Of a stretch of 64,000 bases of DNA, positions 1 to 64,000 are shown in pieces. Made by a program: the position numbers and the translations under genes. The DNA is from Octopus bimaculoides (lineage: Eukaryota): contig NC_068983.1 of the NCBI RefSeq assembly GCF_001194135.2, forward strand, positions 98,752,908 to 98,816,907, read 5' to 3'. The notes under the pieces were generated by a model. That model was given only the letters and a program-made list of their open reading frames with translations, ran no database searches and was not told where the DNA came from. Each line of letters opens with the position of its first letter. The stretch's first letter is position 1.

Positions 1-48
1 ATTATTATTTTTATCATCATCATCATCATTATCATTTTCATTTTCATT

Positions 49-262
49 AACGTGGCGAGCTGGCAGAACCATTAACACACTGGGCAAAAATACTTAGTGG
101 CATTTAGTTTGTCTTTATGTTCTGAGTTCAAATTCTGCCAAGGTTGACTTTGCCTTTCATCCTTTCTGGGTCAATGAAATAAGTACCAGTTGAGTAGTAG
201 GGTCGATGTATTCGACTCATCCCTCAAAACTGCTGGCCTTGTGCCAAAATTTGAAATCATTA
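49..262 (+). mobile_element. Second SINE family (GGCGAGCTGGCAG...GAGTTCAAATTC...AAGTACCAGTT)
   Basis: Box A/B-like motifs and (ATT)n tail. Repeated at ~283-500, 8456-8622(-), 11168-11386, 18128-18650, 32150-32362, 63365-63545(-) and 63795-63965(-). Confidence 0.8.
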
Positions 263-496
263 TTGTTATTATCGTTTTTGCTAAGGCATTGAGCTGTTAG
301 AATTGTTAAAATGTCAGGCAAAATGCTTAATGGTATTTCATCCCTCTACGTTCTGAGTTCAAATTCTGCCAGTATGATGACTTTGCCTTTCGTCCTTTCA
401 GGGTCAATATATTAAGAACCAGTGAAACACTTGGGTCAATGTATTCAACTAGTCCTCTCTCCCAAAATTTCAGGCCCTGTGCCTTTAGTAGAAAGG

Positions 497-529
<33 letters not shown>

Positions 530-779
530 CTAAATAATTTTACAAGATGTGGCTGACAGACAGCAGGCCTGACTGAAAATAATTCTTTCAAATTTTGGCG
601 TAATTTTGAGGTGCAGAAAGATGGTGATTACATCAACTCAGTGCTCAACTGGGATATATTTCATTGACTCCCAAAAGAATGATAGACAAAGTCGACCTCA
701 GAATGTAAAAAGCCATAAGAAATGCTGCTAGTGTAGTAATGATTCTGCCAGCTCTCTGCCTTGGCCTAATGTGCACTCG

Positions 780-812
<33 letters not shown>

Positions 813-1187
813 ATATCTAGAGTTTTGTGCCATTCCTTTTCAAAACAACAGAGATCTTCATTTTAAATAACAAGCAAATATAGGCAGAAATATTTTCTTA
901 GTCTATTCAAAAACACTATCTTTCCTACAAACAGAACACACTGTACTTTATTGGTGGAATTTCAATGAAATTCCTTGATCTTTTTCAAAGTTCTTTCAAG
1001 TTCTGTAAATATTTTACATATACAAAGCATCCTCATTGAACTTGATGTCAAAAGCTCTCTTGTTGATAAATGTTATTCAGAGATATTTAACACAGAAAGA
1101 TAATAATCTGCCAAGTTTCCTACATGTTTTTCTCAATTTTTGCAAGGGGACTCGAATTTCTGTACAGAATCTTGTGACGAACATCTT

Positions 1188-1970
1188 TACATCATCGTTT
1201 AACGTCCATTTTCCATGTTGGCATGGGTTGGACGGTTTGACTGAGGTCTGGAGAGCCAGCAGCTGCACCAGGCTCCATCTGATCTGGCAATGTTTCTACA
1301 GCTGGATGCCCTTCTTAATGCCAACCACTTCGAGAGTGTAGTGGATGCTTTTTATGTGCCACCAGTACAGGAACTAGTCAGGCGGGCCTGGTATCGATCA
1401 CATTCAGATAGTGCTTTTTTACATGCCATTAGCACAGGAGTCAGTCAGGGAACACTGGCATTGACCATGTTCAGATGATGCATTTTACGTGCTACTGGAA
1501 CAGAAGCCAGTCAGAGGGCACTGGCCACAGCTATGATTTTGGTTTTACTTGACTCAACAGGTCTTCTCAAGCATATCATATCACCCGGCACATCAAGGGT
1601 ACTCTTAAATGGGTCGGACATGCAACAGTTGCATCAGCTATGGCTGCGATCTCACTTTAGTTGCCGGGTCTTTTCAATGACAGCATATCTCCAAAGGTCT
1701 CAATCACCTGTCATTGCCTCTGTAAGGCCTAATGTTTGAAAGTCATGCTTCACCACTTCATCCCATGTCTTCCTGGATCTTCCTTTTCCACAAGTTCCTT
1801 CCACAGTTAGGGTGTGGAACCTCCTCACACAGCTGTCCTCATCCATACATAACACATGACCGTACTAGTGCAGTTGTCTCTCTTGCACACCACATTCGAT
1901 GCGTATGTCCAACTTTTCTCTCTGGGCGCTTACACTCTGTTATGTATGCACACTGACATTACATATCCAG
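1188..1970 (-). mobile_element. 5'-truncated RTE-clade LINE (ORF end, 3'UTR, (GAT)n tail)
   Basis: Minus strand reads IRWICNVSVH...YGHVLCMDEDSCVRR..VEGTCGKGRSRKTWDEVVKHD, followed by the abundant 3'UTR ending GGACGTTAAACGATGATG. Confidence 0.85.
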
Positions 1971-2035
1971 CGGATCATACTGGATGTGTAATGTCAGTGT
2001 GCATACACGACAGAGTGTAAGCGCCCTGAGAGAAA
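1915..2035. repeat. 56 bp inverted repeat with 9 nt loop at the 5' end of the RTE copy
   Basis: 1915-1970 versus 1980-2035, 52/56 complementary. Confidence 0.9.
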
Positions 2036-2670
2036 TAAAATATTTTAATGTGTAGGCATAGGCATGGCAATAAATTTGCCTTCCAACCACATGGTTATGG
2101 GTTCAGTTCCACTGCATGGTAATTTGGGTTTCTTCTACTATAGCCCCAGGCCAACCAAAGCCTTGTGAATGGATTTGATAGACAGAAACTGAAAGAAGCC
2201 TATTCTGAGTGTATATGAGTGCATGCATGTAAACATGTGTGCATACACACACACACACTATTTCTCTCTCTCTCTCTCTCTATATCTATATATATATATA
2301 TATATATACATAAATAGAGACACATATATTTAATTATATTTATATATATAATTTACAATTTAAATATAGGATAAAATCTTTATTCTTTCTAAGACTAGTA
2401 CTTCTTCTGTTGGTCACTTTTGCTGAACCTCTAAGTTACGGGAAGTAAACACACCAGGATCGGTTGTCAAGCAATAACAGAGGGACAAACACACACATAT
2501 ATACGATAGGCTTCTTTCAATTTCAGTCTACCATATCTACTCACAAGGCTTTGGTTGGCCTGAGGCTATAGTAGAAGACACTTGTCCAAGGTGCCATGCA
2601 GTGGAACTGAATCCAGAAAGAACCTTGTGGTTGGAAAGCAAGCTTCTTACTACACAGCCATGCCTGTGCC

Positions 2671-2776
<106 letters not shown>

Positions 2777-5700
2777 TATATACACACACACCTACATATT
2801 TAATTATATCTACATCTATATATATATATGTATATATATATATATACATACATTTGAATATATATATATAAACACACACATATAAATATACACATATGTA
2901 AATATATACATACATCTCTTTCTCTCTCCCTCTCTCTCCACACACATATTTCTTTATATCTTTCTAGAACCACAAACTTTTCTTCAACAGTATATCTTTT
3001 TGCTCCTACTTTTTGTTTTCTTTCTGCTTCTTTCTCAACAAAGCTTTGAGCATATTTTTCTTTATATTCTTTCACACTGCTTTCTAATAATACATAATGC
3101 CTGCCAACATAAAACTTATTGTAACAATTACAATAAATCATATAGTGAAAGATACACTTCTTAGTAACTTTTTGTCTTTCTTGTTCTCTTTCCTTCACCA
3201 TTATATATATACATTTTATATTTGTTGTTTCTTTATATTCTTTTGTGTCCACTTCCCCTTTTTTGCTTTTTTTTTCCTCTTTCATTTCTCTAATATATCT
3301 TTTATCTTTTGTCTTACTTGTTTCAGTCATTGGACTACGACCATGCTGGGGCACCACTTTGAATGATATAGTTGAACAGATCGACCCCAGTACTTTATAA
3401 AGTTTGGCAATCTTTCAGCCTCCTTTTGCCGAATTGCTAAGAGGATGCAAACAAACCAACACAGGTTGACAAACGGTGGGACGGGGGTGGGAGGCAACCA
3501 CACAAACACAAAGACATACACATCAGACAGTTTTTATCTACCAAATCCACTCACAAGGCTTTGGTTGGTCCAGAGATATAGTTAAAGACACTTGTCCAAG
3601 GTGCTACACAGCGGGACTGAACCCAAGGCCATATGGTTGGGAAACAAGCTTCTTATCCACCACACAGTGTGCCTTTTATTTTATTTTGTGAATGTCCTTT
3701 TACTTACAAAAACTTTGTCAATTGCCAAATTTAGATTTGAAATTATGGAATTCATAAAACCATATTTTGATCGAATATTTATACTTATATTAGTCAGTAA
3801 TTCTAATAAATAAAGACCTCAGTTACTTTTCCAAAAAACACAATGAAACTGAGTAAACAATGGTGACAATTACAGTTTTATCAGGTGTTATAATTATTGT
3901 AAGCCTATTTTATGCATTGAGTACTATTTCTTTACATTCGTTTATATGGATTCACACAACACATCATCACAATCAGGGTTTGTTCTTAGCTGCAGTTATT
4001 GACCTCCTAGACTGGCTGAAGAAGCACATCTTACTCAAAACACACAGGTGCAGGCATGGCTGCATGGTTGAGAAGTTAATTTTGTATGCATGTGTTTTCA
4101 GGTTCAGTCTCACTGTACAGCACCGTAGGCTTCACAGTGGGAAAGAACTGAATAGTTTTCTAAAGCCCTGAGGTGAATTTGGTAGATGGAAACTGAAAGA
4201 AGTTCATTGTATGTGTATGTTGCCTGAAACCTGACCCTGGTTCTATGATACAAACTTCCTAATGTGATCCAAATTAAAACTTCCATCAAATTTCATGTGG
4301 ATTTATTTTCCAAACAACAGATTAATAATGACAAACGTTTATGAATTTGTTTTGCAAGATTCTTGACAAGAAATCATGAGTTGAAAGATATATTTCGGGA
4401 TGGTCATTTTTTTTTCTTGCCAACTAGACACATGCATTATATATTTATTCTTTACTCATTTATTATTATTGTTATTTTATCTTATGTCCACTGTCTGGAA
4501 ATCTTTTGTTGTTGAAGAGGCACAGGTGTATGATGAAAGCTTTCCAGACAACAGAGATAAGATGAAATAAGAACAATAATAAATGAGTGAAGAATGAATG
4601 TATAGCGCATGTGTTTATTTGGCAAGAAAAAAATCACCATCCCAAAATATAACAATAAATATGACAAAGATTTTTTTACTAAATTCTTCATCAGTTTCAA
4701 AATTAATTGAAACAAAGGCAATGTATTTCAACAGAAATAATGTAACAAAAAGAACCTACATACTAACACTTAAAGCACAGCACTGCTTGATAGAAAGTTA
4801 TTATATCTTTTCACAAACAACTCAGTAACTGTATATTAACCTTTTGATACCAATCTGCCCAAAACTGCTCCTGCTTCTATGGTATAAATTTACTGTTTTA
4901 AAGTGATCTAAATTAAAACCTTTCATTAAAATTTCACGTTAATTTATGTTTCAAACACCAGCTTAATAATGTCAAAAATGGTTTACTAAGTCTTTCAATA
5001 TTTTCAAAATTAAGTGAAACAAAAGCCAGTGTATTTCTAAAGAAATATAGTAGTGAAAGAGTTAAACCTTCAGCTTTCAGATTACTTTTTAAGGTTGTCT
5101 CTACAGATTTCCTATAGAAGTTAGAGATAACTTTAAAAAGTGATTTAATAGCACTGCTAACACAGTAAGACACAGTATTGACTTATAAAGCGTTTAATAT
5201 ACTTTGTAGTGTATTATGGTTGCATAACAAAATACAGTTTCCTTACAAATAATTAATTAGATTACTTGTCAAATGTAATACATATTTATTCACAATGTTT
5301 TGAATTAATCCTGTATTATCTCATAATTTTGAAATTTTGATGGTATGACACTTTATTTTTAGAATGACGTTGTTGGGTTGGTGTGAGAAGCCAGATTTGG
5401 CTGGTTTGAACATAAAACAGTAGAATATTTGGGTACGATATGGCCAAAGGTTTCATTAAAATTTCATGTTAATTTATATTCCAAATACCAGTTCATAATG
5501 ATAAAGTCTTCTTTACGAAATTCTCAATTTTCAAAAACAATTGAAACATAGATGGGCAAAGAGGTTCAGTAAGAAAATAAAGAAAGGAGCAAAAGTAGAT
5601 ACACCAGAGTGGCTCGACAGAGTTGAGCAGAAAGTATGGTAGTAGTAATACGAGGGTTAGTAGGTTGTTATATATTTGAAACTTAGCCTTAGGTCGATTT

Positions 5701-7401
5701 TGATTTAATAAACCCACTATCAAAAGCATTATTCATTCCAGCCATAAATTATTTTGTCTTTTTAGGGGTATGCAGGAGGATTACATTATCCAATATCTCC
5801 TTTACAAAGGTGGGATTTGAAGGAAATTTTCTAGCAGATCACTGACCCTGTAGAGGCAGGCTCCTTCCTTCGCTGGTTTGTGAAGATTAGTTAATCAAGC
5901 AGATGGCCCCATTATAGGATGTAGTCAACAATGTTTATGCAACAGCTGCTGAGAATATGACTGTAACAGTCTCACAATTATTATAATGTATTTCTCAAAA
6001 TTATTATAGTTAATCCTTTCACAGAGTGTCTAATTGTGTTTGTTGTGATATTTTTGCTGTTTAGCCCCAAGTCAACCCTGATTGAGCAAAACATTGGATC
6101 AAAAACAAGTCCAGCTGTGACCAGTATTATCATTTTATATATCAGAGACAACATTGTCTACTATATCCTTCCCTTTTTCTAAATGGTGGTGTATATTTTA
6201 ATGGAAATTTTACTACCATTTCTAGCAAGTCTGTGATCATACAGAGACTCCTTTGTTTATGGATTCTCTTGTATTCAGCAGATGAGAAATAAATCTTTCA
6301 TGGAGAAGCCAGTTAGTTTATGATTGGTAAATCTTGCCCTTCACAATGAAGTGAAGAAGCTAACAATGTAGCAACTGTTCAGTAAATTAACTTGCTAGAA
6401 ATAGAAGCCAAATATTCCCCTTAAATCACAGCCTGCTATCTTGGAAACGAAAGTTACATCAGATGATGAAGCCCCAATTTTACAAAATGGCAGAATGGTC
6501 ACAGCTGGAAAGCCTTTGATCACAGCTCTGCTCTATCATGACAGACTTGGAAGTTAAACAACAACAACAACAGCAACAACTATGTGAATATAGGCAGGTA
6601 GAATAAAATGGCCTACTTGGAGACACAATAAAATACTTGCAGGTGATCTAACCTGTCTACTACGTTATTTCACCATTAATGTAATAAAAGAACGTGAAAA
6701 TAAGCTAAACAAAGTAAACCATAAACCATAATTTAATAACCAAATGATGGCCTAAATATAAACTACCATGACAACCTAACTCAGTAGTTTGTCTTGCGTG
6801 AATTTGTCAGTCACAGATGTCTTGTCAGAATTACCTTATGATATATGCTTCACATAACCTATTTGTATGCTGTGTTCTGACAAACAAATATATGATTTTA
6901 TGACTCTCATACGTTCTATAATCCTCAAACTGTTGCATCAATACCACTTCTCTTCTTCTACCTAAACCAACACAACGAATGCTCCGGTATATTATCCCGC
7001 TTGGCAGACATTGTATTAAAACCTTTCTGAAATCTTTCTCACCGTCAGCTAATTACTAATTCTTTCTCGAACTCCATTCCTACTAAAGGTTCATGCTTGT
7101 CCAATCCACTCAATCAAAAACCAGCTTGCATAGTTTCAGGCTGAACTCAAACTCAAATAAACACCACTCAAATATATATGAATAAAACAAAACAAAACAA
7201 AACAAAAAAACAGCTAAGGTCATTCTTCCCTCCCACCAGCCTAACAAAAATTATTTTCAGAGAATAATATGATAAACTGGTGATAGTCAGATCATAGTAG
7301 CTGTTATTGTTCAGCCCAAAGACAGATTAATTAAGTAAAGTTAAAATTCAAAAGCATTTCAGCTTTGATTATCCTCCTTTTTTCATGTGTAACCCGTTAG
7401 T

Positions 7402-7789
7402 GTGGAGGTGCAATGGCCCAGTGGTTAGGGCAGTGGACTCGCGGTCATAGGATCGTGGTTTCGATTCCCAGACCAGGCGTTGTGAGTGTTTATTGAGCGA
7501 AAACACCTAAAGCTCCACGAGGCTCCGGCAGGGGATGGTGGCGAACCCTACTGTACTCTTCCACCACAACTTTCTCTCACTCTTACTTCCTGTTTCTGTT
7601 GTGCCTGTAATTCTAAGGGCCAGCCTTGTCATACTGTGTCATGCTGAATATCTCCGAGAACTACATTAAGGGTACACGTGTCTGTGGAGTGCTCAGCCAC
7701 TTGCACATTAATTTCACGAGCAGGCTGTTCCGTTGATTGGATCAACTGGAACCCTCAACGTCGTAAGTGACGGAGTGCCAACAAGCAAC
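7402..7789 (+). mobile_element. Full-length tRNA-derived SINE (third family) with TSD
   Basis: Box A TGGCCCAGTGG, box B GTTTCGATTCC, 11 bp TSD AACCCGTTAGT (7391-7401, 7790-7800). A decayed relative lies near 39430-39900. Confidence 0.88.
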
Positions 7790-8626
7790 AACCCGTTAGT
7801 ATCCAAATTATTCATTCAAATGTAATGCTTTGTTTTGAATTAACCATGCATTATCTTGTAACTTTGAGCTCTCGATGACGTAACTGCTTATTTTTAATTT
7901 TTAGAATAACATTGTAACATAGGTGTAAGACATTTTATCTGGCCAGTTTGAACATAAGACAGGTAGAATATTTTAGCCAGATATGGTTGGTTTAATTCTT
8001 GAGCATTCAGATTTCTTTGTCAAATGTATTAATTACTTATTCACTATATTGTTGTGAATTAATCATGCATTATCTTGTAGCTTCAAGATTTCAATGGCAT
8101 GTTTGTATATTTTTAGAATGACATTGTAGGGTAGGTGTAAGAAGTTGGATATGGTCAGTTTTAACATAAACCAGGTAGACTTTTTGGACTGGATATGGCC
8201 AGATAAAATGCTAAAGGGGTTAAGATGTTAGAGTGCTTTTTAAGAAAACTGACTATTTCTAGTTGATGACTACAAAGTGGCTTCCACCATGTTGGCTCAA
8301 CCAATGTAGCTTATATAGATAGATAATACAATTATATATTATAGACATTAATTAGAAACACAGTAAGGCAAAAGGCAAACTTGTAGTCAACAGAACAGTA
8401 ATATATGCATGGTAGCATGAGCATGCTGAAACTATAAACTGTACTTTAATAATAATCCTTTCTACTATAGGCCCCAAGGCCTGAAATTTTGGGAGAGGGG
8501 CTTAGTTGATTACATCGATCTCAGTGCTCAGTTGGCACTTATTTCACTGACTCTGAAAGAATGAAAAGCAAAGTCAATCTAGGCAAAATTTGAACTCAGA
8601 ATGTAAAGCCAGAAGAAATGTTGCTA

Positions 8627-9320
8627 GGCGCAGGAGTGGCTTTGTGGTAAGTAGCTTGCTTACCAATCACATGGTCCCGGGTTCAGTCCCACTGTGTGGC
8701 ATCTTGGGCAAGTGTCATCTACTATAGCCTCGGGCCGACCAAAGCCTTGTGAGTGGATTTGGTAGACGGAAACTGAAGGAAGCCCGTCGTATATATGTAT
8801 ATATATATATATATATNNNNNNNNNNNNNNNNNNNNNNNNNNNNNNNNNNNNNNNNNNNNNNNNNNNNNNNNNNNNNNNNNNNNNNNNNNNNNNNNNNNN
8901 NNNNNNNNNNNNNNNNNNNNNNNNNNNNNNNNNNNNNNNNNNNNNNNNNNNNNNNNNNNNNNNNNNNNNNNNNNNNNNNNNNNNNNNNNNNNNNNNNNNN
9001 NNNNNNNNNNNNNNNNNNNNNNNNNNNNNNNNNNNNNNNNNNNNNNNNNNNNNNNNNNNNNNNNNNNNNNNNNNNNNNNNNNNNNTGTGTGTGTGTGTGT
9101 GTGTGTTTGTGTGCTTGTGTTTGTCCCCCTAGCATTGCTTGACAACCGATGCTGGTGTGTTTACATCCCCGTAACTTAGCGGTTCGGCAAAAGAGACCGA
9201 TAGAATAAGTACTGGGCTTACAAAGAATAAGTCCTGGGGTCGATTTGCTCGACTAAAGGCGGTGCTCCAGCATAGCCGCAGTCAAAATGACTGAAACAAG
9301 TAAAAAAGTAAAAGAGAGTA
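8627..9320 (+). mobile_element. Bipartite tRNA-derived SINE (head + microsatellite + second module); dominant family
   Basis: Box A/B-like head (GTGGCT..GTGGT / GGGTTCAGTCCC), TTGGGCAAGT core-like motif, (TA)n/(TG)n spacer, tail GACTGAAACAAGTAAAA. Nested in another SINE. Other copies at ~2388-2670(-), 3335-3668(-), 9712-11135(+), 19936-20355(+), 29785-30185(+), 36405-36797(-), 48512-48906(-), 50590-50985(-) and 61822-62075(+). Confidence 0.88.
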
Positions 9321-9980
9321 AGTATTTTGTCTGGCATGCAAATGATTCTGCATGCTCACTGCCGAACAGCATACTTTAATAGTAATAATAATAATAATGA
9401 GATGAATTTTGAAGCTAGACAACAAAATTTACTGCTAATATTTAGATTATCTAAGCAGAGGCTAGTAAGGTTGAAAGGTCAGTTAATGACATTAAAATGG
9501 ATTAAAAAGAAAAGAAAACAGAACAAAACAAGCTAATAATGAAGGCTATGAAGGACACAAATTCTTGTGAGCCAGTACTTCAGTGGTCGTTTATATATTT
9601 CAAGCATCAAGCATAACAACAATAATGGTGCATCTGCAGGATCTTACAACTTGCTAGAAATAATAGCTAAACCATCCTGAAATCATGTTCTAAAATCTTA
9701 AAAGGTCAAATAGACATGGCTGGCTGTGTGGTAAGAAGCTTGCTTCCCAACTACATTGTTCTGGGATCAGTCCCATTGTGTGGCATTGTGGGTAAGTGTC
9801 TTCTACTATAGCTCTAGGCCAACTAAAGTCTTGTGAGTGGGTTTGGTAGAAGGAAATTGAAGAAGTCTGTAGTATATATNNNNNNNNNNNNNNNNNNNNN
9901 NNNNNNNNNNNNNNNNNNNNNNNNNNNNNNNNNNNNNNNNNNNNNATATATATATATATATACATACACATACATACATA

Positions 9981-10924
9981 CACAAGTGCAATGGGTAAAT
10001 TGTTGCCATTTTATATTTTTTTATTTTGTGCATGCGCATTGTTTGTTTTTGATTTTGTCAATTACACAGTTTAATAGGGTCAGTTGGACACCATCTGTAA
10101 GAAAAACAGTACAACGATGCAATTCACTCTGCCACAAATTGGGAAATGACATGCTGTACTGTTTGGCATTTGCACCAAGAAGCTCCAATACAAATATTTC
10201 AGAGTGTTTGGGTGTAAATCTGAAGACAGTGCAGAGGATTCAGAAAGAGTTGGATGAGTCTAAATGGTGATTACAAAGGTATGGCAGCTTAGAGAACTCA
10301 TTATGATTGTTTTGATAAGAAAAGAACTCCTAAATTTCTTGGTGAGATCCAGGCCATGATTGACAACGATACCTCCAAGTCAATCAAGACCATCGCCAGG
10401 GACATGGGAGTGTCTGAGTTTCTTATCAGGCAATTGCCTGAAGGAGGTAGTGCTGTCCTGGGTCAAGAGGGTGGCTGCTGGAAGACCCTATGCCTGGCAA
10501 CAGGACTCTGAACCATGCCACAAAAGCAGGAGAACCCAGTCGTTGTTGTCAAACAATTTCTGCGACCACATCACCCCTAACATCTGGCCATAACTCCCCA
10601 GACTGCAACCTCCTTGATTATTATGTGTGGGGCACAGCTGAGCGAGACCAACAAAACTCGTTTTAACACCAAAGATGAACTGAAGGCAAGGATTATGGCA
10701 GCATTCACCAACTTAAACAAGGAGACCATCCGGAAAACTTGCAGGAGATTCTGAAGTCGACTGGAAGCTGTGGTTGAAGCCAATGGCAATTTTATTGAAT
10801 AAATTTATTCTTTAGTATTTCAAGATATTTTTATGTAATTTGGTAAATACATTTTTTTAAATGAGATGTCAGTGTTATTTTCATTTCTGCATAATTTAGA
10901 CGACAGTTCATTCACTGCACCCTG
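9981..10924 (+). mobile_element. Internally deleted maT (DD37D) Tc1/mariner-superfamily element
   Basis: Degenerate TIRs (left CACAAGTGCAATGGGTAAATTGTTGCC; right reverse complement CAGGGTGCAGTGAATGAACTGTCGTC). Remnant peptides NISECLGVNLKTVQRIQKEL, WQQDSEPCHKSRRTQ, WP-NSPDCNLLDYYVWG and RLEAVVEANGNFIE*. Confidence 0.88.
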
Positions 10925-12245
10925 TGTGTGTGTGTTTGTTCTCCCACCATCACTTGACAACTGATGCTGGTGTGTTTATGTCTCCGTAATTCAGTGGTTC
11001 AGTTAAAGAGACCAATAGAATAAGTACTAGGCTTAAAAAGAATAAGTGCTGGGTTCAATTTCTTTGACTAAACCTCTGTAAGGCAGTGCTCCAGCATGGC
11101 CACAGTCAAATGATTGAAACAGGTAAAAAAAATAAACGAATACATTAGATAGTGTCCTAATTACACTATAAGGCAGTGGTTTAGGAGAATTGCTTCAGCA
11201 TTGGACAAAAAGGCTTAGAAGCATTTCATCCATCGTCATATTCTGAGTTCAAATTCCACCAAGGTTGACTTTGCCTTTCATCCTTTCAGGGTCGATAAAA
11301 TAAGTACCAGTTGAACATTTGGGTCAATGTAATCGACTAACCCCACTCCCCTGAAATTGCTGGCCTTGTGCCAAAATTTTAAACCAGTATATGTTCCAGT
11401 TTTTTATATTCTGTGATCAAATCTGGTTGAGATCAGCCACGCTTTTCATATTGTCCAGTGTCAATAAAATAATATGCCAGTCCAGAGCAGCAGACTGGTA
11501 CATTGATTGGCAGAGTGTTGGGACATACTGCCTTGTGGTGTCTGTCTCAGTTATTTATAACTTGTGCCAAGCTATGCTGGCTCTTGACTTTCTCAGTGAT
11601 GTGGAGGGTGGAAGAGTTCAAATGTGAGACTTCCAAGAAAAAGAAGAAAAAAAAAAAGACAAACACATTGCCCAGGTGTGCATCCTGGAGAAGAACTTTC
11701 TAGTCTAGATGCAACATGGTCAGCTCTGATTAATGTAGGTCTTAGATCTGTTGGATCAGGGCTGACTTACAGCTAAACAATGACTATCTTAATCAACAGA
11801 GATCAGCAGCATGCTCAGATGTGTAATAGATATAAAAACACAGACACAGACATGCACACACACTCACTCATTCACACACAGTCGTCGTCATTGTCATCAT
11901 CATTATCATCATCATCATTTTAATGTCCACTTTTCCATACTTGCATGTGTTAGATGGAGCAGCCTAATGTTCTTGCAGAATATTGAAAATGAATACGACA
12001 CACTTTGCATGATGTAATGTCAAGACAAGGAGACAAACATACACATATACATGACGGGCTTCCTTCAGTTTTCATCAACCAAATCCACTCCTGAGTTGGC
12101 CTAGGGATATAATAAAAGACACTTGTCCAAGGTACCATGCAGTGGGACTAAACTCAGAATAATGTAGTTGGGAAGCAAACTTCCTCTTATCAAACGACAA
12201 TGCCTGTGTCTACACATGCACACACAAACACATATATATGGTATA

Positions 12246-12470
12246 CAGTTGTTACCAAAAGTTTGGAACAAAAGTCTGAAAATTAGAATTTTTATATTAA
12301 ATGCCCTAAGTTACAGTTAATTTGCAATATACTATTACTACTTGCAGTAATATGGTGGTATCTATAAAAATTATTAGGTAAGTAAATCTCTACATTTTAT
12401 ATATTCGAATCGAATTGTACTTGGGCATAACAATTTTAATTTTTAAAAAAATGTTCCAAACTTTTGGCCA
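12246..12470. mobile_element. Tc1-like MITE remnant
   Basis: Left end TA|CAGTTGTTACCAAAAGTTTGGAACA. 16 bp perfect inverted match at 12255-12270 / 12452-12467. Outer part of the right TIR is missing. Confidence 0.5.
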
Positions 12471-14097
12471 TTAAGAAATAAAAATTACATTTATAAACAA
12501 ATTAATGAATAAATTCGATTAGTGTAAAACTAGTGATTACTTAGTATTTAAGTAAAGTTTAAGCTGTTTGAACATTTCAATAAAATATAGCAAACATTAT
12601 TGAAAGCAACAATAATCAATATTCTTGGCGCTATACACATGCATTGCTATATTCTCAATATTTTTTTAATAACACAAATAGAAAGCTGTCAAATGATGCT
12701 TACATTTGAAATACTCTTTAAACACTCAGCATTTAAATTTGCTGTATCAGGCCCAAATATTCTACCTGCTTTCTGTTAAACTTAGTCATATCCAGCCTCT
12801 TACACCTATCCTACAATGTCATTCTAGAAATAAACAGTTATATCGAAATGCCGAAGCTAATGAAGTAAGGCATGATTAATTCAAAACAATGTGAATAAAT
12901 GAACGTTACAACTGACAGAATAATCTGAATGCTAAAACAATCAAGAATTTGTAGCAAAGAGTCTGGGATGAGCAGAAGGTAAAAAAACACAAAACAACTA
13001 TACTTTTTTTTTTTTTAATTTTGCTTTCGTTCTTGATCACTCTCTCTCTCTCTCTGACTGGTTAACCATCTATCTCCTCTACTGCAAGACACCTGTTCCT
13101 GTCCCTTTGCCACAGTCTAACCTTTCATCACCTGGCACAAGGCCACCTCCACCAATGCTCTACCTCTCAAAGAATCCTGGTCTTGTGAGGTACTTGGTGA
13201 CCTCCCCCCCCACCAGTGCTGGTGCCATGTAAAAAAAGCATCCAATCCATACTGTAAAGTGGTTGGCATTTAGAAGAGCATCCAACTGTAAAAACCATGC
13301 CAAAACAGAGAGGCTTGGTGCAGTTTTCTGCCAGCATGGAAAATGGATGCTAAATGATAATGATGATGATGATGATGATGATGCTTGTTTATTGTTGTAC
13401 AACTCCAAGTCGACTATTGATTGAGTAGATCTTGTAATCAAAGGTGCTCCTGCTTGTCATTTCAGAAATATACAAGACTACATTATCTAATGTGTCCTTT
13501 CTATTTTTTTAAGACAGTAGGCTGTACTTTGATAGTGAGTTGGCTGCTATTTCTAGTAGGTCAAGCAAACAAGTAAAAGTTCCCTTGTTGGGTTTTTATT
13601 GATATATTGACCCTTCAGCATTTAAACTAGTCATATCTGGTCCAAAATATTCTACCAGTTTTATGTTCAAACTGATCAAATCTGGCCTCTCATACCTATC
13701 CTACAATGCCATTCTAAAAATAAACATTCACATCTCAAAGCTACAAGACAAGGCATGATTAATCTAAAAAAAAATATGAATAAGTATTACATTTGACAGA
13801 GTAATCAAAACTAAAAAGTTAAGGCAGTGTTTGAAACTCAATCATCATATTGCACGACAAACTGACAGGTGATCTTTAATCCACATTATATAGTAAAAGC
13901 AAATGAAATAAAATAATTAGTAAAAATTAAAAATATCAATCACATTTTCTGTGTTTCTTGTCTATCTATCTAATGTTTCTTCTTCATGGTGGCATGGGTT
14001 GGATGGTTTGACTGGAGCTGGCAAGCCAGGAGTCTGTACCATGCCCCAATGCTTTTTTTTTGGTATGGTTTCTATGGGTGGATGCCTATCCTAATGC

Positions 14098-14134
<37 letters not shown>

Positions 14135-14345
14135 ATTTTGGAGATAAACATATTTATTCTGCCTAGGTTACAGAGACATTTCCTTGTCATTTTCAGCATC
14201 AGAAATGAAGTGAACCAATGACTGGCTCATTGCAAAATTGTAAATCCATGTAACAAACAACACTTTAACTTGCAAAAGTATGATAAAATGCATGCATTTT
14301 TACGCCCCCACCCCCCACACATAGAAAATCTCAAGCTTAACTTAC

Positions 14346-14480
14346 ATCAACCAAAGCTTCAACAGCACCAAGTTTCTCTGATGGAATCGAACTCTCTGGA
14401 GGTCGAAGTGTTTCCATGGTAATTAGAAGACGCCGGTTGACCACACAATGTTCCACAAGATTGATCAACAAACCAAGACT
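14346..14480 (-). CDS. WAPL: WAPL coding exon (last found in window; 135 nt, phase 0-0)
   Basis: Acceptor ctatcttcactgtttcAG, donor GTAAGT. Encodes SLGLLINLVEHCVVNRRLLITMETLRPPESSIPSEKLGAVEALVD, matching GLGLLINLVEYSARNR...AVQALVQ. No stop codon, so further exons must follow. Confidence 0.95.
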
Positions 14481-16205
14481 CTGAAACAGTGAAGATAGAT
14501 ATAATGAGCTGTATGTGGTAACATGATTCTGTTGATATTACAGATCTCTGTATACATTTACTACAATACACAAACACACACACACACTGCCAATGGAACG
14601 TTAAAAGCACCATCTGAGCATAATCGTTGCCAGGGCCACTGACTGGCTCCCATGCTAGTGGCATGTAAAAAGCACTACTCGAGCATGATCGTTGCCACGA
14701 GAAAAACGGTCATTGCCAGTGTCACTGGACTGGCTCCCGTGCAGGTGGCATGTAAAGAACACCATTTGAGCATGGTCACTGCCAGTACCGCCAGACTGGC
14801 CCTTGTGCCGTTGGCAAGTAAAAGCACCCAGTACGCTCTCGGAGTGATTGGCGTTAGGAAGGGCATCCAGCTGTAGAAACTTTGCCAGATCAGATTGGAG
14901 CCTGGTGCAGCTTTCTGGCTCGCCAGTCCTCAGTCAAACTGTCCAACACATGCCAGCAAGGAAAGTGGACATTAAACGACAACGATGATGATGATGATTT
15001 ACATACGTACATAACATACATACATAAATACATGTAGTGGATAAATACTAACAAGAAATGCTGCGAGGGGGTTAGTAGACATCCTACTGAAGTCAAATTT
15101 ACATTTTTACATTTCATCTTCTCTAGATTAATAAAATAAAGTATCCAGTCAAGTGCTGGATTTGATGTCATCAACTAATCTCTCCTTCAAAACTGCTGTT
15201 TTATAAATGATCATTATTTGCTGTGGATGCATGCGTTTCACAGAATTCCATTTATGTAATTTCTTTCTTGCACCACCACCACCATCATGGTTTTTAATGC
15301 CCACTCTCTCATGTTCACATGGGTGTAAGGCGGAATTAGTTAAGATTGAATTTTTCTACAGTTGAATGTCCTTCTTTTGGCAACATTCATCTGTTTCAAA
15401 TCAAGGTAATATTTTCTCATTACCAGGTTTTTAAAAAAAATATTTGGTAATGAAGGTTATCACTGCTTGCACAACAGTAATAAACACGCACATGTGTGAA
15501 GGATTTCTTTCAGTTTCCATGTACCAAATCCAAGGACTGGTTGGCCAGGAGTTATATATAAAATACTTGCCCAAGATACCATGCAGTGGAACTGAACCCG
15601 GAATCATGTGGTTGGGAAGTAAACTTATCACACAGTCACACATGTGCCTCATCATCATTTAATGTATGTTGTCCATGTTTGTATGGGTTGGATGGTTTGA
15701 CCAGGGATGGTAAGTTGAGGAGCTGTACCAGACTCCAGTTGGATTTAGCTGTAAATCATCAAATTATACCGTGCTCCTGTCTCTTCCACAAGCTAAAATA
15801 ATAGGCTCTTTAGAACATTCTGGTTACACCCGATCTCTGCATGGACCTACACACTGCACATGCCTCTCACATCACATTTCACATATTTCCTGTCACTCAG
15901 TCCCACCTCTTCAAATACTACATACAATTCTTTCTCCACCATGTGTTCCCAAAACGCTGTAAACTTTCACCTTTTAAGATTCATTCCACTAAATCCCTCC
16001 CTCACCACCATCTGATTTAAGAAAAGACCTGTTCAGACAAAGGAAGTAATAATTCTGACACCCCACTCCACCTCCATCTCCAGTTTTCCAAAAGTCTTGT
16101 GTCACCAAACAAATCTTGTAAATTAATAATAATCATTTCTACAATGGGCACAAGGCCAGCAAATTAACAATAATAATAATAAAAGATAAAAATTGCTAAA
16201 CTTAC

Positions 16206-16321
16206 CAAAACTAATAAGTCAAACTGTTTGCACATCAAGGTGTACTGAGGTACTTGAAGGATACAGTCAAAAACTGTTTGAATAAGACCTTTCTGGGAAC
16301 CAATTTTAGTGCAGCCATAAT
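16206..16321 (-). CDS. WAPL: WAPL coding exon (116 nt, phase 1-0)
   Basis: Acceptor tctttcttcccaatttAG, donor GTAAGT. Encodes DYGCTKIGSQKGLIQTVFDCILQVPQYTLMCKQFDLLVL, matching [27 protein letters not shown]...RFDIRVL. Confidence 0.95.
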
Positions 16322-16787
16322 CTAAATTGGGAAGAAAGAACAGTTTTAAAGTAATAGCAATAATATTAGCTTCAAATTTTGGCACACGACCAGAGTAATA
16401 ACAGTAATATTGAGAGTGGGAAAGAAAGAGTATAAAAGATAAAGAGGAAGAGAGGGGGAGGGAGGGAGGGAGAAAGGTAAAAGTGTAAAAAGTTAGAAAC
16501 TGATGAAGATGTATTAGCAGCAACAAAATTGGAAACAATCTGAAATTGAACAATGAATGGCTGTTGTATTGTGGCTGATATCCTTGTCTTCATAACTAAC
16601 TGCAGCATGACACCATTTAACTAACATAAGCAATTCCCCCAACAAGAAATGCAAGGAATCTAGCCTCATTCAACAGGAGAGGAACATTATTAAGAATACA
16701 CATACAGTGAACAAGAATTACTTCCAGACATGACAGAGTTAGTGGAAGCACCCCAATTCTTCTTTTACTTTATAGTTGACTCAGGTG

Positions 16788-16821
<34 letters not shown>

Positions 16822-17159
16822 ATGCATGCATACAAGGTGGGGCTGATGCTCACTCTTTGGCCCTTTATCATTTAAACTGGCCATATCCAGCCTTTCACAT
16901 TTACTTTACAATGTTATCCTAAAAATAAACAATCACATCATTGAAATCTTGAAGCTACAAGATATTCATCATCATCAGCATCCTTTCACATCCGTTTTCC
17001 ATACTGGCATGGGTTAGACAGTTTGACTGGAGTTGGTAAGCCGGAGAGCTGCACAAGGCTCCAGTCTGTTTTGGCATGGCTTCTACAGTTGGATGCCCTT
17101 CCTAATGCCAACCACTTTACATAATGTACTGGGTGTCTTTTATGTATCACTGGCACAAT

Positions 17160-17390
17160 TGCTCTTTTACGTGTCACTGGCATGGGTGCCCTTGAACGTG
17201 TCACTGGCATGGGTGCCCTTGAACGTGTCACTGGCATGGGTGCCCCTGAACGTGTCACCAGCACAGGTGCCTCTCATGTGTCACTGAATATGTCACCAGC
17301 ATGAATGTCTCTCACATGCCATTGGCGCGGATGTCTTCTATGAGTCACTGGCATCAGTGCCATTCATGTGTCACTGGCACTGGCCACAAC
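17160..17390. repeat. 27 bp minisatellite inside an RTE 3'UTR copy
   Basis: Unit CGTGTCACTGGCATGGGTGCCCTTGAA, about 3 near-perfect plus several decayed units. Confidence 0.85.
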
Positions 17391-17816
17391 CATGATTTCA
17401 CTTAGCTTGACATGTCTGTCACCAGCATGAGTAATTCAAAACAGTGTGAATCATCATCATCATCATCGTTTAACGTTCATCTTCCATGCATACATTGGTA
17501 GGATGGTTGACAGGAGCTGACCAGGTAGAAAAACTACCCTAGGCTACCGTGTCTATTTTGGCAGGGTTTTTATGGCTGGATGCCCTTCCTAACACCAACC
17601 ACTGGCAAAGTAATCTGAATGTGAAAGAGTTAAGTCATGAGTGTAGAACAGAAGACTAGTATTCTGTTCCATTGTCCACTGCGGTCACAACTTGGCAGGG
17701 TCAATGATCTGGTTAAGCAGGCAGAAATATCAGATTTTGCAAGAAACAATGGTTGAGTAAAGAACAAAGCCAAAAAAGCTAAGTGTTTGGTGAGAGTATC
17801 TAAACATTCAACTTAC

Positions 17817-17977
17817 CATTTTCGTGTGTTAAGTTGAGCAGAACACGTAAAATGGCCAGCATGCAACTGAAGATAATCCAGCCATTGGACTCCTTATCCA
17901 ATGAACTTTCACTCGGTCGATCAGGATCATCCCGCAAAGGAAAGTTAGAAATCGTACTCTGACAATGCCGCAAAGTT
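17817..17977 (-). CDS. WAPL: WAPL coding exon (161 nt, phase 2-1)
   Basis: Long polypyrimidine tract then ctatccAG, donor GTAAGT. Encodes TLRHCQSTISNFPLRDDPDRPSESSLDKESNGWIIFSCMLAILRVLLNLTHEN, matching CMRAIIGVLLNLTNDN. Confidence 0.93.
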
Positions 17978-18190
17978 CTGGATAGAAAAAAAAGAAAAAG
18001 AAAGAAGACATCTAGAATGGAACAACAATTGCAATAATTTCTGTCAAGATTTTAATAAACATTAGTTCTTTATCAAATATTTAGTCCTTGACAATGTATT
18101 GTTGATTTGTTATTATCTAGCCTCATTTAAGGTAGTGAGCTGCCAGAATTGTTAAGCACGCAGGGCAAAATGGTTAGCAGCATTTTGTCT

Positions 18191-18440
18191 TTTAGAAATA
18201 ATACATTTCTAAATCTCTCAGAGAGATTTATGCAGTAGTGATACGATGAAGTAGTTGTATGCTGTCAACTTAATGTGACAGTCCCCTGAAGGGAATAATA
18301 CTACTGTTGGTTAGACCTAGGAAGCTGCACAGCTATGTGTCAAGGCCGACAGGAAGCGGTGCAGCTTCCTAGGTCTAACCAACAGTAGTATTATTCCCTT
18401 CAGGGGACTGTCACATTAAGTTGACAGCATACAACTACTT
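18191..18440. mobile_element. Palindromic ~250 bp element, copy 1
   Basis: 84 bp perfect inverted arms at 18247-18330 and 18359-18442 (last 2 bp overlap the TSD), plus a ~56 bp unique left tail. Flanked by 13 bp direct repeat CAGCATTTTGTCT (18178-18190, 18441-18453). Inserted inside a SINE. Confidence 0.85.
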
Positions 18441-19014
18441 CAGCATTTTGTCTGTCTTTATGTTCTGAGTTCAAATTCTGCTGAAGTTGACTTTGTCTTA
18501 CATCTTTTTGGGGTTGATAAAATAAGTACTAGTTGAGTGCTGGGGTTGATGTAATTGACTTTCATAAGTACTAGTTGAGCACTAGGCTCAATGTAATTGA
18601 CTTAACCCCTCCCCCAAAATTGCTGGCCTTGTGCCAAAATTTGAGACCATTATTTAGCCTCGTGAAGCTGGTGGATTGGCAGAAATAGTAGAGTGTTCGA
18701 CAAATTGCTTTATATTATTTCTCCTGGCTCTTTATGGTCTGAGTTCACCATGGTCAATTTTGCCTTTCATACTTTCAGGGTCAAACAAACACAGGGGACG
18801 ATATTGTCAACTACTTCTCCCCTCAAGTTTCTATGCTTTGTGCCTAAGGTAGAAAATATTATCTAGATCTAAATCAGTTCTAGTCAAATGATATCTTTTC
18901 TTCTTCATTTCTCAGAAAGCGTTATTTTTATTTCAAGATGGTAGGATGTGGTTTTGAATGACATTTTGCTATTTCATCAGACTGAGTGATGCCGCCGCCA
19001 CCGCCACCACCGCC

Positions 19015-19046
<32 letters not shown>

Positions 19047-20093
19047 CAACAACACCACCACCACCACCACCACCACCACATTAGCTTGTGATTATGAGCA
19101 TAACATGTATACATATATTTAGTTGTAGAAAAACATGCCCAATGTATTCTACTCATGAAAGAACAACAAAAGAAACAACCAATATCATGGCAATAAAACA
19201 AGTTCTTCTTCTTCTTTGCCACTGCTGTCACTACTACCACCCACACCACTTACTTATGATTGGTGATTGAGAGATAAGAGAGTATCAGAAAGCATGACGA
19301 GGGAAGCAAAATCATAGTAGAGAGATTTAGTGATAGAGAGATGAGTAGCTGTGATAGAGCAACAGGAAGCTTAAACAGGCTTTACTGGCTAATATGCTTA
19401 AAAGTAGATATACATAACACACAATCTCCATCATTACCATTATTATTTGCTATGCCATGCTTGCAAGAGTGGGTGGGTCTTCTCCAGCACTGAGTTTCAC
19501 CAACTGCCATGATTCACTGTCATTTTTGTGAGGTCAGGTCTTCCTCACTGCATTACATCTTTTTAGTCATCTTTAACAGGATCTTGCTCAAGGTGCCACA
19601 CAGTGGGACAGAACCCGTAACCATGTGGTTGTTAAGCAAGCTACTTACCACACAGCCACTACTTTTTTGTGGCATTTCAAGCACGGTCATTTCCCTTATG
19701 GGTATACAGTTTTATCTTCCTATTTACCAAAACTTCACTAAGTTTATTTTGAGGGCTCACCATTCTAAGTTTTGCTTTCAATTATGAAATTTCTTCTCTA
19801 AATCTACAATAAATTCAGTTATAAGAATTTTCTCAATCTCCAGCTAAGTAAACCATCTCTTCATGCTACTTGGTATTGTTCTGCTCTGTACCCTTTCCTC
19901 CTGATTTTCCTAGTCTGTTTCCTCGCTTTTATAGCTCTGTGGCTGTGTGGTAAGTAGCTTGCTTACGAACCACAAGGTTCCAGGTTCAGTCCCACTGCAT
20001 GGAACCTTGGGCAAGTGTCTTCTACTATAGCCTCAACCAAAGCCTTGTGAGTGGATTTGGCAGGCAGAAACTGAAAGAAGCCCGTCGTATATA

Positions 20094-20135
<42 letters not shown>

Positions 20136-20993
20136 GTATATATGTATGTTTGTGTCTGTGTTTGTCCCCCCGACATCGCTTGACAACCGATGCTGGTGTG
20201 TTTACGTCCCCATAGCTTAGCGGTTCGGCAAAAGAGACCGATAGAATAAGTGCTAGGCTTACAAAGAATAAGTCCTGGGGTCGATTTGGTCGACTAAAGG
20301 CGGTGCTCCAGCATGGCCACAGTCAAATGACTGAAACAAAAGAGTAAAACAGTAATGCTCCACCACCACATTGCCTCCCAACTGGCTAGAAACTTGCAAC
20401 GGACACGGATCTATTCTGTAGCCCAAGGCAGGTTGACCTGTAAAAACTGCTAGTTTTCCTCTGCTATAAACTACCATCACCTCCTCCCACCTGTCATAAG
20501 CATCATCTAATATTTTTATGAATTTATAAGCAATCAAAAGCTCTTTCAGCTTCTTTGCGGAAAGTAAATTAAAATACAAAAAATACAGATAGAAACCTGA
20601 AGAATTCTCTATCCAGATATGAAATGATGGAATAAGAGGTTAGAAGTAGTTTTGTGGCTTTAACAGGTGCAGTGTATCAAACACTAAACAATTTGCCTTG
20701 AGTGGTTAAGATATGAAATCTATTCCAGATTATAACATAATGGTGGCGATGATGGTGACATTGTTATTTCAAATTCTCTGTAAGTATCAGTTCAAGTCTT
20801 AAAACCTCATCTTCACCAGATAAAGTACTTGATCGAACAATCCTGACAAATAATTAGAGTTGGAGGGAGAGGGCGGATGTTGGGTGACAAAACAAAACAG
20901 AACAAAAAAAAAAAAAAAANNNNNNNNNNAAAAAAAAAAAAAAAAAAAGAAAAAAATTTAAAAATCATGGAAACAAGTTTAATGACAACTTAC

Positions 20994-21070
20994 GTGTTGA
21001 GTGAATTCACAAGTGCACATTGTTTGTATGAGATCAGAAAACTTTGATTTTCAATATTAGTAACAGTTAC
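20994..21070 (-). CDS. WAPL: WAPL coding exon (77 nt, phase 0-2)
   Basis: Acceptor ctttctctttcttctAG, donor GTAAGT. Encodes VTVTNIENQSFLISYKQCALVNSLN, matching [24 protein letters not shown]. Confidence 0.93.
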
Positions 21071-23309
21071 CTAGAAGAAAGAGAAAGAGAGAAAGCAAGA
21101 AACAGTGAGAGACTGAAGCATGTGATTATGACATTTATTGGTTATCTATATTAAATATTATACTGAAGTACATATTAACACTCGATAGACACATGCATAT
21201 ACACCCCCCCCACACACACACACACACGCACACACAAATCCTTCTGATAATATCCTATAAGTAACGAGCATATGTTGCGATGCTATATTCATGAGATAAG
21301 TTCATTCATAACAAATAAAGTGAAACATACATCCATGTACACATAAAAGGTTACATATGAGCATAGATACATGGTCAATAAGTTTAGAAAAGTATGGGAA
21401 AACTTGAAACATAAACAGAGCTTTCAAGGAATAATTTGAAGTACATTTTTTCCTTTTTACTATGTTTTTTTTTACATCTAAAAACATCAATTATAGGGTT
21501 GTTTTTTTTTACTTGATCAAGCTGCAATGTGAGACGAAGTGAAATGTATACAATTTTAGAAAAAATAGTATGCTTTTGTCAAGGGGTTGGGTGTACTTTG
21601 GGTTGTAATTTGGAGTGGATCAATGATTACATCACACTGTTTACATCGGTTTGCTGTGCACTGAGGTAAGATAAATTATTCAGTTAATGAATGGCATCGA
21701 CATGGCAATCATTAGCTTCATCACTTTGGGAGGAAAAAAAAAATTGAATTAAAATATAAATGCTTTTGCTGGTTGTGAAAACAAAACAGTAATAAGTTTT
21801 GATTGACAAAAGTAAGATTGATGCCCTGAGATCAAATTATTGGCAGAAAGAATTTGAACCTTAAATATTAAGTGTGTGTACTTGTATGTATTCATATATT
21901 TTTACATTAAATTAAAGGATCACTCAATACATTTTAGTGAAATACATATATATTGTCACAAAGAAAAGCTTTCCTTGTACAAATAATTATAATTTTTAAT
22001 AATAATAGTAGTAATATATTTGTGTATTTATATGATATAATATACATATATGTGTGTGTGCGTGTAAATATATATGTATGTATGTATATATGTGTGTGTG
22101 TGCATGTGTGTAACACACACACACAAATAGCAACAAGAGAGAGAAAAATCAATCAGTAAATCCTACTCTGCTGAAACAGTGATTAAAATAAGTTCTACAC
22201 CAGTTTACAACATTGCTATATTGCCACATGCTGTGAGTTGAAAAAAAAAAAATCTGGTTGTTTGTCTCTAGACTCCGCAATTCACCAACAATTAATATTA
22301 AACATTATAATTTTCACTCGAGTGACAAAAGTGCAAGTGTTATCCTTAACTTAGAGATCACTTGTGTATTTAATTCCATATCTCTTTCAAATTTTTTAGT
22401 GTTTGCAAACAATTCATATCTACCACGGACTACTGTTCCGCCCTTTATACCCTTGTTCACTATTCACCACATTCACCTATCTTTAATCATCCCTTACCCT
22501 CTCCACGCACTCCTTCAACCCCTGCTTATTATCCATTTTAATCTTTTGTCCTCTGTTTTCTTCTATTTGTCTTCCTGTATCTTGCCGACATACTAGTCCC
22601 AACCATCTTTACCTCTCTTTCTGGCACTACACTAACTATAGCCACCTACCCTCATATAATGTAAAGGTAGCCTTATATCTCCTCTGCAGCAAAAAGTCAG
22701 TTCCTATCCCTCCTTTCATATTTTAACAGCCAAACAGCTAGCACAAAGCTGCCTCCTTGTCTATCATATGTCCACCCAGTCTTTGGTCTTGCAAATTGCA
22801 TGGTAACCTCACTAATGCTGGTGCTTTGAAAAAAGTAGCCAGTACTCTCTGTGAAGTGGTTGGTGTCAGGAAGGGTGTGGACCCATGAAAATCATACTAA
22901 AGCAAACAGTGGAATATAACACGCTCTCCTATACATACATACATTTCAATATGTACATATAGGCATACAGGAACACATACACAAGGATGATCTACCTGAT
23001 GCCTATGGATACTATGGACTACATTGTAATCATCCCAGGAATACGGACTGTGATCTTAAAAGACGTAATCTGTGGAAACATGAGCAGCTATGCATTCCAT
23101 CCAAGGATTATTGTTATTATTACTATACATATATATACATACACACACACATATATATAGTTTACGTATCTATTCACACATATAGAAAAAAGAGAAAGGG
23201 AAGAAAGTGAGTTAAACAATGCTGACACGAAAAATTTAATTGGAGCACAAAAATTGATTTATCAAGTAATCAATTACCATTTATACATAGTGATTCAATT
23301 CTGTTTAGA

Positions 23310-23472
23310 CAATAGCTAAAGTAAGTTGCAAATCTAGTGAGACACTGGCTAAAGTAAGTTCTATTCCAGTGAGACTGTGGTGAAAGTAAATTCTACTCAG
23401 CTGAAACAGTGATTAAAATAAGTTCTACACCAGTTTACAACATTTCTATATTGCCACATGCTGTGAGTTGAA
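23310..23472. repeat. ~32 bp degenerate minisatellite; last ~80 bp duplicated at 22163-22242
   Basis: Units GCTAAAGTAAGTTGCAAATCTAGTGAGACACT / GCTAAAGTAAGTTCTATTCCAGTGAGACTGT and similar. CTGAAACAGTGATTAAAATAAGTTCTACACCAGTTTACAACATT...GCTGTGAGTTGAAA occurs twice. Confidence 0.75.
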
Positions 23473-24178
23473 ATTCCATTAAGACATTGGTTTGAACATG
23501 ATATACCAGCTTTGAAGGTCATATCAATTAAGTGTTTTGCAATCTCATAAAATGTAAAACTTAATCCACTTTATGAATATTTAAGAAACTCATTAAGCAA
23601 CAAACTGAATGGCAGAAATAGGAAACCACTCCCTGAATCATGAAATATCATCTCATTCTGGTCATTCAATGTAAAGCTAATTCTTTACATAAATTCAATC
23701 TCACCTACAAACCAAGATTTTATAAACAGCCAAAATAGATTAATATTTAAATTATCAATATATATATATATTGCATGATAATAATAAGAGAGGAATCTAT
23801 TCCAGACTGAGACAATGGAGCATGACATGGTCTTCCAACTCATGAGATCTAGTCAAAATGTCCAGCATGGAAAGCAAACAAATGATACACACACACTAAC
23901 ATCAGTTTGGGTTGTAAACATAACTGAATAGACAAACAGTTAATTTATTTACATATTTCATTTTACACCACAATTTCGAAACAATAGTTAAAGGATTCAT
24001 ATGGACCAATGACCAGCTCCTATGTATGGAGGGGGAGGTCTACCTTATAGCTACAAGGTCCTCAGTTTGACTTCAATGCATAGCATTTTCAGTAAATGTT
24101 ATTTTCTGTAACCTAGAGTCAACATACACTTTGTGCTTGAAACTGGGTAGATGGAAACAGTAAAGAAGTCCATCAAAT

Positions 24179-24468
24179 TGTTTCCGACGGAAGTCAAAAT
24201 CTCAAAAGGGGAGATGTGGTGAGAGTCGTGATACCTACTGTGAGAATAGACTTGACCAAAAACGACTATAAATAGTAGCAGTCTGAGTGAGAAACAGAGA
24301 GAGTAGGCATTAATTGCAGGAAGTTGTAAGGTGTCGTCTTGGTAATTTGTCAGAATATCGTTTGTTGGATTGCTATGTTGCTGTTATCCTGCTTCGTTAT
24401 ATATATTTTATTGTTACTACACGGTTATAGTGTAAAAAAGTATCATCATAATAATTAGCGATACAACA
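24179..24468 (+). mobile_element. Probable solo LTR
   Basis: TGT...ACA termini, TATA-like GACTATAAATAG, CpG-rich relative to flanks, 5 bp flanking repeat CAAAT/CAGAT (1 mismatch), no internal coding sequence adjacent. Confidence 0.5.
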
Positions 24469-24759
24469 CAGATATAAAAAAAAACAATGAAAATTCTATG
24501 TTGTCACATTTGTGGTACCCTAGTGTTCTGAGTATGACTTTGAACTGCATCCAGCAGTACGGCCCTGGTTCAGAGTTTTGGGGAGTGTGGAATCACCTCT
24601 TAGCCACTACTGTTCCCGGGTTTACTCTGACTCAGAGTAACAGCCCCTATTAAGGCCCCAGTTATGGGTTAATTAGTATATTAGGGTTTGCCCACTAATG
24701 GATGTGAAGACTGGATCTGATGGACTCTACAGAAAAAAAAAGATCTTCATGGTGCAAAG

Positions 24760-25050
24760 GAGGGGAAGGTGGCTGTAGCAACACACTGTGGAGTGCAAAG
24801 AGCAAGATGTGGCAAGTAAGACATCTTGGTTGTCCAATGCATCATGTTTCCATCCCCAGTCATCTTGAACTGGTCTTGCACTAGATTAAAGACGCTCGCA
24901 GACAAGAGAATGGGGATGACAGTGTGCAACCCTTCTTCACTTTAAACAAAGTCACTGCACAAATCATCAAGCATCTTTAAGGAAGACTTGATGGTGCTTG
25001 TTGTTCCAATGGACAAACATGTATACTCTAGAGACATGATCGTACACCCT
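24760..25050 (-). pseudogene. Highly decayed non-LTR reverse transcriptase remnant
   Basis: Minus strand reads VKKGCTLS, a 1 nt shift, then PILLSASVFNLV (cf. GVxQGCxLSPxLF), and later DNQDVLLA (cf. YADDxxL). Confidence 0.45.
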
Positions 25051-25829
25051 TGGGCAGGCAGTTTTCATTTGTCAATAAAATAAACTGACAGACTGGTATC
25101 AACAGATGCATCAGTATCATCACCTTTCAGACCAATCACTTGGTGCAGCAACAACTTGTTCATCCATCAAGATGCTTTGACATCAACAGACATGCCTACT
25201 TCATCATCTACTGGGTCACTCAACAAATGCAACCACTTCATTATGTGTGACTAAATGACAATCACAATTCAGTCCCATCAACTGACTTAGACCAACATCA
25301 TGTTAACAAATGTCACTCTTAAAAGCTATCATAGAAGAGAATACCAACTTTCTGTTATACTCTATGATAAAATATGTTTACAAAAAGATTACACTATGTA
25401 ACATGAATTTTATCCTTAGGTATTTCCTATTTGCTTACTTCTAGAATGTAGGAAAAATAACTAATATTTCCTTCAAACTTTGCTTTTGTTACATTTATTC
25501 AAATCCCAAAGAATTCTTCCTAACATGTGGCTATGATGCTCCCTAAATACTTCTGCTCATGATCAGAGATACACATATTGTCAGCCACTAAGGTCAAGCA
25601 ACTGACAAGAAAATCTATTGTATTGAGCAGAATATTTGCTAGAATGATATTTCTGAAATGTAATGGAAAATAGACCAGTTTCAAAACATTGATGTCCAGG
25701 TCACAGAAGCAACAAAGTTTGAAGGGAATAGTAGTCATTTCCTTTGAATATTTAGATAGAAGAAAATAGGAAATAAAATTACTGACCAAAGACAAAAAAA
25801 AAAAATGTTACACAGTGTTGTCAGTTTAT

Positions 25830-25869
<40 letters not shown>

Positions 25870-27039
25870 AAGACTAATTTCCTACAATATCTAGCCTTAG
25901 AATCATACTTATATCTGAACAACAGTCATCACAATAAATAATTAATAGATAATACAAATATGTATCCATCTCTCTTCCTACCCCTCCTCTCTCTCTCTCG
26001 GCTGAGTAACCATGTACCTCTTCTATAGCAAGACACTCGTTTCTGCCTCTGTCATACTCTAATCTTTCATCATCTGACACAAGATCACCTCCTCTAATGC
26101 CCCCTCCCCCTCTCAAAATTCCTTGTCTTGTGAGTTACTTGGTGGCCCTGCTTGTGCTGGTGCCACATAAAAAGCATCCAGTCAAGTGGTTGGCATTTGG
26201 AAGTGCATCCAGCTGTAAAAACCATGCCAAAACTGGCTTCACCTGTGCTGATGCCACGAAAAAAAAACACTCAGTTCGCTCTACAGGGTGGTTGGTGTTA
26301 AGAAGGGCATCTCACTGTAAAAACCTTGTAGCCTGGTGTAGTCTTCTACCTGGCTAGCTCCTGTCAAATCATCCAACCCATGCCAGCATAGAAGACAGAT
26401 GTTAAATGATGATGATAAGGAGGAAGTCTTGATGTAGTTGACTGACCTGCTAGAAATAGCAGCTGAATATCTCTTAAATCATACCATCTTCAATAAAGAA
26501 AGAAATACAGACTAAAGCAGTCCTAGATATACTGTGCCCAATAAATAAAGCAAGAAGGTCATAAGTTGAAAAGCCTTCAGTTTTATAAAATCTGCTGCTT
26601 CAAGGTTGACTTGGAATTAACTAGCCATAAAATAGTTCAATCAATCCTGTCATAAAGCCAATCAGAATCAAGACACAGGAGAAGAACCAATAAACAGCAA
26701 TTAACAAACAGTCATTGCAAGGAGGAATATCTTGATGATATAAACCCACAAGCTATGTAAGCTTCAAAAGCCACAGAAGGGAGAGGTACTACTGTATGAT
26801 AAAGTGACATAAAGTTGAAAAGAAAATAGAAAAACCCAGATGGAGAGGGACCTATTAAATCAAATTCTCCACCTTGCCACTGCCACTTCCAGGCTTCCAC
26901 ATAAATTTTGTTTACCAATTTCCACTCACAAAGCACTGGTCAACTGGAGACTCCACTCGAGGACACTCACCAATGCCTTGTGCAGTGGAATTACATGGTT
27001 GCAAAGCAAACTTTTTAACCACATACCATGCCAGTACCT

Positions 27040-27221
27040 ACACACACAAACACATGTATACACAATCTCATACATACACACACATGTACAAACAGCATAC
27101 ACTCTCACACACGCACATGTAAATAGTATACACAATCTCATACACACATACACACTCACAAACATACATGTAAACAGTATACACAATCTTGTACACACAT
27201 GTACAAACAGTATTCACAATT

Positions 27222-27264
<43 letters not shown>

Positions 27265-27300
27265 AACATGTAAACAATATACACAATCTCACATACACAC
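27040..27300. repeat. Imperfect CA-rich minisatellite
   Basis: Recurring ATGTAAACAGTATACACAATCTCATACAC motif. Confidence 0.7.
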
Positions 27301-27574
27301 AAAAATTTGGGAATGGCTATGTGTTTAAGAAAGTTTCCCTCGCAATTATATGGTTCTTGGTTCAGCCCCTCTGCATGGCACCTTGGGCAAGTGTCTTCTA
27401 ATATATTCTTGAGTTGAATAATGCATCGAGAGCAAAATTTCAGAACTGGAAACTGTACAGAAGCCTGTCATATAATTTACTTTAACTTCTTACCACACTG
27501 CCATGCCTGAGCCTATAGTTACACTCCCACCTCTAAACCACAATGATAAAATGAAAAATTAAATATAAACTTAC

Positions 27575-27681
27575 ACTTTCCAGAACCCTAAGGCATCTGT
27601 CAACTTTTTCTAACTTCCTTCTGTGTGCATGGTCCATGGTTTTTATGTAGTGGGTTTCTAGCGACTCTACACAAGAACACA
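27575..27681 (-). CDS. WAPL: WAPL coding exon (107 nt, phase 1-0)
   Basis: Acceptor catctctgtttcAG, donor GTAAGT. Encodes VCSCVESLETHYIKTMDHAHRRKLEKVDRCLRVLES, ending in the conserved RCLRVLES. Absent from the ORF track. Confidence 0.93.
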
Positions 27682-27869
27682 CTGAAACAGAGATGGGAGG
27701 GGGGTATTATAGACATTTGTAATCAATGACAAAATGTAACAGAATGGTGGTGGTGGTGGTGGTGATGATAATGATGATAACAGGGATGAGAGAGAAAGAG
27801 AGAGATAAAGGAAGATGAATGGAGGAGGAGGGTGAGCGTGTTGGGCCTAACAGAGGCAATGTAGCCAAT

Positions 27870-28235
27870 GCCGGTGTCATGTAACTAGCACCCGTGCTGG
27901 TGGCATGTAAGAAACACCTTTTGAGCATTGGGTTTCACGGAGGCAATGACAAATGACTGAGACCTTAGGCAATATGCTGTGCTTGAGTAGAAGAACCATG
28001 AAGCCAAGTGGAATCGTAGTCATGGCAGATAAGAGGTATTATGCAACTGGCACTTGTGCCAGTGGAATGTAAAAACACCCACTAAACTCTCAGAGTGGTT
28101 GGTGTTAGGAAGGCATCCAGCTGTAGAAACCATGCCAAATCAGACCTGAGTCTGGTGCAGCCCCTCAGCTTACCAGCCCTGGTCAAATCATTCAACCCAT
28201 GGTAGCACAGACAACAGATAATGATGATGATGATG
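27870..28235 (+). mobile_element. RTE LINE 3' end fragment
   Basis: TEAMTND*DLRQYAVLE matches the ORF end of the 1188-1970 copy. Followed by the same 3'UTR and (GAT)n tail. Confidence 0.75.
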
Positions 28236-28387
28236 ATAATGAAAGAATGTGGGAGGCAAAAAATAAAAATAGAAGAGAAAGGGAAAAAAGACAGAGAAAG
28301 AAAGAGAGAGAGAGTGAGAGAAAGAGAAGGTGATAGAGAGATTAGAAACCCTGCCACCATAAACAATACAGTATTAACGTAACTTAC

Positions 28388-28502
28388 CAGCATTAACAAT
28401 ATGGTCGAGAGCTCCAAGGGATCGTAGCTCATTCTTGAAGACATCTGAAGCATTACGAGATGCAGCTATAGTCAACAATGATTCCATTGCCAAATTACCC
28501 GT
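28388..28502 (-). CDS. WAPL: WAPL coding exon (115 nt, phase 0-1)
   Basis: Acceptor actttcAG, donor GTAAGT. Encodes [38 protein letters not shown], matching TGHLAMETLLSL...FKEELRLLGGLDHIVD. Confidence 0.95.
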
Positions 28503-29306
28503 CTGAAAGTAAAGGCGATTCCATTATCAAAATGAATCTCAGTATAGTGATGGTAGGACAGACTGGTCTACTTAGTGACATTAGGAGACACAGAAAAGAA
28601 ATTTTAATTATAATCAAGATATGGTAGAGAAATAATATTGGATAATGATTAAATAAATACTGTATAATAGCAAGCAGATAAATGCCCAAGCAAAGGTACC
28701 ATGAGCCAAGGAGATAATCTCTAACTTGACATGTTAGAAATAGTAGTCATATCTCAATAGATAGATAATCTTTCAACCTACTACCACATGGGGTTGATAT
28801 GTAACTGTATCTATAGATGGGTCCTCTGGTATCTCTGAAGACTAAGATCAAACCTATTGTACCTACACAGTAACTGATCCTTTCTTTTACTTGTTTCAGT
28901 CATTAGACTGTGGCCATGCTGGGGCACCACCTTGAAGAATTTTTAGTTGAATGAATTGACCCCAGCACTTTTTTTTCAAAGACTGATACTTATTCTATTG
29001 GCCTCTTTTGGCTGAACTGCTAAGTTATGGGGACATAAACAAATCAACACTGGTTGCCAAGAGGTGATAGGGGACAAACACACATACCCACAGGAGTTTG
29101 GTAAGTGGAAACACATGAAGCTCTTGGACCTTGAGTCACTCTGTTACTTTTGCTAAATATTAATATGAATTTCCAGCTGTAGAAACTCTGCCAAATCAGA
29201 TTGGAGCCTGGTGTAGCCATCTGGTTTCACCAGTCCACAGTTAAATCGTTCAACCCATGCTAGCATGGAAAGCGGACATTAAACGATGATGATGATGATG
29301 ATGATG

Positions 29307-29341
<35 letters not shown>

Positions 29342-29958
29342 ATGAGCTTCTTTAAGTTTCCTTCCACCAAATCCACTCACAAAGCTTGGTTGGCTTGGGG
29401 CTGTAGTAGAAGACACTTTCCCAAGGTGTCACACAGTGGGACTGAACCCAGAATCATGTGGTTAGGAAGCAAGCTTCATACCACATTGCCACACCTGAGC
29501 CTGGAGCCACACCTATTTATACAATTTCCTCAACTATTGATAATTTTTCCAACATAGATAGATGGAAACTGACAAAACCTGTCATACATATATATCTGTG
29601 TGTGGGTGTCTGTGTTGTTTCCTACCATGACTTGACAACTGGTGTTGGTTGGTTTACCAAAGAACTAGTACCAGGCTTGAAAAATAAGAACAAGGGGTCA
29701 ATTTGTTTGACTAAACACTTCAAGGCAGTGCTCCAGCTTGGCTGTAGCCCAATGACTGAGACAATCAAGAGATAAGAGATAAATAGGTGCAAGCCTAGCT
29801 GTGTGGTTAAGACCCTCACTCTGCAACCATGTCTTGGGTTCAGTCCCACTGCACAACATCTTGGGCAAGTGTTTTCTACTTCTACTATATCCCTAGGCTG
29901 AACAATGTCTTGTGAGTGAATTTGGTAGACAGAAACTAAAAGAAGTCTGTCATATATA

Positions 29959-30014
<56 letters not shown>

Positions 30015-31841
30015 CATTTGTCACCCTACTTCTCACTATTTGACAAGTGGTGTTGATTTGTAACTTAGCAGTTCAGCAAAAGATATTAACAAAATAAGTC
30101 CCAGATATGAAATAGGAAAAAAAAAAAAAAAAAATGGCATCCCAGTATGGCCACAATTCAATGATAGAAACAAGTAAAACACAAAAGCTAAAAAAAAATA
30201 ACACCATACACACAGAAAAACACCACTTAAACTTAACTAAAAATAATCTGTAAGAATGAACTGTCATGTATTGAACTAATGAATATAACAAATGGTGTAT
30301 ATTTGTTAAATAATGAAAAACCGCCAATCACATGGCATTTATAAGTTTTATGTGGACCTGTCTGTTTTTTTTTTTTTAAATATATATTGCAATTAAAATA
30401 AACCGAGACACACAATTGATTCCATTGCTACAGGATCACAGTTGATGTTGTTACCCCTTTTTATACATTCTGCCATTGGTTGTGCTTCTGCTAAGGCGAA
30501 ATAGAAATTCACAGCTTTCAGCTATTTGATCCTTGTTCCTATACTGGTGCTTATGAAATACGCAAAATTACAAAACTCGACATGAACTGAGGATGCATTT
30601 TATAACCTGAAAGTTGTTGTTCAGCAGCAATTTAACTCTAACAGAGCAAGCTTATGATCAAAATTGATCCATCTATGACCACCCTCTCCTTATGTTTTTT
30701 TTTTCTTTTATGTCTTTTAAAGATGATAGTATGTGATTTCAATGAATAACTTCTATTTCTAATAGGTCAAGCAGCCACGTAGAGACTTACAAATTGGTTC
30801 AAAATTAGTGAGTACTAATAGATCAGTGCATGCATTAATACAATGACTCAGCAATTAACTGCTGTGGGAGGAGTGGGGGTGGAGAGCACTGTCATCTACT
30901 AATATAATCCCATTAGTAGATGATGGTGAATCATTATATTCATTATATCACAGTAGCAATTAGCCTTTCACCTCTCACATAAGAGGATATTGACATTAAA
31001 TGATGAACTGATACAGCGATCCTGTCATGCTATATAACTGAACACTGGCAATATAGAAATTTTTAACATATTCAGTAGGTATGGGTATGGGTATGTGGTT
31101 AAGAAACTTGCTTTGCAACCATGTGATTTCAGGTTCAATCTCATTGCATGGCACCTCGGGTAATTATCATCTGCTATAATCCCAGGCTGACCAATGCCTT
31201 GTGAGTGAATTTGGTAGACAGAAAACGAGGAAGACTGCTGCATTATATATATATACACACACATATATACATACACACACACACACATGTATGTAAGTAT
31301 GTCTATGTGTGTGTCTTTGTGTCTGTGTTTGTCCCCCCACCACTGTTTGACAACTGGAGTTGGTCTGTTTACGGTCTGTAAACATTCCCATGACTTAGTG
31401 TTTTGACAAACAGAGAGAGAGTGTTTTCAGACATGATATTCCTCAAGAAAGATTGGTATATAAACTTCTTTCTGCAGTTAAGGGTAATGAAATTTTCAGT
31501 GGTCATATCTGATTTCTGCGGTAAAAGAATTAACCCTTTTGATACCAACCGATCTGAGACCACTCGAAGTTCTATGACATAAAGTTACAGTTTTAACATG
31601 GTCTAAATTATAATCTTCCACCAAAATTTTATGTTAATTTGTTCCAGACTACAACTTATGAATGAAAAAGTTATTTTACTAAATTCTTCATTATTTAAAA
31701 AATTAAATGAAACAAACGCGGCATATGTTGACAGAAATATGGTAACAGAAGGGCTAAACTGATTAAGTATTACCTTGAGAAACAAAACATGAAAGAAAAT
31801 TTTTAAAAATAAGAAAAGAATTTGGAAGTGGAAATACTTAC

Positions 31842-32069
31842 TGATATAGACTCGAGATCAATTTGTTTGGCCATTCCTATTTTATGACATTCTTTGTACA
31901 ATTCCATCACTTTATCTTTCATCCGGACATATTCAGTGTTTTCTAAATCACTGTCACTCTCCATTTCCAGTAACTGCACAATAAGACTAAGTGTGTCCTG
32001 GCCAACATCGTAGCTGAGTCGGTCACGCATTAACATAAACATTAGGGTTGCTGTGCTCAATGCTAAACT
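31842..32069 (-). CDS. WAPL: WAPL coding exon (228 nt, phase 0-0)
   Basis: Acceptor ttttcttttAG, donor GTAAGT. Encodes SLALSTATLMFMLMRDRLSYDVGQDTLSLIVQLLEME...KQIDLESIS, matching WAPL [21 protein letters not shown]...LDLENIT. Confidence 0.95.
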
Positions 32070-32961
32070 CTAAAAGAAAACAAAAACAAGACTAAAAAAA
32101 CAACACGTACAAAACAACCCACTTTAGGACAAGTAATATCAATATTGATTTCTGGCAGAAATGTTAGCACGCTTAGTGGAATGCTTAGCAGTATTTTGTC
32201 TGTCTTTACGTTTTGAGTTCAAATTCTGATGAGGTCGACTTTGCCTTTCACCCTTTTGGGATCAATAAAATAAGTACCAGTTGTGTGTATTGAGGTTGGT
32301 CTAATCAACTGGACCCCTCTCCCAAAATTTTGGACCTTGTGCCAAGAGTAGAAAAGAATATCGATACTGATTTCTAATGCAGACAAAAGATAACACATTA
32401 GATAGAGAGAGAGAGAGAGAGAGAGAGAACAAGCAATTATATCAATAAAAGTAATTGACTGGTACTTATTTCATCATCCCTGGAAGGATGAAAGGCAAAG
32501 GTAATCGTGGCAAGATTTGAACTCAATGTAAAAATCATAACTAAATGCTGTAAGCCTTACACTCTACTTACTGATTCTATTAATCCAATACTCTTAAACA
32601 TAATACTGATTTCTAACATCGGCACAAAGCTAGAATTTTGGAGGAAACAGTAACGAATTAACTCAAACCCAGCATTATTTTTATCAACTCTGAAAGAATG
32701 AAAGATGAAGTTGACCTCAACATGATTTGAACTTAGAACGTAAAGGACAATGAGAATAACTACCACAAAGTATATAACTGTTCTGCCAATCCACAGACCT
32801 GAAGGTAATGCAGGTACAACATTAATGTTCTAGACACTGGTGGAGTGGAACCTATTATAATTTGTACAAATTTACAAGTAGGAACGTCAAACTCCTGTGG
32901 GCCACCAGACCAGTTTACTGGGCAGCTCTATTTTACAGTATTTTGCACAGTACAGTATTAA

Positions 32962-33370
32962 TAAACTTAGACTGAGGAAGACATGGGATGAGGTGGAAAA
33001 ATATGATCTCTGGATATTGAGTCTCAGGAAGGTGATGACAAGTGATCGAGACTTCTGACAATCTGCTGTGCCTGAGAAGATGTGCCACACTAATTGAAAT
33101 CGTGGTCGTGGCTGGTGCTGGTAACACATAAAAGGCACCTGTGCCGGTGACATATAAAAGGTGCTTATGCCAGTGACACATAAAAGGCACCCAAGGCATC
33201 CAGTACACTCTATAGAGTGGTTGGCATTAGGAAGGGCATCCAGTTGTAGAAACCAAGCTTAAACAGACTGGAGCCTGGTGCAGCTCTCTAGCTTACCAGC
33301 TCCAGTCAAGCTGTCTAACTCATGCCAGCATGGAAAATGGATGTTAAATGATTATGATGATGATGATGAT
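32962..33370 (+). mobile_element. RTE LINE 3' end fragment
   Basis: RKTWDEVEKYD...MTSDRD motif, then the shared 3'UTR and (GAT)n tail. Confidence 0.8.
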
Positions 33371-34136
33371 GTCAGTATAAACAAATCCAGCATATCTAGT
33401 CACTAAAAACTAGGCTCTGTCTGAGCATCATAATACACTCTAATATGTAAGTTCATTAGAACACATTCTAACATGCCAGCACATTTAGAAAAATACTCCC
33501 AATTATGTTTAGACATTAGAAGATATTTTCACATGCCTGTGGTTATAAGAAAATACTCCAGTTGCTAATGAAATACTTCCAACATATCTGGACACTATAA
33601 AATAGTCCTGCATGTTTGATAATACAAAATGTCTGATGGAGTATGGGAATCAAAATACAATATGAATAACAATGAGTTCCAAAATAGATTCACTTTAAAA
33701 TTTAGCATAATATGATTTGGTTTTGGCTGCAAGCAACATTATCAATGTCATCAACTGGTGCTCTATGTTAGCAAAATACTGCAACAGCAGCAGCTCAATG
33801 AGAACAGGACTTTAAAAAAACAATTTGTACATCTTTTATGTAGACATCATCTGTAACCATCAATGGTTACATTATAAATAAATAAAATAAAAATAAAAAT
33901 CCCTGTATAGTATGTAAAAAAAACATAAATGGGATGAGAGGAATAAAAGACAGACAAATGGGTAATGTGAGGTTCTAACAGGTAGACAAACACTTGAAAA
34001 ATAATGGACAAAGTGTAAACACAAAAGTTGAGCACAAGAAATAGTAAGCTGGAAAAAAAGAAAAGCAGTAGACTCCCATTTCAGGTGAGCCCTTTGTCAA
34101 AATAGAGTAACAATCAAGATAAAAGAAATGATACTT

Positions 34137-34384
34137 TTATAAATAATATATTTCTAAATCTCTCAGAGAAATTTATGCAGTAGCGATACGATGAAGTAGT
34201 TATATGCTGTCAACTTAATGTGACAGTCCCCTGAAGGGAATAATACTACTGTTGGTTAGACCTAGGAAGCTGCACCGCTTCCTGTCGGCCTTGACAGGAA
34301 GCAGTGCAGCTTCCTAGGTCGAACCAACAGTAGTATTATTCCCTTCAGGGGACTGTCACATTAAGTTGACAGCATACAACTACT
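34137..34384. mobile_element. Palindromic ~250 bp element, copy 2
   Basis: 92 bp arms (34195-34286 and 34293-34384, 3 mismatches) around a GGCCTT loop, with the same left tail as copy 1. Flanked by 12 bp GAAATGATACTT / GAATTGATACTT (34125-34136, 34385-34396). Confidence 0.85.
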
Positions 34385-35091
34385 GAATTGATACTTATTT
34401 GACGGTATGGTAATTTGATCTGCAATTTTTGATTAGGCATGCCATTCAGAAAGTCCTGTGAGGCCAGTGTTCACTCATGACTTCCCTACTGTTTTAATGA
34501 CAAGCAAAGACACCTTGGATAATGTAGTCCTTGACTGACTATGTCTGGCAGGTTAGTCAAGAGCTGTTAATATCTTTGATCCCTGAGGCTTGCTTTGTCA
34601 AGGCTGAGGTAGGGTTAAACAATACTAGCAACAACTATAAAACAATGTTAAAAGAACATACACTACTACAATCCAATGATTAAATCTCCGTCTTAGTTGG
34701 TTCAGAAAGCATTTCTATCAATTCACCAGTTCTGATAGTATAACTTTTTAGCATTCAGATTACTCTGTTAAATGTATTCTTTATTTATTCCAGTTGATTT
34801 GGCTAGAACTGGCCTCTCACACCCACTTTACAATGTCATTCCAAATATATATTATCACATCATTGAAATCTTGAATACAGGATTAATTCTAAACATTGTG
34901 AATAATTAAACATTATATTCAATAAAGAAATCTGAATGCTAAAGAGTTAATTACGCATTATCTTGTAGCTTCGAGAGTTCAGTAATGTGATTGTATAGTT
35001 TTAGAAGGGCATTGTATGGTAGGTGTGAGGGGTTGAATCTGGCTGGTTTGAACATAAAACATGCAGAATATTTGGACCTGATATGGCCAGT

Positions 35092-35309
35092 TTAACCCTT
35101 TAGCATTCAGATTACTCAGTTGAATGCATTGCTGTAATGCTTATTGACTCACATTGATTTTAGTTAATCATGCATCATCTCATAGATTTGACATTTTGAT
35201 GATACGATTGTTTATTTTTAAAATGATAGGTGTGAGAGATCACACCTGCTGGTTTGAACAGGTAGAATACCTGGGCTGGATATGGCTGGTTTAAATGCTA
35301 AAGGGTTAA
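35092..35309. mobile_element. TTAA-flanked piggyBac-type MITE, family 1 (many copies)
   Basis: TTAA-CCCTTTAGCATT ... AATGCTAAAGGG-TTAA. Other copies at 43800-44024, 52151-52373 and 53836-54064; partial copies near 7990-8225, 12730-12940, 13612-13822, 42335-42496 and 59215-59325. Confidence 0.8.
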
Positions 35310-35514
35310 TTTCATCATCATCTACTGTCTGTTGTCCATGCTGGCATGGGTTGGATGGTGTGACCAAAGCTGGCAAGCTGGGGGGGGGGGATGCACCAGA
35401 CGCGAGTCTGATTTGGCATGGTTTCTATGGCTGGATGCCCTTCCTAATGCCAATCACTATAGAGAATGTGCTGGATGCTTTTGTGACATTGTACAGATGC
35501 TTTTTCGTGATGTC

Positions 35515-35755
35515 GCATGGGTGCTTTTACGTAACACCGAATGGGCACTTTTATGTAGCACCGAATGGGCACTTTTATGTGGCATCGAATGGGCACTTTT
35601 ATGTGGCACCGAATGGGCACTTTTACATGGTACTGAATGGTTGCTTTTATGTGGCACCAAATGGATGTTTTTACATGGCACTAAATGGGTGCCTTTATGT
35701 AGCACTGCATGGATGCTTTAATGTGGCACCAACTGGGTGCTTTTATGTAACACCT
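35515..35755. repeat. 24 bp minisatellite inside an RTE 3'UTR copy
   Basis: Unit TTTATGTGGCACCGAATGGGCACT, about 10 units. Confidence 0.88.
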
Positions 35756-36164
35756 TCTCTAAAACTAAATATTTACCTGATCCCTTAACTGTCAATTAAT
35801 TTTAGGTTCTACCCAAAACTATCTTACCAGACTGAAGAGGCTAATTTTCTTAACTGCACTTGTTCACTACTTCCAATATTATCATGTTATAACATTCTTT
35901 CACTTCTTTATCATCTTCTGTCAGCAGTAACCATGATCAAATATAGTGATAATCAACACTGTCAAGTGTAACTGAGATAAACACTATCTATGAACACTCC
36001 TGTCAGTTGTAACTAAAAATCAATGGGATCAAGTTACAACCTATAACACTGTCTGTCTGATATAACCAGTCACTTTTCCCAGATGCAACTAGGATCAATC
36101 TTATCAATAACATCTACAACTTGTCAGATGTAGCAATGATCTCACCTGTCACTGGTAGCTATGG

Positions 36165-36393
36165 TTAACCTTTTCGTTACTAATCCGGCTGAAACTGGCT
36201 CTGGCTCTGAGTACAAATGTCTTGTTTTCATAAGTTTTGAATTAAAATCTTCCACTAAACCTTAGTCACAATTTATGTTCCTAATACTAGCTTAATGATA
36301 ACTAAGTTATTTTACTAAATTCTTTGTTATACTTAAAGTTAACTGAAAGAAACACAGAGCATCTCAAAATAAATACGGTAACGAAAGGGTTAA
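36165..36393. mobile_element. TTAA-flanked piggyBac-type MITE, family 2
   Basis: TTAA-CCTTTTCGTTAC ... GTAACGAAAGGG-TTAA. Related, more decayed copies near 4837-5070 and 31531-31770. Confidence 0.78.
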
Positions 36394-37548
36394 TTACTAT
36401 CAGTTATTCTTTTATTTGTCTGTCATTTGACTGTGGCCATGCTGGAGCACCACTTTTAGTCGAGCAAATCGACCCCAGGACTTATTCTTTGGATGCCTAG
36501 TACTTATTCTATCGGTCTCTTTTGCCGAACCACTAAGTTACAGGGACGTAAACACAGCATTGGTTGTCAAGGGATGTGGGGGGGGGCATACAGACACCCA
36601 AACATATACACACACACACATATGCATATATACGATGGGCTTTTTTCAGTTTCCGTCTACCAAATCCACTCACAAGGCTTTGGTTGGCCCGAGGCTATAG
36701 TGGAAAGACACTTGCCTAAAGTGCCACACACTGGGAGTGAACCCAGAACCATGTGGTTTGTAAGCAAGCTACTTACCACACAGCCACTCCTATGCCTATG
36801 ATCAATATTCTTAGCTAGAATTACGATACCTCCCAGTAAAGACATGAAACTCAGTGTTTAGGGTGTTGAACTTATGATCATAAGATTGTGGTTTTAATTC
36901 CTGGATTAGGCAACATGTTGTGTTCTTGAGCAAAACACTTCATTTCATGTTGCTCCAGTCCAATCAGCTGGCAAAAATGAGTAATCCTGCAACGGACTGG
37001 ATTCAGGGAGGGAATATATATGCCATGAAACTGGCCCTTATGAGTTGGTATGACTCCAGAAGGTAACTTTACTTTACCATAAGGTGTTGCTTTGAGAGTT
37101 TCTCTTGTATAAGAATAGATCAATATGGCTAGTTGTAACTATAACAACATGTATCTTTGAGAGCTTGTGTCAGATGTAGCTATAAGCACTAATGTTAGTT
37201 ATTATGAGCACTTATGACTGTTGTAACTATGATCAATACTATGATTGATACTGCCAGATATAACCATAATGTCTTATCAGATGTAGCTTTGGTCAAAACT
37301 GTCTGTAAAAACCTTGCCAAAACTGACCTTGCCTGTCCTCATGTCACGTAAAAAGCACTCTGTCCACTCTATGGAGTGGTCGGTGTTAGGAGGGGTATTC
37401 AGCCATAAAAACCATGCCAAAATAGACACAGATGTCTGGTGTAGTCTTCTGCCTGGCCAGCTCTTGTTGAACTGTTCAACTCATGCCAGCATGGAAGGCA
37501 GACATTAAACAATGATGGTGATGCTGATGATGAATATTGGGTTCTGAC

Positions 37549-37990
37549 CAAAAGAGCATGGTTGCAAATACAAGTGGCAGAAATGAGGTTTCTTCTGAAG
37601 GATCTCTGGAGTAATGTTACTTGACAGGGATCAAGGAGTCTCTTCAGGTTGAGACACTACTTCAATGCACTGAGAGGTCACAGCTTTGGTGCTATGGACA
37701 TGTGATGGACAATCATTTCTCACCTATGGACCCCTTTGACTACTATTTTAGAACATCACAGGGTAAAAAAACCAAAACAAAAAAATCAAATGTAAGAGAG
37801 GATTCTTCTAGCTGAGTTGACTGGCAGGAGACCTAGGAGTCGACCAACAATGAGATGGCTGGATAATATCCATGGTCATGCTTGGGCATCCAGCTAGAAA
37901 ATCTAATGGCAGTTACTTCTGATAGTATTTTATGGAGGAGATGACTAACGTCTCTACCCTACCACCCGTGACCCTTCCAGGAATAGTATA
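37549..37990 (+). mobile_element. RTE LINE 3' fragment of a different subfamily, interrupted by a MITE fragment (~37711-37790)
   Basis: AEMRFL..ISGV, ESLQVETLL..ERSQLWCYGHVM and LAELTGRRPRSRPTMRWLDNI are typical RTE C-terminal motifs. Confidence 0.78.
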
Positions 37991-38174
37991 GGTAGAGAAG
38001 ATGGATGGATGGGTAAATAATGTTAGTAGCAGTCTTGATCAATATTGTTAGGTGTAGTTATGAACACTTCTGTGTCGGAGCTACCTAGAATAACATTTTA
38101 GTGTGGTAGCAATAACTTCAACAATATTTTCAGTTTGTGGGGACAGCTAAGCTGTAGGATCAAGCACCAACTCT

Positions 38175-38530
38175 AAAGGGTAAAAAAAGGTAAAGAAACC
38201 CTTCGGTCATGAATGACCATGGGATTGCACCAAGAAAGTTACCTTCAGAGGATCAAGTCCAAGCAAAGTCGTTTATGGAAGACCAGCAGTTGCCCATGCA
38301 TACCAGCCTCCCCTCTTCATGTCACTGATATTATCCCTAAGAAAAGCAAAGGCCGATACAGCTTGGCACCTATGATGTCACAACTCATTTCTACAGCTGA
38401 GTGAACTGGAGCAATATGAATTAAAGTGTCTTGCTCAAGAACACAATACAACAGCCCAGTCCAGGGAATTGATCTTACTACTCCATGGTTGTGAGCCCAA
38501 CACTCTAACCATTGAGCCATGTGCCTTCAC
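38175..38530 (-). mobile_element. tRNA-derived SINE (fourth family)
   Basis: Minus strand reads GGCACATGGCTCAATGGTTAGAGTG...TGTGTTCTTGAGCAAGACAC...CTCCAGTTCACTCAGCTG. Related fragment near 36860-37080(+). Confidence 0.7.
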
Positions 38531-38837
38531 TGCACCAATTCTACAGTATAAACAAACATACAGTACTGAATATATCACTATATATATATACAATATAAAC
38601 ACACAGGTAGGACACAATGCACTACTACATATAAGGTGAACATATATGTACAGTTCAACACATCAGTGTATATAGTATAAACATGTATCACTCAACATAC
38701 TACAACCCAAAGAGGAAGTGTACATGTACAATCCTATCACACTATGTACAGCTCTGTATGATGTGTACACATGATATGTACAGATCTAAATGTAACTATA
38801 GATAGCATTTTACCTACGAATACATATAGCACTAGAT

Positions 38838-39183
38838 CAGTGGTTCTCAATCATTTCTCACCTATGGACTCCTTTGATTACTATTTTACTCTGGTGTCCC
38901 CGCCCCATAGCCATTTGATGTTTAAAAATTAGTTTTAGAGATACTTCCTTTAAAATTCCTATTTTGTTTTTCACACAATAACTTGTGTAGGTTGAACTAC
39001 TTTAGAGAAAGGAACCTTGCTGTTTCTTGTCATAAATACATCTAGAGCAAAATTTATTTATGGACCCTTAATATTCTACTGTGAATCCCCAACTTACTAT
39101 TTTGCTTGCACAGACCTCCCACACCACTCAAATCTTATATGGCTCTCACTAGGGATCATATGGACTCCGGTTGAGAGTCACTG
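38838..39183. mobile_element. hAT (Charlie-like) MITE
   Basis: TIRs CAGTGGTTCTCAATC / reverse complement CAGTGACTCTCAACC. Perfect 8 bp TSD CACTAGAT (38830-38837, 39184-39191). Confidence 0.88.
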
Positions 39184-40748
39184 CACTAGATGAATCTATG
39201 TATTATTATCAGATAAATGGTGACAATATCAGTCAGTAACAATCTATATTGTCTAATACACCAGGCCAATGAATTCTGCTTTTCTTCTTGTTTCAAATCC
39301 AAGAGAACTGTTCAATAAATACTATGAGCATTGATGGAATTTAAATGTAAAAAAAAAAATCCATAGAGTGGGTAGTGTGGGAGAATGGAACACAGCAGTG
39401 CTGTTATCTACAGGGGTTTACTTATTACATCATGATTGTAAGATTGTGGTTTCAATTCCCAGATTAGGCAGTTTGTTGTGTTCTTGAGGAAAATACTTCA
39501 TTTCATGTTGTACTGCAATCACTTTGACACCTCTGTACAAGGAAATGTCGATCTGATGGAGGGAGTGAGCTTAAGGTACAACACAAACATTTGATCACTA
39601 TAAACAAATCTGTGCTGAAGCATCCTTATCTGTCTTTTACAAAAGAGCAGTCCACCACCCGCACACACAAGTGCACATGCACATATGGCACTGGCACTCT
39701 GAGGGTTCCAGTTGATCCGATCAATGAAACTGCCTGCTTGGGAAATTAACATGTAAGTGGCTAAGTACTCCAAAGACATGTGTACCCATAACATAGTTCT
39801 CAAGGAGATTCAGTGTGGCACAGTGTGACAAGGCTGGCTCTTTGAAATATAGGTACTACTCATTTTTACCAGCTGAGTTGACTGGAACAATAATGGGAAA
39901 TAAAATATTTTGCTTAAGGACACAACATGTCAGCAGGAATTGAACTCGCGACCTTACATTCATAAGGCAAATACCCCTAACCACTAAGCCACACACCTTC
40001 ATGCATATACATTTAAAGTATTTCACATGTGTACAGTTAGATGTATAGCTGTTACTGGAAAATTTAGAGCATTCTGTGTCAACACAGTGTAATAAAGTGC
40101 TCCCATGAAAAACTGCTTTGGTACAGCATCCAATTGTACTATGAATACCTATTGCAGAAGATATATGTTTAAGGATTGTTAATATTTGAAAAATTCTGGC
40201 ATCACCATTCACCAAAGAATCAATGGTATGCTGAGATGAAATATCAGTCAGTAAAACATAAGAACGAAAACTATTAAGTGATTTGTTGACTCTAATATTG
40301 TATTGCCATCTTTTTTTTTTATGTCCACTTTTCCAGGTTGGCATGAGTTAGACAGGATATTTTTAATGCTATGTTTTATGGCTAGATGCCCTTCCTGATG
40401 CCAACATTTTTAGTTGCCTCTTATGATATACTCATATTTTGAGTTCTATTTTTCCTGTTTGCATCAACATACCCATCCACACACACACATCATGTTAAGA
40501 CCACCTGTGCTGGTGCTATGTATAAATCACTGGTGCTGTAGTACCACTTAAAAAACACCCAGTACACTCTGTAAAGGAATTGGCATTTGGAAAGGCATCC
40601 AACCATAGAAACCATGCCAAAACAGACAATTGGAGCCTGGACAGCTCTGCATTTATCAGCTCCTATCAAACTGTCTAACCCATGGAAAATGGAAGTATGA
40701 TGATGATGATGATGATATATATATATATATATATATATCACCATCATC

Positions 40749-40787
<39 letters not shown>

Positions 40788-40855
40788 TGTATAGTGTACT
40801 GCTCTGTGATGGTAGGATCAACAAAAAATGTACTTCAACTGGTGGGAGATAAATA

Positions 40856-41335
40856 TTATTTGATAAACACAATATATGTTTTTATGTGTTACTATTAGTT
40901 TCATAGGCTGAGAACATGCCAAACATTGTTTTATAACATGTCTGGTGTCCCAGCACAATCATCTGACACTGCCCACATAGCACAACGAATTAAAAATGGG
41001 GTGAGGGAAAAAAAAGGGGAAAATGAATTTGCTGTAAAAAGCCCAGTAGAAAGCTAATAGTAGCACAAAATAACATACTGTGTTTATAAAATGATATTTA
41101 TCTCTCACCAGATGGAGTACTTTTTTTTTTGTTGGTCTTACCATTATGGAACATTACACTATATACCTCTGCACTTGGCTTTCTAAAGCAAATTCATTCT
41201 CACTTTTCTCTAACCCTATTTTTAGTTTATGCCATAAGGGCAGTGCCTGATGATTGTGCTGGGACACCAGACATGTTATAAAACATATGAAACTAATAGT
41301 AGTACATAAAAACATATATTCTGTTTATTAAATAA
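40856..41335. repeat. Long imperfect foldback (probable MITE)
   Basis: 40856-40974 is the reverse complement of 41238-41335 apart from a ~21 bp indel. Weaker complementarity continues inward (AATGAATTTGC / GCAAATTCATT) to roughly 41060 / 41160. Confidence 0.8.
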
Positions 41336-41572
41336 CTATATATATATAAAATGCAGAATTTTCATGTGATTCTTGCGTAGTCATGTACCAATAAGAAAAA
41401 AAAAAATAAATAACTTGATTAATTCTGAAAAGAAAGAGAAAATTACCAGAATAACCATTTTTGTAAAAATGTATTAAAAATGGTGAAGTTCTTAATTGAG
41501 CTGCAATACATTGAAGTTAAAAGTGAAGATTGTTTGAAGAAAACTTTCTTTTCCCTCTCAGATATATGAAAA

Positions 41573-41609
<37 letters not shown>

Positions 41610-41616
41610 CACTTAC

Positions 41617-41728
41617 AGGATTGGAAGAGGCATCGTGCAAAGCAGTGAATATTTTAGTGATACATCCATGGGCTCGTAAATGCATCCGAAATGCAGGCAT
41701 GGTACATTTGGAAGCAATTCCAAATGCG
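41617..41728 (-). CDS. WAPL: WAPL coding exon (first found in window; 112 nt)
   Basis: Acceptor cttttattacAG, donor GTAAGT. Encodes AFGIASKCTMPAFRMHLRAHGCITKIFTALHDASSNP, matching the recalled WAPL motif LATKCAMPSFRMHLRAHG. Confidence 0.95.
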
Positions 41729-42019
41729 CTGTAATAAAAGAAATATAAAACAAAATATAGAATATGCAATATAATAATAAATTACAGAACAACATCTGAG
41801 ATCAAAGGCATGAATTAGAAGCATTTCTTCTGGAAATCAATAAAATTGAATATCAGCGATATTTTGATAATATTAGAGGGTAAATGTAAGTAGTGAGTGG
41901 AAATAGTTGAACAAATTCTGGTTGTCTATTTGAGAAAAAAGAAAAAAAACCCAAAAAAACTAATGCCAAGAGAAGGTTTACAAATGGGACCCAAATATTC
42001 TGCTTCTGCTTTTTGTAGT

Positions 42020-43330
42020 TACCCGTTTACCATAGTTTGTACCAGATCTCTCCCTCATACCTCTTCCACCATACCCCTCCCTGAGTACAATTTCCACCTC
42101 ATCTACCACTCAGTTGTTACCACTATCTCAACCCTTCTGTAATTTTCATTACATCTACCTCTTGTTATTTTCCACTACATCATCCCCTCAATACAGTTTC
42201 CACTACAACCACCCCTTGCTGTTTTCCACTATATCATCCCTTGCACCAGAAGTTTCCACCAGACCTCTCCTTCAGTACAGTTTCCACTACATCTACCCTT
42301 CAGTAGCTTCCACCATATCATCTCTTCAGTATAATTGATTATGCATTATCTCATAGCTTCGAGATTTCAATGATATTGTTTATTTTTAGAATGACATTGT
42401 TGGGAAGGTGAGAGGGACTGGATCTGGCCAGTTTGAACATAAAACATGTAAAATATTTCGGTCGGATATGGCCAGTTTAAATGTGAAAGGGTTAAAATCC
42501 TTGATACCCTACACAATATTCCTGGTACACAACATTGTATTACCCCTAATATACTTGTATTCCAGATACTTCTGATATCTAGTTAGTATTGTCATTGATA
42601 CCTAGGATGTCATGTGATATCCTAGATCTTAGATACCTCACATATATCTGATATACTCTGTAACTGGTTTCAGTCACTGGATTAAGGTCATGCTGGGGCA
42701 TTGCATTGAAAAGTTTAACTGACCTCATTGGGGAAGGTAAACAAATCAACACAAAGACAAGCTAGTAGGAGAGACAAACACGTACATACACATGCTTGCA
42801 GGCACATGCACACACACACAGTTTTTACATATCAAATGTGTTCACGTGACATTTGCCAACCTGTTGCTACAGTAAAATATAGCAAAAGACTCTTGCTAGA
42901 GATTTTATTAAGGAGATGAATTGAACCCAAAACCAATTACTTTCTAAGTGGAGTTCTCAACTACTCAGACAAGTCTGCATCAATTGCTATGGGGATTAAT
43001 ATATCTGATAGCACAAAAGTAATATTCTTGATATGACACAGTAATATCTTTGAACTCATTCTGCTAGTTAAAATCCTTGATGATGTACAGTGACATTGCC
43101 TGATACCTCTCTTACACAGTAACATCTGTTAAAAACCATCTAGTTCATATCAAAGACACCCCCCCCCCCGGCATGATAATTCTGATACACCACACAAAAA
43201 TATGTCTGATATCACCTCGATAAGACCCCTTTCATTCCCAAATACTGATAGCAATGATATTCTTGTTCATTATCCTGCTTCCTAAATGAGGATAGCCCAG
43301 ATATTTTAAACTAAGACTATCAGTATCATT
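42020..43330. repeat. Old degenerate tandem arrays (TTTCCACTACATC-like, then GATATC/GATAC-rich)
   Basis: Recurring short motifs visible by eye, interrupted by a MITE and a SINE. Confidence 0.5.
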
Positions 43331-43344
43331 CAGCTAATAATATC

Positions 43345-43410
<66 letters not shown>

Positions 43411-45442
43411 TTGCCTACTGATAAACTTGGGAAATCATACTGTATACTAAAGAATTAAAAATAAAGTGTTGAAGGAGATAACTGATTACATGATATCAAG
43501 TAATTTACTGTTATTGTACAAGTAAAAAGTACTATTTTACTGTTTATTTTACTAGTTTGAAAGATAAATAAATATTTTATCTCAACAATTAAGCTCTGAT
43601 CACAGGATAAACTAAGTTTTCAAACTTAAATGGGTTAACTAATATATATATATATATATATCTTTGATATCTCTTGTTAAAATCTTTAACATTTGCAAAT
43701 GCTGGGTTTTTTTAATATCATTTAGTTACTGTATCATTTTACCATGTTATTGACAAAACTGCAGTCAAGTAACACGATATCATCTGCTTCTTGACATCCT
43801 TAACCCATCAACATTTAAAACTGGCCATATCTGGCCCAGATAATCTACCTGTTTTATGTTTAAACTGGCTAGATCTTTCACACCTACTCTAAAATGTTAT
43901 TTCAAAAATAAACAATCGCATCACTGAAATCTTGAAGCTGCAAGATTAATGCATGATTAATTCAAAACAATCTGAATAAATAAACACTACACTTAATAGA
44001 ATAATCTGAAAGCTAGAGGGTTAAGATAAAAACTATGAGTGATACAACTGAACGGAAGAAAGAGACAGTCACATAACCAATATATCATCTATTAAATGTC
44101 TTTCTGGCAGATGTTTATACCCATTATGCTGTACCTGTCTACTGATAAAAGTTATTAAACACTGATTCACGTTTCTATTTCCTTATTAACCTTAATTGTA
44201 ACAATCAAGACACTAATTTTGACCATTTTTATGTGTTAGGTAGAAAGGAGCAATACCTCTGACCTATGGAGCCTTCCTCTATACCCTGCAACACAAATGA
44301 GATTGATCCTGCATTTATATTCATCTTCAACATTTGTAAATTAATGTCTGCTGAAAAAATATAGGTGTGGTGTGGTGGTGGTGGTGGTGGTGGAAAGAAT
44401 TCTATTCCAGAGGGTTAATGTTAAGGGGAGGAAGGATTGGTAAGTGATGGTTTGAGATGGCAAAAGGAGAAAAGATTGATGTGTTTAGTGGGACAAGGCA
44501 GAAGTGATAGACAACTAGCCAGTTCAGGAAAACAGTAACTATAGTAGTAGCAGTGGTGGTGGTGGTGGTAGTAGTAGTAGTAGTAAAAGCAGGGGCAGCA
44601 GTGGTGGTAGTGGTGATGGAAGAGGCAGCTTGAAAAGTAAACAATTATTTAAGCTATAATGAATTATTTCTTAATTTAATATTACCACAGACATCTGCCA
44701 AAATCTAAGATAATTCATTCATTGTTGTTTGGTTTTAAGAAGCCTCTAGCCTCTACCACATCTAAACAAGGTTGGTGGAGAAGAAAGACTGGAGCTAGAA
44801 ATGACATCTTTTACTTAGATTTAGAAAAGAGCTTAAAAAGGAGGGGGTGGGGGGCAAAAGCAGCTGCAAATTTAAACAGGCTTCAATGATGATTGATCAA
44901 ACTAAGTGCAGATAGGTGTGTAAATTAGCTGACCTGAGCAATAATAGGTTAGATAGCAGGAAACAGAGGAGAGCTAGGCCTATAAATAGACACTAAACAT
45001 ATGTGTCAATGGGAGGGAGAGAGGGTGATGGTGTGGCAGCGAATGTATATAGAGGTGCGTGGGGGGGGGGAAGAGATGAAGCTATATTTATAAAAGATGG
45101 CTTGCTATTTATAATCATTGAAAGAAATGAAATATCTAAGAGTACATGAGAGAGATGAATAAAACTTGTGAGACAGGAAACTGAACTGAAATAGGTTGTT
45201 GATTCTGTGTAAAGGAAACTGAAATCTAGTGGGAATGGGTGGGGGAGGAGGAGCCATTAGAACATTCTCTGATATCTTCTTTTCTTTTTCTTGTGTGTGT
45301 GTGTGTGTGTATGTGTGGGAGCGTTTACTAATTTGTCTAAAACAAATAGCATTTGAAGGAGAATTAGTTAAAACCCTGTCACTGTTTTCTGACTACATAA
45401 ACCCCAATCAAGTGACAAGATTTTCTCAAATCCTTGGAAAGA

Positions 45443-45486
<44 letters not shown>

Positions 45487-45488
<2 letters not shown>

Positions 45489-45680
45489 CGAAGATGTACT
45501 TGCATAGCAAGTGACCTGATCTGAGATCATGTGCTGAAACAAAAACAATTGCAAAACAAAAACCGTTCGATTCACTTCAACATTTAAATTTAATTTGCCA
45601 AAATATTTTCGTTGCTTTGAGATCGCGACCTGATCACTGACAAAATTCCGTGCTGCATCTGAGAAAGTAACAATCCATGA
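45487..45680 (-). mobile_element. Short CpG-rich insert in (TA)n carrying the hammerhead motif; probable Penelope-like element pLTR fragment
   Basis: Unique ~195 bp block bounded by (TA)n on both sides. A minimal hammerhead with palindromic stem III is characteristic of Penelope-like element pseudo-LTRs. Confidence 0.5.
45594..45644 (-). ncRNA. Putative minimal type I hammerhead ribozyme (G3:C8 core variant)
   Basis: Minus strand reads UUUGUCA (stem I) GUGAUCA (core) G GUCGC-gaucucaaa-GCAAC (stem II) GAA AAUAUU (palindromic stem III) U UGGCAAA (stem I'). Confidence 0.65.
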
Positions 45681-47564
45681 TATATATATATCGTACGTAC
45701 GTATGTATATATGTACATATGTATGTATGTGAGTATTTAGGTGTGTAGACGTGTCTGTGTGTACGTACATGTGAACGTATGTTTATGTGCTGATGTGTCT
45801 GTTCAAGTTGTATACATGACTTACTTCGTAGAAGGTTGTATACACACACACACACATATACATGTGTGCGTGTGTCCCTCTCACCACCGTCTAACGGTGA
45901 ATGGATACAATGTCTTAGATACATAAATGCAACTTCTGTTTTCCTTGCTGGTATGGGTTGGACAGTTTGATAAGTTTTGGTGAACTACAAGGCTGCACCG
46001 ACAATAGGCTTTGGCATGTTTTCTATGGCTGGGCATCCTTCTCCAATGTTAACCACTCTACAATGTGTACTGGATGCCTTTTGTCAGGTAACTTGTAAGG
46101 GAGGAAAAGATCAAAGAAAGGAAAAAAGAAAAAAAAAAGCCCCCTTCCAACTAAGTGTGTGTGAGGAGTATTTAAAAGGGGTGTGTTGCATTTGTGCATA
46201 TAGACATACACATAAGTATGATAAACGCATAGAAACATACATACTTATGTACCTCTTTTTTCTTCACATTTTTATTTAACCCAAAGAAGCTTTGTAATGC
46301 ATAATTTATTTCACTTGTTTAACACTATTTTCAGAAAACATTAATTCTTTAATGATGAGCTGTTAAAAGCATATATATGCAAATCAGACAATCCAAAACA
46401 GAGCTAGCCTTATTTATGACAGCTTTGTATAAGCAGCTAACCTATGTTGTTGATTGAGGAAGAGAGCATAGTATGTTATCTCTGAGGAGCAGTAAACAAA
46501 TCATTAACCAGTCCATCAGAGACTCCCTCTTTGTGTGTTTTCCATATCAATAACATATTTAACCAAAAGTGAGGTTTTCTAATGTTTAGATTTATTTCAG
46601 TTCTTCTGATGTATATATTGTGCATTATATATCTAATCATTATTTAACATACAAGTTTATTTGAAGCAGATTTTCTACAGCCAGATCCCCTTTGTACCAC
46701 CAATCCTCACCTGTTCTTTCAAACTACTGTAAATCAATGAAACTGCTTCAAGTGATGTCAAGACAAGGAGACACTAAAACACACACAAGAGGTTTCTTTT
46801 AGTTTCTCAGTACCAAAATCCACTCCCAAGGCTTTGGTAGGTCTGAGGCTATAGTATAAGACACTTTGTCCAAGGTGTGAACCCAGTTAGGAAGCAAGCT
46901 TTATAACTATAGAGCCATGCATACATATATGTATTTATACATATGTATATATATACAAATGTGTGTGTGTGTGTATAGCTACATGTATGGCTATGTGGTC
47001 CAGAAGTTCATTTCAGAAACACGATTGTGGGTTCAAACCTACAGCATGGCACCCAGGTGAGCATTCTACTATTGACTTATGCATTTCAAGTGAATTTGGT
47101 TGACAGAATGCATGCATGCATGCACACACAAATACACACCCACACGCATGACGTGCACACACACCACACACATACACACACTGAGTCAGGAAGGAAGCAC
47201 AATGCTTGTGGCCTCTTTACAAGGTCTCTAAGACCCGATAAACAGGACATAGTTGTCCTGAAACTAAACACATCCAAGGGTCAAGTGGTGATGATATTAA
47301 ACCAGGTAACATATTAAATCTACCACTTAACTAGAATAGTTGTTATCACCATGTAACAGGTTAAAGTTGCACATGTGAAAAATGGGAAATAATTAAATAA
47401 CTTCTATTTATGATTAAATTTTGGCCTGCTTGAAAACAAAGAATTATTTAAATTGTCTTGACTAAGTGGTTAAAATGAGTTAGCTGAGAGAGGAACCAAT
47501 AAACAGAAACTGTGCTTCCATACATGTTTATAACTAATGAAAATATCAATGGCAAGTGAAATTT

Positions 47565-47621
47565 ATCTATCTATCAACCTATCAACCTATCTATCTATCT
47601 ATCTATCTATCTATCAACCTT

Positions 47622-47663
<42 letters not shown>

Positions 47664-47665
47664 AA
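47565..47665. repeat. (ATCT)n microsatellite
   Basis: Direct reading of the sequence. Confidence 0.95.
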
Positions 47666-48423
47666 CCAGTCTGTCCATTCATCCATCAATCTAGTTGTGT
47701 GTCTAACTAGCTATCTATCTTATTTATCAATCTAATCTCATGTATATAATTATAAAGCTACCTAATCTGTCTGTGTAACTATCTAATTTAATCTGACTAT
47801 GCACATACATGTGTGTATGTGAGAGAGAGAGAGAGACTGATACATACACATATATGCACATGCACACACATACAAATGTCTTAAAATCATTAATAATTAA
47901 ACTACAATAAAAAAAAAACAATTTTTAAACAAACGGCGAACAAAGAGAATGAGACGTAGGCTATTACTGTTGATGTTGGATTGACTGACAGCAGTAGTGA
48001 TAGTTGTAATGTTGGTGGAATTTCTTTGTGGGGACGGAAGAATCGGTGCATTGGTGATATGTTGTCATGGTGATGGTAGTGATGACAACTCTTCTACAAT
48101 CACCAGAGTCAATGAAACTCAAAATACTTAATGCTAGCAGATATTTTCATTCACTATTATCGCAATTCTAGAGACTCAAAGAATTTTGAACAAGAGATAT
48201 GCTCTGAGAATGTGACATCTTAATCCTCGAGTTTTTGTACCACAGACATTTCGCTTTCTTGCAATACTGAGTTCTAATCTAACTATGGACAAAACTAAAG
48301 AAAGAGCCGCTTATATTGTCACTTGATCAGCTAGAAACAGCAATAAATCTCCCTCAAATTTTAGCTTAACCTCTTAAAAAAAAGAAAAAAAGAAGAGGTA
48401 CATTAGATAATGTAGTTATAAAT

Positions 48424-49033
48424 CTGTGGTTCTCAACCCTTTTTTTGCCTAAGGGCCCCTTTGATTCCTATTTTAATTTAATGGATCTCCATAGCTATTC
48501 AATGCTCTCTTTACTCTTTTATTCTTTTACTTGTTGCAGTCATTTGACTGTGGCCATGCTGGAGCATCGCCTTTAGTCGAGCAAATCGACCCCAGGACTT
48601 ATTCTTTGGAAACCTAGTACTTATTCTATCGGTCTCTTTTGCCGAACTGCTAGGTTACGGGGACGTAAACACACCAGCATCGGTTGTCAAGCGATGTTGG
48701 GGGGACAAACATATACACACACACACATATATATATACATATATACGACGAGCTTCTTTCAGTTTCCTTCTGCCAAATCCACTCACAAGGCTTTGGTCGG
48801 CCCGAGACTATAGTAGAAGACACTTGCCCAAGGTGTCACACAGTGGGAATGAACCCAGAACCATGCGGTTGGTAAGCAAGCTACTTACCACACAGCCACT
48901 CCTGCATGTATAAAAAAAAAATCCTAAGGTATTTTTATGATTAAATATTTTGCGTATTGTAAATGTATAAGCAACTTAATACAGATAAATTTTAACAGCA
49001 AAATCTTATATGAACCCTGGTTGAGAAGCACTC
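48424..49033. mobile_element. hAT MITE of the same family, interrupted by a SINE (~48512-48906)
   Basis: Ends CTGTGGTTCTCAACC ... GGTTGAGAAGCACTC. 8 bp TSD TTATAAAT/TTCTAAAT (7/8). Confidence 0.75.
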
Positions 49034-52000
49034 TTCTAAATAAACCTCCCGGTAGGAAAGAGAGGATGACTATGGCTGGCTAAAGAACCTGAAATATTCT
49101 TTTTTTTTTTCCCCTACAAGTGAAAAGAGGAAAATCGTTGGCCTTCTGTTTGCTTGTTTTAGTCATTGAACTGTAGCCATGCTGGGGCACTGCTTTGAAG
49201 GGTCTAGTTGAACAAATTGACTTCAGTACTTATTCTATCGGTCACTTTTCTTGAACTGCTAAGTTATAAAGATGGGAACAATAAATACCAGTTATCAAGT
49301 GATGATGGAGGGACAAACACAAAGACACATATACATGTGTGTATGTACACACACACACACACACACACACAGTGTATCAGTTTTTTAGAAGACACCTCTT
49401 TCAAAAGCTCTTTCTTCTAACTTATTTGTTTTTACCTTATTTTTCAGATAATGTCAGACATGAGGTTGACTCAGCAAATGAAAAGGCACAGCTGAACTGG
49501 GTGAGTCAATGTTTCTGCTTCTGTAATGAAGCAGCCACTGATGCCAACAGCAGATTCTCTGAATAGGTGTGATAAATGAATTCTCAAGATTATTTGTACC
49601 AATTTGTTTTCAAATATAACTTTTCTTTGATGAGCTAAGCATCTAAATTCATACAAATGACCCCCAAAACCTGATACACTCTGTATAGATATGCACACAC
49701 ATATGGCATGATTCCACACATTAAATGAAAATATGATCAGTCTGTAAGTATCATAGTAACACTACAGAGAAATAAAGATATTTAAATGCAGATGCAGGCA
49801 TAGCAGTGTACTTAGAGGCTTGCCTCCCAACCACACCGTTCTGGGTCCAGTCCCACTGTTTGGAACATTGGGCAAGTGTCTTGTACTACAGCTCCAGGCT
49901 CAGCAAAGGCTTGTGAGTGGATTTGGTAGATGGAAACCGAAAGAAGCCTGTCATATATATATCATTGCTATTATGTTAAACTATTGTATGTCCAAATTTG
50001 GCCAAATGCATTTTCTTTCAATATTTATTTTTGCTTGCAATAGCTGGTTCTTTTGGTCAACCTAGCATATCACCAGCTACTTCAGATGCCAATATATCAA
50101 AAACTGCCAAAGTGTAGTACAACGGTTTTGCTATGAAATGCTGAAACTATTTTTCATTTTCTGAAATAGCAATGCATCATCCTCACCATCACCATCATCA
50201 TCATTATTTAGCGTTTGCTTGCTATGCTGGTATGGGTCAGATGGTTTGACTGTAATTGGTAAGACGGAGAGCTGCACCAAGTTCCAGTTGGATTTGGCAT
50301 GGTTTCTGTGGTTCGATGCCCTTCCTAACACCAACCACTCCAAGAATGTAATGGGTGCTTTTTACATGCCACTGGCATCAGCCACGACTTGATGACTTAC
50401 CAAGCACAGCATATTGCCAAAGGTCCCAGTCACTTGTCATTGCTTCCCTGAGGCCCAACGTTTGAAGGGTGCTTTTTATGTGTCACTGGCATTGGAGCCA
50501 GTTATGTGGTACCAGCATTGGCTACAACTACAATTTGGCTTAATGACTCTTCTCAAGCACGACATATTGACAAAGGTCTCAGTCACTTGTCATCATCTTA
50601 TACTTGTTTCAGTCATTAGACTTCAGCCATCATGGGGCACCACCTTGAAGAACTTTTAGTCGAATGAATCAAAACCAGTACTTGTGTTTTTTAAAGCCTG
50701 GTACTTATTCTGTTGGTCACTTTTGCCGAAATGCTAAGTTATGGGGCACATAAATACATCGACACTGGTTGTCAAGTGTAGGGTTGGGAAAAACAGAGAC
50801 ACAAACACACACACACACAGGTACATATAAGTTAGGCTTCTTTCAGTTTCCATCTACCAAATACATTCACAAGGCTTTGGTCAGCCCAAGGTTATTGTGG
50901 AAGACATTTGCCCAAGGTGCCACACAAGGGACTGAACCTGGAACAATGTGATTGGGAAGCAAGCTTCTTACTACACAGCCATGCTGGTATCTATTACATC
51001 ATTTTTATGAGTTAAGCTGCACATCTTGGAACGAATTAGCAAACGGAAGTTGAGGTATGCTTGAATTTTGATATCATCACAAACTTTCAAACATCAATGC
51101 CTGATTGTTGACATAGTTGCCATATTTAACCTTTAATATTCTGCTCAGATCACAGTACAAAGTGTATTTTAATTAGATCCTGTCTACTGCAGGCAATAGC
51201 TATGGTGTAGATGTGTGGTGGTGGGGAGAGTAGTATAAGAGTTACTGGCTAGGAGGACTGGAAGGAAAAGAAAACACAGCGGGGGATGGGGGGTGCCATC
51301 CAAGACAAATGAAAAGTGGAAGGAGGGGGATATACAGAGACAAAGGAATATTATTGAGAACATCTGTAAGATGTTATCTAAAATAATGTTCTGCAATCAA
51401 CAAATATAATTAGAGATGCAGATGATGATGATGATGATGGTAATAATAACAATGAAAACCATGGTGATTTCTTCTTCTTCTACCACCACCACCACCACTA
51501 CCACGACAACAACAACAATAACAATACTGCATTGTCATCACTGTCATCATCATCATCGTAAGAAGCTTCAGCACTAATTAGCACAGGTTGAATGAAATAC
51601 AGACAAAGCTTGAGAGCACTGTGAATATATGAAAGACTTGCCAGCCAGAGTTGCTGAAGGCAGAAGAAGAATTAAAGCTAAATGTCATGAGAGAGGGAGA
51701 TGGGTGTTCAGGTAATGACATCATTTTGATGAAATCTGGCAGGAATAAATATAAGAATACCTTACATTCAAATAAGATATTGACTTTAGTAGGATTTTAA
51801 TATCACTGTGTTTCTATCATTCACCTCTTTCTTCTATTCTTTATTATGTTTTCTATCTTGGCACTTTGAGGTCTTCAGGAGACTACATGTACTTTGGAAT
51901 TAAAATTTTTTTTTTTTCTTTTCCATCTTAGAGTATGAATCCCATTGTTTTTATAATTCTGAGAAACTAAGACTGCTGTTAGGTTTACATTACAGCCTAT

Positions 52001-52672
52001 TAAATATCAGATTTACAATAATTCAGCAATTTATATTTCACTTCTAGTGCTTGTACTGAAGGTACTTCTTCAGTAATGTAGCCTCTACATACCTATTCAA
52101 CCTGCTAGAAATAGCAGACAAAAATCTCTCTCAAATTACCTCCTATTGTCTTAACCCATTAGCATTCAGATTACTGTCAAATCTAATGCTTACTTGTTCA
52201 TATTGTTTTGAGTTAGTCATACATTATCTTGTAGCTTCAAGATTTCAATGCTGTGATTGTTTATTTTTAGAATGGCATTATGGAGTAGGTGTGAGAGGCC
52301 TGATCTGGCCGGTTTGAATGTAAAACAGGTAGAATATGGCCAGACATGGCCAGTTTAAATGTTAAAGGTTTAAAGAAAAGATGACAAACAGTGGTCTTTG
52401 ATACATTATGACATAAAAAAAAAACAAAAACAAAAAAGTACAGGTTTGTCATAGGTGGAACACCTTTACCTGTTTCAGTCATTTAACTGTGGCCATGCTG
52501 AAGCATTGCCTTAAAGGGTTATAGTTGAAAAAATCGATCCCAAGACTTATTCTTTGTAAGCCTAGTACTGATTCTATTGGTCTCTTTTGCCACACTGCTA
52601 AGTTACAGGAACATAAACACACCAGTATCAGTTGTTAAGCAATGGTTGGGGGACAAACACAGACACACACAA

Positions 52673-52731
<59 letters not shown>

Positions 52732-54205
52732 TATATATATATATTTTTTCAGGTTAGTGAAGGTGAAAGGTGGTGAATTATATTTTATTGGAGCAAATAC
52801 TTCTTTCAAATACAAACCAATTGACCATAGTGTTAGAAGTGAAAACTGAAGCTGTGGACCTTGCAAGTGGACCTGGTAGATTAAGACTGAGGAATGCCCA
52901 TCATGTGTGTGTGTGTGTGTGTGTGTTTTAGTGTCTCCTTGCCTTGGCATTGCATGATAGCTGTGAATGACTGTCACTGTCAGGTAAGCGATGTCCTTTG
53001 TTTCCATTCTTGCATGCAAACATGCCTGGTCATGGGGAAATATCATCATTATCGTTTAATGTCCAATTTCCATGCTGACATGGGTTGGCCAGGCAGAAGA
53101 CTGCACCAAACTTCTGTGTCTGTTTTGGCATGTTTTTTACAGCTGGATGCCCTTCCTAACACCAACCACCTGGCACTGAGTGCATTTTACGTGGCAAATG
53201 CAAGGTCAGTTTTGGCATGGTTTCTACAGCTGGATGCCATTCTAAACATGCACACATACATACACATGTATGCTAACATACATGCATATGTATACATGCA
53301 TGCATATATACACGTGTAGTACACTCATACACACATATACAGATGAAATAAATCGACAAAATAAAGAGCAGAGATGCTTTTCCCCAAGAAAAACTGCAGG
53401 AGCTATATGATGAAGATGATGATGATCAAAGCTGATCTGAGACTAAACAGCAATAACAACAAAACTGGTGCAAGTATGGAATTAAGAAATAAAAGAGAAG
53501 GTCTTTAGATGGCAGCTTGACCAACTAGAAAAGCAACCAAATTCCTTGAAATTATACCTTATTATCTTAAAAAAAAAAAAAGAAAAATCACATACTCTAT
53601 GAAGATAAGAGAGTTACAAATAAAATAAATAAAATGTTTTTATCATGGGCCTGCAGGAACAGAGTTAAAACCAAGATTTAAACATTAGTAAAAAAAAAAA
53701 AAAAAAAAAAAAAAANNNNNNNNNNNNNNNNNNNNNNNNNNNNNNNNNNNNNNNNNNNNNNNNNNNNNNNNNNNNNNNNNNNNNNNNNNNNNNNNNNNNN
53801 NNNNNNNNNNNNNNNNNNNNNNNNNNNNNNNNAAATTAACCTTTAATCATTTCAACTGGTCACATCTGACTCAAATGTTCTACTGATTTTATGTTGAAAC
53901 TGGCCAGATCTAGTCTCTAACACCTACTCTACAATGTCTTTCTAAAAATAAGCTCACACATCATTGAAATCTCGAAGCTACGAGATAGTACATGATTAAT
54001 TCAAAACAAATGTGAATAAATAAGTCTAACATTTGATAGGGTAATCTGAATGCTAAAGGGTTAACAAAAGAAAAAAAGGAAATAAGAAAAAAAGAAAAAG
54101 AAATTCTGAATTTTTAATGCAACTGTATTCTTATAGACATATTTACTTTACTTCTTTATTACCATTTATTCAACTGTAAAGAGTGATTGTGAATACATGC
54201 CAAGA

Positions 54206-54242
<37 letters not shown>

Positions 54243-54944
54243 TACAGCACATTTCAAAATGAGATTTGGTAGTTAAGATATTTTCTGCAACTGATAGATA
54301 TATTATGTTCAAAAATCAAAACGGTTTGTTACAACAGAATCAGGTTTATAGGGCAAGTTCATATAGAAAGAAAGGAGTTATACAATATAATCAAACTAAA
54401 TCTACATAATTTTCTTCTACTACACTCAATTTTTACTTATCTTCATATCTCTTATTGTAGATAAACATTTGGAAAATTACCCATAATAATTCTGTCATTT
54501 ACATCTGTAATGTATTTCAGATTTGATTGCCAATAAATTTAACATAGTGTTTTTAGGTTAGAAGCAGACTTTTTCCAATTACAGTCTCTCTTTTACATCT
54601 CTTTTTCTCTATTGAGATATGTTGAAATGACAACATCAATGCCCTCCTCACCCGACTGTCCAGTCATTACACTGCAGTTGTTGTTGCTGCTCACAACCGC
54701 ATCTACACTATCAAATATGTATAATAGCATACAGCTACCTCTCCATCCACTATATATATATATTGATATATATACATACATATACACACACACGCACATA
54801 CATATAAAGACTGATATACATATGCATACACACTCATACCATCCATCCATTCTCTCACTTGCTCTCTCTCTTTCTCTTTCACTCTCCCTCCCACCTCTCT
54901 CTCTCTCTCTATGTGTGATGTGTGTGTGTGTGTAGGTGTGTGTA

Positions 54945-56418
54945 CAGGGGTTGGACAAAATAACAGAAACACCTAGCATCATGATTTTGAAATATCTATA
55001 AAATCGTCAAAAGCTTGTTTATTTTTATGTTTTTTGATTTATTATTAGTGTTGCTTAATATGTTTTGCTAAAATTGCAGTTTCTTTTCAGACATCATCAG
55101 AAAAAGGTAATTAAAATTCATTAAAATGACAGATCTATCGGACTTTCAAAGAGGTCAAACTGTTGGTGCTCATATGGCAGGCGTTAGAGTAACGAAAACA
55201 GCTGAAATGTTTGGTGTATCAAGAAGTACCGTCTCGAAAGTAATGACAGCCTTTGAGAAAGATGGAAANNNNNNNNNNTATTAGTGTTGCTTAATATGTT
55301 TTGCTAAAATTGCAGTTTCTTTTCAGACATCATCAGAAAAAGGTAATTAAAATTCATTAAAATGACAGATCTATCGGACTTTCAAAGAGGTCAAACTGTT
55401 GGTGCTCATATGGCAGGCGTTAGAGTAACGAAAACAGCTGAAATGTTTGGTGTATCAAGAAGTACCGTCTCGAAAGTAATGACAGCCTTTGAGAAAGATG
55501 GAAAAACCTTGTCGTTGAAACAAAACTCCAGAAGAAAACCAAAACTTTCAGATAGGGACTGTTGGACTCATACGCGAATCGTTAGAAAGGATCACAAAAG
55601 TACACCCAAAGAGCCAAGTTTCCACAAAAACTGTCTGCCGGGAGCTGCACAAAGCTGGATTTCACTGGAGAGCTGCAATTAGGAAACCACTACTTTCAAA
55701 AACAAACATTGCAAAGCGTTTAGAGTGGAGTAAAAACCTACAGAATTGGTCCCTAGAGGAGTGAAAGAATGTCATTTTCTTGGACGAGCCATCCTTTACC
55801 TTATTTCCGACCACTGGCCGAGTATACGTGTGGAGACAGCCAAAAGAAGCATTTGACCCAGACTGCCTTCTTCCAACAGTTAAACATGGAGGATGATCTG
55901 TGATGATCAGGTGGGGCTATATCTTGAAAATCCGCCGGGGTAATGGTTTCCCTTCATGGAAGAATTAATAGTAAAGACTATTAAAGCATTTTATCTGATC
56001 AAATTCATCCTATGGTTGTGGAACTGTTTCTGGAGGGAAATGCAATCTTTCAGGATGATAATGCACCAATTCACACAGCTAAAGTTGTTATTGAATGACA
56101 CGAGGAACATTCTAGTGAAGTTAAACATCTTACTTATCTGGCCACCACAGTCCCCAGATCTCAATATTATTGAACATTTATGGTGCATTTTAGAAAGACA
56201 AATAAGGAGTCGATATCCTTCACGATCATCACTACAAGAGTTGGAGACTGTTTTAGCTGAAGAATGGACAAAAACTTCTTTGGAAACAATTTGAACTTTG
56301 CACGAGTCCATACCTCATAGAATTCAAGCTGCAATTACTGCCAAAGGCGGTGCTACCCTATATCAAAATAGATTTGTTTGAAATTTTAAGGTGTTTCCAT
56401 TATTTTGTCCAACCCCTG
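54945..56418 (+). mobile_element. Tc1-type DNA transposon with degenerate transposase and DD36E spacing
   Basis: 29 bp TIRs CAGGGGTTGGACAAAATAA(CA/TG)GAAACACC (27/29 match), TA at both ends. Transposase starts MTDLSDFQRGQTVGAHMAG (55362) and includes FQDDNAPIH...WPPQSPDLNIIEHLW, with stops and frameshifts. Confidence 0.93.
55362..56365 (+). pseudogene. Disrupted Tc1-family transposase
   Basis: HTH N-terminus (GVSRSTVSKVM...RRKPKLSDRD), FLDEPSFTLFPTTGRVYVWR, FQDDNAPIH and WPPQSPDLNIIE fall in different frames with in-frame stops. Confidence 0.9.
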
Positions 56419-56547
56419 TATATATATATATATATACATATATATNNNNNNNNNNNNNNNNNNNNNNNNNNNNNNNNNNNNNNNNNNNNNNNNNNNNNNN
56501 NNNNNNNNNNNNNNNNNNNNNNNNNNNNNNNNNNNNNNNNNNNNNNN

Positions 56548-57044
56548 TTTCTATGCTAGCATGGGTTGGACGATTTAACTGAGGACTGGTGAACCAGATG
56601 GCTACACCAGGCTCCAATCTGATTTGGCAGAGTTTCTACAGCTGGATGCCCTTCCTAATGCCAACCACTCCGAGAGTGTAGTGGGTGCTTTTACGTGCCA
56701 CCGGCACTAAGGCCAGTCAGGCGGTACTGGCAACAGCCACACTCAAAAATGGTGTATTTTACGTGCCACCTGCACAGGAGCCAGTCCGACGGCACNNNNN
56801 NNNNNATGGTGTATTTTACGTGCCACCTGCACAGGAGCCAGTCCGACGGCACTGGTAACGACCTCGCTCGAATGTCTTTACACGTGCCACCAGCACAAGT
56901 GCCAGGAAGGCAACGCTGGGCACAGGTGCCATCACGATTTCACCTTCGCTTGCCCCAACAGGTCTTTGCAAGCCGAGTTTTGTGTCCAATGAAGGAGACG
57001 ACGTTGGCATGGGTGCCAGTCGTCGAATTTAGTTCGATTTTGAT
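56548..57044 (-). mobile_element. Young, CpG-rich copy of the RTE 3'UTR family
   Basis: Shares the GGATGCCCTTCCTAATGCCAACCACTCCGAGAGTG core with other copies at ~14600-14995(+), 16975-17440(-), 29178-29310(+), 35315-35760(-) and 61075-61258(+). Confidence 0.8.
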
Positions 57045-57507
57045 NNNNNNNNNNNNNNNNNNNNNNNNNNNNNNNNNNNNNNNNNNNNNNNNNNNNNNNN
57101 NNNNNNNNNNNNNNNNNNNNNNNNNNNNNNNNNNNNNNNNNNNNNNNNNNNNNNNNNNNNNNNNNNNNNNNNNNNNNNNNNNNNNNNNNNNNNNNNNNNN
57201 NNNNNNNNNNNNNNNNNNNNNNNNNNNNNNNNNNNNNNNNNNNNNNNNNNNNNNNNNNNNNNNNNNNNNNNNNNNNNNNNNNNNNNNNNNNNNNNNNNNN
57301 NNNNNNNNNNNNNNNNNNNNNNNNNNNNNGTTATATATATATATATGTACATATATGTGTGTGCATGTGTGGCTACGTTTACTTCCCAACCATATGATTA
57401 GGGTTTTGTCCCACTGTGTGGTGCTTTGAGCAAGTGTTTTTTTTTTATATAGCGCCAACCAAAGTTTTGTCAGTGGATTTGGAAAGCAAAAGCTGAAAGA
57501 AGTCCAC

Positions 57508-57585
<78 letters not shown>

Positions 57586-59597
57586 TGTCTCCTTGCCTTG
57601 ACATTGGGAGAGAATTGTAAACAAGTATCATCAACACAGAAGTGGTGCTTTCTGTTTTCAATCTTTTACGAAAAAAATAAAGATAAAAAAAAACCAAGTG
57701 CAGCAATGTGGAATATAATTTTTTCTTGGAAACAGGTAAGAGTCAGTGACAGGAAGGACATCAGGTCATAGAATATCTTCCTCAAAGAATTCCATCTGCC
57801 CAAAGTAAGCATGGAAATGTGAAGATTAAAACAATAACACACACATACGCACACACTAGATAGAAGGTGAATTACTATCTATGGTTGTTTTCCCATTTCT
57901 TATTTCTAATCAGACCAGCAAATTCCCTCTTTCTATATTACTGGTTTTTCCTTATTTAACCTTCCAGAAAGCAGGAGATTCCTATACACAAACGTGTGTG
58001 CACATGTGCACGAACACACACACACACAAACTTTAGATGAGTTAAAATGTTTGTGACATATTTCAACTTCTATAGGCAAATTCACTGCAGTCAATATAGG
58101 GGGAAAAATTCTCTCATATGATAAAAAGTGTAAACACACCATAACTGCAGCACAGTGTGCATAACTGTCCATCGGATTCCCAGAAGCAGTGTTTCTAACT
58201 CTTTAACATGTCCCAAACATATTTTAACTAACTTAAAGTTTGCATATGCCTAATCACTACTTGGTGGCTATTAAATTTCTCCCGAGCAGGTGATCCAAAA
58301 GTATAAATCGGTCAATGTTGTTATATTTACCACACACACACACACATTTGTATATGTATAATAAATATAAATGCTATCTCATAAACCTTTATCTAATCTC
58401 GGGTCACACACAAACAAAACCTAATGAGTTTGCAGGTTCCGACTTTATATCTTTAAAGATTTTTAGATCAGATTTGCTTTGGTGTAAAATACTGAATATC
58501 TCAACTTGATAACCTTACTGCTTCATACACATTATCAGTTACCTACAAACACTGACTTTTATCATCAGACAAAATAATTCTCCTTGACTTCTAAATGTAT
58601 TGTCAAATAAGGCTGGAGATTCTCTTGATGTATGGCTAGATTATGTGGGTACAGTGAGAGTTGTGTCATAAAGCATGTATGAGAAGACAGCGAGGATTAG
58701 GGTTATAGACAAGTCATGGGGACAGTAAGGGTTGTGTCACAGAGAATGGACACAGTAACTGTTGTTATGTAACCGACTGTGTTGGGGTTGTGTTATCGAC
58801 TGTATGTAGGTCAGTGAGAGTGCTGTTACTTGATTGTGGGTAGTAGGGAGACAGTGAGAGTTGTGTCATTTGCACTGAAAACAAAATACAAACAGAAAAA
58901 GCCAAAGAGAAATCATATTGAGAAATCACATTCTGCAATTAATATTATTCTGTCTAATGTAATGTTTATTTATTCACAATGTTTTCAATTAATCATACTT
59001 TATCATATAATTTTGAAATTTTGACGCACTCATACCAGTGGCATGTAAAAAGCACCCAGTACATTGTGGTGAGTAGTTGGCGTTAGGAAGGACATCCGGC
59101 CATAGAAGCCATGCCACAACAGACAGTTGGAGTCTGGACAGACTCCCAGCTAGCCAGCTCCACATCAAACTGTCCAACCAATACCAGCATGGAAAGTGGA
59201 TATTAAACGATGGTGAAATAGCTTTAGAATGACATTACAGGGTAGATGTGAGAGGCCAGATCTGGCTGGTAAAACGGGTAGAATATCTGGGCTAGATATG
59301 GCCAGTTTAAAAGCTAAAAGGTTAATACTTTTAAATAGGGGAAATATTAGAATGCTAAAGAAATTGGTACAATGGAAGACAGGCAGAACAGATGCTGTAG
59401 TTGTGAAAGTAACTGGTACAAGCTGAGGGTGGTTGTTATTCAGAGAAGATGTAAGATGAAATAAATTTAATCTTAGATAGAGGACCTTGTAGCTGACAAC
59501 ACATAGAATAGGGACATTCAAGAGAGAAACTGTTGTATCTAATCTCTAACCCTTGTCAGGATGGAAAACCTGGTATCTGAACCAGTGGTGGTGATAA

Positions 59598-59601
59598 CGA
59601 C

Positions 59602-59670
<69 letters not shown>
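59598..59670. repeat. (GAT)n microsatellite
   Basis: Direct reading. Many other microsatellites are present, e.g. (TA)n 2715-2830, (AG)n 43348-43408, (AGT)n-like 60655-60800, (CAC/CAA)n 18995-19080. Confidence 0.95.
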
Positions 59671-62113
59671 AGTGATACTATTTCAAAAATAACTGCTTTC
59701 TATCTTGTGAACTTCGTTCTCAGGAGAGATAAGTTAGTGTTGTCTTGTCTAATAGCAATAGCAAACAGAACACAGACTATATTGGGGATGGTGTATAGAA
59801 ACAATAACTTGTATTATGAATTTAGAGGCGAGACACGAGGATAATACAACGTGCATTAATAACAGTTTATCATGCAATATTCATGGATGGAAGAAGAAAG
59901 TGAAAAAAAAAATCATTGATATGAGTAGGATTATAGGAAATGGAGAAAGATGTAATGGAATCTACAATTGCAGTAGTGATAGTGTGACAGCTGCAACACA
60001 GCAGCAGTAGCAACAAGAACAGCAGCAGTAGGAGCAACAACAACAGCAGCACCAGGCAGATGTTTGAGAAGCTGATGATGACATTCAATTGTTTTATTGA
60101 TGCAGATAATTGAACTGATAGGAAGAATAAGAGGGCAAGTCAGTAGCAGGAAAACAACTAGGTCTAAAGGTTCAATGGCCAGCATGTTGACAATGTGAGT
60201 GGGAAAGATGGGCATTTTAGTAGAGAGATTTTTTCTGCAAGGATTAGGTAAAAAAAGACCCCCCCCNNNNNNNNNNCCCTGCCCCACAAAAAGAAAAAAA
60301 AAATCTACTGAAAATAAATGAAGACATGGGATCATGGATGACAGCAAGGAGTTAAAAACAAAAACAAAAAAGTCACAGTGACATAGGAAAAAAATCTCAT
60401 TTCTACCCTTCAGTTTGTCCTAAATCAATATGCTCATAGGCTTAAGCCATTGTAGCCAGCCAAGTAGATAATCCAGACTTATTGCAACAATGACTTAAGC
60501 AAACTTGAAATGGGTTTTGCAGCTAGGAATTGAAAGGAGGAGGAGGGAGGGGAGGAGAAGAAGAAGAGGGAAGAAAGAGCCAAGATTCTAGTAAATGATT
60601 GGTGTACTTAGGAATTTGTGGCAACAGCAGTTTTGTGTCCCTAGATACCTAACACAAACTAGTAGTAGTAGCAGTAGTGCTGGTGGTAGTAAGGGCAGCA
60701 ATAGTAGTGACTGCAATGGTGGAGGTAGCAGTAGTAGTGGTGGTGCTAGTAGTAGCAGCAATAGTAGTGGTAGTAATGGTGGGAGTAGTAGTAGTAGCAG
60801 GAGCACGAGGAGTTTTTTTAAGCATACACTATTTCTATAATGGAATAAGAGATGTTGAAAGTAGAATTGTATGTTAACAGCGAGTACAAAGGTTACAATA
60901 TTGAACTCTGAGTAAATAAATGTACTAAATTCTGTTGACATGCCTGAATGTCTGCCATCAGAATGCATAGACAAACAAGGGATATTTTGCAATAACTTTC
61001 CAATAAGTCTCAGGTTCCATTCAAGTTGGAACATAGTAATTTGGAGTTTGGCCACTAGTCAGTCAGTTAGGGTACTGGCAGCATGTAAAAAGCACTCATT
61101 ACACACTTGGAGTGGTTGGCGTTAGGAAGGGCATCCAACCATAGAAACCACACTGACTCAGACTGGAGCCTGGTGCGGCTCACTGGCTAACCAGTTTCAG
61201 TCAAACTGTGTAACCCATGCCAGCATGGAAAGCAGACATTAAATGATGATGATGATGAAATCTAGCCATGAGTATCATTGTATATGTCATTGTTTTAACA
61301 TCCATCTTTCCATGCCAGCATAGGTTGGAAGGAATTTGTTGAGGCTGATTTTCTACAGCCAGACACCCATCCTGTCACCAACCTTCACTTGTTTTCAAGT
61401 AAGGTAATATTTCTCCATGACCAGACATGTTTTCCACGGAAGATTGGAAATAAAGGACACTGCTTGTGAAATGGTGATGCTTGCTTACAACAATCTCATG
61501 ATGTCAAGGCAAGGAGACAGTAAAACACACACAGAATATACAAGGAGTTTTCGTCAACTGATATAATGTAATAGGTAAGTACTATGAGTGCTCAGTTTGA
61601 TTTACCACTAAAACCCTGGCTTGAAACTGCTAATGGACCTCACTTGTAACTTATTTATTTGATCAATGAACTCATAATGCATACCTGTCTTACTCTGACC
61701 CTCCTTTCATTTTTGACAAACTGGAATATACTAATATCATTGACTAGAGATATTTCTTTGTTTTTATATCTCTCTGATTTTTCCCTCTTGGATGATGGAA
61801 TTTTTTTCCTATCTCCTGTTATGAGGTGTGGCTGTGTGGTAAGAAGTTTGCTTCCCATCCACATGGCTCCAGGTTCAGTCCTACTGCAAGCATCATGGAC
61901 AAGTGTCTTCTGCTACAGTCTTGGGCCGACCAAAGCTTTGTGAGTGGATATGGTAGACGGAAAGCCCATTGTATGTCTGTATGTCCATGTCTTTTGTGTT
62001 GTTGTCTACGTACCCGTGGCTTAATAGTTCGGTAAAAGACCCTGATAGAGGAAGTACCGGGTTTACAAAAAGTAGTAAGTATTGCCTTATAATAATAATA
62101 ATAATAATAATAA

Positions 62114-63350
62114 TACTCTAGCCGTCCCAGTTATAAGTTACAGATACAATATCCTTAACTGGACACTAAATGAACTAACGAAAATAGACACGAAAACAAG
62201 AAAAGTAATGACAGGATCTAGGATGCACCACCCAAGATCTGACATAGAAAGGTTATATATACAACGTATAGAAGATGGTAGAGGTCTTATACAGCTGGAA
62301 AACTATTATAAAATAACCACCATAGGACTGCAAAAATACCTACTTCAGAAGCAAGGAAAACTAATACAAATAGCCACTAAACATGAGCAAAACAAAAAAC
62401 TGTTTTCAGTATTCAAGGAAGCTGACAAATACAAACAAGAAGTCATACTACCTAACAAATACGAAGAAGAAGAAGAAGAAACAACAAAAGTTATAAAACA
62501 AATGAAATCCAAACTAAAACTAGAACAGCAACGGACCATGATAAAACGATGGCAAGAAAAGCCCCTACATGGTAAATACTGGGCTAAACTAAATGCAAAA
62601 GAAATAGACAGAGAAAAATCCCAGCAATGGTTGAGAAGCTCAGGACTCAAAGCAGAGACTGAAGAATTTTTAATTGCTGCACAAGACCAAAGCCTCTCCA
62701 CCAGAAATTACCAAAAACATATAATGAAAAGAAACATAACAAGTAACTGTAGTATATGTGGNNNNNNNNNNNNNNNNNNNNNNNNNNNNNNNNNNNNNNN
62801 NNNNNNNNNNNNNNNNNNNNNNNNNNNNNNNNNNNNNNNNNNNNNNNNNNNNNNNNNNNNNNNNNNNNNNNNNNNNNNNNNNNNNNNNNNNNNNNNNNNN
62901 NNNNNNNNNNNNNNNNNNNNNNNNNNNNNNNNNNNNNNNNNNNNNNNNNNNNNNNNNNNNNNNNNNNNNNNNNNNNNNCTAATTGATGTATCAATACCAG
63001 CAGATGACAATGTTTCTCTAAAAGAAATGGAGAAACTTTCAAAATACAAAGACCTGGAAATAGAGGTAACTTGAATGTGGAATCTAAAAACAGAAACAAT
63101 TCCTATCATAGTGGGCGCATTAGGTATGATAAAAAAATATTCAGACAAATACATAACAAAAACACCAGGACTTACAAATATATATAACATACAGAAAATT
63201 GCACTACTGGGCACTGCACACATCCTACACAAAACACTTTCAATACAGTAACCATAAGAGCATCACAACACATACCCAAGGCACACAGAGCTGCGCTCAG
63301 TAGTGAAGTGAAAGCACATTATATAAATAAAACTACTGAATAATAATAAT
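62114..63350 (+). mobile_element. 5'-truncated R4/Dong-clade (RLE endonuclease) non-LTR retrotransposon
   Basis: RT C-terminus (HHPRSDIERLY..GRGL, WQEKPLHGKY, AAQDQSLSTRNY), start of zinc knuckle (CSIC, then N gap), RLE motifs IDVSIP..EKLSKYKDL and PIIVGALG..QKIALLGTAHIL. One internal TGA at 63072, terminal TAA at 63249-63251. (TAA)n on both sides. Confidence 0.92.
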
Positions 63351-63570
63351 GATGATTTCAAACTTTGGCATAAGGCCAGCAATTTTGGGGGAGAGGATAA
63401 GTTGGTTACATTGACCCCAGTACTCAACTGGTACTTATTTTTATCTACCCTGAAAGGATGAAAGGCAAAGTTGACCTCTGAATGTAAAAATGGATGAAAT
63501 GCTGTTAAGCATTTTGCCCAGCATGCTAATGATTCTGCCGGGTCACTGCCTTAAATAATAATAATAATAA

Positions 63571-63790
63571 TAGCACCAATTATTCTTGGGTCTTTGAGGA
63601 CAGTATCAGAAGGCATCAGGAGAAATATTAAGGAAATCAGAATAAAGTGCCCAGTAGAACTGTTACAAAAGTTTTGCGTCTTTGGCACGGCCAAAATAAT
63701 CAGGAAAGTGTTAGATAGTTGAAAAGAACAGATAGCAAATCCATTATGTATGCAAAACTTTAGGAGTTCCAACAAAACCTGAGTTAAAAA
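63571..63790 (+). mobile_element. 3' fragment of a second R4/Dong-like family
   Basis: Reads APIILGSLRTVSEGIRRNIKEIRIKCPVELLQKFCVFGTAKIIRKVLDS*, homologous to the preceding element's C-terminus. (TAA)n on both sides. Confidence 0.8.
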
Positions 63791-64000
63791 GAATAATAAT
63801 AATTCTTTCTGATTTTGGAACAAGGCCAGCAATTTTGAAAGGAAGAGATTGATTACATCAATCTTAGTACTTGACTGGTACTTAATTTGTTGACCATTAA
63901 AAGGATGAAATGCAAAGTTGAACATGGTGGAATGTGAACTTAGAATGTAGAGAGTCAGAAGAAATGCTACCTACCATGAAGACATATACACAGAGAAATG

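What the first reader, a model, noticed from the sequence alone, without database searches (positions are those of the whole stretch)
18191..18440. TSD-flanked element that is almost entirely one hairpin (copy 1)
Seen: a 250 bp insert splits a SINE and is flanked by a 13 bp direct repeat (CAGCATTTTGTCT). It consists of a ~56 bp tail (containing a small palindrome AAATCTCTC-A-GAGAGATTT) and an 84 bp perfect inverted repeat around a 28 nt centre. The inverted arms are not terminal, so this is not a normal MITE. Established: variable 12-13 bp TSDs fit target-primed retro-insertion, and Penelope-like elements often show an inverted pLTR plus a short tail. Inference: a non-autonomous, foldback retroelement. 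It would also form a perfect dsRNA about 270 nt upstream (transcript direction) of the 17817-17977 exon.
Basis: partly seen in the sequence, partly recalled or inferred. Interest (0 to 1): 0.7.

Follow-up and report, generated by a model that had tools for sequence, protein, structure and literature searches.

The report
Hairpin-shaped mobile element in octopus intron
A 250-base mobile element that is mostly one long hairpin has inserted twice into introns of an octopus WAPL gene; it most likely spreads through an RNA copy, and it is an unusual but not revolutionary kind of "jumping DNA".

Summary
Window 18191-18440 is a 250-bp insert that splits a tRNA-type SINE and is flanked by an exact 13-bp target-site duplication. 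The joined flanks align without a break to three other SINE copies. It has a 57-nt tail and a hairpin: 84 bp pair perfectly, and a 28-nt centre pairs on down to a 6-nt loop.

A second copy (34135-34384, 94% identical) has the same ends within 1 nt but a 10-bp duplication. Its loop is the reverse complement of copy 1's. Both copies lie in introns of an Octopus WAPL gene.

The element has no terminal inverted repeats, no ORF, no tRNA head, no Rfam family and no hammerhead ribozyme. Unequal duplications and missing terminal repeats argue for target-primed reverse transcription rather than a cut-and-paste transposon.

The closest published architecture is the Penelope-like insertion: head-to-head pseudo-LTRs, a tail on one side only, and short variable duplications. 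That link is untested because no autonomous partner or further copies could be retrieved. A LINE-mobilised hairpin retroposon remains a serious rival.

Verdict: a real, young, unclassified non-autonomous retroelement family of moderate interest. Its possible role as a double-stranded RNA in the WAPL transcript is inference only.

The parts
18178..18190 (.). Left copy of the target-site duplication of copy 1 (CAGCATTTTGTCT)
   Evidence: Exact 13-bp direct repeat. It occurs once in the intact SINE copies aligned.
18191..18247 (+). Tail of copy 1 (57 nt). It has two small overlapping hairpins: TTTAGAAAT-aatac-ATTTCTAAA (18191-18213) and TAAATCTCTC-a-GAGAGATTTA (18210-18230).
   Evidence: (I6). 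Both stems are perfect in copy 1 and each carries one mismatch in copy 2.
18248..18341 (+). Left arm of the hairpin, copy 1
   Evidence: (I3). Four clustered mismatches lie next to the centre at 18331 and 18335-18337.
18342..18347 (+). Loop of copy 1 (AAGGCC), the reverse complement of the copy 2 loop
18348..18440 (+). Right arm of the hairpin, copy 1. The element ends ...CAACTACTT.
18441..18453 (.). Right copy of the target-site duplication of copy 1
   Evidence: D5
34125..34134 (.). Left copy of the target-site duplication of copy 2 (GAAATGATAC)
   Evidence: It is 10 bp with one mismatch to the right copy.
34135..34384 (+). Copy 2 of the element: tail 34135-34194, arms 34195-34286 and 34293-34384 with 3 mismatches, loop 34287-34292 GGCCTT
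   Evidence: (I8). It is 94% identical to copy 1.
34385..34394 (.). Right copy of the target-site duplication of copy 2 (GAATTGATAC)
18125..18648 (+). Host tRNA-type SINE split by copy 1 (SINE proper is 18125-18190 plus 18454-18648)
17818..17977 (-). WAPL exon (residues 933-985 of the Octopus sinensis protein). Its acceptor site lies 213 nt from the element.

Best explanation
**What it is.** These are two copies of a young, short (about 250 bp), non-coding, non-autonomous retroelement family of an Octopus genome. It inserts by target-primed reverse transcription, which gives the variable 10-13-bp duplications.

**Layout.** Read on the minus strand, the unit is [inverted arm]-[6-nt loop]-[arm]-[57-nt tail ending ...ATTTCTAAA]. 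This is the layout described for Penelope-like element (PLE) insertions: two head-to-head pseudo-LTRs with a tail on one side only.

**Proposed mechanism (inferred, not shown).**
1. An RNA of about 150 nt (arm plus tail, minus-strand sense) is copied by a PLE-type enzyme supplied in trans.
2. The enzyme nicks and primes on both target strands from two internal start sites: one cDNA includes the tail and the other does not.
3. The two cDNAs meet head to head at the 5' end of the RNA and are joined. This builds the hairpin anew at each insertion.

This model would account for three things seen here: constant outer ends, the tail on one side only, and a centre that differs between copies (flipped loop, clustered mismatches).

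**Consequence.** In the WAPL pre-mRNA each copy would fold into more than 80 bp of near-perfect double-stranded RNA. That is a plausible substrate for RNA editing or RNA interference, which is also inference only.

**Confidence by level.**
- Mobile element insertion: about 0.95.
- RNA-mediated (retro) insertion: about 0.7.
- PLE-type machinery specifically: about 0.4.
For: **Shown here.**
- Insertion with an exact 13-bp duplication, and an empty site reconstructed from paralogous SINE copies.
- A second copy with the same two ends within 1 nt, but a 10-bp duplication.
- No terminal inverted repeat: the left end TTTAGAAATAATAC is unrelated to the reverse complement of the right end, AAGTAGTTGTATGC.
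- The loop is inverted between copies, and 4 clustered mismatches sit beside the centre in copy 1. The 82-92-bp arms otherwise carry 0-3 scattered, uncompensated changes.
- The half element (arm plus tail) folds on its own as a minus-sense RNA better than all 200 shuffles (z = -3.1).

**From the literature.**
- PLE inserts often carry an inverted pseudo-LTR next to the direct one, a 30-40-bp tail at one end only, palindromes at the inverted junction, 8-10-bp or no duplication, and pseudo-LTR-only derivatives mobilised in trans (PMC3846280, PMC8557442).
- A purified PLE protein cleaves and extends both target strands. It starts reverse transcription at two adjacent internal sites, and the sequence between them is the tail (PMC11167929).
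- Penelope-like families count among the recently active elements of Octopus vulgaris (PMC13282606).
Against: - No hammerhead ribozyme motif in either copy, even at E <= 10. Canonical PLE pseudo-LTRs carry one; only the Naiad and Chlamys clades lack it.
- The arm (about 95 nt) is shorter and the tail (57 nt) longer than published values.
- Neither insertion is in a microsatellite.
- No PLE, solo arm or tail-bearing longer element is present in the window, and none could be fetched. There is therefore no sequence link to any autonomous element.
- With two copies, the flipped loop could equally be a subfamily difference or a later DNA-level inversion.
- Both "short" arms stop at exactly the same base, 6 nt from the centre. 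That looks more like a fixed loop than a random junction.
Confidence: 0.4

Rival explanations
1. **LINE-dependent hairpin retroposon (SINE-like).** The whole 250-nt hairpin plus tail is transcribed from master copies. A LINE reverse transcriptase recognises the two small stem-loops in the 3' tail (minus-strand sense) and copies it. The hairpin is inherited, not rebuilt at each insertion. The flipped loop marks two subfamilies or a later inversion.
For: - Variable 10-13-bp duplications are typical of LINE endonuclease staggered cuts.
- Both copies share identical architecture and ends, which is most simply explained by a master copy that already has the hairpin.
- The ancestral tail had two perfect small stem-loops, as in LINE/SINE pairs with strict 3'-end recognition.
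- The minus-sense 3' end TTTAGAAATGTATTATT weakly resembles the 3' end of the abundant SINE, TTTGAAATCATTATT.
- Several LINE clades are recently active in Octopus vulgaris (PMC13282606).
Against: - No tRNA, 5S or 7SL head and no recognisable internal polymerase III promoter.
- No A-rich or microsatellite 3' end: the element ends in TAAA(A).
- The tail matches no LINE 3' end in the window.
- The resemblance to the SINE end is about 16 of 21 bases in AT-rich sequence and may be chance.
- This model does not by itself explain the flipped loop and the tail on one side only.
Confidence: 0.3
2. **DNA-level foldback or hairpin transposon.** The element would move as DNA, for example through a single-stranded or hairpin-ended intermediate. 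Its left terminal mini-hairpin and the large right hairpin would act as the two ends. The loop would flip as it does in hairpin-primed replication.
For: - Secondary structure at both termini.
- The loop occurs in both orientations.
- Both ends are precise within 1 nt.
Against: - No terminal inverted repeats.
- The duplication length differs between copies (13 vs 10 bp), whereas DDE transposases give a fixed length (established knowledge).
- Eukaryotic rolling-circle elements (Helitrons) make no duplication and have TC...CTRR ends inserted between A and T. None of these features is seen here.
- No transposase is associated with the element.
Confidence: 0.1
3. **Not a mobile element.** The hairpin would be an assembly artefact or a local palindromic duplication.
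For: The assembly has many gaps, and palindromes can be artefacts of some sequencing chemistries.
Against: - Two copies lie 16 kb apart in unrelated flanks.
- Each has its own duplication and private substitutions in both the tail and the arms.
- The empty site was reconstructed from paralogous SINEs.
- Other long inverted repeats in the window are microsatellites or gap artefacts.
Confidence: 0.02

Closest known systems
Penelope-like elements (PLEs): inverted pseudo-LTR plus tail insertions, and pseudo-LTR-only derivatives mobilised in trans
   Same: - Head-to-head inverted repeat with a palindromic junction.
- An extra tail at one end only.
- Short duplications of variable length.
- No terminal inverted repeats.
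- PLEs are present and recently active in Octopus (PMC3846280, PMC8557442, PMC11167929, PMC13282606).
   Different: - No ORF and no internal sequence at all.
- The arm is only about 95 nt, and the tail is 57 nt rather than 30-40.
- No hammerhead ribozyme.
- Not inserted in microsatellites.
- No sequence similarity to a PLE could be tested.
SINEs mobilised through a LINE-derived 3' tail (stringent LINE/SINE pairs)
   Same: - Short, non-coding and dispersed.
- Variable duplications.
- A structured 3' tail with stem-loops.
   Different: - No tRNA, 5S or 7SL head.
- The body is a near-perfect hairpin.
- No poly(A) or microsatellite end.
- No partner LINE identified.
Foldback elements and MITEs (DNA transposons with long inverted repeats)
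   Same: - Most of the element is one long inverted repeat.
- Small size.
- Flanked by duplications.
   Different: - The inverted repeat is not terminal on the left, where a 57-nt unpaired tail sits.
- The duplication length is not fixed (13 vs 10 bp).
LINE-1 twin-priming inversions
   Same: The 5' part is inverted relative to the 3' part, produced by priming from both target strands.
   Different: Twin-priming breakpoints differ between events. Here both copies have the same outer breakpoint within 1 nt and complete arm duplication.

Membership tests
Penelope-like element (non-autonomous derivative) | Pseudo-LTRs in direct or inverted arrangement; an inverted copy abutting head to head | tested here: met
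   Two arms of about 93 nt lie head to head around a 6-nt loop in both copies. Calling the arms pseudo-LTRs is an interpretation.
Penelope-like element (non-autonomous derivative) | [quoted passage not shown] | tested here: inconclusive
   A tail is present on one side only in both copies, but it is 57 nt rather than 30-40 (PMC8557442).
Penelope-like element (non-autonomous derivative) | Hammerhead ribozyme motif in the pseudo-LTR (canonical clades; absent in Naiad and Chlamys) | tested here: not met
   No hammerhead family in Rfam scans of either copy, both strands, at E <= 1 and E <= 10.
Penelope-like element (non-autonomous derivative) | Sequence identity of the arm and tail with the pseudo-LTR or 3' end of an autonomous element encoding a reverse transcriptase plus GIY-YIG endonuclease | not testable with these tools
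   No such element is in the window. No further octopus genomic DNA could be retrieved.
Penelope-like element (non-autonomous derivative) | Short target-site duplication of variable length, or none | tested here: met
   13 bp exact and 10 bp with one mismatch.
SINE (LINE-dependent) | Head derived from a polymerase III transcribed gene (tRNA, 7SL or 5S) with an internal promoter | tested here: not met
   ARAGORN finds no tRNA at standard settings. Rfam gives only sub-threshold microRNA-hairpin hits.
SINE (LINE-dependent) | 3' tail shared with a partner LINE, or an A-rich or microsatellite end | tested here: inconclusive
   No match to the tail in the window. The element ends in TAAA(A). There is a weak resemblance of about 16 of 21 bases to the local SINE 3' end. 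The genome-wide test was not possible.
MITE or foldback DNA transposon | Terminal inverted repeats at both ends | tested here: not met
   The left end TTTAGAAATAATAC is unrelated to the reverse complement of the right end, AAGTAGTTGTATGC. The left arm starts 57 nt inside the element.
MITE or foldback DNA transposon | Target-site duplication of fixed length | tested here: not met
   13 vs 10 bp, from two copies only.
Helitron or Helentron derivative | No duplication; insertion between A and T; 5'-TC and CTRR-3' ends with a 3' subterminal hairpin | tested here: not met
   A duplication is present and the ends are TTTAG... and ...CTACTT.
Known microRNA precursor families (Rfam) | Score at or above the family gathering threshold | tested here: not met
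   Best hits are let-7 at 41.2 bits vs a threshold of 53.5, and mir-31_2 at 38.8 vs 97. They differ between copies, so they are generic hairpin matches.

The most novel reading that the evidence does not exclude
The element may be a minimal unit mobilised by a Penelope-like enzyme. Its hairpin would be rebuilt at every insertion, because both target strands prime cDNA synthesis on the same RNA of about 150 nt, from two start sites. If so, the family is a natural genomic record of the two-strand, two-start-site priming so far seen only in vitro. It would also be a steady source of new long double-stranded RNA hairpins inside cephalopod genes, which are potential substrates for RNA editing or small-RNA production.
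Probability: 0.2. Interest if true: 0.6.

Novelty: new member of a known kind. Interest (0 to 1): 0.38.

Why it matters
- **Mechanism.** If the Penelope-like reading is right, this is one of the smallest units such enzymes can move. Its copies would show directly how the puzzling inverted-repeat-plus-tail structures arise, an open question in that field (PMC8557442, PMC11167929).
- **Host.** Each copy places more than 80 bp of near-perfect double-stranded RNA into a pre-mRNA. Here one copy sits 270 nt upstream of a WAPL exon. In an animal group known for very heavy RNA editing, this could affect editing, splicing or small-RNA production.
- **Annotation.** The family would be missed or misfiled as a MITE or "unknown" by standard annotation pipelines.
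- **If it is only a LINE-dependent retroposon.** Then it is an ordinary, if oddly shaped, repeat.

Tried and rejected
**Searches for more copies or a partner (all failed).**
- nhmmer with whole-element and tail profiles on the window found only the two copies, with no solo arm or tail.
- Exact-pattern scans of metagenome (two), viral and prokaryote collections gave 0 hits.
- The WAPL genes of O. sinensis and O. vulgaris were located, but they span 199 and 221 kb. That is too long for DNA to be returned, so the orthologous empty sites could not be checked.
- Twelve window ORFs were looked up by exact sequence and none is in the protein collection.
- Other look-ups returned only 1.5-2.2-kb contigs of distant species or of a LINE.
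- The first word-indexed protein search missed the WAPL protein although the exon is identical to it.
- Full-text and supplement searches for element k-mers gave no paper.

**Ideas rejected.**
- tRNA or mitochondrial-tRNA origin of the arm.
- A known RNA family or microRNA.
- A hammerhead ribozyme.
- An RNA-editing (A-to-G) footprint between the copies: the three G/A differences are G-to-A in copy 2 on the plus strand, and one of them is at a CpG.
- A paralogous empty site for copy 2: its flanks are unique in the window.
- SINE duplication lengths as a baseline: they are confounded by (ATT)n tails inserted into ATT-rich targets.
- The bacterial-type promoter and terminator scan is not meaningful for a eukaryote.

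Full report
**1. The observation**

CAGCATTTTGTCT occurs at 18178-18190 and again at 18441-18453, and these repeats bracket 250 bp. I removed the insert and one repeat copy and compared the joined flanks with the rest of the window. They align without interruption across the junction to three other copies of the same tRNA-type SINE (47-217, 32152-32305, 11186-11338). Each of those copies carries the 13-mer region once. This is therefore a real insertion into a SINE with a 13-bp target-site duplication. It could be 12 bp, because a T at the boundary is ambiguous.

Inside the insert, 18247-18330 pairs perfectly with 18359-18442, which is 84 bp. The outer 2 bp belong to the duplication. The 28-nt centre pairs further, with four mismatches, down to a 6-nt loop, AAGGCC, at 18342-18347. 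The fold is far beyond chance: -114.8 kcal/mol as DNA (z = -26) and -177.9 kcal/mol as RNA (z = -27).

It also contains a second palindrome at the very terminus, TTTAGAAAT-AATAC-ATTTCTAAA.

**2. A second copy**

BLAST of the element against the window finds one more copy at 34135-34384, 94% identical and in the same orientation. Homology between the copies stops at the same two ends, within 1 nt at each. Beyond the ends, copy 2 is flanked by GAAATGATAC and GAATTGATAC, a 10-bp duplication with one mismatch.

Profile searches find no further copy, no solo arm and no separate tail in the 64 kb. The other long inverted repeats in the window are microsatellites or gap artefacts.

The two copies have unrelated flanks, separate duplications and private substitutions in both tail and arms. 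This excludes an assembly artefact or a local duplication.

**3. Comparison of the copies**

- Differences in the arms are scattered and uncompensated: each affects one arm of one copy. This is what is expected from decay after insertion of a once-perfect hairpin.
- Where pairing lets the ancestral base be inferred, both small tail hairpins were perfect in the ancestor.
- Each copy carries roughly 2% private change. On the calibration used for Octopus vulgaris repeats (PMC13282606), that puts the insertions at a few million years old.
- The centre differs. Copy 2 reads ...CCTGTC-GGCCTT-GACAGG... and copy 1 reads ...GTGTC-AAGGCC-GACAGG.... The loop is inverted between copies, and copy 1 has four clustered changes in the 11 nt to the left of the loop.

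**4. Context**

The exon at 17818-17977 (minus strand) is real. It has a polypyrimidine tract, an AG acceptor and a GTAAGT donor. Its translation is identical to residues 933-985 of the wings apart-like protein (WAPL) of Octopus sinensis, XP_036357236.1.

Eight WAPL exons lie in the window at 95-100% amino-acid identity to that protein. The window therefore comes from an Octopus species close to, but not identical with, O. sinensis and O. vulgaris. Both element copies lie in WAPL introns. Copy 1 sits 213 nt (its stem 270 nt) upstream of the exon's acceptor in the direction of transcription.

**5. What it is not**

- It is not a MITE or foldback DNA transposon. It has no terminal inverted repeat: the left end is unrelated to the reverse complement of the right end, and the left arm starts 57 nt inside. 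The duplication length is also not fixed.
- It is not a Helitron-type element. The ends and the presence of a duplication do not fit.
- It has no ORF.
- It has no tRNA-like head.
- It matches no Rfam family above threshold. The sub-threshold hits are microRNA-hairpin models and differ between the two copies.
- It has no hammerhead ribozyme, even at E <= 10.

**6. Most likely mechanism**

Variable duplications, the lack of terminal repeats and precise ends point to target-primed reverse transcription by an enzyme supplied in trans. This is inference from established knowledge of retroelement integration.

The published architecture that fits best is that of Penelope-like elements:
- An inverted pseudo-LTR abuts the direct one head to head, often with a palindrome at the junction.
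- A short tail is present at one end only.
- Duplications are 8-10 bp or absent.
- Pseudo-LTR-only constructs are mobilised in trans (PMC3846280, PMC8557442).
- In vitro, a Penelope-like protein cleaves and extends both target strands and starts reverse transcription at two adjacent internal sites. The tail is the stretch between them (PMC11167929).

Applied here, the template would be an RNA of about 150 nt in minus-strand sense, 5'-AAGGCCGACAGG...arm...tail...ATTTCTAAA-3'.
1. It would be copied once from the plus-strand nick, giving tail plus arm.
2. It would be copied once from the minus-strand nick, giving the arm only.
3. The two cDNAs would meet and be joined at the 5' end of the RNA.

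This reproduces the one-sided tail, the constant outer ends and a centre that is made afresh at each insertion. The half element folds significantly on its own as an RNA (z = -3.1). Penelope-like families are among the recently active repeats of O. vulgaris.

Points against this reading:
- No hammerhead ribozyme.
- The arm is unusually short and the tail unusually long.
- There is no preference for microsatellite targets.
- In both copies the shorter arm stops at exactly the same base, which looks like a fixed loop rather than a random junction.
- Above all, there is no sequence link to any autonomous element.

**7. Rivals**

A LINE-dependent retroposon whose master copy already contains the hairpin explains the shared architecture most simply. 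It also fits the structured 3' tail. I noticed a weak resemblance between the element's minus-sense 3' end and the 3' end of the local SINE. However, there is no polymerase III head, no A-rich or microsatellite end and no partner LINE in the window. The flipped loop would also need a separate explanation.

A DNA-level hairpin transposon is unlikely because the duplications differ in length and there are no terminal repeats.

**8. Limits**

The decisive data are genome-wide copies, a partner element, orthologous empty sites and RNA data. None could be obtained:
- Public DNA collections reachable here hold no octopus match.
- The WAPL loci of two other octopus genomes are too long for retrieval.
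- The window's ORFs are not in the protein collection.
- My last protein search was wasted on a chimeric query.

All family-level statements therefore rest on two copies.

**9. Verdict**

This is a real, young, unclassified non-autonomous element with an unusual hairpin-plus-tail architecture. It is almost certainly mobile and probably RNA-mediated. It is best matched by, but not shown to belong to, the Penelope-like class. Interest is moderate.

Noticed in passing
window 14343-41730, minus strand: Eight consecutive exons of a WAPL (wings apart-like) gene: 41730-41617, 32069-31839, 28502-28389, 27685-27560, 21070-20993, 17977-17818, 16322-16206 and 14480-14343. They are 95-100% identical to Octopus sinensis and O. 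vulgaris WAPL, with a few substitutions (for example K for R in the 16322-16206 exon). The window is therefore a related but different Octopus genome.
   Followed up: partly
window 47-256, 282-487, 11169-11384, 18125-18648, 32152-32352, 63356-63555: An abundant tRNA-type SINE whose copies end in (ATT)n and sit in ATT-rich target sequence. This suggests a partner LINE that targets (TAA)n/(ATT)n repeats, possibly of the Dong/R4 type, which is reported as the most active LINE in O. vulgaris. It makes SINE duplication lengths hard to read.
   Followed up: partly
window 18191-18213 (minus-sense 3' end of the element) vs SINE 3' ends, e.g. 18630-18655: Short resemblance between the element's end, TTTAGAAATGTATTATT, and the SINE end, TTTGAAATCATTATT. 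About 16 of 21 bases match in AT-rich sequence. It may be chance or a shared 3' recognition motif.
   Followed up: no
window 18522-18603: A 42-bp tandem duplication (85% identical) inside the 3' half of the host SINE (D1).
   Followed up: no
window 62091-63356, plus strand: The 3' part of a non-LTR retrotransposon (C-terminal region of the reverse transcriptase with a zf-RVT domain), interrupted by a gap and an in-frame stop. It is 91% identical at DNA level to a contig assembled from run SRR9105631 that encodes a 684-aa protein. Its 3' end shares nothing with the hairpin element's tail.
   Followed up: partly
window 55347-56291, plus strand: Decayed Tc1/mariner transposase remnant: an N-terminal helix-turn-helix part and a C-terminal DDE_3 part, with a Pfam E-value of 6e-7.
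   Followed up: no
window 35517-35754: Minisatellite with a 24-bp period (9.7 copies, 79% matches) that keeps a long open frame (NGHFYVAP repeats). It is probably non-coding.
   Followed up: no
copy 1 vs copy 2 (18191-18440 / 34135-34384): The tail differs between copies at about 4 of 57 positions. The arms differ at only about 3 of 184, outside the clustered changes at the centre. All three G/A differences are G in copy 1 and A in copy 2. The numbers are too small for significance, but this could hint at stem maintenance or at deamination of a cDNA.
   Followed up: no
window, many places (e.g. 2478-2882, 19966-20322, 29625-30020, 36460-36798, 48548-48910): Another highly repeated element that abuts (CA)n/(TA)n microsatellites and gives recurring pseudo-peptides such as ...CPRCHAVGLNPEPCG...KLLTTQPLL in ORF lists. 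It was not classified.
   Followed up: no
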